NCBI GenBank assembly: GCA_963793305.1
Contig: CAWBZV010000011.1
Span: forward strand, 1-64,000
Direction: 5' to 3'
DNA length: 64,000 nt
Source of the DNA: an uncultured Gemmatimonadales bacterium
Lineage (GTDB): Bacteria > Gemmatimonadota > Gemmatimonadetes > Gemmatimonadales > Gemmatimonadaceae
Part shown: positions 1 to 64,000 of the stretch, one piece after another
How positions within the stretch are numbered: position 1 is the first letter of the stretch
Layout of the letters: each line of letters starts with the position of its first letter
Notes under the pieces: generated by a model
Seen by the model: the letters and a program-made list of their open reading frames with translations, nothing else
Database searches by the model: none
What the model was told of the DNA's origin: nothing
Translations under genes and position numbers: made by a program

Positions 1-49
1 GGGCTGGCCATGGCGCGAGTGTAGCCGAGAGCCGTGTTATCGTTATGCC

Positions 50-1067
50 GTGAATCCCATCGTCGATCTCCGCAGCGACACCGTGACCCGGCCGACGGCC
101 GGCGATGCGCGCGGCCATGGCGGCCGCCGACGTGGGCGACGATGTGTATGGCGACGATCCGACGGTCAATCGCCTCGAGGCACGCATGGCCGAGCGGTTC
201 GGATTCGAGCGGGCGCTGTTCTTCGCCTCCGGGACTCAAAGCAATCTGGCCGCTCTTGATGGCGCATTGTGGCCGGGGCGACGAGATACCTGGTCGGGCA
301 GGAAGCGCACACGTACAAATATGAGCAGGGCGGCGCGGCAGTTCTCGGCAGCATTCAGCCGCAGCCGCTGGAGAACGAGCCGCGACGGCAACGATCGCGC
401 TCGAACGCATCGCGCGCGCCATCAAGCCCGATGACTCGCATTTCGCCCGCACCCGGCTCCTGGCGCTGGAAAACACCATGGGCGGCCGGGTGCTGCCGGT
501 CGACTACCTGCGGGTGCGACCGAGTTCGCGCACGCGCGGCGGGCTCAGGACTCATTTGGATGGCGCCCGGCTGTTCAACGCGATCGTCAAGCTCGCGATC
601 GATGAGCCGGCGGCCGTGGCCGGATTCGATTCGGTGTCGGTGTGCCTGTCCAAGGGGCTGGGAGCGCCGGCAGGGTCGGTGCTGCTGGGTCTCGGACTTC
701 ATCGCCGCCGCGCGGCGCTGGCGCAAGGCGCTCGGCGGCGGCATGCGTCAGGCGGGCATCTTGGCGGCGGGCGGCTTGTACGCACTCGACCACCACGTAG
801 AGCGGTTGGCGGAGGATCACGCGGAATGCCGCCTACCTCGCGGAGGGACTGCGCGCCCTCGGGCTCGCGGTCGAGCCGCCGGAGACCAATCTCGTGTTCG
901 TGGAGATTCCGGAGCAGCGGTCGAGGCGCTGCGGCGCGCATCTGGCGAAGCGCGGCATTATCGCATCGATCGGGCCGCGCACCCGCCTCGCCACTCATCT
1001 CGATGCGCCGCGCGCCAAGATCGATGTCGCGCTGCGGGCGTTTCGAGAGTTGGTCCCGAGGCGTTAG
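50..1067 (+). CDS. ltaE: Low-specificity L-threonine aldolase (several apparent frameshifts)
   Basis: Motifs across frames: [49 protein letters not shown]. Confidence 0.9.
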
Positions 1068-1072
1068 GCGAC

Positions 1073-1697
1073 CTAGAGGGCCCCGGAGCCGGCGGCGCGC
1101 GCTCTCGAGATCCGCGCGCGTATCGACATCCAGCGCGGCGGACGGCAAGCTCGATCAGCGTCGACTCATCCCGGGGCAGGTCGTTCACCAGGTCATGCAG
1201 GCCGAGGTCGCCGCCGATGCGCCGCGCCCGCGGCATACAGCCGGCGCGGCAGGATGAGGGGCGTCCCGGCCGGGTCGCCCACGCGACGGGCGACCACGGC
1301 GACGGCGCGACGATCGCCAGCGCGCGCGATCGCCGCCCGATCTCGCGAGGATCGAGACCGGCCAAATCGACCGGCAGGAACAGGACGGCGGCGCTGTAGC
1401 GCGCCCGGAGCAATCCGCATTTCACGGATGCCGAGAGTCCCCGTGAGCGATGTCGGCTTTCGACGAAGTCCACGCGGTGGCCGCGCAAGCTCGGCTCGCG
1501 CCCGCGACTGCCCGCGGCGGCAAGACGACGATGATCGCTGCGCCCGCGGACAAGGGACTCAGCGCGCGCACGGTTCTGCGCGAGCAGCGTCACGCCCCGG
1601 ATCCGCGCCAGGGCCTTCGGCGCTGCCGAGACGCGTCGAAGGCCGGCGGAGAGCGACCACGATGCGGCAGCCCGGCGGCGGCGTTCGTTGGTATCAT
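1073..1697 (-). CDS. MocA/MobA-like nucleotidyltransferase family protein (frameshifted; ends approximate)
   Basis: Fragments resembling AGxSx[28 protein letters not shown] and DVDTRADL. Confidence 0.65.
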
Positions 1698-1703
1698 GAC
1701 GCT

Positions 1704-2277
1704 ATGACTATACCCGGCAATTTGCAGCGTCGGCCTTTCTGGCGCCGATCGGCCTGGTGGCGCTTGCGCCGGCGGCGGGTGTTCTGATTCTGATCGCCGC
1801 GGCGTGGTTCCTGGTCACCTCGACATCGACCACCGTCATCGTCGTGCGCCACGCGCCCCAGATTCTCGGTGTCAACGGCGACGATCCGCCGCTGAGCGCG
1901 GAGGGCGAGGCGCGCGCGGCGGCGCTGGCGCGAATGCTCGGCGATACTCGTCTGAAGAGCCGCGTCGCGGCCATTTACGTGTTCGGACAAGCTGCGCAGC
2001 CGCGCCACCGCCGCTGCCGCTCGCGCGAATGCTCGGGAATCACGCCCGAGGTCGTCTCCCAGGCCGATGCTCGCGCGCTTGCGCGCCGCGTGCTGCGCGA
2101 GCATTTCGGGGACGGACGTATTGATCGTCGCGCACGCCGATACGCTGCCCACGATCGTCTCCGACGCTGAGCGGAATAGCGACATACCGGCGGTCGAATC
2201 GTCGGATTACGCCACCCTCTACGTCGTCACGATGCCCCAGCATCGGGCGCTCCGTCGTCGTCCGCCTGAGGTACTAG
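1704..2277 (+). CDS. Histidine phosphatase superfamily protein, membrane-anchored (frameshifted)
   Basis: N-terminal hydrophobic helix, then VIVVRHA, DPPLSAEGEARA and VLIVAHADT. Confidence 0.75.
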
Positions 2278-2295
2278 GAGCCTGCCGACAGGATA

Positions 2296-2773
2296 CTAGC
2301 CCGATCCCGACAAGGGACCGGCGGTGCGCAGCACGATGGCCTTGCGCACGAAATCCATGTGCCGTCCAATCCGGAAATCGGCGAGCACGGCGTCGCGCAC
2401 GCGGCGGCCCCCGTTCACCAGATAGCTCGCGCGGCGTACCCCGATGCCCGAGCGGACCGTTGAGCCCGTACATCTTGATCACCGTCTTTTGCTGATCCGA
2501 CAGCAGGGTGAACGGCAATTGGTACTTTTGCCGAAACTTGGCGTGAGAGTCCGGCGATTGCGGACTGATGCCGACCACCCGCATGCCCGCTCGCTGAATC
2601 TCGGCGTGCAGGTCGCGAAGTTTGCAGGCCTGGCTGGTGCAACCCGGCGTGAAATCCGCGGGGTAGAAGTAGAGGATGATCGCGCCCGCGCTCAACAGTT
2701 CGGTCAGCGATCGGTCGGTTCCGGTATCGTCCGGAAGCGTGAATTCCGGCGCTCGTTCACCCGCTTTCAGCAT
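2296..2773 (-). CDS. bcp: Peroxiredoxin, BCP/PrxQ family (3' frameshift; end approximate)
   Basis: YFYPADFTPGCTSQAC active-site motif. Confidence 0.9.
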
Positions 2774-2874
2774 GTGCGTTTGTCCCCTTCGCCGCTATCG
2801 TAAGCTAAGTTTGCCCGATGTGGGGGACCCTTTGGCAAGTTCGGGCTTTGCTGCTAGTATGCTGGGCCCCTTTC

Positions 2875-2950
<76 letters not shown>

Positions 2951-2986
2951 CATCCTGGGCCGGCGGTCCGGCCCGGCCGGTTTTCT

Positions 2987-3059
2987 GCCTCGGTAGCTCA
3001 GTGGATAGAGCGAGTGCCTCCTAAGCGCTAGGTCGCAGGTTCGATTCCTGCCCGGGGCA
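2987..3059 (+). tRNA. tRNA-Arg(CCT), CCA not encoded
   Basis: Acceptor stem GCCTCGG/CCGGGGC, anticodon loop CT-CCT-AA, GGTTCGATTCC T-arm. Confidence 0.95.
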
Positions 3060-3117
3060 CTTTTTCAGTGTCCTTACCGACCGGTCCTTGCGCTACCCGC
3101 TCCACGGTGGTGATCAC

Positions 3118-3933
3118 TCAACCGATATTTGTATCCCTGCCTTGCTTTGCCAACTTGGCCTTGGCGAGAGCTTCTCGACGCCGGGTCCGGGTCTGGCGAG
3201 CTTCGCCGGCACGCTCTAGAAGCTGCGGCCATCTTTTCGCTTTGAAGTCTGGAATATCAATCTTATCCGCTGGGACGCTCTGCAGTGGGTCGAGGCCGTA
3301 CTGATCAAGGGTGTTGCCGAGAGAGCTATCGAGCGCAATGTCTGCAACTCGTTCGACCCACGTAAGCGCACCGTGGCTGCCATCAGCAGCAATCCTGTCC
3401 TCAAGGAATGCCGCGACAATTTTGATTGAAAGTCGTGCTTGCGCGACGCCAATAGCGTTTTGTTTTTCGGGCAAAAGCTGAAGATTTTTTAATCGACTAG
3501 CCATCACATGCACGGGGTGTAAGACGTTGATCCTCGTTGCCGGTGGTAGCGTAAGAGATACAGCGCGCTTGCGAATCTCGCGCGTGTCGAGGCCGATAAT
3601 GGCGCTTAGAAAATCGATTTGTTTTACGCCGTGGTTTTCAACAAGTTTCGTAAGCTTTGCTGTTTGGGAAGTGTGGTCCCCCACCTGTGGCTTCCACATC
3701 GTCCAATGAAGGTGCTTATTGAGGGCGCTAGCATCGGCTTTACTGCCAACGAAATCGGCATCGGTAGTGACCTTATCGCTCAGTTCAGCCGGGGTCTCTA
3801 TTTCGAACGACGTCGCCCATACGGCAAGGGCCTGACCGCCGACCAGCAATGGATTCGTCCCGCAATAAGCGAGAATCGTGTCTTTTTCTTCGTCTGTTAG
3901 CGCGACTTCGTGGAGGAGGGAATCGTCACTCAC
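3118..3933 (-). CDS. Putative nucleotidyltransferase-fold protein, 271 aa (candidate toxin)
   Basis: Intact ORF with LLVGGQAL...TTDADF and a later IDFL, resembling the pol-beta GG/DxD/D signature; start overlaps the upstream gene. Confidence 0.6.
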   Translation of the reverse strand: MSDDSLLHEVALTDEEKDTILAYCGTNPLLVGGQALAVWATSFEIETPAELSDKVTTDADFVGSKADASALNKHLHWTMWKPQVGDHTSQTAKLTKLVENHGVKQIDFLSAIIGLDTREIRKRAVSLTLPPATRINVLHPVHVMASRLKNLQLLPEKQNAIGVAQARLSIKIVAAFLEDRIAADGSHGALTWVERVADIALDSSLGNTLDQYGLDPLQSVPADKIDIPDFKAKRWPQLLERAGEARQTRTRRREALAKAKLAKQGRDTNIG

Positions 3934-4243
3934 TCACTGGCCACGCTACTTGCGCACCCCGCATTCTGTCAGGAGAAATGAGCAACATTTCCCCAGAGGA
4001 GATGTCTTCTTTGCGCGCGAGCTTTCTGTCGCGCTGCTGAGCAGCGTGCTTCATTTTCCAAAGCTGACTTGCGGAAGCGACGTGCCTACTTTTAACCGGA
4101 AATGGCAGGCCTCCACTGGCGACCACTTGGCCAAGAAACAGGCGCAACGCATCGCTCAATCCCAGGCCGCAGGAACTCAAGACCGCAGAAGCTTCCGCCT
4201 TTAGGTCCTCATCAATTCGGGCTCTGACAATGCTCTGCTTCAT
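3926..4243 (-). CDS. RelB/DinJ-family ribbon-helix-helix antitoxin-like protein
   Basis: VRARIDEDLKAEASAVLSSCGLGLSDALRLFLGQVVASGGLPF matches the RelB/DinJ N-terminal pattern. Confidence 0.85.
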   Translation of the reverse strand: MKQSIVRARIDEDLKAEASAVLSSCGLGLSDALRLFLGQVVASGGLPFPVKSRHVASASQLWKMKHAAQQRDRKLARKEDISSGEMLLISPDRMRGAQVAWPVSE

Positions 4244-4249
4244 GGGCAC

Positions 4250-4278
4250 ATTGTACTGTATTACGGATCTTATCGCAA
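4250..4278 (-). promoter_or_regulatory. Sigma70-type promoter of the RHH/NTase operon, probably leaderless
   Basis: TTGCGA-17 bp-TACAAT, ending 6 nt before the ATG at 4243. Confidence 0.65.
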
Positions 4279-4334
4279 TAGCCAAATAATCTCATAAGAT
4301 GCTGACTTATATAGTAATTCTAATGGTACATCCC

Positions 4335-4618
4335 CTATGAGGGCATTAGGCGGATTGCCTTAAGCGCGCTGGACGACCTTGGCGGGTATGCCGACGGCCG
4401 ATGCATACGCGGAACGTCGCTCAATACGACCGCGTTGGCGCCGATCTTCGCGTGATCACCAGACCAATGACGACCGGGCCGAGGAGCTTCGCGCCGGCGC
4501 CGATATCTGCGTGAGCGCCGATGCGTGGGGCGCCGCGCGAGTCGACAGTCCCGATGGTCACTTGCTGGAACAGCTTCTTGCGCTCGCGAGACCAGTCCGG
4601 CACCGTCTTCAATCGCAT
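4335..4618 (-). pseudogene. Serine acetyltransferase-like hexapeptide-repeat C-terminal fragment
   Basis: QQVTIG...APRIG..ADIGAGAKLLGPVVIG and AKIGANAVVLSDVP; no N-terminal part visible. Confidence 0.65.
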
Positions 4619-4817
4619 TCACTCCCTGTCAATGGGTTGCCCTCATTTGACATTGCGCCGCCGAACCTCAGGTCGCGGGTCCGATCGCCGCCCGAAAACA
4701 CCGCAGGACCTCGATTTGTAGGACCTTGGGCTACATTGGGTTACGGCATTCGCGGACTTCGGGCGCGTCAATCGCCGGCTACCCTGGCGCCACCGAATCA
4801 AAAAAGAAGGGCACAGT

Positions 4818-4997
4818 ATGCGAAATTCACGAACCACAACCGCGCGGCGCTTTGTGAGCGGCAGCTTCGTGCTCGCCTTGATCACTTTCGCTTCCGCCTG
4901 TGTAGTTGAGACTCGCGAGGGGTACTGGGACCACGATCACAACCGGTACTGGCATAACCATGCTTGGGTCGCTTGCGATGCCGAGCACTGCCGCTGA
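4818..4997 (+). CDS. Small His/Trp-rich putative lipoprotein, 59 aa (absent from the ORF track)
   Basis: My translation: MRNSRTTTARRFVSGSFVLALITFASA-CVVETREGYWDHDHNRYWHNHAWVACDAEHCR; AGAAGG RBS upstream; lipobox-like FASAC. Confidence 0.7.
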   Translation: MRNSRTTTARRFVSGSFVLALITFASACVVETREGYWDHDHNRYWHNHAWVACDAEHCR

Positions 4998-5040
4998 CCT
5001 GCAGCTTAACTATTGACTGTAAAAATTGAGGGAACCAACG

Positions 5041-5428
5041 ATGCGGCGTCAAGTGGTGGGTAGGACTCGTGACGATTGCTCTGGCGACGCCGGTTGGCGC
5101 GCGCAGACGTCCAAGCGACCCGGGTTCCCGATCTCTGGGACTCTGGACGCGTCGAGGGAATGCCCGCTTTAGCGCGCGTACCCGTGGTGCGCGAGCCGGC
5201 GACAATCCGTGCGGAGCGGTCGACACGTACATGCCGCGACGCTCTGAAGGCTCCGGCGCCGCCGGCAACCGGGGCAATGCCCCGTCTCGGGGTGTACCCA
5301 CCACCACGCCGCATTTGGCTGCGGCGGCGGCGCCGGAAATGAATGCGGGACTCGCGGCGGCGGGGCTGACCTTGCTCTTCGGATGCGTGGCCATTCTGCG
5401 CGGCCGCAGGATCCGTGCTGACGCTTGA
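5041..5428 (+). CDS. Exported protein with a VPEID/PEP-CTERM-like sorting tail (frameshifted)
   Basis: C-terminus APEMNAGLAAAGLTLLFGCVAILRGRR (motif, TM helix, basic tail); GAGG RBS before ATG 5041. Confidence 0.6.
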
Positions 5429-5536
5429 CGCGCCGTAGCGCGCAGCTTTTCCCCGTGCAATCGCTTCGCACTCGCGACCTATAATGCGCGGGCGCGGGGG
5501 TCTTGCCGTATCCTCCGTAGCAAGGAGGCTCGAAGG

Positions 5537-5991
5537 TGAGACAACTGCTCATGGGGTTCGGTGTGGCGCTCGCGTGCTTGGCCGCCTGCGGCGGGCTCGA
5601 GCTCATCTCTTGATCAACGAGTCACACAACGTCCGTCTCGAGCATGACTCCTCGAAGACATTGACCGTCCTTCAGGAGATGGTCTGGGACGACAAGTCCC
5701 ATCCCACTCGGGAGATACGCTTTCCCGCCGGAACGTATGGGCTGGAAGCCGAGGATCCCGACTACTGGTACATGCGCAGCCCCGCACCCCTCAACCTGCG
5801 TGAATTCAAGAAGGGCGTGCAGACCCAGAGCCAGAATATTCGGGGTGGGATCGCCCTCGGCAAGTACACCACGCGGTCGGTGCCGGCAGCCGGCTACATC
5901 TGACGGCCAGGAGTCCTCGCGCATTCTCATCTGGAAGCTCGGCAAGGAATTCTTGAGCCGCGAAGGCAAGGACTGGCGCAAATCCTTCTGA
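5537..5991 (+). CDS. Hypothetical lipoprotein (frameshifted)
   Basis: AGGAGG RBS, lipobox LAAC, protein-like coding continues across two frame switches. Confidence 0.55.
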
Positions 5992-6009
5992 GCCACGCTC
6001 AGGAAGTCC

Positions 6010-7346
6010 ATGACCGACGCGTCCAACCAGACCCTATCCAGTATTCCGCCGACCCTGCGGACTCCCGGAGCCACCGTATTCTGGATGGCCGTCCTGCTGA
6101 CTGGACTCGGCGCCGGCGTCGCCGCAGCGGTCCTCACCAATTTGCTGTTTGCGGTTCAACACCTGTGCTGGCCGGGACCGAGTTTGCTCGACGCCGCGCA
6201 GCGAGCGGACGTGATGCATCATGTGCTGGTTCTGCTGGGGGCGGGACTGGTCACCGGCGCCGGTCAGGTTGTTCTTGGCCGCCGTCCAGCGGCAACGGGA
6301 TCGAGACCACCCAGGCGATCTGGTTTTTCGCGGGACGACTGCCGACGCTGCGCACGCTTGGCAGCGCCTGCTGTCGGTGATCATCGTCGGCATGGGCGTT
6401 TCGCTCGGCCGCGAGGGCGCGCCGAAGCAGGCGGGAGCGGTGCTCGCCAATGTGCTGGCGGACCGACGCGGCCTGTCCGACGAGCAACGTCGGCTGCTGG
6501 TCGCCTGCGGGGCGGGTGCCGGCATGGCGGCGGCCTACGGCGTGCCGCTCGGCGGCGCATTGTTCGCGCTGGAGGTGATGCGGGGCATGCTGGCGCTGCG
6601 GCTGGTGTTGCCCGCCGTGCTCGCCTCGCTGATCGCCACGGCGGTCTCCGTGGATCGCTCTTGCCCGACGCGCCGACCTATGTGATCCCGTCCTACCCGC
6701 TTTCGGCTTCGATCATGGTCTGGGCGCTGGTCGCCGGGCCGATCGCCGGGCTGGTCTCGGTCGGTTTCGTGCGCATGATCGCCTGGGCCGACCGCAACAA
6801 ACCGCAGGGCTGGCTTCGGCTGGTCGCGCCCGCCTTCGCACTGGGGCTGCTCGGCGTCGTGTCGATCAGGTTCCCGCAGTTGCTTGGCAACGGCAAGGAC
6901 ATCGCCGACCTCGCGTTTACCGGAAACGTCGCGCCGATGCTTCTCCTGGCGCTCGTTGTTCCTCAGGCCGGCGGCGACCTTCCTTTGCTTCGCCAGCGGA
7001 GCGCCCGGCGGACTGTTCACGCCGACCCTGACGCTTGGCGCGCTGCTCGGCGGGCGTGCTGGGATAGTGCCTGGTCGTTGCTGTGGCCGGGCGCGCCGGC
7101 CGGCCTGTTCGCCTCGATCGGCGCAGGCGCGGTGCTGGCCGCGACCACGCACGGACCGTCTCGGCCGTGGTGCTGATGATGGAGCTGACCGGCCGCGATC
7201 GCTCGTTCATCGTGCCGCTGCTGCTCGCGGTCGCCGCCGCCACCTTGGTCGCGCGCACGATCGAGCCGCGTTCGATCTACGACGCGCGTTTCACCGACCG
7301 GGAAATGAAAACCTTGCAGAAGGAACGCGAACCCGCTTCGCAGTAG
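6010..7346 (+). CDS. ClC-family chloride channel/antiporter (frameshifted)
   Basis: SLGREGAP, GMAAAYGVPLGGALFALE, GGLFTPTL, MMELTG. Confidence 0.9.
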
Positions 7347-7355
7347 ACTGCCACG

Positions 7356-8016
7356 ATGCGCGTGCTCGTCGTCGAGGATGACCGGATGATCGCCAAAGGG
7401 CTGCACACCGCGCTCAAGCAGGACGGCTATGCCGTCGATGGCGTGAGCGATGGCCGCAGCGCGGCGGCGGCGCTGCGCTCGTCGCGTTTCGACGTCGTGC
7501 TGCTCGATCTCGGCCTGCCGGAACGAGACGGCCTCGAAGTACTGCGCGAGCTGCGTTCGCGCGGCGATGCGACGCCCGTGATCATCGTCACCGCGCGCGA
7601 CGATGTGCAAATCGCGTTCAGGGACTCGACGCCGGCGCGGACGATTACATCGTCAAGCCGTTCGATCTCGACGAAGTCGCGGCGCGTATGCGCTCGGTGC
7701 TGCGCCGGACGGCCGGACGCGGCGACCGGTGATCCGTCATCGTGGCATCACACTCGATCCGGTATCGCACGCGGTCGAGCGCGATGGCGAGCCTGTCGTC
7801 CTCTCGGCCCACGAGTTTGCGGTGCTCGAGGCTTTGCTGCAGCGACCCGGCACGGTTTTGTCGCGCGCGCAGCTCGAGGACCGGTTGTACGGGTGGTCGG
7901 AGGGTATCGAGAGCAACGCCGTCGAGGTGTACGTGCACGGCTTGCGGCGCAAGCTCGGCAACGATGCCATCCGCACCCTGCGGGGCGTGGGCTACTTCGT
8001 GCCGAAAGAGTCATGA
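7356..8016 (+). CDS. OmpR-family response regulator, QseB/PmrA-like (frameshifted)
   Basis: [49 protein letters not shown]. Confidence 0.92.
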
Positions 8017-9326
8017 TTTCCATTCGCGCTCGACTGTTGATGGCGTTGCTCGCCGTCGTGATCGTGACCTCGCTCCTCGCGGGGCTCCTCACCTATCGGC
8101 GCGTGCTCGCGGAGACCTCGACCTTGTTCGACTATCAGCTGCGGCAGATGGCCCTGTCGCTGCGCAGCCAGATCCCGATGGCGCCGCGTCTCGAGCTGCC
8201 CCCGGATCAGGCGGATTCGGATTTCGTAATCCAGATCTGGGATCTATACGGGGACACGGGTCTATTTGTCGCGTCCTGGACTGCCGCTCATCAATGCGAC
8301 CGCGTTGGGCTACGCAGACGTGCGCGTGGCCGGCGGGTCATGGCGCACCTACGGTCTGCAGACGCTGGACGGGGTGATCCAGATCGCGCAACCGCTGCGA
8401 GTTCGCGCGGCCTTTGCGCGCGGGCGCGGCGTTGCGCGTGGTGATACCGCTCCTTTTGCTTTTGCCGCTCCTCGGCGCGGCGATCGTGGCGTGGTCGGCA
8501 ACGGGCTGCGGCCCTTGCGCCGTGTCGCCACCGAAGTTCAGCAGCGTGACGTACACAGCTTGACGCCTCTGGCGACGGAGCGGCTCCCTCCCGAGGTTGC
8601 GCCCCTGATCGACGCGCTCAATCGATTGCTGCTGCGGTTGCATGCGGCCTTTCGGCGCAGCGAGCCTTCGTGGCCGACGCGGCGCACGAGTTGCGCTCGC
8701 CGTTGACCGCGGTGCGTCTGCAGCTGCAGCTCCTCGACCGCGCGCCCGATGAAGGCGGCGCGGCGCGAAGCGCGCGCGAATTTGGGCGCAGCCGTGGATC
8801 GCGCCATTCACCTGGTCGAGCAACTGCTCACGCTCGCGCGCAGCGAGCCGCGCGAGGAACCGCGCGAATGGTCGCGAATCCCGCTCGAGCAGGCGACCGC
8901 CGACGGTATCGCCGATGCGAACGCGCTCGCCGTGGCGCGGCGCATCGACCTCGGGCTCGAGGCCGTAGCCCGCGGCGGTGCAGGGAGATCGCGATGCGCT
9001 GCGCGTTCTGGTGCGCAACCTCGTCGACAATGCGGTGCGCTACAACCCGAGGGGGGACAGGTGCGGGTGAGTACCCATCAGCAGGCGCGACCGCCACGCG
9101 TTCTCGAGGTAGCGATACCGGTCCCGGCATTCCAGCCTCGGACCGCGAGCGGGCGTTCGATCGGTTCTATCGCCGCAGCGAGCTCCCGCAGGGTGGCAGC
9201 GGTCTGGGCCTTGCGATCGTCAAGGCGATCGCGGATCGCCACGGCGCGGGGGTTCGCTCGGGGAGTCCCCGCAGGCGGCCTCTAGGTCACGGTCCGGTTT
9301 CCGCGGCCCGCTTAAGATTCACTTAA
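8013..9326 (+). CDS. Sensor histidine kinase, QseC/PmrB-like (frameshifted)
   Basis: H-box ADAAHELRSPL, NLVDNAVRY, DTGPGIP, GSGLGLAIV. Confidence 0.9.
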
Positions 9327-9327
9327 G
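9311..9327 (+). promoter_or_regulatory. PmrA/QseB-type direct-repeat box upstream of degQ
   Basis: CTTAAG-N5-CTTAAG, 11-bp periodicity, about 60 nt before the degQ start. Confidence 0.6.
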
Positions 9328-9388
9328 CATCGGGTAGGAAGGATGCGCCGGTGTTCCGTGGTCCGTTATTCCCTCAGGAGGACAATCG

Positions 9389-10868
9389 ATGCAGACTCCC
9401 AAGGAACGTCCCGCGACCAGTCCGCGGGCGGACTGCTCGCGTCGGCGGCGTGGCCGGCTGGTTGCGCCGCCACTGATCAGGCAGCAATCGAGGGGCGGAA
9501 GCGGCCGACGCCAGCCGCCGGCCGCGATGGCGCGGCGGGACCGGTGCCACTCGGCCGGCGCCCAACTACCATGCCATCGTCGCGGAGAACCGCGCCGCGG
9601 TGGTCGGCGTTACGGTGAGGGCGAAGCTGCAGACTTCCGCGCGGGGCAACGCAGCCGTTCGACGGCTCACCCGTTCGGCGACGACGATAACAATCCTTTC
9701 TCGCAAGTTCTTCCGGTAGATCTGCCGGCACCGCAAGGGCAACCGCCCACTCACGCGTCTGGGCTCGGGCTTCATCGTGAGCTCGGACGGGATCATTCTG
9801 ACCAACGCACATGTGGTCGACGGCGCGCAAGACGGTCACCGTCAAGCTCACCGATCATCGCGAGTACAAGGCCAAGGTGCTCGGCACGGACACGCCAGCG
9901 ACATCGCGGTGCTGAAGATCGATGCGCACGGCCTGCCGACGGTGCGGCTCGGATTCCGATCAGCTGGGCGTGGGTGACTATGTGCTGGCGATCGGTGCGC
10001 CGTTCGGTCTCGAGGAAACCGCGACGGCCGGCATCGTCAGCGCGACGGGGCGCTCACTGCCGGGCGACGGCTACGTGCCGTTCATCCAGACCGATGCCGC
10101 GGTCAATCCCGGGCAATTCCGGCGGCCCGCTGTTCGATGCGACGCGGCGCCGTCGTCGGCATCAACTCGCAGATCTATAGCAACTCGGGTGGCTATCAGG
10201 GCGTCTCGTTCGCGATCCCGATCAATGTGGCGCGCAGGTGTCGAGCAGCAGATCCTCAAGACCGGCAAGGTCGAGCACGGCGCAGCTCGGCGTGAGGTGC
10301 AGACCGTCGATCAGTCGCTGCGCGTCGTCCTTCAAGCTGAGTGCACCCGAGGGCGCGCTCGTATCGAAGGTCGAGCCCGACAGTGCCGCGGCCCGCGCGG
10401 GCGTCAAGCCGGGAGACGTGATCCTCAAGTTCAACGGTCGCCATCGATGATTCCGGGCGCTGTCGGTGCGCGTGGCATGCTGCGCCCGGGGACGAAGGCG
10501 ACGCTCGACATCTGCGGATGGCAAGCCGTGATCAACGTCCCCCATTGGCTCGGCGAACGAGGATGCCTCACGCGAGGCGGACCACGGCGCGGCAGCGCCG
10601 AGATCACGCCGTCTCGGTCTGACGCTGCGCCCGCTGTCGCCGGATGAGCGCAGTCAGGCGGGCGTGTCGTCCGGCCTCGTGGTCGAGGAGTCGAGGGACC
10701 TGCGGCCGACGCGGGTATTCAGCAAGGTGATGTGGTGCTGTCGGTGGACGGCACGCCGGTCAACAGTGTGGATCAGCTGCGGAGCTCGTGCACGGTCACG
10801 AGGATCAGGTGGCGTTGCTGATTCAGCGCGGCGACACGCGGATCTTCGTGCCGGTGGGCTTGGGCTAA
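9389..10868 (+). CDS. degQ: Do/DegQ-family serine protease with PDZ domains (heavily frameshifted)
   Basis: [38 protein letters not shown]-like [12 protein letters not shown]. Confidence 0.88.
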
Positions 10869-10902
10869 GCCCTTTTTCGAGCCCCCGAAGTCTGCACCAC
10901 AT

Positions 10903-10943
10903 GTCGGCCTGCAGTCGTTAAGACTGCAGGCCGACTGTCTTTC
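10903..10943 (+). terminator. Perfect 14-bp hairpin after degQ (terminator or REP-like)
   Basis: GTCGGCCTGCAGTC-GTTAA-GACTGCAGGCCGAC followed by TGTCTTTC. Confidence 0.55.
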
Positions 10944-10960
10944 GGCTATAAGATGCGGAG

Positions 10961-12280
10961 GTGAGTCTCTCGCCGTCCTCACCCTCATCGCCTTTTGCTC
11001 CTCGAGCTTTGCAGATTCAACGGTCCCTCAGCTGCCACCGGCGCCGGGACCGGCTACGGGGCTCGCGGATTCCGCGGCGCTCCGCGCGACCGTGTTCGGC
11101 ACGCCGCCGCAGGATATCGGCCCACTGCCCGATACGGTGCCGATGCTCGAGATGGACATCGCGTTGCCGTGGCGGCAGCCGGTGCCGCAGATCTTCTGGT
11201 TCGATAAGCGGCTGCGGGTGGTTGTCGCCCAGAAGAAGCCCGCACCCCTCGCCATCGTCATCTCGGGGACCGGGGAGCGATGCCAATACCGCGAAGCTTT
11301 CCGTGTTGCGAGCCATTCTCTATGGCGCCGGCTATCACGTGCTCGACCGTGCCGTCGCCCACGTTTCCGGGTTCATCGTGGCCGCCTCGAGCACCGGCGT
11401 CGCCGGCGACCTCATGCAGGACGGTCACGACCTGTACGCCGCGATCGACCAGATCGTCGCTCACTTGCCTCGCAAAGTGCGCATCACCGATGTCGATGTG
11501 CTCGGCTACAGTCTCGGCGGAGCGAATGCGGCGATCATCAAATCGATCGACGCCACCGAGCATAAGCTGCATATTCATCGCGCGCTGATGTACGACCCGC
11601 CGGTCAGCCTGTTCGCGACGATCGGCCGACTCGATAAGCTGTACGCGGTTTCGCTGGGTGACGGCGACGCCGGCATCGAGCGCTTTTATCAGCAGCTCTA
11701 TGCCCAGCTCGCCAATGCTTACCGCGCCAGCGGGCGGGTCGAGCTCGATGAGGAGTTCCTGTTGGGCGCCGCCGCCGCCGTACTGAAGACCGATGCGCAA
11801 TTCGCGCCGCCATCGCGCTGTCCTTTCGCATCGCGCTCTCGAACGTATTCCTCGCCGGGGATATGTATTCCGGCGCGGGCGTGGTGACCGATCCGGCCCA
11901 TCCGCCCAAGGTGGGCGATTCGTTGCAGGAGACCGCTCGGGTTCTGCGCAGCAAGACCTTCGCCGAGTATTTCACGCGCGTCTTCGCGCCTTACTATCTC
12001 AAACGCCTGCCGAACGCCACGGTCGATTCGCTCATCGCGCAAAACCGGCTCGATGTGATCGGCGATCAGCTGCGCACGGATCCCGACTACTATTGCTTGA
12101 CCAACAGCGACGATCTGATCCTCGATCACGCGGAGCTCGGCTGGCTGGAGAAAACCTTGGGTACGCGCATCGCCGTCTACGATCATGGCGGGCATCTCGG
12201 CAATCTCGGCGATCACCAGCAAGCGGCGGGACATGCTCACCATGCTGGACGGCCGATGGCAGGGAGGCAAGCTATGGCGA
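10961..12280 (+). CDS. Exported alpha/beta-hydrolase-fold protein (frameshifted; ends approximate)
   Basis: GYSLGG nucleophile elbow, NSDDLIL, GGHLGNL. Confidence 0.7.
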
Positions 12281-13182
12281 CCCGCATCGGCTGCGCCGCC
12301 GCGGTGCTTGTGCTCGCCGGATGCGCGACGCGCGAAGTGCAATTCCATCACTGGCCGGCCGAAACGCCCGCGGCCAACAACAAGGCGGACATCGCGCGCA
12401 TGCAGGGGTTGCAGGCGGCCGCCGCGGCCGCCGCGACGCTGGCGACTCCGCAGGCGTCCGACCAGCCGGGGCTCGGCTGCAACCGCCGTCTCCGCCGGGT
12501 GAAGCCCGGCGATGCGCCGTCCCTCAAGACTTACGATCCGTGGGCACGCCTCAACCGCTTTACCTACCGATTCAGCGCCCGCTTCGACGAGGCGCTCTTT
12601 CTACCGGTGGCAAACGGCTATCGGCGCTTCGTGCCCGCAGGGCTGCGCGGCGGCGTGCACAGCTTCTTCGCCAACCTCACCGAGATCGACAGCGTGATCA
12701 ATTACACGCTGCAAGGGCGCCTGCATAGAACCGTGCGCAGCTTCGGCCGATTCGTGATCAACACGACGCTCGGGATCGGGGGACTGTTCGACATTGCGGC
12801 GAGGTTCAACCTGCCGTACGAGCCGACCGGATTCGGCACCACGCTGGCGAGATGGAGCATGCATCCCGGCCCCTATCTGGTCATTGCGCGGTTGGGGTCC
12901 CTCTGACGTTCCGCTAGGGCGTGGGTTATGCCGTCGACTACGGCACTGACTATGCGATCAACTTCGGCGATCTGTACCGGGGCGATCAATCCTGGGATCG
13001 GGGTTGTCAACGCCGTCGATCAACGCGCGAATGTCGATTTTCGCTATTACTCGACGGGCTCGCCGTTCGAATACGAGACCATTCGCTTCCTGTACATGCG
13101 CAAGCAGTTGATCGAGGACGCAGGATTGCACAAGAGCAAGCCGGTTCCGAAGCCCAAGCCCGACGAGCCCGCCGGAAAATGA
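12274..13182 (+). CDS. mlaA: VacJ/MlaA-family lipoprotein (frameshifted)
   Basis: Lipobox LAGC, YDPWARLNR, RFVINTTLGIGGLFD, PGPYLV. Confidence 0.88.
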
Positions 13183-14492
13183 CGCTGAACGCGGCTCCTG
13201 CCTTTCGCATTCGCTCGCGCATGTTTTCGTTTCTCTTCGGGTTCGGCTCTCTCGCTTACATACAGCAAAAGTCCATCACCGTCGCTGCCGGCGCCGATGA
13301 TGCCGGATTTCGGCCTGAGTGAGCTCGAGATCGGCTACATCGAGCAGTCGTTCGTCTTCGGGTACGCCCATCTCCAGATGCCGGGTGGCGTCCTTGGCCG
13401 CGCTTCGGTGCGCGGCTCACCTTCGTGCTCATCGGACTCTTGGCCTTCGTCGCGACAATTGTGACGCCGATCGTGCCCGCGTTCTTGAGCGGCGCGGGGT
13501 TGTTCGTCGCGCTCTACACCGCTCAGCTCGTTCTCGGTCTCTCACAGGGCGCGATCTTTCCGGTGTCCGCGGGCGTCTTTGAGGCGTGGTTTCCCCCGAA
13601 GCGCTGGGCGTTCGTGCAGGGACTGCAGACCATGGGCCTCAACTTCGGCCTGGCTGACGCCGCCGCTCATCGTCACGCTCAGCTTACGGCTCGGCTGGCG
13701 GCAGGCCCTCATCTGGAGCAGCATGCCGACGCTCGCGCTCATCGCGCTCTGGGGCTGGTACGGCCGCAACACGCCGCGCGAGCATCCGTCGATGTCGGAG
13801 CAGGAGCTCGAGGAGATCGGCAGCCCGCCGAAGGCGCACGCCTCGATCACCTTGAGGCAGCTCCTGCCGCTCATCGCCAATCGCAACGTGCTGCTGCTGT
13901 TCTTCTCGTACATGTGCATGAACTACACGTTCTATTTGCTCTCGAACTGGGTGTTTCTCTATCTGATCCAGGAGCGCCATTTCTCCGCGCTCGACAGCAG
14001 CTGGCTGGCCATGGCGCCGCCGCTTGGGGCTGCGGTCGGCGCGGGACTGGGCGGCATCGCGACGGGTCTTCTCACCCAGCGGTTCGGCAATCGATGGGGC
14101 TTCGCATCGTGCCCTTCGGTGCGATGACCTCCGCAGCGATACTCCTGCTGCTCGCGGTCAACGCCTCGAATCCTTATTTCGCGCTGACTGCGCTTTCGCT
14201 GTGTTTCCTGGCGGTCGAGCTCACGGAGGGATCCGTTTTGGGGCGCGGCCATGATGGTGGGCGAGGGGGACAGCATGGCGGTCTGCGGATTCATGAATAC
14301 CGGCGGCAACCTCGGCGGAATCATCGGCTTGCCGATCGTGGCCTATTTCACCGAGCGCCACGCCTGGCACACCGCGTTCTTCATCGGTGCGGGTTTCGCG
14401 ATCCTGAGTGCCGCCTCCTGGCTTCAGTTCGCGTGACCGGCTCGCCCGAGGCCGCCGCTGCGCAGCTCACCCCGCAAGCGGCGAGCGCATGA
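13179..14492 (+). CDS. MFS transporter, ACS-like (frameshifted)
   Basis: Multiple TM segments, WFPPKRWA, GWRQAL, GFMNTGGNLGG. Confidence 0.85.
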
Positions 14493-15261
14493 AGACCGTC
14501 GTCGTCACCGGCGCCGCCCAAGGCGTCGGGTACGCCGCCGCCTCGCTGTTGGCCCGGCTCGGATATCGAGTCGTCCTGATGGACTTGAAGCCGCTCGATG
14601 CGCGCGTGCGGCAGTTGCAGGAGACGGGTACGAACGCCGTCGCTATTTCCGGCGACGTGGCCTCGGAGCTCTTCGTGCGCGATCTCGCCGAGCGGCTCGC
14701 GAGCGACTACGGCGCGCCCGATGCACTGGTCAACAACGCCGGCATCAGTCTGATCGCGCCCGCCGAGAGCACCTCGGCGGACCAATGGCAGCACGTCATG
14801 AACGTCAATCTCTTCGGGCCGTTTCTCTTGTGCAAATACTTGGGCGCGCAAATGTTGTCCCGCGGCCGCGGCAGCATCGTCAACGTCGCCTCGGTCGCGG
14901 GCCTCGCCGGGATCGCCCATCGCAGCGCGTACAACGCGTCCAACACGGCCTCATCGGCTTGACGCGGACATTGGCGGCGGAGTGGGGCGGGCGCGGCGTC
15001 CGGGTCAATGCGGTGTGTCCCGGTTGGATTAAGACCGAGATGGACGTGGCGGACCAGGGCGGCGGTGCCTACTCGGATGCGGACATCGTGAATCGCGTGC
15101 CCATGGCGCGCTTCGCGAGCGCGGAGGACGTGGCGCAGGCAATCGCCTTGCTCCTCGACGAGGAGCGCTCGGCGTTCATCAACGGAGTCGCGCTTCCCGT
15201 CGACGGGGGCTGGATCGCCGACGGCGGATGGGAGAGCTTGCGGGTACGCGCCCGGAGCTGA
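14489..15261 (+). CDS. Short-chain dehydrogenase/reductase (one frameshift)
   Basis: VVTGAAQGVG, LVNNAG, AYNAS, VRVNAVCPG, VDGG. Confidence 0.92.
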
Positions 15262-15265
15262 CGCC

Positions 15266-16484
15266 GTGTGGCTGCGAGAAACCTCCCCGGCCGAGCGGCA
15301 TACGCTGATCGCCGCATGCCTGGGCTACGGCCTCGACGGCTTCGATTTCATGATCTACACCTTCATCATCCCGACACTCCTCGCGGTGTGGCACATGACG
15401 AAGGCGCAGGCGGGCTACATCGCCACGGGAGCGCTGATCACTTCGGCGGTCGGCGGATGGGCCGCGGGCGTCCTGGCCGATCGCTACGGCCGGGTGCGCG
15501 TCTTGCAGTGGACCGTCGCCTGGTTCGCGGTGTTCACCGCCTTGAGTGGATTCACGCACTCCTATCACGCGCTGTTCTTCACGCGCGCGCTGCAGGGCTT
15601 CGGCTTCGGCGGCGAATGGGCCGTCGGCTCGGTGCTGATCGCCGAGACCATCGCGGCTCGCCATCGCGGCAAGGCTTCAGGGCTCGTGCAGAGCAGCTGG
15701 GCGATCGGCTGGGCGGCGGCAGCGCTCAGCTTTGGCGGCTTGTACGCGCTCATGCCGGCCGAGCTCGCCTGGCGGGTGCTCTTCTGGCTCGGCATAGCCT
15801 CCGGCACTGCTCATCGTCTATGTGCGGCGGCGCGTGCCGGAATCCGCGGTATACGCGAGTGCGCGAGAGCGTCGCGCCGGGGCGCACTTTCTGGATATTT
15901 TTACACGGCCGCTCTGCCGCACGACGGTGCTCGCGAGCTTGTTGTGCACCGGGATGCTCGGGGCGTACTACGCGGTGAACACGTGGCTGCCGACGTATCT
16001 GTCGACTGAGCGTCATCTGTCGGCGGGCGGCACCTCGATGTATCTACTGGTCCTGATCGCCGGCTCGTTTGCCGGTTATCTCAGCGCGGCGTGGCTGTCC
16101 GATGTGCTCGGCCGGCGGCGCTGCTTCATGCTGTTCGCCGCGGCCGGAGCCGTTCTCGTCCTCGTCTACACCTGGGCGGCAGTGACCGATGCCGAGATGC
16201 TGGCGCTCGGGTTTCCGCTGGGATTTTTTCAGTCGGGTATATTCTCGGGCATGGGGGCGTATCTCTCGGAGCTCTATCCGAGCAGCGTGCGCGGCTCCGG
16301 ACAAGGCTTCTCCTACAGCGCCGGGCGTGCGGCGGGAGCTCTGTTTCCGGCCATCATCGGCGCGGCGAGCACGCATGCATCGCTCGCGGCCTGCATCGGT
16401 GCGACCACCGCGGCGGGCTATGGCCTGGTCATCGTCGCCGCCTGGGTGTTGCCCGAGACGCGCGGACGGGTGTTGAGTCCGTGA
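15266..16484 (+). CDS. MFS transporter (one frameshift)
   Basis: [39 protein letters not shown]. Confidence 0.92.
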
Positions 16485-19400
16485 CCCCGGCACGCCGCGA
16501 TCGCTGGCAATTCTGGGTGGACCGGGGAGGCACGTTCACGGATATCGTGGCGCGCGCGCCCGACGGCGCGCTGTCGACGTTGAAGCTGCTCTCCGATGAC
16601 CCCGCGCACTACGAGGACCCCGCGGTCGAGGGCATCCGGCGCATTCTCGGCCTGCGCGACGGCGAGCCGATCTCGCCCGCGCAGGTCGAGTCCGTGAAAA
16701 TGGGCACGACCGTCGCCACCAACGCGTTGCTCGAGCGGCGCGGCGAGCCCACGGTGCTCGTCACGACCCGCGGATTCCGCGACGCCCTGCGTATCGCGAC
16801 GCAAGCACGGCCGCGGCTGTTCGCGCGGCACATCGTGCTGCCGGAGCTCCTCTACGCGAGCGTGATCGAGGCCGACGAGCGCGTCGATGCCCGCGGCGGT
16901 CGTCATCACCGCGCTCGACGGCGGCGGCTCTCGAGCGCGCTCTCGAGCGCGCCCGTGGCGCGGGCCTTCGCGCCTGTGCGATCGTGTTCTTGCATTCCTA
17001 TCGCGCGCCGGCTCACGAGCTCGAGGCCGAGGCCTTGGCGCGGCGCGTGGGCTTCACGCAGATATCGGTGTCGCATCGCGTGAGCCCGCTGATGAAGCTG
17101 GTGCCGCGCGGCGATACCACCGTGGTGGACGCCTATCTCTCGCCCATTCTGCGCCGCTACGTGGAGCGCGTGGCCGCGCAGATGCCGGGCGTGCGTCTGC
17201 TGTTCATGCAAAGCTCGGGCGGCCTCACGGAGGCGGGACGCTTTCAGGGGAAGGATGCGATCTTGTCGGGCCCGGCGGGCGGGATCGTCGGCATGGCCGA
17301 ATGCGCGCGCGCGGCGGGACACACCCGGTTGATCGGATTCGACATGGGCGGCACCTCGACCGACGTGAGTCACTACGCCGGGCGAGTACGAGCGCGTCTT
17401 CGACACCGAAGTGGCGGGTGTGCGCGTGCGCGCTCCCATGATGAGCATTCACACCATCGCGGCGGGCGGAGGATCCATCATTCGCTTCGACGGAGTCGCG
17501 TCTGCGCGTCGGCCCCGAATCCGCGGGCGCCGATCCGGGGCCCGCGTGTTATCGCCGCGGCGGCCCGCTGACCATCACCGATGCGAACGTGTTGCTCGGG
17601 CGCATTCATCCGCGAGCATTTTCCGAAGGTTTTCGGTCCCGACGGCCGCCAGCCGCTCGATCGGACCGCGGCGGAGTCGCGTTTCGGCGAGCTCGCGCAG
17701 CGCATGAGCGCGAGTGCGGGCTTCGCCATCGGCCGCGAGGAGGCCGCGGCGGGTGCCTTGCGGATCGCGGTCGGCAGCATGGCGAACGCGATCAAGCGCA
17801 TCTCCGTGGCGCGCGGTTACGACGTGACGCGCTACACCCTGCAGTGCTTCGGCGGAGCGGGCGGTCAGCACGCCTGCCAGGTGGCGGATGCGCTCGGCAT
17901 CGAGCACATTTTCTGTCATCCGCTCGCCGGCGTGCTGTCGGCGCTCGGCATGGGGCTCGCCGACCAGATCGCCATGCGCGAGGCGACGCTCGAGAGCGTC
18001 CTCGAGCCCCGCAGGCGTTGCCGAGGCGCGGCGGCTCGCTGGCCGCCTCGCGCGGGAAGCGAGCGCGGCGCTCTCGGCCCAGGGCGTGCCCGCGGAACGC
18101 GTGCGCCGCAAGGCCCGGCTCATGGTGCGCTATCAGGGCACGGACACCGCGTTACCCTGCGAGCTGCCCGCCCGGCGACGACGTGGCCGCGATCCGCGCC
18201 GAGTTCGAGGCCGCTCTATCGGCGCCGCTTCGCCTTTCTGATGCCGCAGCTCGATCTCGTGATCGAGTCGGTGACGGTGGAATGCGTCGGCGTGGGAGAG
18301 GGCGTGCAGGCGAGTCGGGCACGCCGATGCCGACGGCCCGGTGCCGCGCCGAGTCCCGCGCCGCCGCGGCTGCGCACGCGACGGTCGACATGTATTGCGC
18401 GGCGGACGATGCAGCCGGCCGGCTGGCGCAGCGGCCTGCTGATCGACGGCGAGGATCTCGCGGCCGGTACCTCGATCGACGGACCGGCGATCATCGCGCA
18501 GCGCAACGCCACCATCGTGGTCGAGCCGGGCTGGCGCGCCCGCGTCACGGCCCTCGGAAATCTCGAGCTCCGCCGAGTTCACGCCCGGCCTGCGGCGCGG
18601 GCGCGGTCGGCACGCGAGGCCGATCCCGTCATGCTCGAAGTGTTCAACAATTTATTCATGAACGTCGCGGAGCAGATGGGCCTCTCGCTGCAGAACACCG
18701 CTCACTCGGTGAACATCAAGGAGCGCTTGGATTTCAGCTGTGCCGTGTTCGACGCGCAGCGGCAATCTCATCGCCAATGCGCCGCACATGCCCGTCCATC
18801 TCGGCTCGATGAGCGAATCGATCCGCACCATCATCGAGGCGAATCCGAGGCTTGCGCCGGGCGAGGCCTATGTGCTGAACGATCCTTATCGCGGCGGCAC
18901 GCATTTGCCGGATATCACCGTGGTCACGCCCGTATTCCTCGACGATGCGGCCGCTCAGGCCGCGCGCCGGCGCGCGTAGCCGGCGCGCCAGCTTTTTCGT
19001 GGCCTCGCGCGGCCATCACGCCGACGTCGGCGGCACGACCCCGGGCTCGATGCCGCCATTCTCCACATCGATCGCCGAAGAGGGGGTGCTGATCGACAAT
19101 CTCAAGCTCCTCGAGGCCGGGCAGCTGCACGAGCAGCAACTTCTCGACCTGCTGACGCAGGGGCCTTACCCGGCACGCAATCCCGCGCAGAATCTCGCCG
19201 ACTTGCGGGCGCAGATCGCCGCCAACGAGAAGGGCGCCCTGGAGCTGCGCGCCATGGTGGCGCAGTTCGGCGCCGATACGGTGGCGCGCTACATGCGGCA
19301 CGTGCAAGACAATGCCGAAGAATGCGTGCGCCGCGTGATCACGGCCTTGAGCGACGGCGAGTTCGTGCTCACGCTCGATAATGGCGCGCGCATCTGCGTC

Positions 19401-20246
19401 GCCGTGCGCGTGGACACCGAGCGGCGCACCGCGCGCATCGATTTCACCGGCACCAGCGCGCAGCTGCCCAACAACTTCAACGCGCCGCGAGCCATCACGG
19501 TGGCCGCGGTTCTCTACGTCTTTCGCACGCTGGTCGACGACGACATTCCGCTCAACGCGGGTTGCTTGAAGCCCCTCGAGATCATCGTGCCCGAAGGCTG
19601 CATGCTGAATCCCAAACCGCCCGCGGCCGTCGTTGCCGGCAATGTCGAGACCTCCAGCTGCGTGACCAATGCGTTGTACGGCGCGCTCAAGGTGATGGCG
19701 GCGAGCCAATGCACCATGAACAACTTCACCTTCGGCAATCACCGCTATCAGTACTACGAGACCATTGCAGGCGGCTCCGGCGCGGGCGCCGGCTTCGACG
19801 GCACGAGCGTCGTGCAGACTCATATGACGAACTCGCGGCTCACCGATCCCGAAGTGCTGGAGTTTCGATTCCCGGTGCGCTTGGACTCGTACGAGATTCG
19901 CGCGGGATCGGGCGGCGCGGGCCGCTGGCGCGGCGGCGACGGCGGGGTGCGGCGCGTGCGCTTTCTCGAGCCCATGACCGCCTCTATTTTGAGTAACGGT
20001 CGCACCCGCGGCGCTTTTGGGATGGCGGGTGGAGAGGACGGTGCGCCCGGCGAGAACCGCATCGAGCGCGCGGACGGAACAGTGGAGATTCTGGGAGCGA
20101 TCGGCCAGAGCGAGATGGGAGCGGGCGATGTGTTCGTGATCTCGACGCCCGGCGGGGGCGGCTACGGCCGGCCCCGGCGGGACATCGAGTTCCTGATCGG
20201 GGTACCATCGAGCGACCACGCAATCGGAGTACTGAGAGTCCTATGA
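16481..20246 (+). CDS. ATP-dependent 5-oxoprolinase/hydantoinase A-B fusion (frameshifted)
   Basis: [61 protein letters not shown]. Confidence 0.93.
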
Positions 20247-21033
20247 GCGATGTTTTTTCACCGACGGTACGCCTGGAAATTCGCGAGCATGTCGCGCATC
20301 TCACCCTGACGCGTGCGGATGCGGCGAACACCATGAATTTGCAATTCGGCCGCGAGTTCGTGGCCGCTGCCTACGCCATACGCAAAAACTCCGACGTACG
20401 GGCCGTGCTGCTGCGGGGCGAAGGCAAGAATTTCTGCTTCGGCGGCGACTTGCGCGGCATGATGGCCGCGGGCGGCAATGTGAATGCTTATTTGACCGGA
20501 GCTTACGACCGACGTGCATGCGGGGTTGCTGCATCTTGCGCGGGCGAGCGCCCCGGTCGTGGCCGCTGTCCAGGGCACGGCGGCGGGAGCGGGCCTGGGC
20601 TCGTGCTCGCGGCGGATCTCGCGATTGCCGGCAAGAGCGCGAAGTTCACGGCCGCCTATACGGCCGTCGGCCTCACGCCGGACGCGGGCAGCACGTTCTT
20701 GCTGCCGCGGGCCGTGGGCTACAAGCGGGCCATGGAAATGTTCATCACCAATCGCGTGCTCGATGCGCAACTGGCGCTCGAGTGGGGTTTGATCAACCAG
20801 ATCGTCGAGGACGCGCAGCTCGCCGACACCGCGGCGGCACTGGCCGCACGCCTTGCGGCGGGTCCCGCGGGCGCGTATCGGCACGGTGAAGCGCCTGTTG
20901 GCGGAGGCCGAACCCGGTTGGGAGGCCCAGCTTGCGCCGCGAGGGGCAGAGCATCGCCGGGCGCGCCGAAACGGCCGAGGGCAAAGAAGGCATTGCAGCG
21001 TTTCTCGAGAAGCGCACGCCGAAATTCACCTGA
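20243..21033 (+). CDS. Enoyl-CoA hydratase/isomerase family (frameshifted)
   Basis: FCFGGDL, AVQGTAAGAG, VGLTPDAG, AFLEKRTPKF. Confidence 0.9.
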
Positions 21034-21073
21034 TCGACGGGCCTTGCTCCGACCTACCCGGCGAGAATTCTAC

Positions 21074-21102
21074 TTGACAGTAGAGTCTACTGCAAATAGG
21101 AT
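21074..21102 (+). promoter_or_regulatory. Sigma70 promoter with an overlapping palindromic operator
   Basis: TTGACA-17 bp-TAGGAT; CAGTAGA-G-TCTACTG at 21078-21092. Confidence 0.7.
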
Positions 21103-21141
21103 ATTGCGCGGGGCTTCGCAACCCGCGTTTGCAGGAGAGCG

Positions 21142-21818
21142 GTGATGAAAGCGGCGAGCGACGATGTCGCGGCAGTCGAATCGGCGCCGGCGGACGCCTC
21201 GCCGTGGCCCGTGCGCAATTCGCGCCAGCGTACCCGCGACGTCAAGCGTGAGGCGGTGATCCGGGCCGCGGCCCGCGCGTTCAGTGAGCGCGGCTATCAC
21301 AACACCTCCATCGACGAGATCGCGGCGGCTCTGAACGTCACCAAGCCCACGATCTACTATTACGTGGCCAACAAAGAGCAGCTTCTGCTCGAGTGCATCT
21401 TGACCGGACTCGAACGCGTGCTGGCGCCGTTTCGTCGGCCGCGTCCCCCCGCGATGAGCGCCCGCGAGCAGCTCAACGAGATCATTCGCCATTACGCGCA
21501 GGCCATCGCGTCCGAGTACGGCGGATGCATGGTGCGCGCCGAGGACTGGGGCTCGCCCCGGCCTCGCTCGCGCGCATCAAGAAACTCAAGTCCGAGATCG
21601 ACCATGCCATCCGGCAGCTTCTCGAGGAGGGCACGCGCGACGGCTCGATCGAGACGCATGATTTGAAGATGAGCGCGTTCGCACTCGCCGGTGCTCTGAA
21701 CTGGATCGCGCACTGGTATCGCGAGAATCAGTCGATGACGGCGGCGAGATCGCGGAGGCGTTCGTGCGCATCTTCAATCTCGGTCTCGCGCCGCGTCGAA
21801 ATCCTGACGTTGTTGTAG
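21142..21818 (+). CDS. TetR-family regulator (frameshifted; end approximate)
   Basis: [45 protein letters not shown]. Confidence 0.9.
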
Positions 21819-21829
21819 GAGCCGAATCC

Positions 21830-22585
21830 ATGAACGCCGTCTCCATCGCCGCAAAACCCGCGCCGTACGTTCCCAAGAACAAGGTCCGCTTCGTCACGGC
21901 CACCGCGCTCTTCGACGGGCACGATGCCTCGGTCAACATCATGCGCCGCATCATGCAGGCGTCGGGGACCGAGGTCATTCACTCTCGGCCATAACCGTTC
22001 GGTGCAGGAAATCGTGAACGCGGCGTTGCAGGAGGACGTGCAGGGCATCGCGGTCACCTCCTATCAGGGCGGTCACGTCGAGTTCTTCAAGTACATGGTC
22101 GACCTGTTGCGGCAGAACGGCGGCGAGAACATCAAGGTGTTCGGCGGCGGCGGCGGCGTCATCGTCGCCAACGAGATCCGCGAGCTCCAGGCCTACGGCG
22201 TGGCGCGTCTTTACTCCCCGGAAGACGGCGCCAAGATGGGCCTGCAGGGGATGATCGACGATGTGATCCGCTTCAGCGATTACGACCTGACGCGTGCTCG
22301 CCCGGCGGAGGGCGACGCGCTCGCGGCGCTGCGCTCGGGTGACCGGCGCCAGCTCGCGCGCATCATCACCGCGGTCGAGAATCGCACCTACGCCATGCGC
22401 GCCCGCCAGGGACTGCTGCAGGCCGCCGCGGCCATCAAGGTGCCCGTCCTCGGCATCACCGGCACGGGCGGTGCGGGCAAATCCTCGCTCACCGACGAGC
22501 TCATTCTGCGGTTGCGTCTCGATCAGGACGATCGCCTGCGCGTCGCCGTCATCTCGATCGATCCCTCGCGCAAGCGCACCGGTGC
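21830..22585 (+). CDS. icmF: Fused isobutyryl-CoA mutase/GTPase, N-terminal part only (cut at junction)
   Basis: [14 protein letters not shown]12 motif, [11 protein letters not shown]-loop GTGGAGKSS; breaks off after DPSRKRTG. Confidence 0.88.
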
Positions 22586-22935
22586 ATAAAGGCGAGCATC
22601 GACCGACCAGAGACCCGGTCCTAACATTGCCAGGGCGGCGGCAGCGGCGGTTCCCAGCATCAGCCAAAGCCACTTATCGCCGGGTAGCATGAGCATCTTC
22701 CAGACTTCAGTCAGGGCAACCGAGACTCCGGCGATAGGTGTCCATAAGCCTGCGATTAACAGGATTCCCGCTCCCAGCAAGAGGATGGCGGGAATCGTCA
22801 CATTCATCGGTGGTGGATCGCTCCGCAGGGTTAAGCCGGCGCGTACCACTAGCGCGGAGCCCGCAACCACGCGCATCAGGAGCAACCCTGTGCCGGGCCA
22901 ACCGCCAGCGAATGTTGAATAGGTGTCGCAAAGAA
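22586..22935 (-). CDS. Small DoxX-like membrane protein, C-terminus cut at junction
   Basis: STFAGGWPGTGLLLMRV, GLWTPIAG, LGPGLWSVDARL. Confidence 0.6.
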
Positions 22936-22989
22936 CGCACTTTCCGCAAGACATCGCTATTCTCTCTTGTTCTGAAATCGCATCGGAAG

Positions 22990-23602
22990 CCCAACCGATG
23001 GCAAAAGCGTGCTGTTCATCTCGAACCGCGGCGGTCACGGCGTGTTCGAGATCTGGTCGGTGCCGCGCCGTGCCGACGGGACGTGGGGCACGCCGTCGTT
23101 CCTCCTCGGCGACACGACGTACATGTTCGCACCGTCGCTGACAACGGGCGGCGTGCTCTATTTCGCGAAGGGCGATAGCATCTATCGCCTGGCGCCGCAT
23201 GGCAAGCCCGAGGCGCTGCCGTTCCCGGGCGGTGATCCGGCGATCATGGCCGACGAGAGCGCGATCGTGTTCGACAATAACGGTGATCTCTACGCGAGTT
23301 GTCGGAAGTCGAGCGGGTGGGGAACACCACGGAAGTTCGGACCGTCGGTCGACTCGCCGGACGAAGAAGGTGACCCGTGGATCTCGGCCGATGGTCGCAC
23401 GATGTACTTCTACAGCAAGCGCTCTAAACCAGCGCCGGACCGCACTCAGCGGCCACGACGGCCGACGTACGCTGAAGTACTGGCTGAAGTGACCAGCGAT
23501 ATCTACAACGGCACACGCAACTTATATAGTGTGGGCTTGCCAGAAAAGAACGATCGGTCGTATTATTGTGCCCATGATGACAAAGGGCACAGCAACCCGT
23601 GA
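22990..23602 (+). CDS. PD40/TolB-like beta-propeller protein, N-terminally truncated
   Basis: DGKSVLFISNR and DPWISADGRTMYFYS repeats; no start or signal peptide visible. Confidence 0.7.
23537..23566 (+). promoter_or_regulatory. Promoter and operator of the tetR gene, probably leaderless
   Basis: TTGCCA-18 bp-TATTAT with the near-palindrome ACGATCGGTCGT in the spacer; ATG 7 nt downstream. Confidence 0.6.
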
Positions 23603-24167
23603 TCGCATTGTCGGCCATGCTCTCGCGCTAGCCAGTGTCGATGGCCTGGAAGCGCTGAGTCTCGGGGAACTAGCGAACGACGTTGGCATGTCGAAGAGTG
23701 GGCTCTTCGCCCACTTTCGCTCGAAAGAGGCGCTGCAACTCGATGTCCTCAACGCCGCCGTCGAGAAATTCCGCCGGGGTGTTATCGTGCCCGCCTTGGC
23801 CGAACCGCGCGGCGAGCCGAGGGTGAGAGCGCTGTTCGTCCGGTGGCTCGAGTGGGAACGGAGCGACAGCATGCCCGGTGGCTGTGTCTTCGTGCACGCG
23901 GCGTTCGAGTGGGATGATCGCACCGGCCCCGTGCGCGAGGCTATCGCGGCGTTTCAGCGGGAGTGGCTAGAGTTCCTCGCCGGCGCTGCCCAACGCGCGA
24001 TCGACGAAGGGCACTTTCGTCGTGGCAGTAATCCCCAACAGTTCGCGTTCCAGATGTTGGGGATCGTCCTCGCCTACTACTGGGCGAAGCGGCTGTTGCG
24101 CGACCCTCAAGCCAAGCACAAGGCGGTTGATGCGTTCACGGCTCTCGTGGAGGGCGTGCGGTGCTAA
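23574..24167 (+). CDS. TetR-family regulator
   Basis: GLEALSLGELANDVGMSKSGLFAHFRSKEAL; GGCVF. Confidence 0.93.
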   Translation: MMTKGTATRDRIVGHALALASVDGLEALSLGELANDVGMSKSGLFAHFRSKEALQLDVLNAAVEKFRRGVIVPALAEPRGEPRVRALFVRWLEWERSDSMPGGCVFVHAAFEWDDRTGPVREAIAAFQREWLEFLAGAAQRAIDEGHFRRGSNPQQFAFQMLGIVLAYYWAKRLLRDPQAKHKAVDAFTALVEGVRC

Positions 24168-24973
24168 AGTACTATTTCGCGGCGGCGTCGCTCGTGGCGC
24201 CGAGCGTGGTCGAGCGGCAAGCGGCGGCATTGTTCTTCCAACCGCGCCGTCGTGCGAAGACCGGACTGCCGGGTGATTGGCAGCGGATGATGATCGAGGA
24301 CGTCGCGGTGTGGACCGCCGGGTCCGGGCCCACGGTGCTGCTCACGCATGGCTGGGAAGGATCGGCCGCTGATTTTGTTCCACTGGCGACGGTGCTCGTC
24401 GCGAACGGCTATCGCGTGGCGCTCATCGACCTGCCGGCGCACGGCACGTCAAAGGGCCGAAGCACGAACATCGTCGAGTGCATGCGGGCCCTCGCGATGG
24501 TGTCGCAGGCGCTTGGCGGCGTCGAGATCGCGGTGGGTCATTCGTTCGGGGCGATGGCCACGGCGCTTGCGGTCGCCGAGTCGCGCATCGCGCCGCGGAC
24601 GGTCGTGTTGTTCGCGCCCGTCGCGACGCCGAATCAGTTCATCGTGCCGTTCGCGCGGATGATCGGGTTGCCGCGCGCTCGGGCGGGCGGGGTGCAGCGG
24701 GAGATCGAGGAGCGCGTGGGGCGCACCGTCGCATCGTTCGACGTGCCGAGCGCGGTATCCAACCTGGACATTCCGCTGCTCATCTTGCACGACCCGCGCG
24801 ATCGGATCGCGGATTGGTCCTACGCGCGGGCGATCGCCGATGCGTGGCCCAAGAGCCGTCTGAGTAGCAGCGATGGCCTCGGACATCGGCGGCTGCTCAG
24901 CGACCCTTACACGATCGCCAGAGCGGTGGAGTTCGTCAGAGCCCGAGCGACAGCTGCTCCGGCTGTCCAGTAA
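24161..24973 (+). CDS. Alpha/beta hydrolase
   Basis: HGWEG, DLPAHG, GHSFG, GLGHRR. Confidence 0.9.
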   Translation: MLKYYFAAASLVAPSVVERQAAALFFQPRRRAKTGLPGDWQRMMIEDVAVWTAGSGPTVLLTHGWEGSAADFVPLATVLVANGYRVALIDLPAHGTSKGRSTNIVECMRALAMVSQALGGVEIAVGHSFGAMATALAVAESRIAPRTVVLFAPVATPNQFIVPFARMIGLPRARAGGVQREIEERVGRTVASFDVPSAVSNLDIPLLILHDPRDRIADWSYARAIADAWPKSRLSSSDGLGHRRLLSDPYTIARAVEFVRARATAAPAVQ

Positions 24974-25706
24974 CCGTGAGCGCGTCCTGTGGGGCGGCTG
25001 TTAAATCTCCGCGCCACGCCTTCCGCATGGCGGCCACCGCGAACTCGGGCTCGTTGCAGGTTTCGCTCAAGTGGGCGAGCACGACTTGCCGCAACCCTCG
25101 CCAGGCGACCGACCGCACGAGCTCCGCGGCGGCGCGATTGCTCAGATGCCCGCGGGGCCCTGCGATGCGCCACATGACCGACGGCGGATACGGGCATGCC
25201 CGGAGCATCATCTCGTCATGATTCGACTCGACGACGAGCACATCGACACGCTGAAGGGCGGCGCGGAGACAATCGGTGACGTGCCCGAAATCGTAGGCGA
25301 GGCCTAAGCGCGCGCCGGTCGAACGCTCGGTCGCGACGAGCGCGATCGGCGAGGTCGCGTCGTGCGGAACTGGACAGGCCGTGAGGTCGAGCGCGCCGAA
25401 CTTCCAGGTATTGTCCGGGCGGATCGGCTCGACATCGGCGAATTCCGGGCACTGGGCGAGCGTACCCGAGGTCCCGTACACCCGCCAACCCCAACGCCGC
25501 GCGCTCGACGCGGCGCCGCGCGCATGATCGTGATGCTCGTGCGTCAGGACGAGCGCCGAGATCGATTCCGGCGCGATGCCGGCCGCCTCGAGTCGACGGG
25601 CGAGTACGCGGCGTGGGAAACCGGCGTCAATGAGCACGCGCGTGTCACCCGACTCGATGACGGTCGCGTTGCCTCGACTGCCGCTTCCCAGCAACCAGGT
25701 TCTCAT
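24936..25706 (-). CDS. MBL-fold metallohydrolase (YycJ/WalJ-like)
   Basis: LGSGSRGN, THEHHDH, ESNHD, GHLSN, HLSE. Confidence 0.9.
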   Translation of the reverse strand: MRTWLLGSGSRGNATVIESGDTRVLIDAGFPRRVLARRLEAAGIAPESISALVLTHEHHDHARGAASSARRWGWRVYGTSGTLAQCPEFADVEPIRPDNTWKFGALDLTACPVPHDATSPIALVATERSTGARLGLAYDFGHVTDCLRAALQRVDVLVVESNHDEMMLRACPYPPSVMWRIAGPRGHLSNRAAAELVRSVAWRGLRQVVLAHLSETCNEPEFAVAAMRKAWRGDLTAAPQDALTVTGQPEQLSLGL

Positions 25707-26887
25707 CGTTTCACGGCGAGCGCGTGCGCGGCGGAGAGTTGACGGCGGGCCTTGGCGCCCAGCGTTTGTGCACGGCGCTGCATCTGTCGCTCGGCAGCCT
25801 CATAGAACTTAGCGAGTGCGTATGTCCCGGGCTGCCCGGAGTTGTCCCACGCGAACGGCGGGATGTACTTCGGCGCCACGCCGGCGTCCACGACGTTCGC
25901 GCCGGCGCCCACCACCGAGCCGGTCGTGAGGCGCGTACCGATGCCGGTCTTCGCGAAATCCCCGAAGAACGTGCCCAGGAATTGCAAGCCGGTGTCGCGC
26001 ACGCCCGTCGGCGTCCAGAGCTGCACCGGGCCGTACGTGTTCTTCAAGTTGCTCGTGATGGTGCCGGCGCCGAGGTTGACCCAGCGGCCCAAGTACGAAT
26101 GGCCGACGAACCCGTCGTGGCTCTTGTTCGCGTACGATAGAATGATCGACGCCGAGAGCTCGCCGTGGACCTTGCAGTGCTCGCCGATCGCGCTCCCCTC
26201 GATGCGATCGGTCGACACGCTCGACTCCTCGCCGATATAGCATGGCCCAATCAGGCGGGTAAAGGCGCTGACGACCGCGCCGCGGCAGACGAGGACCGGA
26301 CCCTTCGAGCAGTCGATCGACGCCATGGGGTCGACTTTGGCGCCGTGCTCGACGTACATGGCGTGCGCGTCGCGCTTGGAGCTCCGGGACGCGGCCGCGG
26401 GTCCGAGAATGTCGATGTCGTCGCAGAGCAGGCCGTGCAGGTCGCGGATCAGGTGCCAGACTTCGTCGATCCAGCGGCCACGGATATCGACCCCGGTCTG
26501 GTCCCCGCCGATCGTCTCCAGCGCGACCATCCCGTCGGCCAACTCGGCGACGGCCAGCGGCCGCGAAAGACGCACGGCCGCGTAGCGACCGGCGCAACGC
26601 CAGACCAATGCGTCGTGCGACGGCCGGGCATCGAGAGCGGGCAGGAATCGGGAGTTGACCAGCCAGGAGCCGGCGGGAAGGGTGTCGGTGACCGCCCCCG
26701 GCGCGTGGGGCTCGTCGTAGTCGACGAGATGTGCGGCGACGACATGGCCGGCCGCGTCCTCGCCCGTGACGCGCTCCCAGCGCTCGCGCGTGACGAGCGC
26801 GCCAGCGCGGAGCTCGCCGATGGGCCGGGTGAGCGCGAACGGCTCGAATGCTCGCGCGCGCGCATCATCGTAGAGAAAAAAGCTCAC
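25703..26887 (-). CDS. GlmU-related putative sugar nucleotidyltransferase/acyltransferase
   Basis: PFALTRPIGELRAG, NKSHDGFVGHSYLGRWVNLGAGT, hexapeptide repeats; GTG start overlaps the manC stop. Confidence 0.85.
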   Translation of the reverse strand: MSFFLYDDARARAFEPFALTRPIGELRAGALVTRERWERVTGEDAAGHVVAAHLVDYDEPHAPGAVTDTLPAGSWLVNSRFLPALDARPSHDALVWRCAGRYAAVRLSRPLAVAELADGMVALETIGGDQTGVDIRGRWIDEVWHLIRDLHGLLCDDIDILGPAAASRSSKRDAHAMYVEHGAKVDPMASIDCSKGPVLVCRGAVVSAFTRLIGPCYIGEESSVSTDRIEGSAIGEHCKVHGELSASIILSYANKSHDGFVGHSYLGRWVNLGAGTITSNLKNTYGPVQLWTPTGVRDTGLQFLGTFFGDFAKTGIGTRLTTGSVVGAGANVVDAGVAPKYIPPFAWDNSGQPGTYALAKFYEAAERQMQRRAQTLGAKARRQLSAAHALAVKR

Positions 26888-27912
26888 CGCGGATCGCGGA
26901 GGGCGGGCGGCAACGCCTCGAGCAGGCCCTTGAGGTCGGCCGAGCGTTCGACCGTCGTTACCAGGGTCATCCCATCGACGACGACAACCACGATACCGGA
27001 GACGCCATCGAGCACGACGGCGTTCCGACCGTCGGCGTGGATGACGTTGTCGTGGGCGTCGCGGGTGTAGACGTTGCCGTAGCTCGCGTTGCCAGCGGCG
27101 TCTTTCTCGCGGACTCTGGCTAGGGCGCCCCATGTACCGACATCGTCCCAGCCGAAGCGGCCCGGGATGACGAGCACGCGACTGGAGCGTTCGAGTACGC
27201 CAACGTCGACGGAAATCGATTTGACGCGATCAAAAAATGCGTCGATGCTGGGGATGCCGATAGCGGGCGCGACTTCCGGCGTTAGCGCCCGGATCTCATC
27301 GAGAAAGTCGCCCACGCGCCAGGCGAAGATGCCAGAGTTCCAGAGGTACCCATCGGCGACCATCTTGGCCGCGCGAAGCTTGTCGGGCTTCTCAACGAAG
27401 CGCTCAACGCGAAGAACGCCTGGTTCGACCTCGCCTCCAGGGCAGATATAGCCGAACCCCGGATCGGGACGACTCGGCACGATGCCCACCGTGACGAGGC
27501 TCGCGTGACGCTCGGCGGCTGAAACCCCGGCGGAGAGGGCATCGCGGAATGCGGGTTCGTCGGTGACGGCCCAGTCCGCGTGAACGCAGATCATCCCAGC
27601 ATTGCGCCCTTCGCGACGCTCGATTTCGGTCGCGGCGTAGGCGAGTGCGGCGGCCGTGCCCGCCGGGCGCGGCTCGGCGATCACGTTCTCGCGAGGGAGC
27701 CGGGCGAACATCGCGACTTCGTTCTTGATCCCGGCGTTCGTGAGGACCAGCGTGCGCTCGGCCGGGACCAGCGGCGTCAGACGGTTGAGCGTGTCGACGA
27801 GCAGCGGATGCTCGGTCACGAGCGGAAGGAGCTGCTTTGGTCGCTCGGGCGTGCTCAGTGGCCAGAAGCGCGATCCGACGCCGCCTGCCAGGACCACCGC
27901 CCAAGTGCTCAC
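26884..27912 (-). CDS. manC: Mannose-1-phosphate guanylyltransferase
   Basis: LAGGVGSRFWPLS..RPKQ, FVEKP, WNSGIF, WDDVGTW. Confidence 0.92.
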   Translation of the reverse strand: MSTWAVVLAGGVGSRFWPLSTPERPKQLLPLVTEHPLLVDTLNRLTPLVPAERTLVLTNAGIKNEVAMFARLPRENVIAEPRPAGTAAALAYAATEIERREGRNAGMICVHADWAVTDEPAFRDALSAGVSAAERHASLVTVGIVPSRPDPGFGYICPGGEVEPGVLRVERFVEKPDKLRAAKMVADGYLWNSGIFAWRVGDFLDEIRALTPEVAPAIGIPSIDAFFDRVKSISVDVGVLERSSRVLVIPGRFGWDDVGTWGALARVREKDAAGNASYGNVYTRDAHDNVIHADGRNAVVLDGVSGIVVVVVDGMTLVTTVERSADLKGLLEALPPALRDPR

Positions 27913-27992
27913 GGCTCCGCCGTGCGTCGATGCGTCGCGTTCGCTCCGCTCGACGGGGTCGGTTGGAAAGAGCTCGACTCCGTCTCGCTCAT
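27909..27992 (-). repeat. Dispersed hairpin repeat, copy 1, forming a 27-codon mini-ORF
   Basis: Homologous to 31543-31621 and 49506-49629; begins ATGA on the upstream stop and ends GTGA on the manC start. Confidence 0.8.
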
Positions 27993-28388
27993 GCGTCCTC
28001 CGCGTGCGCGACGCCCGCGAGCTCCGCCGTCCGCGCGTACAGCTTCTTGGGGCTGAATGGCTTGGTCAGGAACTCGGTCGCGCCCAGTCGCATCGCCAGC
28101 CGGTGTTGCTGCTCCTGCCCGGCGGCCGTGAGAATGATGCACGGCAAGTCCTTCCGCTTGGGGTCCGCCCGGAGCTCGGCCAGGACGTCGAGTCCCGACA
28201 GAATGCGGCATCATGAGATCGAGCAGCACGATCCCAATGTCCGGTTCCTGCCGCAGAATCTCCAGCGCTTCGCGGCCGTCGTAGGCCAAAGTCACGCGGA
28301 ACGGACCTTGTTCCAGCTTCATTTTGATGATCCGACCAATGTGCGGCTCATCATCCGCCACGAGGGCGTGGATCCGCTCCCCCGCCAT
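27989..28388 (-). CDS. Single-domain response regulator (one frameshift)
   Basis: LVADDEPHI, LLDLMMP, then IILTAAG and FLTKPFSP in a shifted frame. Confidence 0.88.
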
Positions 28389-28741
28389 TAGACCAACGAC
28401 GCGATTTGTTCGCGGTAGCGGCGAAGCTCGAACAGGAGCTGTCCGACGTTGGCCTTGGGCTGGACGAGCACCAGCAGGATGGCGTCGGCGGAGAGCACCG
28501 AAACAATCGCCAGGCCACTGGGGTGTTCCAGTACGGCGGTCACGAGGTCGCCCCGCGCGGCTGAGGCCCCGAAGTCGTCCGCGGCGTTGACGAGACCCGG
28601 GACGTGGGCCGCCACGTTCTCGGCCTCGAGGCTCGGGATCGTCTGGCTGTCGATCAGCAAGCCGTCGCGACCCAGCACGACGGCCGCATCGACGCCATCA
28701 CGTTGGCGGATGGCCGCGACGAGGTCTCGAATGGTTGGCAT
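28388..28741 (-). CDS. Roadblock/LC7 (MglB-like) domain protein
   Basis: 117 aa; GVDAAVVLGRDGLLI; ANVGQLLFEL. Confidence 0.88.
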   Translation of the reverse strand: MPTIRDLVAAIRQRDGVDAAVVLGRDGLLIDSQTIPSLEAENVAAHVPGLVNAADDFGASAARGDLVTAVLEHPSGLAIVSVLSADAILLVLVQPKANVGQLLFELRRYREQIASLV

Positions 28742-28833
28742 GGACGAGCGAAGCTAAGGAGGCCCAAAGGGGTATGTCAAGCAATGCGAATGGCTTGCAG
28801 TCACCGTCCCCCACCTCTAATGTACGCCTGGTC

Positions 28834-29436
28834 ATGACACTTCGCTTGCCCACAGCCCGTCTCGGGGTCGTCTGTATTCTATTGTCTACGGCTGGCCTGG
28901 CGGCGATGGGGTGTGGGAACCCCAATAAGCCCGCGGCCGCGATCGCCATCACGTACGACACGCTCACCGCGTACTCGCTCGCCACGGCCGATCCGACGCA
29001 GGGGACCGCGTTCGACCTGGCGACGAGTCAGTTGGTCGTGCCAGACGGTAGCCTCAACTTCGACTTCGCCCTCAACGTCGAGGGCGGCAACGTCGTCATC
29101 TACCCGGCGAAGCTCGTAGTCACGGCCGCCGGCATTCCGCGCGTCGTTGGGCTTCAGATCATCCAAAATATCGCGTTCGATCAGATCCAAATCGCATCGC
29201 ACAATGGCTACGAGTTCAACGACTCGCTGCTCGTCGCGCCTGGGCAGATCTTCGAGGTCGTGACGCAGAATACGACCGCGTGTACCGCGGTCAGCATTAC
29301 GTCGCAGGAACTGCTCTACGGCAAGTTTCAGATCGACAGCATCGATCGGTCGGCTGGGTTGATTCATTTCCGGGCGGTCGTCGATCCGAACTGCGATTAC
29401 GATACGCTCGTTCCCGGCGCTATCCCGAGCCACTAA
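28834..29436 (+). CDS. Hypothetical lipoprotein
   Basis: Signal peptide ending AAMGC; intact beta-rich ORF. Confidence 0.75.
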   Translation: MTLRLPTARLGVVCILLSTAGLAAMGCGNPNKPAAAIAITYDTLTAYSLATADPTQGTAFDLATSQLVVPDGSLNFDFALNVEGGNVVIYPAKLVVTAAGIPRVVGLQIIQNIAFDQIQIASHNGYEFNDSLLVAPGQIFEVVTQNTTACTAVSITSQELLYGKFQIDSIDRSAGLIHFRAVVDPNCDYDTLVPGAIPSH

Positions 29437-29451
29437 CAAGGAGCGGACGCC

Positions 29452-30724
29452 GTGCACGATGCGCGTTTGCTTCGCGAGCGACCTGAGGCCCTGCGTGCCG
29501 CGCTGGAGCGTCGCGGGGCGACGAGTGCGCTCGCTTCGCTCGCGCAACTCGAATCGCTCGACGCGGATTGGCGTCGACTGACCGCCTCTGTCGAAGAGCT
29601 CAAGGCGCGTCGCAATACGCTCACCCAGAGACGTCCAGCGCGCCAAGAAAGATGGCAAGGACGCCTCGGCGCTCGTCGACGAGAGCCGTCGTGTGGGTGA
29701 TCAGATCGCCGACCTGGACACGCGCGCGAGCGAAGCGAAGCGAGCGCGCAATGATTTGTTGCTGCAGATCCCGAACATCACGCTCGCCAATGTTCCGGCA
29801 GGCGGAGAAGAAGCCAACGCCGTGATTCGGGAATGGGGCAAGCCGCGGCCGAGCGAGGGCCTCAAGCCCCACTGGGAAATCGGGACGAAGCTCGGGCTCA
29901 TCGATTTCGAGGCTGGAGCAAAGGTCACGGGGTCCGGGTTCATCGTCTTTCGCGGGCTGGGTGCACGACTCGTGCGGTCGCTGATCAACTGGATGATCAC
30001 GCTCCAGACGAGCGAGCACGGATACGACGAGACGTGGGTCCCATACGTCGTCAATCGGACATCGATGACGGGTACGGGCCAACTGCCAAAGTTCGAGGAC
30101 GATCTCTATCGGATCGAGAGCGACGATCTCTTTTTGATTCCGACGGCCGAGGTGCCCATCACGAATCTGTTTCGTGATGAGATCCTCGATGGCGCCAAGC
30201 TGCCGATGGGGCTCGTTGGCTATACCCCGTGCTTTCGGCGCGAGGCTGGTGCGGCCGGGAAGGACACCCGCGGGCTTTTGCGCGTGCACGAGTTCGACAA
30301 AGTCGAGCTGGTGAGAGTTTGTGCGCCGGAGGATTCGCCGGCGCAGCATGAGTTGCTCACGACGCATGCCGAACGGGTGTTGCAGCGGCTCGGCCTGCCG
30401 TATCGTGTTGTACTGCTCGCCGCGGGCGATACGGGATTTGCGTCGGCCAAGACGTATGATCTCGAAGTCTGGGCGCCCGGCGTCGGGAAATGGCTGGAAG
30501 TGTCCTCGTGTAGTACGTTCACGGACTTTCAAGCGAGAAGGGCGAATATTCGGTATAGAGCGGCAGGCGGGAAGAAGCCCGAGTTCGTGCACACGTTGAA
30601 CGGTTCGGGCCTCGGGTTCCCGCGCACGATCGCCACGCTGCTCGAGCACTATCAGCAGCCGGACGGCTCGGTCGTCGTTCCGGAAGTGCTGCGCCCGTAT
30701 CTCGGCGCCGATCGTATCGGCTGA
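29452..30724 (+). CDS. serS: Serine--tRNA ligase (one frameshift near 29630)
   Basis: GQLPKF, LIPTAEVP, CFRREAG, EVSSCS, HTLNGSG. Confidence 0.97.
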
Positions 30725-30735
30725 GGCCATTCACG

Positions 30736-31964
30736 ATGGCGCGTCGGCTGCCGACGATCCTCCTGGGGCTCGGATTCGCCGTCCTGCTGGGTTGGTACGT
30801 CGTCTCGACGCAACGCGTATTGGCCGAGTTGCGGCGGGAGGCCGCGCGGTCCGGGCAGATGTACGCGCGGATCTTCAAGGCCCTGAGCGATACCTCGGAG
30901 CGCGCGAGCGCCAATGCGTTGTTCGATCTCGCGCGGCACATTCGCGAGATGGGCGTGCCCGTGGTCGTGACCGACCCACACGGCATCCCGCGCTACACGG
31001 CGAACATTCCGTTCAATGCACCGCTCGACGGGCCGCGCATGCGAGCGTACGTCGACGAGCTCGACGCCGAGAATCCGCCGGTGATCGAGCCGGGGATCGG
31101 CATCGTGCACATCGGGAATACGCCGTTGGTGGAGGGGTTGCGGATCATTCCGATCCTGCAAGTGATCCTGCTCGCGTTTCTGCTCGGGGCGAGCATCTTC
31201 ACGCTGCGCACGCGAGCCCACGCCGACCGGGAGCGGGTGTGGGCTGGCATGGCCCGAGAATCCGCGCACCAGCTGGGCACACCGCTGTCGTCGCTCAGCG
31301 GCTGGGTCGAGCTGCTGCGCGAGCGGGACGAGGCCGCCGAGTCGTCATCGCTGCTGGATCATATGCAGAGCGACCTTGTGCGGTTGGAGCGGGTCGCGCA
31401 CCGGTTTGAGCGTATCGGCCGGCCGCCGAAGGCCGAGCCGGTGGATGCCGCGGAGCTCATGCAGCGGGTTGCGGGGTATTTCCGGGCGCGGGTCCCGTCG
31501 TTGGCGCATACGGTCACGGTCTGCGCCGAGGTCGAGCCGCTAGAGCGAGGCGCAGCCGAGCTCATTCCAACCGACCAGTCGAGCGGCGCCGAAGGCGCTG
31601 CATCGACGCGCCGCGGAGCGGCGCTCTGGTACAGGGCGACTCGGTTCTGCTCGAGTGGGCTCTGGAGGCGATTGTAAAGAACGCGATCGACGCGCTCGCT
31701 GGTCGGGGCGGCCGGGTCGATCTCACGGCGTCGCCGTTCCCCGAAGGCGGTGTCCGGCTTCGCATCAGCGACGACGGGCCCGGGGTGCCGGCCAAGATCC
31801 GGAAGCAGATCTTCCAGCCCGGGTTCTCCACAAAACAGCGCGGGTGGGGCATCGGGCTCTCGCTCGCCAAGCGCATCATCGAGGAAAACCATGGCGGCCG
31901 GCTCGCGCTCGTGTCGTCGGGGCAGGGCGATCGCGGAGCGACGTTCGAGATTATTTTGCCTTGA
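30736..31964 (+). CDS. Sensor histidine kinase with an internal repeat insertion and a frame switch
   Basis: ESAHQLGTPLSSL, KNAIDAL, DDGPG, GWGIGL. Confidence 0.9.
31543..31621 (+). repeat. Dispersed hairpin repeat, copy 2, inside the histidine kinase gene
   Basis: GAGCGAGGCGCAGCCGAGCTCATTCCAACCGA...GCATCGACGC...GCGGAGC aligns with copy 1. Confidence 0.8.
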
Positions 31965-34900
31965 TGTCGGGCGAGCCACTCGCGGGCCTCAATCCCGCGC
32001 AGCGTGATGCCGTATTGCACGGTGAAGGCCCTCTCCTCGTCCTCGCGGGCGCGGGATCGGGCAAGACACGCGTGCTCACGACGCGGATCTTCAATCTGAT
32101 CCGCGAGCACGGCGTCGAGCCATCGGAGATTCTCGCGGTCACGTTCACGAACAAGGCGGCGGGCGAGATGCGCGCCCGCCTGACGCGCCTGCTGGGCGGT
32201 GAGCCGACCGGTATGTGGGTCGGCACGTTCCACGCGATCGGCGCCCGACTGCTGCGGGCGAACGCGAAGTACGTCAACCGTACGTCGGCGTTTACGATCT
32301 ACGACGAGGACGACATCCTCGGTACCGTCAAGCGCATGATGGACGCCAAGGGCCTCTCGGTCCGCGACCTTCCACCGAAGGTCGTGCATTCGGTGATTTC
32401 CAATGCGAAGAACGCCCTCGTCTTGCCCTCCGAGTACGCGAAGCTCGCGTCCGATCCGCTTTCTCGGGCGGCGGCACAGGTGTACAACGATCTCGAGCGC
32501 ACGATGCAGCAGCAGAACGCGGTCGATTTCGACGACCTCCTATTGCTGCCGGTCGAGCTCTTTCGCGCGCATCCCGACCGACTGCAGAAGTACTCGACAA
32601 TGTTCCGGTACATACTCGTCGACGAGTATCAGGACACGAACCGCGCGCAGTACACGCTGATCAAACTCCTCGGCAGCCACGGCAACGTGGCCGTGGTAGG
32701 AGACGATGATCAGTGTCTGGTGCGCGGCACAATGATCACGATGGTGGAGGGCACCGAGCGGCCGATCCAATCGGTGCGACCTGGGGATCTCGTACGGTCG
32801 GGATATGGCAGCGGCACGTTCCGTCCCGCGCGCGTCGCCGCAGTGCACGAGCGTGCGGGCATCCGCAATGGTGTGGCCATCATGACCACCGCGGGCAAGC
32901 GGATCGTCAGCACGCCCGAGCACGTGCATTTCGCGGGATATGTCTCGGGAATGGTGCCGCAGACTTACTTCACTCTCCTCATCCACCGGTCCGGCCGGGG
33001 CTATCGAGTCGGCACGGCCCACGTCGGGGACCTCCAGCCGTTGTATCGCGAGCGTGCAGACGCAGTCTGGGTGATCTCGACGCATGCGTCAGAGAATGCC
33101 GCGCGCGAGGACGAGTATCTCGTGTCGCTCCGATATGGGTTGCCGATGCTCCGCGACGGGGCGCATCGGCTGCTCGCCGACCGGGGATTGGCCGTTGATC
33201 AGCCGCATCTCAGACCGCGCTCGCGGAACGCCAATCGACGGAACGTGGTGGTCACGCTGTGTGGCGATCGGCGCGGGGCGTCGCCAATGCATCGTATCTC
33301 GATGGTGGGGAACGACGGCGAGGGACGGGACGCTCTGGCGGCAATGGGGCTCTCTGTGCGGCCGGCCAAAGCCGGATCGGCGAGCTGGCGACATGAGACC
33401 GCCAACGCGCGGTATGACGTGTTGTTCGATACGGTCGAGCGGATACGTGAGCGATTCGAACGTCAACTTGTTTCGGGTGGCGCGATTGGGGTCGACGTCG
33501 TTGCCGTTCACGCCGGCGGGCTCGGTGATGCCCGGAATGGCCATGTTTACTGGCGACGGCGACTATGACATCGTCGCGAGCGTCGAGCGCGTGACGATCA
33601 CGGAGCCGGTCTACGATCTCGATATCGACAAGACGCACAACTACGTCGCAAACGGCATCGTCACACACAACTCCATCTACGGATGGCGAGGCGCCGATAT
33701 CCGGAATATTCTCGACTTCGAGAAAGACTTTCCGGCCGCGCGGGTCGTGCGGCTCGAGGAGAATTATCGGTCGACCCAGCCGATCCTCGACCTGGCGAAT
33801 GTCGTGATCGAAGGGAATACGCAGCGGCTCGGCAAGACACTCCGTACGAATCGGCGTGGTGGGGAACGGGTCGTGCTCGTGCGCGCGGCGGATGAGAGAG
33901 ACGAAGCGAATTTCGTGGTCGATCAGATCGTCAAGCGGCGCCTGGCGGATCGGCAGGTGGCGCTCAAGGATTTCGCGATCCTGTATCGCGCCAATGCGCA
34001 GAGCCGGGCGTTCGAGGAAGCGCTGCGGCGCGAGCGCACGCCGTATCGGGTGATTGGCGCCGTGCGGTTCTATGATCGGCGAGAAGTGCGCGATGTCATG
34101 AGCTACCTCAAGCTCATCGCGAACCCGGCGGATGAGGAAGCGTTTCGACGGGCCATCACCGTGCCGCGGCGGGGAGTTGGAGAGCAGGCGCTGGGGCTTC
34201 TCAGTGAGGCGGCGCGCGGTGCTGGGGTGTCGATGCTGGAGGCGGCCGGGCGGGCCGATCTGGTGGCGGCCCTACGGCCTGGGCCGCGGGCGGCGTTGGC
34301 TGAGTTTGCGGTGCTCCTCGGCACGCTGAGAGAGAAAGCGGTCGATGCGGGCGTCGACGAGCTCTTGAACGCGATTATGAGCGCGATCAGCTATGGCGAC
34401 GTGATCAAGGGCGAGCCGGATGCGGCTGAGCGATTGGAGAATCTCCGGGAGCTCATCGAGAGCGCCGCCGAGACGGTGATCGCCGATGGGGGCGAGGTTG
34501 GTCTTCGGCCGCTCGATCACTTTCTGCAGCGGACGTCGCTCGTCGCCGCCATCGACCACCTCGACCCGAACGCCGATGCGGTGTCGATGATGACGATGCA
34601 CAATGCGAAAGGACTGGAGTTCCCCATCGTGTTCATCACGGGGCTCGAGGACGGGCTCTTCCCGTTGCGGCGCGCCATCGACAGCCCGTACACGAAAGAG
34701 CTCGAGGAGGAGCGGCGGCTGTTCTACGTCGGCATCACGCGGGCCGAGCGCACGCTATATCTCACGTATGCGGATCACCGGCGGTGGAATGGCAGCATCA
34801 TGGAAGGCATTCCGTCGCGCTTCTTGAAAACCATTCCGAAGGACATGCTCGAGCAGCACCAGACGGAGGCCGCCCGGAGCTTCGGGCGGTCGGCGTTCGC

Positions 34901-35207
34901 GACGTTTGGGCAGCCGGGTGATCGCGACCCCGAGTCGTATCGGCCAAGTCTCCGGCGGCCCGGGACACCGGTGTCGCTCGCGCGGCACGGTCCGACGCGG
35001 TTCGCGGAAGAAGCCGAGGTGTCGCAGGATGCGCCGGCGTACCGGGTCGGCGAGCGCGTGAAGCACAAGACGTTCGGCTCCGGTGTGATCGCGGAGATGA
35101 CCGGGTCCGGGCGGGAGCTCAAGGTGCGGGTGGATTTCGACAATCCAGACATTGGCCGCAAGACGCTGGTGGCGGCTCAGGCCGGGCTCGAGCGAGGGTG
35201 GGAATAA
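31964..35207 (+). CDS. pcrA: UvrD/PcrA-family helicase with an intein
   Basis: AGAGSGKT, TFTNKAA, DEYQD, LEENYRS, TMHNAKGLEF, EEERRLFYVGITRA; C-terminal VKHKTFGSG domain. Confidence 0.93.
32714..33671 (+). mobile_element. Intein of about 319 aa in helicase motif III (one extra base near 33460)
   Basis: VVGDDDQ|CLVRGT...STPEH...VYDLDIDKTHNYVANGIVTHN|SIYGWRGA; removal restores GDDDQSIYGWRGA. Confidence 0.95.
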
Positions 35208-35512
35208 TGGCGGTGACGTTCGACGATGTCCGACACATTGCGTCGCTGGCGCGGCTCTCGGTGAGCGAGGAGCGGCTGCCGGCGCTCGCGGGTGAGCTGA
35301 ACGCGATTCTGGCGCACATGGAGGCGTTGCAGCGCGTGGACGTGAGCGGCGTGCCCGCGGATCTCGCGGCGGGGATGACGCCCATGCCACTCCGCGCCGA
35401 CGGCGGAGAGCAGCTTCGGTTGGCGCGGCCGCGCGAGGCGTTCGCTCCCGCAATGCGCGATGGGTTCTATCTCGTGCCGAGGCTCGCGACGCACGAGGAC
35501 GTGGACGAATGA
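35207..35512 (+). CDS. gatC: Asp/Glu-tRNA amidotransferase subunit C
   Basis: [20 protein letters not shown]; directly upstream of gatA. Confidence 0.93.
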
Positions 35513-36810
35513 AAGCGGACTTCGGTCGGGCCGCTGGGCTCAACATCATTCTGGCCGAGGATGCCGAAGCGCGGCCCTCGGTCGACCACGGCCCGCTCCA
35601 CGACATCCCGGTCGCGATCAAGGACAACATCGCGACGCTGCGCATGCCGACGTCGTGCGGGTCGCGGATTCTTGAAGGCTATGTAAGCCCATATGAAGCC
35701 ACAGTCGTGTCGAGGTTGCGCGCGGCTGGGGCGGTCGTTGCGTGCAAGACGAACATGGACGAGTTCGCGATGGGCTCGTCGACGGAGCACAGTGCGTTCG
35801 GGCCCGCACGGAATCCCGTCGACCCCACGCGCGTGCCGGGCGGGTCATCCGGTGGGTCGGCCGCGGCGGTGGCGGCCGGCGTCGTGCCGATCGCGCTCGG
35901 ATCAGAGACCGGCGGCTCCGTACGCCAACCCGCCGCGTTCTGCGGCGTCGTCGGCGTCAAGCCAACGTACGGGCGGGTCAGCCGGTTCGGGCTCGTGGCC
36001 TTTGCATCGTCGCTCGACCAAGTCGGGGTGTTCGGGCGAACTGTGGACGACTCGGCGTTGGCAATGGAGATCATTGCTGGGCGCGATCCCATGGACGCGA
36101 CTTCGGCTGACATCCCGGTGCCGGAATACCGCACGGCCGCTCGGCGGCCAGTGTCTACGCTGACGATCGGCCGGCCGCGTGAATACTTTCCGGCCGAGTT
36201 GGATCCGGCGATTCGCGCGCGATGCGACGAGGTGCTGGAGGGGTTGAAGGCGCAAGGGGCCACCATCCGGGATGTCTCCCTGCCTCATTCCAGCTTGGCG
36301 ATTCCCGTCTATTACATCATTGCACCCGCCGAGGCGTCGTCGAACCTGGCCCGGTTCGATGGGGTGCGATACGGGCTGCGGGTGACCGGCGACGGACTCA
36401 CCGCAATGTATGAGGCGACGCGCTCGAAGGGGTTTGGCGCCGAAGTCACCCGCCGCATCCTGCTCGGGACGTACGTGCTCTCGGCGGGATACTACGACGC
36501 GTACTACAAGAAAGCGCAGCAAGTACGAGAGCTGATCACCGACGATTTCCGGCGCGTATTCGCGAGCGGTGTCGACGTCCTGTTCACGCCAACGACTCCG
36601 ACGCCCGCGTTCAAGATCGGCGCGGTCTCGGATCCGTACGAGATGTACTTGAACGACATCTTCACCTGCACGGCGAACCTCGCCGGCAATCCAGCGATCT
36701 CGGTACCGATCGGAACTGTCAACGGACTGCCGATCGGAGGACAGATCATCGCGCCGCACTTTGACGAGCAAGCGATGTTCGCGGCCGCATACGCGGTGGA
36801 ACGGGTATGA
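35509..36810 (+). CDS. gatA: Asp/Glu-tRNA amidotransferase subunit A
   Basis: [28 protein letters not shown]. Confidence 0.97.
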
Positions 36811-38210
36811 GTGATTACGAGATGGTCGTGGGGCTGGAGGTGCACGTCCAGCTCAAGACCCGGACCAAGGCGTTCTGCAACTCGCCGACGACGTTCGGGG
36901 CCGAACCGAATGTGAATACGTGCCCGATATGCTTGGCGCTGCCCGGCGCGCTGCCGGTGCTGAACGCGCACGCCGTGGAGCTCGCGGTGCGGGCGGCATT
37001 GGCGCTCGGGTGCAACGTGCACGGCACGTCGATTTTTGCGAGGAAGAATTACTTCTATCCCGACCTGCCCAAAGGCTATCAGATCTCGCAATTCGATCGC
37101 CCGTTGGCGACCGGCGGGAAATTGGCCGGGGTCGGGATTACCCGCGTGCACATGGAAGAAGACGCGGGGAAGTCGATCCACGATCGCTATACCGGAGCCA
37201 CCGCGATCGACTTGAACCGCGCGGGCGTCCCGCTGATCGAGATCGTGAGCGAGCCGGACATCCGGTCGGCGCAAGAAGCGCGGCGATATCTGCAGACGCT
37301 CAAGCAAGTGCTGGAGTATGTCGACGTGAGCGATGTCGACATGGAGAAGGGGAGCCTTCGCGTCGACGCGAACGTCTCAGCCCGACGTGCGGGAGAGACG
37401 AAGTTCGGCACGAAGACCGAAGTCAAGAACATGAACACGTTCTCGGGCGTCGAGAAGGCGCTCGAGGCCGAGTTCGCGCGGCAAGTCGTGGTGTTGGAGA
37501 CCGGCGGGCGCGTGGTGCAGCAGACCATGCTCTGGGATGGCGCCAAGGGCGAGGTGCGCCCCGCGCGATCGAAGGAGGAGAGTCACGACTACCGATACTT
37601 CCCCGAGCCGGACCTTCCGCCACTCGTGCTCACGGACGCCTATGTCGAGCAGATACGGCGAGCGCTGCCCGAGCTGCCCGACGCGCGCCGGGCACGCTTC
37701 CGGGAGCAATACGGACTAGGCGATCAGGAGATCGACGAGCTCGTCGCCGACATCCCGCTGGCGGCGTATTTCGAAGAGACGGCGAAGGCGTGTGGGAAAC
37801 CCACGGCCGCCGCCAACTGGGTGCGGGGCGAGCTGCTCGCGGCGTTGCGCGCCGGCGCCGGCGGGGTACAAACGTTTCCGGTGCGGCCCAAGGCACTCGC
37901 CGAGCTCCTGGGGCTCGTGAGCGAGGGGGCTGTGTCGCATACGGCAGCCAGGACGATCTTCGAGAAGATGATCGCGACAGGGGAAGGCGCGGGGCTGATC
38001 GCGGATCGTGAGGGGCTGCGTAAAGTCAGCGACGACGGGGCGCTCGAGCAGTGGATCGCCGAGGTGAGGACGGAGAATCCCACCGAATGGGCGCGATTCC
38101 AGGCCGGGGAGACGAAACTCCAGAAGGTGCTTGTCGGTCTAGTGATGAAGAAGTCGAAAGGGAAGGCCGACCCGCAACGCGTTAATCAACTGCTCGCTGG
38201 AGGGGTGTGA
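36807..38210 (+). CDS. gatB: Asp/Glu-tRNA amidotransferase subunit B
   Basis: [36 protein letters not shown]. Confidence 0.97.
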
Positions 38211-39097
38211 TCCGACTCGGAGTGCTGGGCGCCGTGGTAGCGTTGTCGACCGCATTCGGCCAGGGGAGTCGAGCGCCAACGTTGTTCGCGCCCGGGGTCG
38301 TCTCGAGCGTCGGCAATGCCGCCTCTCCGACGTTCACGCCGCGCGGCGATACCATGTTCTTCACGCGCACGACCGACTCGTCGAGCGTGATCATGGAATC
38401 CGATCGCGCCAACGGCGCCTGGTCGGACCCCCGACCCGCGTCGTTCTCCGGCCACTACCCCGAGTCGCAACCGGCGCTCGCCCCCGACGGCTCGTTCCTC
38501 GTCTACGTGTCGGTGCGCGACCACGTCGCGAACCTCTGGCGGGTCAACCGTGACGGGTTGGGGTGGGGCGCGCCCGAGCGGCTCCCGGAGGCCGTCAATA
38601 TCAGCCAGTCGGTCTGGCGACCGAGTGTCGCGGCCGACGGCAGCATCTACTTCTTCGTCATCACGAAGACCGAGGATCGCCGCACCATGCGCCTCTGGCG
38701 CTCGGCCTACGACACGGGAGCGTACCAACCCGCCGCGCCCCTGCCGTTCAGCGCCGATAGCACGAACGATGTCGATCCCGAGATCGCGCCCGATCAGTCG
38801 TATATCGTGTTCGCGAGCTCAGGCCGCGCGGCGATCGACGATACGCACGAGCATCTCTACATGTCCGTCAAACGCGGCGACGCCTGGGGGCCGGTCACGC
38901 CCCTGCAATTCATGGGGAGCGACGCGCTCGGCGTCGATGACAACGAGCCGCGGTTCTCGCCGGGTCAGCGCATGCTGTACTTCACGAGCGACCGCTCCGT
39001 GCTCCTCATGTTTCCGCACTCGGACGAGCCGCTCGACAAGCCCATCACCGAGACGACCAACGTCTGGTGGATGCCGGCGGCTATCCCGCGCAGCTAG
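38207..39097 (+). CDS. Secreted PD40/TolB-like beta-propeller protein
   Basis: Signal peptide and repeats such as PALAPDGSFLVYVS and PRFSPGQRMLYFTSDR. Confidence 0.8.
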   Translation: MIRLGVLGAVVALSTAFGQGSRAPTLFAPGVVSSVGNAASPTFTPRGDTMFFTRTTDSSSVIMESDRANGAWSDPRPASFSGHYPESQPALAPDGSFLVYVSVRDHVANLWRVNRDGLGWGAPERLPEAVNISQSVWRPSVAADGSIYFFVITKTEDRRTMRLWRSAYDTGAYQPAAPLPFSADSTNDVDPEIAPDQSYIVFASSGRAAIDDTHEHLYMSVKRGDAWGPVTPLQFMGSDALGVDDNEPRFSPGQRMLYFTSDRSVLLMFPHSDEPLDKPITETTNVWWMPAAIPRS

Positions 39098-39101
39098 CCA
39101 G

Positions 39102-39512
39102 CTAGCTGCCGCTCGGGATGTGTTGGTCGGCTGACATCCAGGCGTGCCAGGCGCCGCCTTCGAAGCGGTAGACATCGATCCAGCGGACGCCCTTGTAGAT
39201 GCCCGTGACGACGACGGAGGCGCCGTGGAATTCCACGGTCGCCGACGATGGGAATTCGGGCAAGGGCTTACTGGGATCTCCGCTGCGGAGCGACTTGGCG
39301 AGCTCCGCGTCGCGATCGGCGATCACTCCGGTGCGTGAGTACCCCACGTAGTCGCTGGTGAGGAGGCAGCGCAGGAACGCGGTGTCGGCCCGGACAAAAG
39401 CGACGCTCCAGGCGCTATCGACGCGCCGGACAGAGGCGGCGTCCATGTGCTGGTCCGATAGCTGGTGGGCCTGACATGGCGATACGGCGAGGAGCAAGGC
39501 GGCGATCAGCAT
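39102..39512 (-). CDS. Secreted NTF2-like (DUF4440-type) protein
   Basis: Signal peptide; WSVAFVRADTAFLRCLLTSDY; WIDVYRFEGGAW. Confidence 0.7.
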   Translation of the reverse strand: MLIAALLLAVSPCQAHQLSDQHMDAASVRRVDSAWSVAFVRADTAFLRCLLTSDYVGYSRTGVIADRDAELAKSLRSGDPSKPLPEFPSSATVEFHGASVVVTGIYKGVRWIDVYRFEGGAWHAWMSADQHIPSGS

Positions 39513-39553
39513 GCCGAACGGTGTGCGGATAGTCCGTGACCAGCCAGCGATAG

Positions 39554-40396
39554 TCAGCGAGCCTCGACCATCGTGCAGCCAAAGCGCGCGACATCGGCGT
39601 AGGCGGCATCGCGTTGGGCGTCGGTCGCGTTGGGCGCGAGCACGTAGGTGGCGAAGAGCAGGGGACGGCGACCTGGTGGCCAAGCGATGGCGAGGTCACC
39701 GCTCACGCCTCGGCCCGTGCCACTCTTGTCGCCGGCCCGCCAGCCATTCGGGAGGCCAGCGCGGATTCGGGCCAGGCCGGGGGTGGATGCGACGAGCCAT
39801 GAGATGAGGCGGTCGCGCGAGGCGGGAGAGAGCACGTTGCCCGTCAGGATCGCGCGCATGTCGCCGAGGATGGCGGCGGGACTCGTCGTGTCGCGCTGCT
39901 CGCCGGGCTGCCAGTCATTCAATGTCGGCTCGGTCCGATCGAGGCGCGTGACCGAGTCGCCGAGCGAGCGGGCGTAGGCCGTGACCGCCGACGGGCCGCC
40001 AAGCGTGCCGAGGATGAGGTTGGCGGCGGTGTTGTCGCTTTGCTCGATGGCCGCCGCGCAGAGGTCGCCGAGCGTCATGCCGCCTTCGCCCACGTGCGCG
40101 CGCGTGACGGGCGCGTACTCGAGCAGATCACTTTCGCCGTAGGCGATGCGGCGGTCGAGTTGCTCTTGGGACCCATCGACGCGAGACAGCACGGCGGTCA
40201 CCGCCAGGAGCTTGAACGTGCTGCACATCGGAAAGCGCTCACCCTCGTGGTATCCGACTCGGTGGCCGGTGTGCGTGTCGAGCACGGCAACGCCCAGGCG
40301 GCCGCCGAGGCGTCGCTCGATGTCGCCGAGGGACGAATAGCGTGCGCCAACAAGAATTGCGGTCAGTTGTGTGAGAAAGAGACGTCGATCCGTCAT
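39554..40396 (-). CDS. bla: Class A beta-lactamase
   Basis: STFK (SxxK), SDN, omega-loop EPTLN, DKSG; twin-arginine-like leader DRRLFL. Confidence 0.93.
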   Translation of the reverse strand: MTDRRLFLTQLTAILVGARYSSLGDIERRLGGRLGVAVLDTHTGHRVGYHEGERFPMCSTFKLLAVTAVLSRVDGSQEQLDRRIAYGESDLLEYAPVTRAHVGEGGMTLGDLCAAAIEQSDNTAANLILGTLGGPSAVTAYARSLGDSVTRLDRTEPTLNDWQPGEQRDTTSPAAILGDMRAILTGNVLSPASRDRLISWLVASTPGLARIRAGLPNGWRAGDKSGTGRGVSGDLAIAWPPGRRPLLFATYVLAPNATDAQRDAAYADVARFGCTMVEAR

Positions 40397-41307
40397 CCCG
40401 GGAGATAGAGCGGAGCCGGGAGGGTCGCGGCGTACCGCAGCGATGTCGGTGGGAGCCCGAACTGGCGTTCGGCGTCCTCGGCCAGGTGCACATCGCCCCC
40501 GCGCCGGAGCGCGGCGCGGCGGACGCGCTTGGCGAGTTGGAGCGGCTCGTGGCCGGCCGGGTCCAGCGTATACGGCTCCGAGCCATCGAGGCGCTGGAGC
40601 AGGTCCATCACGAAATCGTAGGAGCGCGCGATGTAGGCCGCGATGTCGTCGTTGGCGAGATCCCAGCGGCTATTCTCGGAGACGAGCTGCACGATCCGCT
40701 GCCACGACTCGGTGTCGGTGACGTAGACCATGCCGCGGAAAATGCGGCGATTGGTCTGTGTGCTGAAGATCGTGGGGCTCAGGATCCGATCGAGGTGCTC
40801 ATCGGAGCGCGAGTGATCCAGCAAGAGGAGCTCGACCGCGCGGTGGCCCGGGCGTTCCCCCAGATGGCCCTCGAACCGGCTCTCCCAGTAGCTGTGCCCG
40901 AGGCCGATCGTGGTCGAGGTCAGCGCCAGCTGGCGCGGCACGAAATAGTTGTGGGCGACGACGTTGGCGGCGAGGTGGGCCAGGTAGCCGAGGCCGAAGG
41001 CGCGGAGGGGGCCGTCGTTGGCGGCGTCGTAGATCTCGAATCCGACGTGCCAGGAGTGACAGTGCCGGCCGACTGGCGCGTACTTCTTGGCCATGCTCGT
41101 GTCGGCGGCGATCGACCCATAGAGGAAGTCGTACGGGAAAGCGCGAAGAAGGTCAGCGATCGCCGCCGGCAGGAGGCTTACGGACCGCATGACGGCCTCG
41201 CCGAGGAACACGTGGGTTCCGGGCGTCCATGCGTACGCCGTCGCCGGCGTGAGAGCCACGACGGCGACGGCGAGGAGGACGATGAGTCCTACGGACCTAT
41301 AGTCCAA
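40393..41307 (-). CDS. Zinc-dependent phospholipase C family protein
   Basis: Signal peptide then WTPGTH; GYLAHLAA; HSYWE. Confidence 0.8.
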   Translation of the reverse strand: MDYRSVGLIVLLAVAVVALTPATAYAWTPGTHVFLGEAVMRSVSLLPAAIADLLRAFPYDFLYGSIAADTSMAKKYAPVGRHCHSWHVGFEIYDAANDGPLRAFGLGYLAHLAANVVAHNYFVPRQLALTSTTIGLGHSYWESRFEGHLGERPGHRAVELLLLDHSRSDEHLDRILSPTIFSTQTNRRIFRGMVYVTDTESWQRIVQLVSENSRWDLANDDIAAYIARSYDFVMDLLQRLDGSEPYTLDPAGHEPLQLAKRVRRAALRRGGDVHLAEDAERQFGLPPTSLRYAATLPAPLYLPG

Positions 41308-41716
41308 CGCGGGATCGCTGCCGGCGCAGCCGCTTCCGGAGCGCGCGGAGCTCGCCCTCGACGGTACGGTCGATCGCGTCGCGGGCGGTCTCGACGTATT
41401 CGGACAGGCGTTCTTTGATCTCCTCGCCGTTCGGCAGCGAGTCCAGCCATGCTTCGCCGCGTTTGCGAGCGCGGCTCGCCGTGTCGCGCGCGACGTCGCC
41501 CAGGTGCGGGGTCCGGCGGGGACGGAGCAGTAAGGTGGCGGCTACGCCAATGGCCGCGCCGACGAGCGCGGCGGCAACCATGTCGGTCTGGACCTCGCGG
41601 TCGGCCAGCCGTTTCTTGAGACGAGGGAACCCTTCCCGGAATTTACTCTTCACGCCGTTGGCCTCGGATTCGTGGCTGTGCGCGTCGTCCAGATGATCCT
41701 GCATGGTCGTGGCCAT
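41297..41716 (-). CDS. YtxH-like membrane-anchored protein
   Basis: TM segment LVGAAIGVAATLLLRP followed by a charged helical region. Confidence 0.65.
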   Translation of the reverse strand: MATTMQDHLDDAHSHESEANGVKSKFREGFPRLKKRLADREVQTDMVAAALVGAAIGVAATLLLRPRRTPHLGDVARDTASRARKRGEAWLDSLPNGEEIKERLSEYVETARDAIDRTVEGELRALRKRLRRQRSRVGL

Positions 41717-42158
41717 TCTTCCTCCCGTTGTCGCTGCTGAGTCCCAATGCCGCGGTCCCCGCACGGACCCCGTGCGCGACAGCCGCGACGGAGACTACCG
41801 CATCCTCCAGGCCGTCACGGAGAATCCCGAATGCCGTGTCGAGCTCGCCTATGTGCTCATCGGCCCGGGTGCCGATCTCGCGCAGGCGTACGTCGGCATC
41901 CGTGACGAGCCGATGCACGACTGCGGTATCCTCGCGGGCCTGGACCGCGATATCGCGGAGCTCCCCCAGCAGGACCGTCGCGTCCCGGAGCATGGGAGCC
42001 GCCACGCCCAGCATTTTCGTGACCTCTTCGCTGCCGCGCTGGAGTTGGCGGCGAATCACGACGGACGCCGCGATCGTGCCCACCGCCAGAATCGCGAGGG
42101 CCACCAGAAGGACACAGGTCGCGACGGTCTGCACGATCTGCAGCCAGGCCGGCACCAT
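41643..42158 (-). CDS. DUF948/YoxC-like membrane protein
   Basis: N-terminal TM helix and coiled-coil-like region; paired with the YtxH-like gene. Confidence 0.55.
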   Translation of the reverse strand: MVPAWLQIVQTVATCVLLVALAILAVGTIAASVVIRRQLQRGSEEVTKMLGVAAPMLRDATVLLGELRDIAVQAREDTAVVHRLVTDADVRLREIGTRADEHIGELDTAFGILRDGLEDAVVSVAAVAHGVRAGTAALGLSSDNGRKNGHDHAGSSGRRAQPRIRGQRREE

Positions 42159-42233
42159 GCGAGTCTCCTGGGATAGAGTTGTATTCGAGAACTGCCGAAC
42201 ATTGCAAGGCCGGGGCCACGCCTGGCAACCCAG

Positions 42234-42303
42234 CGATGTGCACGGCGCCTTCGGCGACCGCGCACATCGAGGCAAGAATGTCCCGAGCGAAGCGAGTGAC
42301 CTT
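42234..42303. repeat. REP-like intergenic palindromes
   Basis: CGATGTGC..GGCGCCTTCGGCG..GCACATCG hairpin and a CCCGAGCGAAGCGAG motif. Confidence 0.5.
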
Positions 42304-42443
42304 TCTTGACTCGGGGCGTCGAGGGCGGGCATCCTAACGCGATGAGGAGGTCCGACCTTTCTGTGGGCGACTCAGGACGTTCTGGGTGCGCTCGGTCCCG
42401 GTAGTTCCGCGGCGGCCCACGGCCGACGCATCCAATAGGAAAA

Positions 42444-43751
42444 ATGACTGTTCAATTCATGGTAGAAGGCGGCCGGAAGCTGTCGGGCACAGTCCGACCG
42501 TCCGGCAACAAGAATGCGGCGCTGCCGATCGTGGCCGCCGCGCTTCTGACCGATCAGCCGGTCGAGCTGTCAAATGTCCCCCGCATCAACGACATCGAGA
42601 CGCTCGTCGATCTCCTCCGATCGGTTGGCGCCTCGGTGGAGTGGTCGGGACCGCACGAGCTCAAGATCCACGCAAAGGAGATCCGGGCGGCGTCGCTCGA
42701 TCCGAGATTGTGCGCGCGGATCCGCGCGTCGATTCTGCTGGCCGGGCCCCTCCTGGCTCGATGCAAGTCGCTCCAGCTTCCGCCGCCGGGCGGCGATGTG
42801 ATCGGGCGGCGCCGGGTCGACACGCACTTTCTGGCGCTCGAACAGCTCGGGGCGACGTTCACGCTGAACGGGAAGTTCGAGATCAGCGCGCCCCGGCTCA
42901 TCGGCGCCGACGTGTTCCTCGACGAGCCGAGCGTGACGGCGACGGAGAATGCGTTGATGGCGGCGGTCGCGGCCACCGGCACGACGATCCTGCGCAATGC
43001 CGCGAGCGAGCCGCACGTCCAAGACCTGGCGCATTTCCTGGTGGCGATGGGTGCGGAGATCGAAGGGATCGGCACGAATACTTTGACCATTCATGGCGCA
43101 CGCCCGCTTCGCGGCGTGCGCTATACGATCGGGCCGGATCACATCGAGGTCGGGTCTTTTATCGGCCTCGCCGCGGTGACGCATTCCGAGCTTCGCATTG
43201 CCGACGCCGGGGTCGAGCATCTGCGATCTGTCAGAATGGGATTTTCGCGCCTCGGGGTCGAGTGCGTCGTGGACGGCCCGGACCTGATCGTGCCGGCGCA
43301 TCAGAGCCTGGAGATCCGGAGCGACCTGGGAGGGCATGTCCCAAAGCTCGAGGACCAGCCATGGCCGGCATTCCCGGCGGATCTCATGTCGATCGCCATC
43401 GTCACGGCGACCCAGTGCCGTGGCTTGATCTTGATGCACGAGAAGATGTTCGAGTCGCGCATGTTCTTCGTGGACAAGCTGGTCGGTATGGGCGCGCGTA
43501 TCGTGCTCTGCGATCCTCACCGGGTGCTGGTCGCCGGACCGTCGGACCTGCGGGCATCGACCGTCGAGTCGCCTGACATCCGCGCGGGCATGGCGATGCT
43601 GCTGGCGGCGCTCTGCGCGAACGGGACGAGCACTATCAACAACGTCGGCCAAATCGACCGCGGCTATGAGCGCATCGACGAGCGGCTGAACGCCCTGGGC
43701 GCCCGTATCGAACGCGTGGTCCACACGCGATATTTGACGCCTACCCGATGA
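42444..43751 (+). CDS. murA: UDP-N-acetylglucosamine 1-carboxyvinyltransferase
   Basis: [32 protein letters not shown]. Confidence 0.97.
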
Positions 43752-44452
43752 CAACGACCGCGGTCACGACACTCGAGCCCATCGACGTTTTCACCTCTTT
43801 CGGGGTGCGGGCGTATGTGACGACTCGCGCATTCGGATCGCTCAGCACACAGGGTGACGAGCCCGTCTCGGACGTGATCGGCCGCTGGGACGCGCTTCGG
43901 CTGGGTGTGCTCCGCGCGCCGCGATTCGCGACGGGGCGACAGGTGCACGGGACGCGCGTGGTCATGCACGATGGGTCGTGGAGCGGGTGGCTCAGGGTGG
44001 ATGATGCCGACGGGCACTATGCGCCCGATCGCGGCACCGGTCTCGCCGTGACCGTCGCGGACTGCGTGCCGGTGCTCATCGCGCATCCGTCTGGTGCGGT
44101 CGCCGCGATCCATGCGGGATGGCGCGGGACCGCTGCTGGTATTATGCGGAAAGCGCTGACGGTGATGGCCGAGGATGGGCTTGCGTTGAGCGAGCTGCGC
44201 GTGCATCTCGGGCCGGCCATCTGTGGGCCATGCTATGAAGTGAGCCCGGAAGTCTACGGGCAGCTGACTGGCAAGAGCGTCGAGAGACCGACCACGGTGG
44301 ATTTGCGAGGACTGCTGGCGGGGCAGGCATGCGCCGCGGGCGTGAGGGCCGTGACGATCAGTGACGAGTGTTCGCGGTGTGACGACGACCGATTTTTCTC
44401 GCATTGCGGCGGCGACGCTGGGCGACAGGCGGCGGCCATTATAGCCGATTAG
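43748..44452 (+). CDS. pgeF: YfiH/PgeF (laccase-domain) family protein
   Basis: [30 protein letters not shown]. Confidence 0.92.
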
Positions 44453-44464
44453 ACGGCCAATGGG

Positions 44465-44536
44465 TTGACCCCTGTTAGGGGGACGTTATGTTTCTATGTC
44501 TGGCAATGTGGGGGAGGTTCCCCACATTTTTTTATT
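44465..44536 (+). promoter_or_regulatory. rimP operon promoter and leader terminator-like hairpin
   Basis: TTGACC-16 bp-TATGTT; AATGTGGGG...CCCCACATT followed by a T-run just before rimP. Confidence 0.7.
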
Positions 44537-44546
44537 CTCATCGGTT

Positions 44547-45002
44547 GTGAAATCAGAACTGGAAAGCGTTGTCGAGGGCGCACTTGACGGGTTGGGGTTC
44601 GACCTGGTCGACTTGCGCCGGCAGGGTAGCCGAGCTCGTCCCGCGGTCGAGATTCGAATCGACCGGAGGGATGGGCAGCGGGTGACGGTCGAAGACTGCG
44701 CGCGAGTCTCGCGCGTGATCGAGCCTTTGGTTGGTGAGCAAACTGAGCTGCAGGTGTCGTCCCCCGGGGCGGACCGGCCGCTCAAGAAAGAACAGGATTG
44801 GCGACGGTTCGTCGGGCGGCGGGCGCTGGTAAAAAGCGCCGCCTTCGGCGGACGCAAAGAAGTCGAGATCGTGGCGGTAGACGACGGGGTTGTCACGCTA
44901 CGGGATGGGGCAACGGAGTATCGGGTGGCGTTATCGACAATCGACGAAGCCCGGTTGACGTTCAATTGGGATAGGGGTGTGACGGATGGTCGGCTCCGCT
45001 GA
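44547..45002 (+). CDS. rimP: Ribosome maturation factor RimP
   Basis: VTVEDCARVSR, LQVSSPGADRPL; upstream of nusA. Confidence 0.93.
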   Translation: MKSELESVVEGALDGLGFDLVDLRRQGSRARPAVEIRIDRRDGQRVTVEDCARVSRVIEPLVGEQTELQVSSPGADRPLKKEQDWRRFVGRRALVKSAAFGGRKEVEIVAVDDGVVTLRDGATEYRVALSTIDEARLTFNWDRGVTDGRLR

Positions 45003-46302
45003 AATTCTGACGGCAATTCGCGAACTATCGAACTCGAAGAGTCTCGGACGAGGAGAGCTCCACGAGCTTCTCAAGGACGGCATCATGGCCGCCCTCGCGA
45101 AGAAGCACGGTCCGAACGTTCAGGCCGAGGTCGTGATCGATGACGACCGCGGCACGCTCGGCATTACGCTACTCAAGAACGTCGTCGATGCCGTCGAGGA
45201 CTCGAGCAAAGAAGTCTCGCTCGACGACGCGCGGTTCGAGGACCCGGAGTTTCAGGTCGGCGATGTCATGGAGATTCCGGTGGACTTCGCGGAGTTCGGC
45301 CGCACGGCCGTGCAGGCCGCGAAGCAGCGGATCATCCAGCGCGTGCGCGAGGGCGAGCGGTCGAAGATTCGCGACGAGTTCACCGGTCGGGTTGGCGAGC
45401 TGCTCTCGGGCGAGATCCAGCAGATCGAGCGCGGCAAGCTCGTGGTCATGCTGAACAAGTTCCGCGAGGCCGAGGCCATCATCCCGTATCGCGAGCAGAA
45501 TCATCGCGAGCACTTTCACCAGGGCGAGCCGATTCGTGCCGTGCTCAAGCGCGTCGAAGAGACGCCTAAGGGGCCCCGGCTGATTCTTTCTCGCGCTGAT
45601 GCGTTGTTCGTCAAGGCTCTGTTCAAGCTCGAAGTCCCCGAGATTCAACAAAACATCGTCGACATCCGCGCGTCGGCCCGTGAAGTCGGGAGCCGGACGA
45701 AGATCGCGGTGTTCTCGCGCGATGACTCGATCGATCCGGTTGGCGCCTGTGTCGGACTCAAGGGAAGCCGGGTGCAGGCGGTCGTGAATGAGCTCGGTGG
45801 CGAGCGCATCGACATTGTGCCTTGGTCTTCGGACCCTGAGCGCTTCGCCAAGCTGGCGTTGGCGCCGGCGCGAGTGGCCCGAGTGTTCAGTGATCCGTCG
45901 ACCAAGACGATTCAGGCGGTGGTCGATGAGGATCAGCTTTCATTGGCGATCGGTCGCAATGGGCAGAATGTGCGACTGGCGTCGGAGCTGACCGAGTGGA
46001 AGATCGACCTCTACTCCAGTCGTGAGTGGCTGGAGCGGGCCGGAGAGGCGCCGCTCTTTGCGCCCCTGCCGGAGGAGCGGGTCGAGGATGCGGGCGATGT
46101 CAAGCTGACGGAAATTCAGGGCCTGGAGCCGGCGACGGTCGCCGTGCTCGAGGAAGCGGGATATCGGACGTTGAACGACGTGATCGACCTCGAGCGGGAA
46201 GACCTGCTGCGTCTGCCGGGCATCGCGCCGGCGGAGGCGGATCGTATCATGTCGATCATCAATGAGTTGACGAGTGACGAAGGTGGAGGGGCGGCTGCCT
46301 GA
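44986..46302 (+). CDS. nusA: Transcription factor NusA
   Basis: AAKQRIIQRVRE, DPVGACVGLKGSR, AIGRNGQNVRLAS. Confidence 0.97.
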   Translation: MVGSAEILTAIRELSNSKSLGRGELHELLKDGIMAALAKKHGPNVQAEVVIDDDRGTLGITLLKNVVDAVEDSSKEVSLDDARFEDPEFQVGDVMEIPVDFAEFGRTAVQAAKQRIIQRVREGERSKIRDEFTGRVGELLSGEIQQIERGKLVVMLNKFREAEAIIPYREQNHREHFHQGEPIRAVLKRVEETPKGPRLILSRADALFVKALFKLEVPEIQQNIVDIRASAREVGSRTKIAVFSRDDSIDPVGACVGLKGSRVQAVVNELGGERIDIVPWSSDPERFAKLALAPARVARVFSDPSTKTIQAVVDEDQLSLAIGRNGQNVRLASELTEWKIDLYSSREWLERAGEAPLFAPLPEERVEDAGDVKLTEIQGLEPATVAVLEEAGYRTLNDVIDLEREDLLRLPGIAPAEADRIMSIINELTSDEGGGAAA

Positions 46303-46618
46303 AGTCGTGGTACGGCCAGAGGTACTCAAGAAGCTCATGGGCCTCGTTGGTCTCGGGCTTCGCGGGCGACTCGCGGTGACCGGTGTGCAGAAGGTGCGGG
46401 AAGCCGCGCTTCGCGGGCGGTTGCGGTTGGCGATCGTCGCGCCGGATGCGTCGCGGCATAGCCTCGCGAAAGTGGTTCCGCTGCTCGATGCGCGGCACGT
46501 GCGACGCGTGAGAGGTCCGCTGGTTGCGGAGCTCGGGGCAGCGGCAGTGGGGATAGTGGACCACCAGCTGGCGAAGGGGATCGAGGCGCTGGTGGAATCG
46601 AAGGGAGGGGTGGAGTGA
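46274..46618 (+). CDS. L7Ae/YlxQ-like RNA-binding protein (start uncertain)
   Basis: LMGLVGLG...LAVTG...IVAPDAS; typical position between nusA and infB. Confidence 0.8.
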   Translation: MTKVEGRLPEVVVRPEVLKKLMGLVGLGLRGRLAVTGVQKVREAALRGRLRLAIVAPDASRHSLAKVVPLLDARHVRRVRGPLVAELGAAAVGIVDHQLAKGIEALVESKGGVE

Positions 46619-49509
46619 GCAAGCTTCGCGTACACGATATGGCGGGCGAATTCGGCATCTCGCCGGACGAGGTGATGAATTTGCTGCGCGCGATGGATGT
46701 GCCCGTGCGCAACGAGGCGAGCGCGCTGACGGACGATCAGGTCTCGCGCGTGCGTGCCCGCTGGGAGCGCGAGAAGCGCGCGCGTGCCGAGAAGCCGGCT
46801 CCCGCTGCCTCCCGGCGCCGGCGTGGCGCGACGACCAGCGCTGCTGTCGAAGCGCCTGCTCCAGCGGCTGCCGGCAACGGATCGGGTGCTGCCGCGGGTG
46901 GCACCGGCGTGCGTCGCCGTCGCGCGGCCGACGTGCAAGCCGCGAATGCTGAAGCGGCCGAGCTCGAGGAGCTGCCTGAGGAAATCGAGGTCGAGGAACT
47001 ACCTCCTCTTCCTCGCGCCGAGCCACGTCCCGAGCCTCGCGTCGAACCGGTGAGCGCAGCGCCTTCGGTGTCTGCGCCCCCCGCTACGCCGACGGCGCCG
47101 CCGCGTCCGAGTACGCCTCAGGAGCGGCCCATTAGCGCGCAACCTGCGCAGCCGCATCGGCCCAGCGCTCCGCCGCATCGGCCGAGTGCGCCGGCGGAAC
47201 AGTCAGGTGCATCAATGACGGCGGCGCCATCTGGTGGCGCGTCAGCCGGTGGGGCGCCGACGAGCACTCCGCCGTCGTCCGGTGATCCCAATCGCCCGCG
47301 TCCGGTTGTACCGGGCGCGCCGCGGCCGTTCGTGCCTGGTGCGCCGCGTCAGTCGCGGCCCGCGGGTGGGAGCGGCAGTTACAACGCACCGCGTCCCGTG
47401 GCATCGGCCGCTCCGGGTGGAGCGCCAAATGCCGGAAGCGGGGCGCCGCCTGCGCGTCGGGATGACAACCGGGGCGGCGGCGGCGACAAGCGGCCGAGCT
47501 CCGGCGGCGGCGCGCCGCCGATGGGCGGTCAGATGGGTGGCGGCGCGGGCCGCCGCAAGAAGGGCAAGCGCGGCATGGTCGACCAGGAAGCGGTGACGGC
47601 GAATATCAACCGCACGATGAGCACGATGCGCGGTCCGGTCGGCCGGTCGCCGGGTGCACGCCGGCGCTTCGACGAGGGTGTATCGCGCGAAGAGCTCGAG
47701 GCCGCGCGCGCGGCCGAGGCGGAGCGCGAGCGCAAGACCGTGCGCGTCAATGAATTCATCACGGTCAGCGAGCTCGGTGAGACCTTGAAGGTTCCGGCGA
47801 CGCAGATCGTGGCGTTCGCGCTCAAGAACCTCGGGCTCATGAAGACCATCAATCAGCGACTGGACTTCGACGAGATCGAGCTCATCGCCGGCGAGTATGG
47901 CTTCCGCGCGGTGAAGGAGGCCGAGTACGCGGCCGAGGCGGCCGTGGCGGAGATCGAGGAAGATCAGACGGCGCTCGTGTGGCGGCCGCCGGTCGTGACG
48001 ATCATGGGTCACGTCGACCATGGAAAGACGTCGCTGCTCGACTATATCAGAAAGGCGAACGTCGTCGCGGGTGAGGCCGGCGGGATCACGCAGCACATCG
48101 GCGCGTATCACGTGTCGCTCCCGGACGGGAAATCGATCACGTTCCTCGACACGCCGGGTCACGAGGCGTTCACGGCCATGCGCGCGCGTGGCGCGCAGGT
48201 GACCGACATCGTGGTGCTCGTCGTCGCCGCGGACGATCAGGTCATGCCGCAGACGAGAGAGGCGATCTCGCACGCGAAGAACGCGGGCGTCAAGTTGATC
48301 GTCGCGATCAACAAGATCGATCTGCCGTCGGCGAATGTCATGAAAGTCAAGCAGGACCTGTTGGCCGAGGGCGTCGTGCTCGAAGAGTTCGGCGGCGATA
48401 CGCTCGCGACGCCGATCTCGGCCAAGAAGGGCACGAATGTCGACAAGCTGCTGGAGCAGATTCTGCTGCAGGCTGAGGTCCTGGACCTGAAGGCCAATCC
48501 GGGGCGTCGGGCGACGGGGGCGGTCATCGAAGCCCAGCTCGACCCGGGCAAGGGTCCGGTTGCGACCGTGCTCGTGGAGAACGGCACGCTCAAAGTCGGC
48601 GACGATTTCATCGTCGGCATGTATGCCGGGCGTGTGCGCGCGCTGCTCGACGAGCGCAACAAGCCGGTGAAATCAGCGGGGCCGGCGATTCCGGTACAGG
48701 TGCTGGGCATCGAAAAGGTGCCGGCCGCGGGCGACGTGTTGGTGGTCGTCGAAGATGCGACCGATGCGCGAGAGACGGCGCAGAAGCGCGAACGGCTCGA
48801 TCGAGAGGCGCGGAATCGGCGGAGCTCGGCGAGAACCGGGGTGACGCTCGAAGACATCATGGCGCAGACGGCGGCTGGTGAGCGGCGGACGCTGCGGATC
48901 GTGATCAAGGCGGATCAAGGCGGGCCGGCCGAAGCATTGGCCGATGCGCTGGGGCAGCTCTCGACGGCGGAAGTCGAAGTGCAGGTCATCCACCGTGGCG
49001 TCGGCGCCATCAGTGAGAGCGACGTGCTCCTCGCCAAAGCCTCGGGCGCGATCATTGTCGGGTTCCACGTGCGGCCCGACAACAATGCGCGGATGTCGGC
49101 CGAGCGCGAAGGCGTCGAGATCAAGCTCTATCGCATCATCTACGAGGCGGTGGCCGAGATTCGGTCGGCGCTCGAAGGGATGCTGCGGCCGGAGGAGCGC
49201 GAGGTCATCGATGGCGACGCCGAGGTGCGCGAGATCTTCAAGGTGGCGAAGATCGGCGTCATTGCCGGGTGCTCGGTGCGCTCGGGTGTCATCAATCGCG
49301 AAGGTCGCGTGCGGGTCATCCGGAATGGGACCGAGGTCTACATGGGCCGCATCGGGTCGTTGCGGCGCTTCAAGGACGACGTGCGGGAAGTCCGGGCCGG
49401 GTTCGAGTGCGGTATCGGCATCGAGAACTTCAACGACCTCAAGGTCGGTGACGTGATCGAGGGCTTCCGGACGGAGGAGCGGGCGAGAACCCTCGCGCCG
49501 GCGACATGA
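46615..49509 (+). CDS. infB: Translation initiation factor IF-2
   Basis: GHVDHGKT, GITQHIG, DTPGH, NKID; Pro/Ala-rich N-terminal region. Confidence 0.98.
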   Translation: MSKLRVHDMAGEFGISPDEVMNLLRAMDVPVRNEASALTDDQVSRVRARWEREKRARAEKPAPAASRRRRGATTSAAVEAPAPAAAGNGSGAAAGGTGVRRRRAADVQAANAEAAELEELPEEIEVEELPPLPRAEPRPEPRVEPVSAAPSVSAPPATPTAPPRPSTPQERPISAQPAQPHRPSAPPHRPSAPAEQSGASMTAAPSGGASAGGAPTSTPPSSGDPNRPRPVVPGAPRPFVPGAPRQSRPAGGSGSYNAPRPVASAAPGGAPNAGSGAPPARRDDNRGGGGDKRPSSGGGAPPMGGQMGGGAGRRKKGKRGMVDQEAVTANINRTMSTMRGPVGRSPGARRRFDEGVSREELEAARAAEAERERKTVRVNEFITVSELGETLKVPATQIVAFALKNLGLMKTINQRLDFDEIELIAGEYGFRAVKEAEYAAEAAVAEIEEDQTALVWRPPVVTIMGHVDHGKTSLLDYIRKANVVAGEAGGITQHIGAYHVSLPDGKSITFLDTPGHEAFTAMRARGAQVTDIVVLVVAADDQVMPQTREAISHAKNAGVKLIVAINKIDLPSANVMKVKQDLLAEGVVLEEFGGDTLATPISAKKGTNVDKLLEQILLQAEVLDLKANPGRRATGAVIEAQLDPGKGPVATVLVENGTLKVGDDFIVGMYAGRVRALLDERNKPVKSAGPAIPVQVLGIEKVPAAGDVLVVVEDATDARETAQKRERLDREARNRRSSARTGVTLEDIMAQTAAGERRTLRIVIKADQGGPAEALADALGQLSTAEVEVQVIHRGVGAISESDVLLAKASGAIIVGFHVRPDNNARMSAEREGVEIKLYRIIYEAVAEIRSALEGMLRPEEREVIDGDAEVREIFKVAKIGVIAGCSVRSGVINREGRVRVIRNGTEVYMGRIGSLRRFKDDVREVRAGFECGIGIENFNDLKVGDVIEGFRTEERARTLAPAT

Positions 49510-49629
49510 TCTCGGCGCAGCCGAGCTCAGTCCAACCGATGTGCGCTCACGGGACGCGGAGCGGACCATGATCTCGGCGCAGCCGAGCTCAGTCCAACCG
49601 ATGTGCGCTCACGGGACGCGGAGCGGACC
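49506..49629 (+). repeat. Perfect 2 x 62-bp tandem repeat (copies 3 and 4 of the dispersed family)
   Basis: Identical units at 49506-49567 and 49568-49629, each reading MISAQPSSVQPMCAHGTRSGP*. Confidence 0.92.
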
Positions 49630-49995
49630 GTGAGCGCGGCGCGCCGGCCCGACCGGGTCGGAGAGGCGATCCGGGAGGAAGTGGCCACGTTTCTGGCGGA
49701 GGATGTCAAAGATCCTCGCGTCCGCGGGCTCGTCACCGTGACGGGCGCCGAGATCACGCGGGATCTGCGGCATGCCAAGGTGTACGTCACCGTCATGGGG
49801 AGCGAGGCCGAGCAGATTTCGACGTTCCAGGGGCTCGAGAGCGCCGCGCACCATCTCCGCTCGCGCGTCGCCAAGGCATTGCGTTTGCGCGTGGCGCCGG
49901 AGATCGAGTTTCGGCCTGATCGGAGCGTGGCGTATGCGGCGCGGATCGACGCGTTGCTCGAGGGCCTGAAGGACCATGGGGGCCCGACTGGCTGA
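49630..49995 (+). CDS. rbfA: Ribosome-binding factor A
   Basis: RPDRVGEAIREE, DPRV, DLRHAKVYV, PEIEFRPD. Confidence 0.95.
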   Translation: MSAARRPDRVGEAIREEVATFLAEDVKDPRVRGLVTVTGAEITRDLRHAKVYVTVMGSEAEQISTFQGLESAAHHLRSRVAKALRLRVAPEIEFRPDRSVAYAARIDALLEGLKDHGGPTG

Positions 49996-50854
49996 CGGCG
50001 TGCTGCTCGTCGACAAGCCCGCTGGCCTCACGTCGCACGACATCGTCGCGATCGTCCGACGGCTCGGCGGACTGCGTCGCGTAGGGCATGCTGGCACGCT
50101 CGATCCGTTCGCCACTGGTCTCCTGGTACTCCTCCTCGGCCGCGCCACTCGACTGCTACCGTACTTGGCCGGCGAGCCCAAGATCTACGACGCCGTTGTC
50201 GCGTTCGGACACGAGACCGACACCGACGACGCCACCGGCGCTGTGACTCAGTCAGCGCCGCTGCCGGTGCGTGCCGATCTCGACGCAGCGCTGGCGTCGC
50301 TCACCGGGGCGCTCCAACAGGTCCCGCCGGCGTACTCCGCCAAGCAACAGGGTGGTCAACGCGCCTACGCCGCGGCGCGGCGCGGCGCGCCGTTAGCGCT
50401 CGCGCCGGTGGGGATCACCGTGCATGGCTGGCGTATGGATGCCTGGAACGGAGCTGAGCTTTCGACGCGAGTGACGTGCTCGGGCGGGACGTACGTGCGC
50501 GCGTTGGCGCGAGACTTGGGGCGTGCGGCGCGGAGTGCCGCGCACCTCAAGGCTTTGAGAAGGACACAAAGCGGTCCGTTTCGCGTGGACGAGGCGGCGA
50601 CGCTGGATGCGTTGGAGGAGCGCGGTGTCGAGACGCACCTGAGATCACCGTTGGAAGGGCTCGAGGGCTTGTGCGTGGAAGCCCTAGACCACGATGCCAT
50701 CGAGCGGGTCAAGCGCGGCATGCCGGTCGGCGCCTCGGCGCCAGGCGAGCGAGCCGCGCTTGTCGATGGCGAGCGACGGCTCGTCGCGGTCGCGGTACGG
50801 CAGGGGACTGAATGGCGGCCGCGCGTGGTCATGGGGGACGATGATGCCGAGTGA
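49976..50854 (+). CDS. truB: tRNA pseudouridine(55) synthase
   Basis: DKPAGLTSHD, GHAGTLDPFATG, CSGGTYVR. Confidence 0.96.
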   Translation: MGARLADGVLLVDKPAGLTSHDIVAIVRRLGGLRRVGHAGTLDPFATGLLVLLLGRATRLLPYLAGEPKIYDAVVAFGHETDTDDATGAVTQSAPLPVRADLDAALASLTGALQQVPPAYSAKQQGGQRAYAAARRGAPLALAPVGITVHGWRMDAWNGAELSTRVTCSGGTYVRALARDLGRAARSAAHLKALRRTQSGPFRVDEAATLDALEERGVETHLRSPLEGLEGLCVEALDHDAIERVKRGMPVGASAPGERAALVDGERRLVAVAVRQGTEWRPRVVMGDDDAE

Positions 50855-51782
50855 CTGGAGCGGCGACGGAGTCAGCGCACTCCCGCCCAGTGTCGACGCG
50901 ACGGTCGTCACGGTCGGGACGTTCGACGGTGTGCACCGCGGTCACCAGGCGGTGCTCAGCCGCTTAGCCGCGCGATCCCGCGAGACCGGATGGAAGGGCG
51001 TGCTCGTCACGTTCGAGCCGCATCCCTTGGAGGTCGTCAATCCAGCCGCCGCGCGGCCGCTCCTCACGGTGGGGGCCGAGCGACAGGAAGTGCTCGCCGA
51101 GAGCGGAATCGACTATTGCGCGGTGGTACCGTTCACGCCGACGCTGTCACACTACACGGCCGAGCAGTTTGTCGAGGCCGTGCTGCTCGAGCGATTTCAT
51201 ATGCGCGAGCTGCTCAGCGGCTATGACAACGGCTTCGGCCGCGGGCGCGAGGGCGATGTCGAGACGTTGCGCGCGATCGGCGTCCGGCGCGGGTTCCGCG
51301 TTGAGGTCGTGCCACCAATGAGTGGCGACGACGGGCGTCCGATTTCGTCGACGTCGATTCGCCGCGCGGTCGCCGGCGGAGATCTTCGTAGCGCCGCCGC
51401 CGGACTCGGCCGGCCGTATTCGGTCAGCGGCGTCGTCTCGCGCGGTCACCAGCGGGGACGAACGATCGGCTATCCGACGATCAACCTGCCGTTACCATCG
51501 CCGCGGAAACTGTTACCACCGGAGGGTGTGTATGCCGTCCGCGTGCAGACACCAGTTGGCCCGTTCGGCGGCATGATGAACCTTGGGCCCAGGCCCACGT
51601 TCGGCGAGACCGAGGTGACGCTCGAGGCACACTTGTTCGACGCCAACGCCGACTGGTACGGCGCGCACGTCCGCGTTGAGTTCATCGCGCGACTCCGCGA
51701 CACGCAGAAGTTCGACGGTATCGACGCGCTCAAGGCGCAGCTCCGGCGTGACGAAGAGCATGCGCGCCGCGCGTTGGCGTAA
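50841..51782 (+). CDS. ribF: Bifunctional riboflavin kinase/FAD synthetase
   Basis: FDGVHRGH, ISSTSIR, GRTIGYPT, EAHLFD. Confidence 0.96.
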   Translation: MMPSDWSGDGVSALPPSVDATVVTVGTFDGVHRGHQAVLSRLAARSRETGWKGVLVTFEPHPLEVVNPAAARPLLTVGAERQEVLAESGIDYCAVVPFTPTLSHYTAEQFVEAVLLERFHMRELLSGYDNGFGRGREGDVETLRAIGVRRGFRVEVVPPMSGDDGRPISSTSIRRAVAGGDLRSAAAGLGRPYSVSGVVSRGHQRGRTIGYPTINLPLPSPRKLLPPEGVYAVRVQTPVGPFGGMMNLGPRPTFGETEVTLEAHLFDANADWYGAHVRVEFIARLRDTQKFDGIDALKAQLRRDEEHARRALA

Positions 51783-51815
51783 CGGCGCGACGTGAGGATG
51801 ACAGCCGTCGCGCGG

Positions 51816-51850
51816 TGATGTTGCAACCGTGCTGTCCCGCTATTTAGTAT
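51816..51850 (+). promoter_or_regulatory. Promoter of ncRNA copy A
   Basis: TGATG-TTGCAA-18 bp-TAGTAT, conserved with copy B while the spacer diverges. Confidence 0.75.
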
Positions 51851-51974
51851 CGCTCATCGCGAAATCGCTCCACTTCGCTGCACAAGAGAAACGGTCAACC
51901 ACGTGACGAGCGTGGTTGTATTTCTTAGGCGATGGGGAGGGTGGTGCCTTCTAGCTATCTCGCCCGGAAATATC

Positions 51975-52047
51975 GAGCGGATAGTTTAGTGGCAGAACGC
52001 ACGACCTCACCAATCGCGAAGCGTCGGTTCGATTCCGATTCCGCTCT
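51975..52047 (+). other. Non-canonical tRNA-like cloverleaf inside copy A
   Basis: Acceptor GAGCGGA/TCCGCTC, D-arm GTTT-AGTGGCA-GAAC, 9-nt anticodon loop CCTCACCAA, T-arm GTCGG-TTCGATT-CCGAT; followed by CCG. Confidence 0.85.
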
Positions 52048-52176
52048 CCGTTTCAAGTGCAACGTTGCGCGACTTCTTGGGCGTAGCTATTGTTGATGCG
52101 TCGAGGGGGACGGGGGCCTGGTAAGCCCTGCGCATTGCGCAACGAAGCCCTAGACTGGAGGGCTGACTGTCCGCTC

Positions 52177-52211
52177 CGAGAGGCCGCTGCAAGGCGGCCT
52201 CTCGTTATTTT
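52177..52211 (+). terminator. Intrinsic terminator of copy A
   Basis: CGAGAGGCCGC-TGCAAG-GCGGCCTCTCG-TTATTTT. Confidence 0.85.
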
Positions 52212-52219
52212 GGCGAGCG

Positions 52220-53683
52220 CTAGAGGTAGGGCTGTGCAAGCCAGGCCGCGGCGTCGCGAAGGCGGTGCAGTAGCGGGCGGCGTTCCAGGTCTTCGATCGT
52301 CAGCTGCTTTCCGGTGGCGATCTTGTTGTCGAGGATCGATGACAGGCGGCACGCGAGCGGGCGCGAGTAGCACTCGACGTTGAGCTCGAAGTTGAGGCGC
52401 AGGCTGCGGGGGTCGAGGTTGGCCGAGCCGATGAGCGACCACTCGCCGTCGACGATCAATAGCTTCGAGTGATCGAAGGGGGGCGCGGAGAGATACACGC
52501 GACATCCCCAGGCCAGCACCTGGGGGAGCTGGGCGGTCATCGCCCATTGCACCATGCGCAGGTTGCCGTGCTGCGGCAGCACGATATCGACCTGGACGCC
52601 GCGCAGCGCCGCGACGCGCAAGGCGTCGATCAGTGGCGGGTCGGGCAGAAAGTACGGCGTCGACAGCCGAATCGATTGCGTGGCGGCCGCGGTCGCGCCG
52701 AGGATCACCATCAGCAGCGTCTCGAAGTTGGTGTCGGGGCCGTCCGGAATCGCGCGCGCGGTTACGTTGCCGCCGGCCGCGGGAGTCTCGGGTGCCCAGG
52801 TCGACTCCGGCAGGTGCTCGTGCGTCGTGAACTCCCAGTCGACGGCGAAGGCCTGCATGACCTGGCGCACTACGGGTCCGCGCATGCGGAAGTGCATGTC
52901 CTGCGTGGCGTCCGGGCGGTGCAGGGCCAGGATGCACTGGTCGCGGACGTTCATGCCGCCGCAGAATCCGATCGTGCCATCGACGATCATCATCTTCCGA
53001 TGATCGCGCAAGTTTATGTATGGGTGCGGGAAGGGCAGCACCGACGGCAGAAACCGCGCGACGGTCACGCCGCGGCGTTTGAGCTCGTCGACGATCGGCG
53101 GATGACTATATCGAGCGCCGACGCCATCGATGAGCACGCGGACGGCGACACCGCGCTTGGCCGCGCGCGCGAGCGCGTCGACGAACTGCTCGCCCGCCTG
53201 GCCCCGGTCGAAGATGTACGTCGCCAAGGCCACGGTTCGCTGGGCCCCGTCGATCGCCGCCAGCATCGCGGGGTACGTCTCATCGCCATTGAGCAGCGGT
53301 TCGATCGTACATCCGCCCGCCAGCGGCAGTCGTGTCACCGTTCCGGCGATGCGCGCGACTCCGTGCATCGCGGGTGACGCCTCGCTCAACAGCTTGCTCT
53401 GCGCCGGCTCGGCGCTCGTCCCGCGCATGAGCGCGGCGCGGTCGGCCGGGTCGAGCGGCGGTCCCTTGCGCATCGGGCCCGGTTGGCGGTTGATGCGGTT
53501 GATGCCGAACACGAGATAGAGGGCTGAGCCGAGGATCGGCGTCAGCCAGACGAGACCGATCCAGCCGATGGCCGATCGAACGTCGTCTTTGGTCAGGAGG
53601 ATGTGCGCGCTGACGCCGACGGCCAGGATCACGTGACCGGCCGCGATCAGGCCGGCGATGACTGAAGGCGTGGAAAGCATCAC
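52220..53683 (-). CDS. cls: Cardiolipin synthase (PLD family)
   Basis: N-terminal TM pair and two HKD motifs (DHRKMMIVDG, DHSKLLIVDG); SLRLNFE. Confidence 0.92.
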   Translation of the reverse strand: MMLSTPSVIAGLIAAGHVILAVGVSAHILLTKDDVRSAIGWIGLVWLTPILGSALYLVFGINRINRQPGPMRKGPPLDPADRAALMRGTSAEPAQSKLLSEASPAMHGVARIAGTVTRLPLAGGCTIEPLLNGDETYPAMLAAIDGAQRTVALATYIFDRGQAGEQFVDALARAAKRGVAVRVLIDGVGARYSHPPIVDELKRRGVTVARFLPSVLPFPHPYINLRDHRKMMIVDGTIGFCGGMNVRDQCILALHRPDATQDMHFRMRGPVVRQVMQAFAVDWEFTTHEHLPESTWAPETPAAGGNVTARAIPDGPDTNFETLLMVILGATAAATQSIRLSTPYFLPDPPLIDALRVAALRGVQVDIVLPQHGNLRMVQWAMTAQLPQVLAWGCRVYLSAPPFDHSKLLIVDGEWSLIGSANLDPRSLRLNFELNVECYSRPLACRLSSILDNKIATGKQLTIEDLERRPLLHRLRDAAAWLAQPYL

Positions 53684-53701
53684 CGTCCGAAACTACAACG
53701 A

Positions 53702-53736
53702 TGATGTTGCAACGGCGCCCCCTCGCTATCTAGTAT
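53702..53736 (+). promoter_or_regulatory. Promoter of ncRNA copy B
   Basis: TGATG-TTGCAA-18 bp-TAGTAT. Confidence 0.75.
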
Positions 53737-53865
53737 GGGCTTCCGCGAAAACGCTCCACTTCGCTGCGCAAGAAAGGAACGGTCAATCACACCTGGTAAG
53801 TGTGGTTGTATTTCTTGGGCGAAGGGGAGAGTCGCGCCTTCTCGCAGTCCCGCCCGAGAAATATC

Positions 53866-53936
53866 GGGAGAGTAGTTCAACGGGAGAACAATCGACCGCG
53901 AATCGAGAGATGCCGGTTCGAATCCGACCTCTTCCA
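53866..53936 (+). other. Non-canonical tRNA-like cloverleaf inside copy B
   Basis: Acceptor GGGAGAG/CTCTTCC with G3:U70, D-arm GTTC-AACGGGA-GAAC, anticodon loop CC-GCG-AA (C33), T-arm GCCGG-TTCGAAT-CCGAC; followed by CCG. Confidence 0.85.
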
Positions 53937-54063
53937 CCGTTTCGTGTGCAACGTTGCGCAGATGTTCGCTGATGCGTATTGTTGATGTGTCGAGGGCGAC
54001 GGGGGGCAACGCAAGCTCCTGCGCTGTGCGCAACGAACCCCTGCGACTGGTGGATCAGTGCCC

Positions 54064-54098
54064 CGAGAGGCCGCTCAGAGGCGGCCTCTCGTTATTCT
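54064..54098 (+). terminator. Intrinsic terminator of copy B
   Basis: CGAGAGGCCGC-TCAGAG-GCGGCCTCTCG-TTATTCT. Confidence 0.8.
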
Positions 54099-54143
54099 GT
54101 CCCGCCTTGCGGGGTTCCGCCTGGGACGATAACCTACAAAGCT

Positions 54144-55865
54144 ATGTCGAATTTGAGGATACGCATCGCCATCGTCCTGGCGCTCATCGGCTTGTCACTA
54201 TGGGCGTTATGGCCGCGCAAAGCGACAGAAGCGCGGCTGTCGAAGGCGGGAGAAGTGCTCGTCGACACGACGACGGGTCTGACGGAGCTCGACACGGTCT
54301 GGCGCATTCCTATTAAGGAAGGGCTCGACCTCCAGGGCGGGATCCACATGGCGCTCGAGGTCAACCAGGACCACGGGACAGTGCCGAACATCAGTGATGC
54401 GATTGATCGCGCGGTGACCGTCGTGCGGACGCGCATCGACCAGTTTGGCGTGGCGGAGCCCGTGGTGCAGAAGGTCGGGAGCGATCGCATCATCGTCGAG
54501 TTACCCGGCGTGAGTGACCCCAAGCGGGCGCACGATATCGTCTCGCAGTCGGCGTTCCTCCAATTCCAGATCACCGACAAGACCGAGGCCCTCGAAAAGG
54601 CGATTCCGCGGATCGACGCGGCGCTCAAGACCGCGAGGATCGCGAACGTTGCGGGTGCGGCGCAGGCGCCTAGCGCGGCTGGCGGTCAGCAACAGCAAGG
54701 GATTCAGGGTCTCTTCACTGGCCCCAATGACACGACGAAGAAAGGCAAGACTGGGGGCGCGAAGCACGATTCGACGACGGCCGATACCGGGTCGCTCGCC
54801 AACACGCTGACCGGCGGCGCATTCTCGAAGCTCGTGCAGCCGACGGGGCAGATGCCAGGCGAGTACTACGTCCAGAGCACGGATGTCCGGTTGGTCCAAC
54901 GGTACTTGGCGGTGCCCGATGTGCAGGCGGCGCTGCCTCCCGGCAAGTCCGTTCGGTGGTCGGCCGACACGGTCGTCCTCGGCGGGCGCGTCTATCGTCC
55001 GTTCTATGTCGTCGACACCCGCCCGATCATTACTGGCGAGTATCTGATCGACGCGCAGCCCGCGAGCGATCCGGTCGAGGGCACGAAGGTCGAGTTTACG
55101 CTGAATCGTGAGGGCGGCCGTCGGTTCCAGACGGAGACCGCCCGGCACGTGAAGGACTATATGGCGATCGTGCTCGACACGCTCGTCATGGGGCGGCCGC
55201 CGATCATTGAAGGCGCGATCGGCACCCGCGGACAGATCACCATGGGTGGGCGTGATCTCCAGGCGGCGCAGGACCTGGCGCTGGTGTTGCGCGCGGGCGC
55301 GCTCCCGGTGCCGCTCAAGATCGTCGAGGAGCGCGCGATCGGCGCGAGCCTCGGGACCGACTCGGTGCACGCGGGGATCGAGGCGGGGATTATCGCGGTG
55401 GCGCTCGTCGTGATCATCATGCTCGTGTATTACAAGTTTTCTGGATTCCTGGCGGTGTGCGGTCTGACGTTGTACATGCTGTACACGTTGGCGGCGCTCG
55501 CCGGATTCGATGCCGTGCTGACCCTCCCCGGGCTTGCCGGGTTTGTGCTCTCGATCGGTATCGCGGTCGATGCCAATGTGCTGATCTTCGAGCGCATTCG
55601 AGAGGAGCTCGATCACGGGAAGACGCCACGGCTCGCGATTGACGAAGGCTTCCGGCACGCGATGAGCGCGATTATCGACTCGAACGTGTCCACCGTCCTC
55701 ACGGCGGCCGTCCTGTATCAGTATGGCAGCGGGTCCGTTCGCGGGTTCGCCGTGACCTTGATCGCGGGCATCCTGGCGTCGATGGTCACGTCGATCTTCG
55801 TCGTCCGGACGTTCTATATGATCTGGCTGACGCGCGCCCGCGGCGCCCAAACGATCAGCATCTAA
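54144..55865 (+). CDS. secD: Protein translocase subunit SecD
   Basis: GLDLQGG, RIDQFGVAEP, LRAGALP, AVDANVLIFERIREE. Confidence 0.97.
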   Translation: MSNLRIRIAIVLALIGLSLWALWPRKATEARLSKAGEVLVDTTTGLTELDTVWRIPIKEGLDLQGGIHMALEVNQDHGTVPNISDAIDRAVTVVRTRIDQFGVAEPVVQKVGSDRIIVELPGVSDPKRAHDIVSQSAFLQFQITDKTEALEKAIPRIDAALKTARIANVAGAAQAPSAAGGQQQQGIQGLFTGPNDTTKKGKTGGAKHDSTTADTGSLANTLTGGAFSKLVQPTGQMPGEYYVQSTDVRLVQRYLAVPDVQAALPPGKSVRWSADTVVLGGRVYRPFYVVDTRPIITGEYLIDAQPASDPVEGTKVEFTLNREGGRRFQTETARHVKDYMAIVLDTLVMGRPPIIEGAIGTRGQITMGGRDLQAAQDLALVLRAGALPVPLKIVEERAIGASLGTDSVHAGIEAGIIAVALVVIIMLVYYKFSGFLAVCGLTLYMLYTLAALAGFDAVLTLPGLAGFVLSIGIAVDANVLIFERIREELDHGKTPRLAIDEGFRHAMSAIIDSNVSTVLTAAVLYQYGSGSVRGFAVTLIAGILASMVTSIFVVRTFYMIWLTRARGAQTISI

Positions 55866-56851
55866 TGCTGCGCATATTCTATAACACCCACTACGATTTC
55901 ATCCGCCCCTGGCGGATCATGGTCGCGTTGACCGTCGGCTTCATCGTGATCGGGCTGTCGAGTCTCGTGTTCACCGGCATCCGCTACAGCATCGACTTCA
56001 CCGGCGGAACGATCATGCAGTTGCGGTTCCAGCAGCCGCCCGATGTCTCGCGTCTGCGGTCGCTCCTGGACCAGGGCGGCGTGCGGAACGCCGAGATCCA
56101 GTCGTTCGGATCGAATCGCGAGTATACGGTTCGCGCACAAGACCTGGCGGCCTCGCGTGGTGGGAGCACGGACTCGGTCGCGACGGAAGTGCGCGGGATT
56201 CTCGACAAGGTGTTCGGAAAACAATATCAGGTGGTCCGGACGGAGAGCGTGGGGCCGCGCGTCGGGAGTGAGCTCCGGAACGGGGCCATCAAGGCGGTGC
56301 TCTTATCGTTCTTGTTGACGCTGTTGTATCTCGCCTGGCGGTTCGAGTGGCGGTTCGGCGTCGCGGCCGTCATCGCGACGGCGCACGACATCTGTACGAC
56401 GCTCGCGTTCATCAAGCTCATGAACATCGAAGTGTCGCTGACCGTCGTCGCCGGCATTCTGACGGTCATCGGGTATTCGTTGAACGACACGATTATTATT
56501 TTCGACCGGGTTCGGGAGAATCTTCGCAGGCGTCGGCGGGAGCCGCTCTACGATACGATCAACCGATCGGTGAACGAGACGCTGCCGCGGTCGGTCATGA
56601 CGCACGCCACCGCGCTGGCCGCGACGATCGCGCTGCTCATCTTCGCCGGCGAAGTCATCCGGCCGTTCGCGTGGGTGATGGCGTTTGGTATCTTCACCGG
56701 GACGTTCTCCTCCATCTACGTGGCCGCGCCGGTGTTGCTGTGGATCGAGCGGCGGTGGCCGCGCGAGGTCTCGAACGCGCAAGGCGGGCCCGCGATAAAG
56801 AAGCCGGCGCCGCGATCGCAAAAGCCCACGGAGGCCGCCGGCGTTCGTTGA
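55865..56851 (+). CDS. secF: Protein translocase subunit SecF
   Basis: IDFTGGT, VGPRVGSEL, GYSLNDTIIIFDRVRE. Confidence 0.97.
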   Translation: MLRIFYNTHYDFIRPWRIMVALTVGFIVIGLSSLVFTGIRYSIDFTGGTIMQLRFQQPPDVSRLRSLLDQGGVRNAEIQSFGSNREYTVRAQDLAASRGGSTDSVATEVRGILDKVFGKQYQVVRTESVGPRVGSELRNGAIKAVLLSFLLTLLYLAWRFEWRFGVAAVIATAHDICTTLAFIKLMNIEVSLTVVAGILTVIGYSLNDTIIIFDRVRENLRRRRREPLYDTINRSVNETLPRSVMTHATALAATIALLIFAGEVIRPFAWVMAFGIFTGTFSSIYVAAPVLLWIERRWPREVSNAQGGPAIKKPAPRSQKPTEAAGVR

Positions 56852-57629
56852 TAGTCATGCTCACCTGGCCGACGCCGCGTTTGTCGACGACGTTCGATCA
56901 GGTGATCGAGGCCGCGCGTGGTGCTGGCGCGGCCGCTCTCGTATGTATCGGCGAGTCGCAGGCCGCCACAACCGGCGCGCTGCGACTCGCGGCACGGTAT
57001 CCTCGCTTCGTGTTTGCCACCGCCGGGGTGCATCCCGGCGAAGCCGGCACCTACGACAGGCAGCGGGACGAGCTCTGGATACGCGACGCCGTGGCGGCTG
57101 GCGCGGTGGCCATTGGCGAATGTGGGCTCGATTATCACTATGATCACGTTGAGCCGCGGCTGCCAGCGCGATTGCGTTTGCCGATCAGATCGGGATGGCG
57201 GCGACCTTCGGTCGACCGCTGATCGTGCATACGCGCGACGCCGAGGCCGACACGATGACCGCCGTGCGGGACGCCGGCGCGGCGGGCGTGCGGGGCGTTC
57301 TCCACTGCTATACCGGATCCCATGAGCTGGCCCAGGTGGCGATTGACGCCGGATGGTACGTCTCGTTTGCCGGCATCGTCACATTCGCCAAGTGGAACGA
57401 CGACGCGTTGATCCGGCTGGTGCCCGAGGATCGCATCCTCGTCGAGACCGACGCGCCGTATCTGGCGCCGGTCCCGAAACGTGGGAAGCGCAACGAGCCC
57501 GCGTTCGCGCGCTACACCCTCGAACGATTGGCCGCGGTGCGGAATACGACGAGTGAGGCCCTCGGCGCCGCAGTCACCGCGAACGCACGGCGCCTGTTAA
57601 ATTTGCCCATCCCATTGGAGTGTTCATGA
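56841..57629 (+). CDS. tatD: TatD-family hydrolase (frameshifted; start unclear)
   Basis: FVDSHAHL, GVHP, IGECGLDY, IVHTRDA, LHCY, ETDAPYLAP. Confidence 0.9.
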
Positions 57630-59299
57630 GCGTCCCCTCCGACATTGAGATTGCGCAGCAGGCCAAACCCCGTCCGATCGTGGATGTCGCCGCCGACCTC
57701 GGGCTCACTCCGGATGATCTCGATCTGTACGGGAAGTACAAAGCCAAGGTCCCTCTGGAGCTGACGGCGCGCGCTCCGCGCGGGCGGCTCGTGCTCGTGA
57801 CCGGGATCAACCCGACAGCGGCCGGCGAAGGGAAGACGACGACAACCGTTGGCCTCACGCAGGCCTTTCGGAAGCTCGGCACGAATGCCGTCCTCTGCAT
57901 CAGGGAGCCGAGCTTGGGGCCCGTGTTCGGCGTCAAGGGCGGCGCGGCCGGCGGTGGGTATGCGCAAGTCATCCCGATGGAGGATATCAACCTCCATTTC
58001 ACGGGCGACTTCCACGCGATCTCGAGCGCGCACGCGCTCTTGTCGGCGATGCTCGACAATCACCTGACGCAAGGGAACTCGCTGTCGATTGATCCGCGGC
58101 GCATTACGTGGCCGCGGACGATCGATATGAACGATCGGGCGCTCCGGGATTGCGTCATCGGGCTCGGTGGTGTCGCGAACGGCGTCGTGCGCGAGGAACG
58201 GTGGGTCATCATTCCCGCGAGCGAGGTCATGGCCATCCTCGCGCTGGCGACGAGTCAGGCGGATCTCGAAGCGCGGCTCTCGCGCATCATCGTCGGGGGC
58301 ACCGCTGGTGCGGACCGCAAGCCCGTGCGCGCCGGCGATCTCAAAGCGTCGGGCGCGATGGCCCTATTGCTGAAGGACGCGATTCGGCCCAACCTCGTTC
58401 AGACTCTCGAAGGCGGTCCGGCGTTCGTTCACGCGGGCCCATTCGGGAATATCGCGCATGGCTGCAACAGCATTCTCGCCACTCGTGCTGCCCTTGGCCT
58501 CGCCGACATCGTGATCACCGAAGCCGGCTTCGGATCGGACCTCGGCGCCGAGAAGTTCTTCGACATCAAATGCCGGGTTGGTGGTCTGCAACCCGAGGCC
58601 GCCGTGCTCGTGGCGACTGTCCGAGCACTCAAGCTCAACGGTGGCGCGAACAAGAATGATTTGAAGCGCGAGGATATTGGCGCTTTGGAGAAGGGGCTGC
58701 CAAATCTCGATCGCCACATCAAGAACGTGCAGCAATTCGGCATGCCCGTTGTTGTCGCGGTGAATCGCTTTATTACTGACAGCGACCGCGAGCTGCAGAT
58801 GGTAGCGGATAGGGCGAGGGCGCACGGGGCGCAGGCTGCGCTCTGCGACGTGTGGGAGAAAGGTGGCGCTGGCGGCGAGGAGCTCGCGCGGGTCGTCCAA
58901 GGGTTACTCGACAGCAAGAAGGCCAAGTATGCGCCACTCTATCCCGTGACGTTGCCCATTCGCGATAAGATCGAGACGATCGTCAAGCGCGTGTACGGAG
59001 GCGACGGAGTCGACTATACGGCGAAGGCCGAGCGCTCGATCGAGTATCTCGAGTCGATCGGCCTCGGCGAGACGCCGGTGTGTATGGCGAAAACGCAGTA
59101 CTCGTTCACCGATGATGCCACCCGTCTCGGAGCGCCGACCGGGTTTCGTGTGACGGTGAACGAAGTGTACCCCGCGGCCGGCGCTGGATTCGTGGTCGCC
59201 CAGGCGGGAGATATTATGACAATGCCGGGATTGCCGAAGGAGCCGGCGGCGGAGCGCATGGCGGTGCACGCCAATGGCTCGATTGTGGGCCTCTTTTAA
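57626..59299 (+). CDS. fhs: Formate--tetrahydrofolate ligase
   Basis: GEGKTTT, KGGAAGGGY, GPFGNIAHG, TEAGFG, MPGLPK. Confidence 0.97.
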   Translation: MSVPSDIEIAQQAKPRPIVDVAADLGLTPDDLDLYGKYKAKVPLELTARAPRGRLVLVTGINPTAAGEGKTTTTVGLTQAFRKLGTNAVLCIREPSLGPVFGVKGGAAGGGYAQVIPMEDINLHFTGDFHAISSAHALLSAMLDNHLTQGNSLSIDPRRITWPRTIDMNDRALRDCVIGLGGVANGVVREERWVIIPASEVMAILALATSQADLEARLSRIIVGGTAGADRKPVRAGDLKASGAMALLLKDAIRPNLVQTLEGGPAFVHAGPFGNIAHGCNSILATRAALGLADIVITEAGFGSDLGAEKFFDIKCRVGGLQPEAAVLVATVRALKLNGGANKNDLKREDIGALEKGLPNLDRHIKNVQQFGMPVVVAVNRFITDSDRELQMVADRARAHGAQAALCDVWEKGGAGGEELARVVQGLLDSKKAKYAPLYPVTLPIRDKIETIVKRVYGGDGVDYTAKAERSIEYLESIGLGETPVCMAKTQYSFTDDATRLGAPTGFRVTVNEVYPAAGAGFVVAQAGDIMTMPGLPKEPAAERMAVHANGSIVGLF

Positions 59300-59310
59300 C
59301 CCTCGGGTAC

Positions 59311-59709
59311 ATGCATACGGTTGAGACGAGCAAGGCGCCGAAGCCGGTGGGTCCGTACGCGCAAGCGACCATCGCGCATCACTTCCTCTTCACGGCGGGC
59401 CAGGTGGGGCTCGATCCCGCGACCGGTCAGATCGTGACGGGCGGTGTCATTCCACAGACGCAGCAGGCGCTCGCGAACCTCACGGCGGTACTGGCCGAAC
59501 GACAGCTGACGTGGGCGGATGTCGTGAAGACGACGGTCTATCTCTCGAACATGGCCGACTTCGACGCCATGAACGAGGTGTACGCGAAGGTCATGAATGG
59601 CGCGCGGCCCGCGCGGTCGACCGTGCAGGTCGCGGCGTTGCCCAGGGGCGCCGCGGTGGAGATCGATGCCGTGGCGGCAGTCAAGAAGGACAAGGGGAGC
59701 GATTCCTGA
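59311..59709 (+). CDS. ridA: RidA-family enamine/imine deaminase
   Basis: PVGPYAQ, MNEVY, PARSTVQVAALP, VEIDA. Confidence 0.93.
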   Translation: MHTVETSKAPKPVGPYAQATIAHHFLFTAGQVGLDPATGQIVTGGVIPQTQQALANLTAVLAERQLTWADVVKTTVYLSNMADFDAMNEVYAKVMNGARPARSTVQVAALPRGAAVEIDAVAAVKKDKGSDS

Positions 59710-60749
59710 AGCACACGCGGGAAGAAATTTTTCGGCTGACCGAATTCGCGCGGTGCGCCGGGTGAGCGTCGAAAATGGGTCCGGGTGACCTGTCGCGGGC
59801 GCTTGCTCCGCTCACGCCGAGCGAAGATCCACGCCTCATCGTCGGTCGAGAGACCTTCGATGACGCGGGAATCTTTCGGCTGTCCGACGATCTCGCGCTC
59901 GTGCAGACCGTCGACTTCTTTGCGCCGATCGTCGATGACCCGTTCACCTACGGTCGGGTGGCGGCGGCGAACGCGCTGTCGGACGTTTATGCGATGGGTG
60001 GCGAGCCGCTCACCGCGCTCAACATTGTCGGGTTTCCCGTCAAGAAGCTCCCGATCGAGGTGCTGACCGAGATTCTGCGCGGTGGGCAAGCGGCCGTGCA
60101 GGAGGCTGGCGCCGTCATCGTCGGCGGGCATACCGTCGAGGACGAGGAGCTCAAGTACGGGCTCTCGGTCACTGGGCGCGTGGATCCGCGGCGCATCTTG
60201 ACCAACGCCGGGGCTCGCGTTGGGGACCGGCTGTTGCTCACGAAGCCCATCGGCACCGGGCTCATCTCGACCGCGTTCAAGAAATGGCGCGGGAAGATGC
60301 CGGCCGAGGTCGAGACGCGCATGATCGAGGTCATGACGACACTCAATCGTGACGCGGCACGGGCGGCCGTTGCACTCGGGCTTTCGTGCGCGACGGACGT
60401 CACCGGGTTCGGGCTCCTCGGCCATGCGTCGCACGTGGCGAGAGCCAGCCACGTGGGGCTGCGCATCACGGTCGATCGCGTGCCTGTGCTCGATGGGGCC
60501 GGACAGGCTTTTGAGCGCGGCGCGCGTACGGCTGGGGGCGAACGGAACGATGCATATCTGAAACCCCTGGTGGACTGGGGGGTAGGGCGAACGGCGTTCG
60601 AGAAGGCACTGCTCGTCGATCCCCAGACCTCTGGGGGGCTATTGATCGCAGCGGCACCTGATCTCGTGGCCGAGTATGTTCAGCGCGTTCCCGGTGCGGC
60701 CGAGATTGGCGTCGTGGTCTCGGGCGATGGTCGCATTGAGTTGGTCTAG
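59706..60749 (+). CDS. selD: Selenophosphate synthetase with in-frame UGA selenocysteine at 59763-59765 (start codon uncertain)
   Basis: FRLTEFARCAG-U-ASKMGP, then DDAG, QTVDFF, ANALSDVYAMGG, TDVTGFGLLGH, DPQTSGGLL. Confidence 0.93.
59766..59800 (+). promoter_or_regulatory. Putative bacterial SECIS hairpin
   Basis: GGGTC-CGGGT-GACCT hairpin starting about 11 nt after the UGA. Confidence 0.55.
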
Positions 60750-60772
60750 CATTACTCTGCGGCGCGGCAGTT

Positions 60773-60808
60773 GGGGGGTCTGGGGGGGTAGTTGTGGTTC
60801 CCCCCAGA
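60773..60808. repeat. G/C-run palindrome (REP-like) upstream of selC
   Basis: TCTGGGGGG...CCCCCCAGA inverted repeat. Confidence 0.5.
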
Positions 60809-60847
60809 GGCGAATAGATGCCCCCTGGTTACGCGCAGCGGAACCTG

Positions 60848-60941
60848 GGGGGTGGATGGGGCCTGGTGGTCCTCTCGGTCTTCAAAACCGCTGCGACCCG
60901 ACTCGTTCGGGTTTGGTGGGTTCGATTCCCACGCGCTCCCG
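60848..60941 (+). tRNA. selC: tRNA-Sec(TCA)
   Basis: Anticodon loop CT-TCA-AA, 6-bp D-stem, long variable arm GACCCGA/TCGGGTT, G discriminator; adjacent to selD. Confidence 0.93.
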
Positions 60942-60984
60942 TCGGCTTCGCCTCCGGTCGCGCCTCCTATTTGATGCGTCTGCC

Positions 60985-61599
60985 GTGGGCCGCCGCGGAA
61001 CTGCCGGGTTTTTGCTCCTGCACGCGGTCGTCTCGGCTCTCGGTGCTCAGCAGCAGGATAGCGCGAAGGCTGGTGTAGGGCGGCCGGCGCCGTCGCATCG
61101 GGCGCCGCGCGTTGATACCGTGAAAGGCCCGCCGATTCCTCCGGGACGAGCGTTCTTGTATTCGCTGCTCGTCCCCGGCCTCGGCCAAGCGAAGCTCGAT
61201 CGCGCGTGGACCGGCGCGCTGTTCGCGGGTGTCGAAGTGCTCGCGCTCTCGCGCTGGGAGCAGGCCGCGCGGGATCTCAAGTATGCGCAGACCCATAGAA
61301 ACGATAGCGTCGCGCTCTACGATTCCGTCGTGAATGGGGTCGTGCAGATCAACGACACGACGGGAAAGCCGATCGAGATCTTCAACTACAACCCGTACTC
61401 GTCGAGCCGCGTCGGCGCGCGCAAGCTGCACGTCGAAGACTGGATCGCCGTGGTCATCTTCAATCACCTCATCTCCGGCGCCGACGCGTTCGTCGAGGCG
61501 CAGCTGTGGGATCTGCCGAGCCGCATCTCGGCGTTCCGCGCGCCGGATGGCTCGACCGTGGTGGCGATCTCACTCCCCATTCGCGCACCTCCTTTATGA
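60985..61599 (+). CDS. Hypothetical membrane or exported protein (DUF5683-like; start uncertain)
   Basis: AFLYSLLVPGLGQ and ADAFVEAQLWD motifs. Confidence 0.65.
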   Translation: MGRRGTAGFLLLHAVVSALGAQQQDSAKAGVGRPAPSHRAPRVDTVKGPPIPPGRAFLYSLLVPGLGQAKLDRAWTGALFAGVEVLALSRWEQAARDLKYAQTHRNDSVALYDSVVNGVVQINDTTGKPIEIFNYNPYSSSRVGARKLHVEDWIAVVIFNHLISGADAFVEAQLWDLPSRISAFRAPDGSTVVAISLPIRAPPL

Positions 61600-62399
61600 C
61601 GACCGCACCCATCGGCGTATTCGACTCCGGACTCGGCGGGCTCACCGTCGTACGGGCATTGGTGGCGCGGCTCCCGCGGGAGTCGATCATCTATGTCGGC
61701 GACAGCGCGCGCGTGCCGTATGGGCCGAAGAGTCCCGACACCGTACGCCGGTATGCGAAGGAGATCGCGGCATATCTCGTTGGAGAAGGGGTCAAGGCGG
61801 TGGTGGTGGCCTGCAACACCGCGACCGCGCACGCGTTGCCGATGCTCAAAGAGACGCTGTCGGTGCCGGTCGTCGGCGTCATTGAGCCCGGCGCGCGCGC
61901 CGCGGTGCGGGCCACGAAATCCGGACCGATCGGCGTGATCGGCACCGTCGGCACGATCGCGTCCGGCGCCTACGAGAAGGCGATCGCCGAGATCAACCCC
62001 GAGCTCACGGTGATGTCGACACCGTGCCCATTGTTCGTGCCGCTGGTTGAAGAAGGGCTGTTGGAGCACAAGGCCACGCGGCAGATCGTGAAGCTGTACC
62101 TCAAGCCGCTCGCCGCGACCGGCATCGATACGCTGATCCTGGGCTGCACGCATTATCCACTGCTCGTCGAACAGATCGCCAATCGCGTGGAAGGCGTGAC
62201 GCTGATCGACAGCGGGGCCGAGACGGCGATCGAAGTGTCGATGGTGCTGCAGCAAGCGCACATCGAGGCGCCGCCGACGGCGTCACCGACCTATCGCTTC
62301 ATCGCCACGGACGCCCCGGAGCAATTCCTCCGTTCCGCCCGCCGGTTCCTCGGTCCCGGGCACACGATCAAGCGCGTGGAGACGCTGAACGTGACCTGA
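61596..62399 (+). CDS. murI: Glutamate racemase
   Basis: FDSGLGGLTV, PYG, ACNTA, LGCTHYP. Confidence 0.97.
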   Translation: MTTAPIGVFDSGLGGLTVVRALVARLPRESIIYVGDSARVPYGPKSPDTVRRYAKEIAAYLVGEGVKAVVVACNTATAHALPMLKETLSVPVVGVIEPGARAAVRATKSGPIGVIGTVGTIASGAYEKAIAEINPELTVMSTPCPLFVPLVEEGLLEHKATRQIVKLYLKPLAATGIDTLILGCTHYPLLVEQIANRVEGVTLIDSGAETAIEVSMVLQQAHIEAPPTASPTYRFIATDAPEQFLRSARRFLGPGHTIKRVETLNVT

Positions 62400-63155
62400 A
62401 GCGAGCCAAGCGTTCAGCGAGATCTTTTCGGGCGTGACCATGAGAAACGTCGGCCCGGGCTCTTTCGGTCCACTGATCCACGCACCGGCGTTGGCGTAGA
62501 CGCCGCCGCCCTTGGCCATGCGCTCGATCGTCGCGACGTGCGAATGCGCGAGCACCAGGAGCTCCAAGCGCCGGTCCGCCGCGAGTGTCTTCTCGGCGAC
62601 CGCGCGGAGGCCGGCGCCGCCATCGCGGGCGCTGTAGGTCCGGCTGGCGTGCGAGCTGCGCGTGGCGAGCCAGGTCGCCAGGTCGGCGGGCAGCCATCGA
62701 TACGCGCGCACGGCGGTCGGGTGGCGGATCACGGCGCGGAGTGCGCGGTACCGGCGGTCTTCGGCCTGGCGGAGGCCGTCGCCGTGCTCGACGCGCGCGT
62801 GCCAGCCGCCGAGGGTGCCCTCCCACGGGCCGACATGATAATCGACGCCGACGTCCGATCGCAGCATCTCGCCGCCCCAGCAGTCATGATTGCCGGCGAT
62901 CCACAGGACCGGGACTCCGCGCTCGCGAAGGTCCGCCAGCGCAGCGAGTATGCGGAAGCTCGAGCGGGGGATGACGGTGCGCCACTCGAACCAGAAGTCG
63001 AAGAGGTCCCCATTGATCACCAGGCTGCCGTCCGTGATCCCGCGGAGGAACTCCCGGAGGGTTCGCTCGCCGCCGTCCCACGGCGAACCAACGCCCAGGT
63101 GGGCGTCGGACATGATATAACACGGGGGCTCGAGTATCTGGGGCACCTGGGGCAT
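62283..63155 (-). CDS. lpxH: UDP-2,3-diacylglucosamine diphosphatase-like metallophosphoesterase
   Basis: SDAHLG, GDLFDFW, GNHD, HGD, AHSH, NAGAW. Confidence 0.8.
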   Translation of the reverse strand: MPQVPQILEPPCYIMSDAHLGVGSPWDGGERTLREFLRGITDGSLVINGDLFDFWFEWRTVIPRSSFRILAALADLRERGVPVLWIAGNHDCWGGEMLRSDVGVDYHVGPWEGTLGGWHARVEHGDGLRQAEDRRYRALRAVIRHPTAVRAYRWLPADLATWLATRSSHASRTYSARDGGAGLRAVAEKTLAADRRLELLVLAHSHVATIERMAKGGGVYANAGAWISGPKEPGPTFLMVTPEKISLNAWLASGHVQRLHALDRVPGTEEPAGGTEELLRGVRGDEAIGR

Positions 63156-63195
63156 CCGTGGCGTTTAGTTTAGTGGCCGGGCTAACTTGCCGGCC

Positions 63196-63612
63196 ATGGC
63201 GGGCCGACCACAGACGACCGAAATCCGCGTGCGGTATGCGGAAACGGACCAGATGGGGGTCGTGTATCACTCGAATTACCTGATCTGGTGCGAGATCGGC
63301 CGTACCGACTACATCCGCGCCCTCGGCACGCCGTACGCCGTGTTGGAGCGGAACGGTGTCGCGCTGGCAGTGTCTGAAGCCTCGTTGCGGTGCCACGCAC
63401 CGGCCCGGTACGACGATATCGTGCGGGTCGAGACTCTTCTCACCGAAGTTCGATCCAGAACCGTGACCTTCGACTATGTCATTGCCCACGCAGGCACCGG
63501 CGCCCGTCTCGCGACCGCTCGCACGATCCTCGTCTCGCTCGATCGTGAGGGCAAGGTCTCCGCGCTCCCGAGCGACATTCGCGCTTTTCTGTCTCACGGC
63601 ATCGGCGGCTAG
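63196..63612 (+). CDS. Acyl-CoA thioesterase (YbgC/4HBT family)
   Basis: RVRYAETDQMGVVYHSNYLIWCEIGR. Confidence 0.92.
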   Translation: MAGRPQTTEIRVRYAETDQMGVVYHSNYLIWCEIGRTDYIRALGTPYAVLERNGVALAVSEASLRCHAPARYDDIVRVETLLTEVRSRTVTFDYVIAHAGTGARLATARTILVSLDREGKVSALPSDIRAFLSHGIGG

Positions 63613-64000
63613 CTTCGCGCTCGCCTGCGGTGGCGGGCACAAGGCGCCGGAGACGAAGCCCGGGCCGCTCGTCGCGCAGTTCACGGCGTTTCCCGACTCG
63701 GAAGCGCTGCGCTACGCGGAGCTCCTGGCCATGGTCGATGCGCACCGCGTCGATGAGGTGCTGATCAAATCGGCCCTCGGCAAGACGCTCACGACGGCGC
63801 TGCGCGTCGAAGCCGCCCGCGCCGCGGGTCAAGTCCGCGCGCGGAACGTGGCGCCGATCCTGCGCACGCTGCTGATCGAGCACGACACCGCGGTCGCCGC
63901 CACCGCCGCGTTCGCGCTCGGCCTCATGGCCGACACGCCGAGCGTCAACCTGCTGGCCCAATCGATCTCGACCTCTCCGCTGTATGTGCCGCTCACGCGC
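63545..64000 (+). CDS. Lipoprotein with HEAT-like repeats, partial (runs off the window)
   Basis: Open frame with lipobox ALAC, then EAARAAGQV and TAAFALGLM helical repeats. Confidence 0.6.
   Translation, partial: MRARSPRSRATFALFCLTASAASFALACGGGHKAPETKPGPLVAQFTAFPDSEALRYAELLAMVDAHRVDEVLIKSALGKTLTTALRVEAARAAGQVRARNVAPILRTLLIEHDTAVAATAAFALGLMADTPSVNLLAQSISTSPLYVPLTR

Follow-up and report, generated by a model that had tools for sequence, protein, structure and literature searches.

Two modules resembling tRNAs, at positions 51975..52047 (copy A) and 53866..53936 (copy B) of the forward strand, lie embedded in the window, here the whole 64,000-nt stretch of a contig from an uncultured Gemmatimonadales bacterium. 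They raise the question of whether they are tRNA genes, the relics of such genes or parts of another kind of RNA. A sequence-only reading had regarded them as shape mimics that look unable to decode, possibly acting as decoys for anticodon nucleases, ligands for elbow-binding proteins or RNase P/Z processing signals, and as interchangeable cargo in a conserved scaffold. With moderate confidence, we interpret each as a tRNA-shaped domain within a structured RNA of ~365 nt, the two RNAs being paralogues transcribed independently of each other. On this reading they would be self-clamped rather than free decoding tRNAs.

Fold and distribution of the tRNA-like modules

With the Rfam tRNA model RF00005 (gathering score 29), copy A scores 47.6 bits (E 4.5e-7) and copy B 57.2 bits (E 1e-9) over the 64-kb window, where the genuine tRNAs score 65-67 bits. 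ARAGORN gives determinate calls, tRNA-Val(cac) for A and tRNA-Arg(gcg) for B, rather than the pseudo or undetermined ones that had been predicted, and returns its '???' call for one of the seven further homologues described below; canonical tRNA-Val(CAC) and tRNA-Arg(ACG) are present elsewhere in the genome. Both copies carry U8-A9, the D-loop GG, a UUCGA T-loop, N73-CCG ends and 7-bp acceptor stems of different sequence (GAGCGGA/UCCGCUC in A, GGGAGAG/CUCUUCC in B), all as first described, and copy B does combine G3:U70 with A73, with G3:C70 and U73 in copy A. The anticodon arm of copy A is aberrant, with the 9-nt loop CCUCACCAA (52005-52013, forward strand) and an A28.C42 stem mismatch, and the loop of copy B (CCGCGAA, 53896-53902, forward strand) has C33; decoding by either copy is indeed unlikely. 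Two mismatches in copy B, A27.G43 and C50.A64 in the T stem, had been overlooked.

The two copies are 75% identical and the unit is found nowhere else in the genome. With seven further distinct homologues it forms a family of nine units, which belong without exception to a single small clade of soil Gemmatimonadaceae; the nine are not independent of one another, and their specifier classes (see below) number only four. A BLAST search with copy A across 201 genomes of the order matched only the source genome (G000), and when 401 genomes of the phylum were scanned for a 23-nt pattern, allowing up to three mismatches, the matches outside G000 all had two or three of them; the reversed pattern, used as a control, likewise matched in many genomes. 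The model R1 (E <=0.1) matched five of 151 family genomes, strongly in G000, G457 and G493; the matches in G162 (24.1 bits) and G444 (22.7 bits), weak and without an adjacent tRNA, were treated as noise. R1 matched three of the six genomes of the genus and, in a sample of the phylum, one of 151 genomes, G000 itself, but, being built on two sequences with a poor automatic structure, it is mainly a sequence model by which distant homologues were perhaps missed. An exact 21-nt pattern occurs at four loci in genome contigs, two of which (proteobacterial MAGs, no R1 match) were taken as chance, and at ten loci in metagenome contigs, two of these without an R1 match. Viral contigs searched with two patterns gave no match.

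G457 lacks one copy cleanly and G493 another, the empty sites showing clean presence/absence, whereas of L044 a part has been deleted and a remnant is left. None of the sequencing runs listed as containing the stretch is recorded as RNA. In a contig of a relative (run X8, among the DNA contigs of four runs) the scaffold aligns on both sides and the 85-nt module is swapped for 87 unlike letters. Neither mobile-element marks (terminal repeats, target duplications) nor a small ORF common to both copies was seen by eye, and a 2-nt indel between the copies shifts the frame.

Across the family the tRNA fold is well kept. The homologues score 51.8-67.6 bits with RF00005; U8, A14, G18G19, R15:Y48 and a UUCRA T-loop are present in 9/9 units, and the cloverleaf stems of 7/4/5/5 bp are 95-100% paired. 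Cloverleaf and scaffold together are 96.0% paired over 656 cells with compensatory change in 14 of 73 pairs, which none of 500 shuffles matched, although kin sequences may outscore shuffles in this count even without structure. Five of the seven acceptor stem pairs show compensatory changes, and the tertiary pair 15:48 covaries (G:C in five units, A:U in four), which indicates that the L-shape is under selection. The modules are thus tRNA-shaped domains within a conserved scaffold, as had been proposed, and their acceptor sequences vary widely; the flanks are better conserved than the module itself. If they are cargo, the modules were not swapped in from canonical tRNAs: against the tRNAs of this genome they reach 66-74% identity at best, against one another 66-97%, and the acceptor evolves in situ, in step with anti-acceptor and specifier.

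The elements by which synthetases recognise tRNAs are variable. N73 is A or U, pair 3:70 is G:U, G:C or A:U, and 1:72 is mismatched in two units. G3:U70 is found in five of the nine units, so the alanine identity suggested for copy B is not a family feature, and G:U inside the acceptor stem occurs only at 3:70. Since only two of the 51 canonical-length tRNA genes of the genome encode CCA, its absence from the modules is normal there; the oddity is rather the CC at 74-75 without A, seen in all nine modules, CC being otherwise encoded at that place only in the same two of 51 tRNAs.

Architecture of the unit and its covarying pairings

Each unit stands alone, with a conserved upstream motif and a strong intrinsic terminator in 9/9 cases. 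In copy A (forward strand throughout) the motif TTGCAA-18 nt-TAGTAT (51821..51850), whose hexamers are invariant in all nine units, is a putative promoter; a scan with the sigma-70 consensus did not flag it in copy A or B. The P0 hairpin (51859..51878, GCGAA/UUCGC with loop ..GCUCCAC) has five pairs, invariant in 9/9 and hence without covariation evidence. The segment 51879..51894 supplies the 5' strands of P1a (51879-51883) and P1b (51888-51894, GAAACGG), and is followed by the P2 hairpin and UAUUUCUU (51896..51918; eight pairs, 100% of cells paired, one compensatory). This P2 hairpin also scores as terminator-like. The P3 hairpin (51919..51972, pairs P3a/P3b) bears in its apical loop a 5-nt specifier, UGGUG (51942-51946), and leads to the tRNA domain, of which the acceptor 3' strand lies at 52040-52046 and U73 at 52047. 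Next come the 3' strands of P1b (CCG-UUUC) and P1a (GUGCA) at 52048..52061, the P5 domain (52063..52144) with closing helix CGUUGCGC/GCGCAACG and inner hairpins, the anti-acceptor UGGAGGGCUGA (52156..52166), complementary to the acceptor 3' strand, U73 and CCG (helix P6), and the terminator (52177..52213), a 12-bp stem followed by UUAUUUU. The sequence GCAACGUUGC within the P5 domain is palindromic. In helices P5a/b/c, of which 91-100% is paired, compensatory changes are few.

Copy B, on the same strand, repeats this order: upstream motif TTGCAA-18 nt-TAGTAT (53707..53736, conserved across units), leader (53745..53863) with P0 (53745-53764), the P1b 5' strand GGAACGG (53776-53782), P2 (53784-53808) and P3 (53809-53863; specifier UCGCG, 53832-53836), tRNA domain with acceptor 3' strand at 53929-53935 and A73 at 53936, CCG-UUUC and GUGCA followed by the P5 domain (53937..54035), anti-acceptor UGGUGGAUCAG (54048..54058) and terminator (54064..54099). 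Between the units, and not part of the RNA, lies a PLD-type cardiolipin-synthase-like gene on the reverse strand (52220..53683; Pfam PLDc_2 1.2e-43, PLDc 3.6e-15), the other neighbours being ribF and secD. Copy B lies ~50 nt upstream of secD; downstream of copy A, its own strand carries no gene.

The first contact joins the P3 apical loop to five nucleotides of the anticodon loop (CACCA, 52008-52012, in copy A; CGCGA, 53897-53901, in copy B). The four specifier:loop classes, UGGUG:CACCA/UACCA, UGAUG:CAUCA, UCGCG:CGCGA/UGCGA and UGACG:UGUCA, covary so that all 45 cells are paired, 41 of them Watson-Crick; only three of 20000 permutations of partners equal this, and slid registers reach 12-30 of 45. 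A second count on alignment A7 gave 39/39 cells, matched by 0/500 shuffles, with slid registers at 15-67%. For this contact P3 would have to span from the acceptor end to the anticodon. Canonical anticodon arms, which had been named as the sign of ordinary or decaying tRNA genes, do occur in L045 and L046, both with 7-nt CUGCGAA loops, perfect anticodon stems and RF00005 scores (67.2 and 67.6 bits) on a par with those of the genuine tRNAs in the window. The other seven modules differ, six having 9- or 10-nt loops in which a pyrimidine or an odd base takes the place of U33, and copy B its C33. As a 7-nt loop with U33 and R37 is found in two of nine units and a complement to the P3 loop in all nine, selection acts on the loop-loop contact and not on decoding. 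The covarying pairing with its own P3 loop is at odds with an anticodon loop free to serve as a decoy, and argues against the role of bait for anticodon nucleases.

The second pairing is that of CCG-UUUC with the leader GAAACGG/GGAACGG (P1b); that its CCG pairs into the scaffold had been recognised from the sequence alone. Across nine homologues it is 98.4% paired with compensatory changes in three of seven pairs, the invariant G76 pairing with leader C92. The same view of the scaffold was incomplete, in that it missed both the loop-loop contact and the anti-acceptor helix P6.

The anti-acceptor consists of UGG-N' and a further 7-12 nt, which together match the complement of the acceptor 3' strand, N73 and CCG over 6-16 contiguous bp (8, 7, 7, 16, 6, 10, 16, 12 and 10 bp in the nine units). 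It begins with UGGN' in eight units and CGGN' in one, and N' is complementary to the discriminator N73 in 9/9 (A:U in seven, U:A in two). In some units the complement extends into the T stem, and in L043 and L051 a perfect 16-nt complement to the tRNA 3' end begins with UGG. Over the family P6 is paired in 92.6% of 81 cells with compensatory changes in four of nine pairs (11 cells), matched by 0/500 shuffles, and slid registers pair 26-58%. In copy A it comprises eight contiguous pairs (10/11 overall) and in copy B seven (9/11). Within the source genome eight of 62 ARAGORN tRNA calls, copy A included, reach at least 10/11 within 400 nt downstream; P6 of the window copies is thus at chance level there and the case for it rests on the homologues. 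Because U70 pairs with A in P6 and with G3 in the acceptor stem, the anti-acceptor is a complement of the 3' strand and not a copy of the 5' strand. The P0 loop (..CUCCAC..) can, by eye, pair with the anti-acceptor in every unit, without clean covariation, and a scan for further covarying helices gave nothing convincing.

These three pairings (loop-loop, P1b and P6) are shown, together with their covariation. It is very unlikely that the units are decaying duplicates of tRNA genes, with flanks alike from recent duplication and complementarities due to chance or to an inverted repeat at the DNA level. The degenerate loops, the narrow clade, the clean losses, the remnant L044 and the chance-level complementarity in a single genome would fit such decay, but this reading is disfavoured by flanks that outdo the module in conservation, by compensatory changes in the acceptor stem, P1b, P6 and the loop-loop helix, and by the covarying 15:48 pair. 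G.U pairs inside P6 suit pairing in RNA rather than identity of a DNA repeat, and the P5 segment has the same orientation in 9/9 units.

P6 and the acceptor stem exclude each other, so that two states are possible for the RNA; the invariant CCG is claimed by P1b in one and by P6 in the other. In seven of nine units the computed energy favours the P6 state over that with tRNA and P1b, by 2.5 to 14.7 kcal/mol, whereas the P6 state is higher in copy B (+7.2) and L045 (+0.4). The first anti-acceptor position is U in 8/9 units (U370), which fits a mature A76 better than the encoded G76 and hints at recognition after CCA addition.

This last feature would also suit a caged pro-tRNA, in which the scaffold would mask both the anticodon and the 3' end up to the point where a tRNA of ~75 nt is released by RNase P and 3' processing; the CCA would then be completed and AlaRS would charge those forms with G3:U70/A73, for non-ribosomal use or regulated mistranslation (e.g. 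Ala at CGY codons by the GCG forms). The fully canonical modules of L045 and L046, as expected of a releasable tRNA, count against self-clamping and in favour of such a precursor. The combination of G3:U70 with A73 in five of nine units and the restriction of acceptor-stem G:U to 3:70 also speak for the precursor. Against it are the seven of nine loops that depart from decoding geometry, the lack of conservation at N73, 3:70 and 1:72, and fast-evolving acceptor stems that are hard to square with a fixed synthetase. Furthermore, CC at 74-75 is an anti-determinant for RNase Z. We consider a caged precursor possible, if on balance unlikely.

Relation to known tRNA-recognising and tRNA-embedding RNAs

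Among the families of Rfam 15, including GOLLD and ROOL, only tRNA reached its threshold, the remaining matches being weak and well below their gathering scores. The nearest likeness in logic is to the T-box, which also recognises a tRNA at two points, through specifier and anticodon and through UGGN and NCCA with N tracking the discriminator, and has a terminator nearby. Homology was rejected for want of a covariance-model match: RF00230 had none at E <=10 in 51700-54200 and none in the genome at E <=0.1. Specifier-anticodon pairing and UGGN' opposite NCCA are both present, but the specifier pairing is 5 nt long, apical and in cis, the tRNA being in the same transcript; the complement is longer by 7-12 nt, reaching into the acceptor and T stems, no amino-acid gene lies downstream of the unit, and neither a Stem I distal platform nor an antiterminator competing with the terminator was found.

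A trans-acting sensor of T-box type might nonetheless bind a free tRNA, whether a released module or a canonical one, through the specifier and UGGN', and so set terminator read-through, which from copy B would enter secDF and from copy A would run antisense into the cardiolipin-synthase-like gene. The two-point logic is the same, copy B is placed just upstream of secD, and its UGGUGGA matches the canonical tRNA-Ala genes of the genome, which end in UCCACCA once CCA is appended, just as well as it does its own module. The 'ultrashort' ileS T-box likewise lacks the elbow platform (PMC12990946). Nevertheless, the overlap between the terminator stem and the sequence that could sequester the anti-acceptor is only ~1 base, leaving no evident antiterminator, copy A has no same-strand gene downstream, and a 10-16 bp complement into the acceptor and T stems exceeds the reading of NCCA. 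Specifier triplets and N' match their own module in 9/9 units and, under the general tRNA identity rules, match no canonical tRNA identity consistently. Such a sensor is distinctly improbable.

The anti-acceptor also recalls the HIV-1 primer-binding site, a complement of the tRNA-Lys3 3' end that starts with UGG and acts with an A-rich loop contacting the anticodon loop, annealing of which requires the acceptor arm and the T arm to be unwound. Such a complement and a second contact to the anticodon loop are hallmarks of retroviral primer selection, and the perfect complements in L043 and L051 are of this kind. A primer-template device, in which the module would be the primer tRNA and the anti-acceptor the primer-binding site for reverse transcription or other templated extension, is barely credible here, however, as the pairing is in cis over 7-16 nt rather than 18, a search of the genome (92% complete) for an RVT_1 reverse transcriptase gave none, the neighbours are housekeeping genes and the viral contigs gave no match. 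To our knowledge, no bacterial tRNA-primed retroelement has been described.

Non-decoding tRNA-like modules within larger bacterial RNAs are known from YrlA (RF02553) and from tmRNA, which carries G3:U70/A73, but those modules are without a full anticodon arm. A substitute for tmRNA was rejected, as the genome has a tmRNA (C5:1411777-1412137, 104.7 bits), which ARAGORN -m did not find. Membership of the YrlA/Y RNAs was likewise rejected, the unit neighbouring ribF, the PLD-type gene and secD rather than rsr; a weak YrlA-like match (20.5 bits against a gathering score of 69) lies beside a TROVE gene on another contig. In the MALAT1 mascRNA the processing of a tRNA-like structure is influenced by the leader-trailer helix next to it (PMC8457004), but this is a eukaryotic long non-coding RNA with neither an anticodon-loop contact nor an anti-acceptor.

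Two precedents bear on the caged precursor. GOLLD is also a large structured bacterial RNA enclosing a tRNA, for which 'inhibited storage' was proposed (PMC12990946). The unit differs from it in being much smaller and in having a housekeeping context in place of tRNA arrays or prophages, and the accessible text of that source makes no mention of covarying scaffold pairing to the anticodon loop and the 3' strand. Natural mistranslating bacterial tRNAs derived from tRNAPro, in which acceptor identity and anticodon disagree (PMC10404621), resemble copy B, L045 and L046, which combine G3:U70/A73 with a GCG anticodon; those tRNAs are free, whereas the modules are enclosed in a scaffold and most of their loops are non-canonical.

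A proposed self-clamped tRNA fold and its possible meaning

In the self-clamped RNA that we favour, the acceptor stem would form one arm of a four-way junction with P1b, P2 and P3, the P3 apical loop would grip the anticodon loop in a 5-bp loop-loop helix, and the N73-CCG-UUUC tail would be locked in the leader-trailer helix P1b. Alternatively, the anti-acceptor would capture the acceptor 3' strand and unwind the acceptor stem, the tRNA fold and the unwound fold being mutually exclusive. The clamps may shield the module from the ribosome, synthetases and 3'-processing enzymes while the elbow and T arm stay exposed, and the competition between acceptor and anti-acceptor may gate the view of the tRNA by enzymes such as RNase P, so that in effect the RNA would be stored in an inhibited form or have its processing controlled. 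Such a function, like the promoter, is conjectured from sequence features, and the roles of RNase P/Z signal and elbow-binding ligand that were first suggested are possible ones. It is improbable, but conceivable, that the unit is a natural 'tRNA cage', in which a tRNA that might mis-decode, its acceptor being Ala-type and its anticodon Arg-type or another, is kept inert by T-box-like reading in cis and then released or destroyed through the acceptor/anti-acceptor switch.

RNAs that recognise tRNA at two points, such as T-boxes and retroviral leaders, and RNAs that embed a tRNA, such as GOLLD, are each already known; an RNA with covarying two-point recognition of a tRNA in its own chain is absent from Rfam 15, and none came up in the literature searches. 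The units are a warning for annotation, as ARAGORN and Rfam call their modules ordinary tRNA-Val and tRNA-Arg genes. They offer a compact, sequence-defined model of a tRNA fold switched on and off by strand competition and of the co-evolution of anticodon-loop and acceptor-end contacts, and an example on which the idea of 'inhibited storage' of embedded tRNAs can be tested directly. Were the 'tRNA cage' to prove true, it would mean conditional mistranslation or a non-ribosomal aminoacyl donor in these soil Gemmatimonadaceae.

Paralogous RNA units with embedded tRNA modules

The two ~365-nt RNA units, A and B, are paralogous (75% identical) and lie in the gene order truB, ribF, unit A, a PLD-type cardiolipin-synthase-like gene on the other strand, unit B and secD, with no third copy found in the genome (5.72 Mb in 26 contigs, 92% complete). 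Each consists of a conserved upstream motif (TTGCAA-18-TAGTAT), a leader of ~125 nt with the hairpins P0, P2 and P3, the tRNA module, a trailer of ~165 nt with the large hairpin domain P5, and a 12-bp intrinsic terminator. The terminator of unit A adjoins the stop codon of the PLD-type gene, while the start codon of this gene (minus strand, ~53680) is only ~30 nt from the -35-like hexamer of unit B (window 53678-53712), so that antisense overlap of its promoter and 5' UTR with unit B is unavoidable. In the leader of both copies, P2 followed by UAUUUCUU (51896-51926 and 53784-53816) scores as intrinsic-terminator-like and might act as an early termination point; the U-rich stretch after P2 doubles as the 5' strand of P3. 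The closing strand of P5 (52060-52071 and 53949-53960) contains a perfect 10-nt palindrome, GCAACGUUGC, which is kept in seven of nine units and could mediate RNA dimerisation.

The two tRNA-like stretches proposed by the sequence-only reading are both matched by the Rfam tRNA model, at 51975-52047 in copy A (47.6 bits) and 53866-53936 in copy B (57.2 bits), the ordinary tRNAs of the window at 2875 and 2987 scoring 65-67 bits. A permissive Rfam scan returned no other family near threshold in 51700-54200. The features ascribed to the modules were also borne out when the sequence was read again: both retain U8-A9, the D-loop GG, a UUCGA T-loop, 7-bp acceptor stems that differ in sequence and an N73-CCG tail, copy A has a 9-nt anticodon loop (CCUCACCAA) and an A.C stem mismatch, and copy B has the loop CCGCGAA with C33, together with G3:U70 and A73. 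Additional A27.G43 and C50.A64 mismatches are found in copy B. Pseudo or undetermined calls had been expected from ARAGORN, which instead reports tRNA-Val(cac) for copy A and tRNA-Arg(gcg) for copy B; canonical tRNA-Val(CAC) and tRNA-Arg(ACG) are present elsewhere in the genome. Among the genome's tRNA genes of canonical length, 51 in all, CCA is encoded, or CC present at 74-75, in only two; a missing CCA is thus normal in this genome, but the CC-G tail is not.

Three 87-nt 'tRNA-Ala(cgc)' calls are also made by ARAGORN on contig C3 of the same genome (451773-451859, 636248-636334 and 709201-709287, minus strand), with further over-long calls at C3:412684, C3:616291, C12:141242 and C14:171327; these represent false positives or else a repeated element that folds like a tRNA. 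A tRNA-Sec gene is located at window 60848-60941 (Rfam 65.7 bits), and the organism therefore probably makes selenoproteins.

Pairing of the scaffold with its own tRNA

Three covarying pairings link the scaffold with the tRNA embedded in it, and two of the three cannot coexist with the tRNA fold. Across the nine units, which are all related and derive from one narrow clade, the cloverleaf-plus-scaffold helices are paired in 96.0% of 656 cells, with slid controls at 38-49%, and 14 of the 73 pairs show compensatory change; none of 500 shuffles reached the observed values. Compensatory change affects five of the seven acceptor-stem pairs, and covariation is also seen at the tertiary pair 15:48 (G:C in five units, A:U in four), so that the L-shape itself is under selection. 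That the modules are decaying duplicates strikes us as very improbable. They are 66-97% alike among themselves and share 66-74% identity with any canonical tRNA of the genome, no more than is usual between tRNAs. The earlier proposal of interchangeable cargo is not upheld by these values: the modules diverged in place rather than being swapped in. In a relative represented in sequencing run X8 (contig record 29, against window 53668-54140), the unit B scaffold aligns on both sides of the module, while the module's 85 nt are replaced by 87 letters that are unalignable at 80% likeness; here, again, divergence is faster in the module than in the scaffold.

The first pairing joins the anticodon loop to the apical loop of P3. 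In every unit the P3 loop carries, at a constant position in the alignment, a five-base specifier complementary to five bases of the anticodon loop. UGGUG thus faces CACCA (copy A and the homologous unit L051) or UACCA (L049), UGAUG faces CAUCA (L048, L050), UCGCG faces CGCGA (copy B) or UGCGA (L045, L046) and UGACG faces UGUCA (L043). All 45 cells are paired, 41 of them Watson-Crick, a result reached by three of 20000 partner permutations, and slid registers pair 12-30 of the 45; a recount in the register of six sequences handled fully gave 39 of 39 cells, with 0/500 shuffles reaching this and slid controls at 15-67%. In the window copies the complementarity extends beyond these five pairs on neither side, which is what a loop-loop helix would be expected to show. 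Comparison of anticodon loops across homologues, proposed in the sequence-only reading, gave a mixed picture: the loops are 7, 9 or 10 nt long and seven of the nine units depart from decoding geometry, but L045 and L046 carry the canonical loop CUGCGAA and both score 67 bits. As the P3 contact is kept in nine of nine units and decoding geometry in only two, selection keeps the former and not the latter.

The second pairing, P1b, is formed at the 3' end. As the sequence-only reading had claimed, the CCG tail pairs into a scaffold helix, CCG-UUUC with GAAACGG of the leader, with compensatory change in the three outer pairs. P2 and P3 are inserted between P1b and G1, which makes the acceptor stem one arm of a four-way junction.

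The third pairing, P6, is formed by the anti-acceptor, an element ~105 nt downstream of the module that consists of UGG-N' followed by the complement of the acceptor 3' strand. P6 is paired in 92.6% of 81 cells, with compensatory change in four of nine pairs, a level reached by none of 500 shuffles and set against 26-58% in slid controls, and N' pairs with the discriminator in all nine units (A:U in seven, U:A in two). The helix is contiguous over 8 bp in copy A and 7 bp in copy B; in L043 and L051 it runs on through the 3' strand of the T stem to a length of 16 bp. Its formation is incompatible with the acceptor stem and with the CCG portion of P1b. In this genome, eight of 62 ARAGORN tRNA calls (copy A included) have a 10-of-11 complement within 400 nt downstream, so that the window copies alone prove nothing for P6 and the evidence is covariation at one aligned site. 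Constrained folding favours the P6 state over the tRNA state by 2.5-14.7 kcal/mol in seven of nine units; in copy B (+7.2) and L045 (+0.4) the P6 state is the higher of the two. Since P6 has A:U where the acceptor stem has G3:U70, the anti-acceptor complements the 3' strand and is no copy of the 5' strand. The restriction of G:U to position 3:70, the U at the first anti-acceptor position and the two canonical homologues would fit a releasable, 'caged' tRNA, a reading that we regard as unlikely.

The P0 loop (..GCUCCAC.., 51864-51873 and 53750-53759) resembles the 3' end of a tRNA-Ala type (UCCAC) and complements UGGUGGA/UGGAGG of the anti-acceptor, without clean covariation; this element may have a third competitor in the P0 loop.

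Distribution, gain and loss of the units

R1, a weak covariance model of the unit leader that was run on about 450 distinct genomes, matches a unit in three of the six genomes of the genus and has no match in the 150 further genomes of the phylum sample; G090 is among the genomes lacking a match. Two weak matches among the remaining 148 family-sample genomes (E up to 0.1; 24.1 and 22.7 bits, with no adjoining tRNA) were treated as noise. BLAST against 200 further genomes and a degenerate pattern in 400 further genomes found nothing, while an exact 21-nt pattern, the sole search applied to the large collections, recovered two MAGs already known to carry the unit in the species collection and eight related metagenome contigs. 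The carriers are Gemmatimonadaceae MAGs, with nine distinct units in total, window included, and conserved synteny around them.

In G457 (locus L054, ~2964-2991) the A site is empty, ribF and the PLD-type gene being 27 nt apart by tblastn with ~20 nt between stops, and in G493 (L055, ~2964-3011) the B site is empty, with the PLD-type gene and secD starts ~47 nt apart. No terminal repeats or target duplications were seen by eye at either site. Metagenome contig L044 (1-1530) carries beside the PLD-type gene, at the A site, a remnant lacking the tRNA and P5, in which P2 and the 5' part of P3 run straight into the region just before the anti-acceptor, indicating that units can decay by internal deletion. 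The copy number is thus one or two, and gain or loss of units is clean.

Comparison with known RNAs and proposed function

Retroviral primer selection involves a long UGG-starting complement together with an anticodon-loop contact, and the unit shares both. No reverse transcriptase was found in the 92%-complete genome, and a primer device is the most remote of the explanations weighed here. The unit also resembles T-box riboswitches, in which both the anticodon and NCCA of a tRNA are read and N follows the discriminator; the 'ultrashort' ileS T-box retains these two contacts only (PMC12990946). T-box identity was nevertheless rejected, given that the T-box model has no match in the region or genome, the specifier is apical, the terminator has no competing antiterminator and the tRNA is in cis. 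A sensor acting in trans is considered improbable. The same review notes an embedded tRNA in the GOLLD RNA, for which 'inhibited storage' is suggested (PMC12990946); GOLLD has no Rfam match here.

The genome has its own tmRNA and a weak YrlA-like match (20.5 bits, below the family gathering score) beside a TROVE (Ro60/Rsr-like) gene, so the unit replaces neither. This match falls in a 125-nt stretch preceding the TROVE gene (C3:291579-292845, L090). The tRNA model, with a large insertion, scores the stretch at 51.3 bits, and it probably encodes a bacterial Y RNA bearing a tRNA-like domain.

We favour, with moderate confidence, self-clamped, non-decoding tRNA domains; the trans sensor, decaying duplicates and primer device share with unlisted explanations the probability left beside this reading and the caged tRNA. 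With self-clamped domains, the RNA would fold co-transcriptionally into the tRNA state, in which P3 would mask the anticodon and P1b the tail, keeping the module from the ribosome, synthetase and 3' processing while the elbow and T arm stay exposed. The anti-acceptor could then invade, unwinding the acceptor and T arms, and this invasion would set whether tRNA-recognising enzymes see a substrate.
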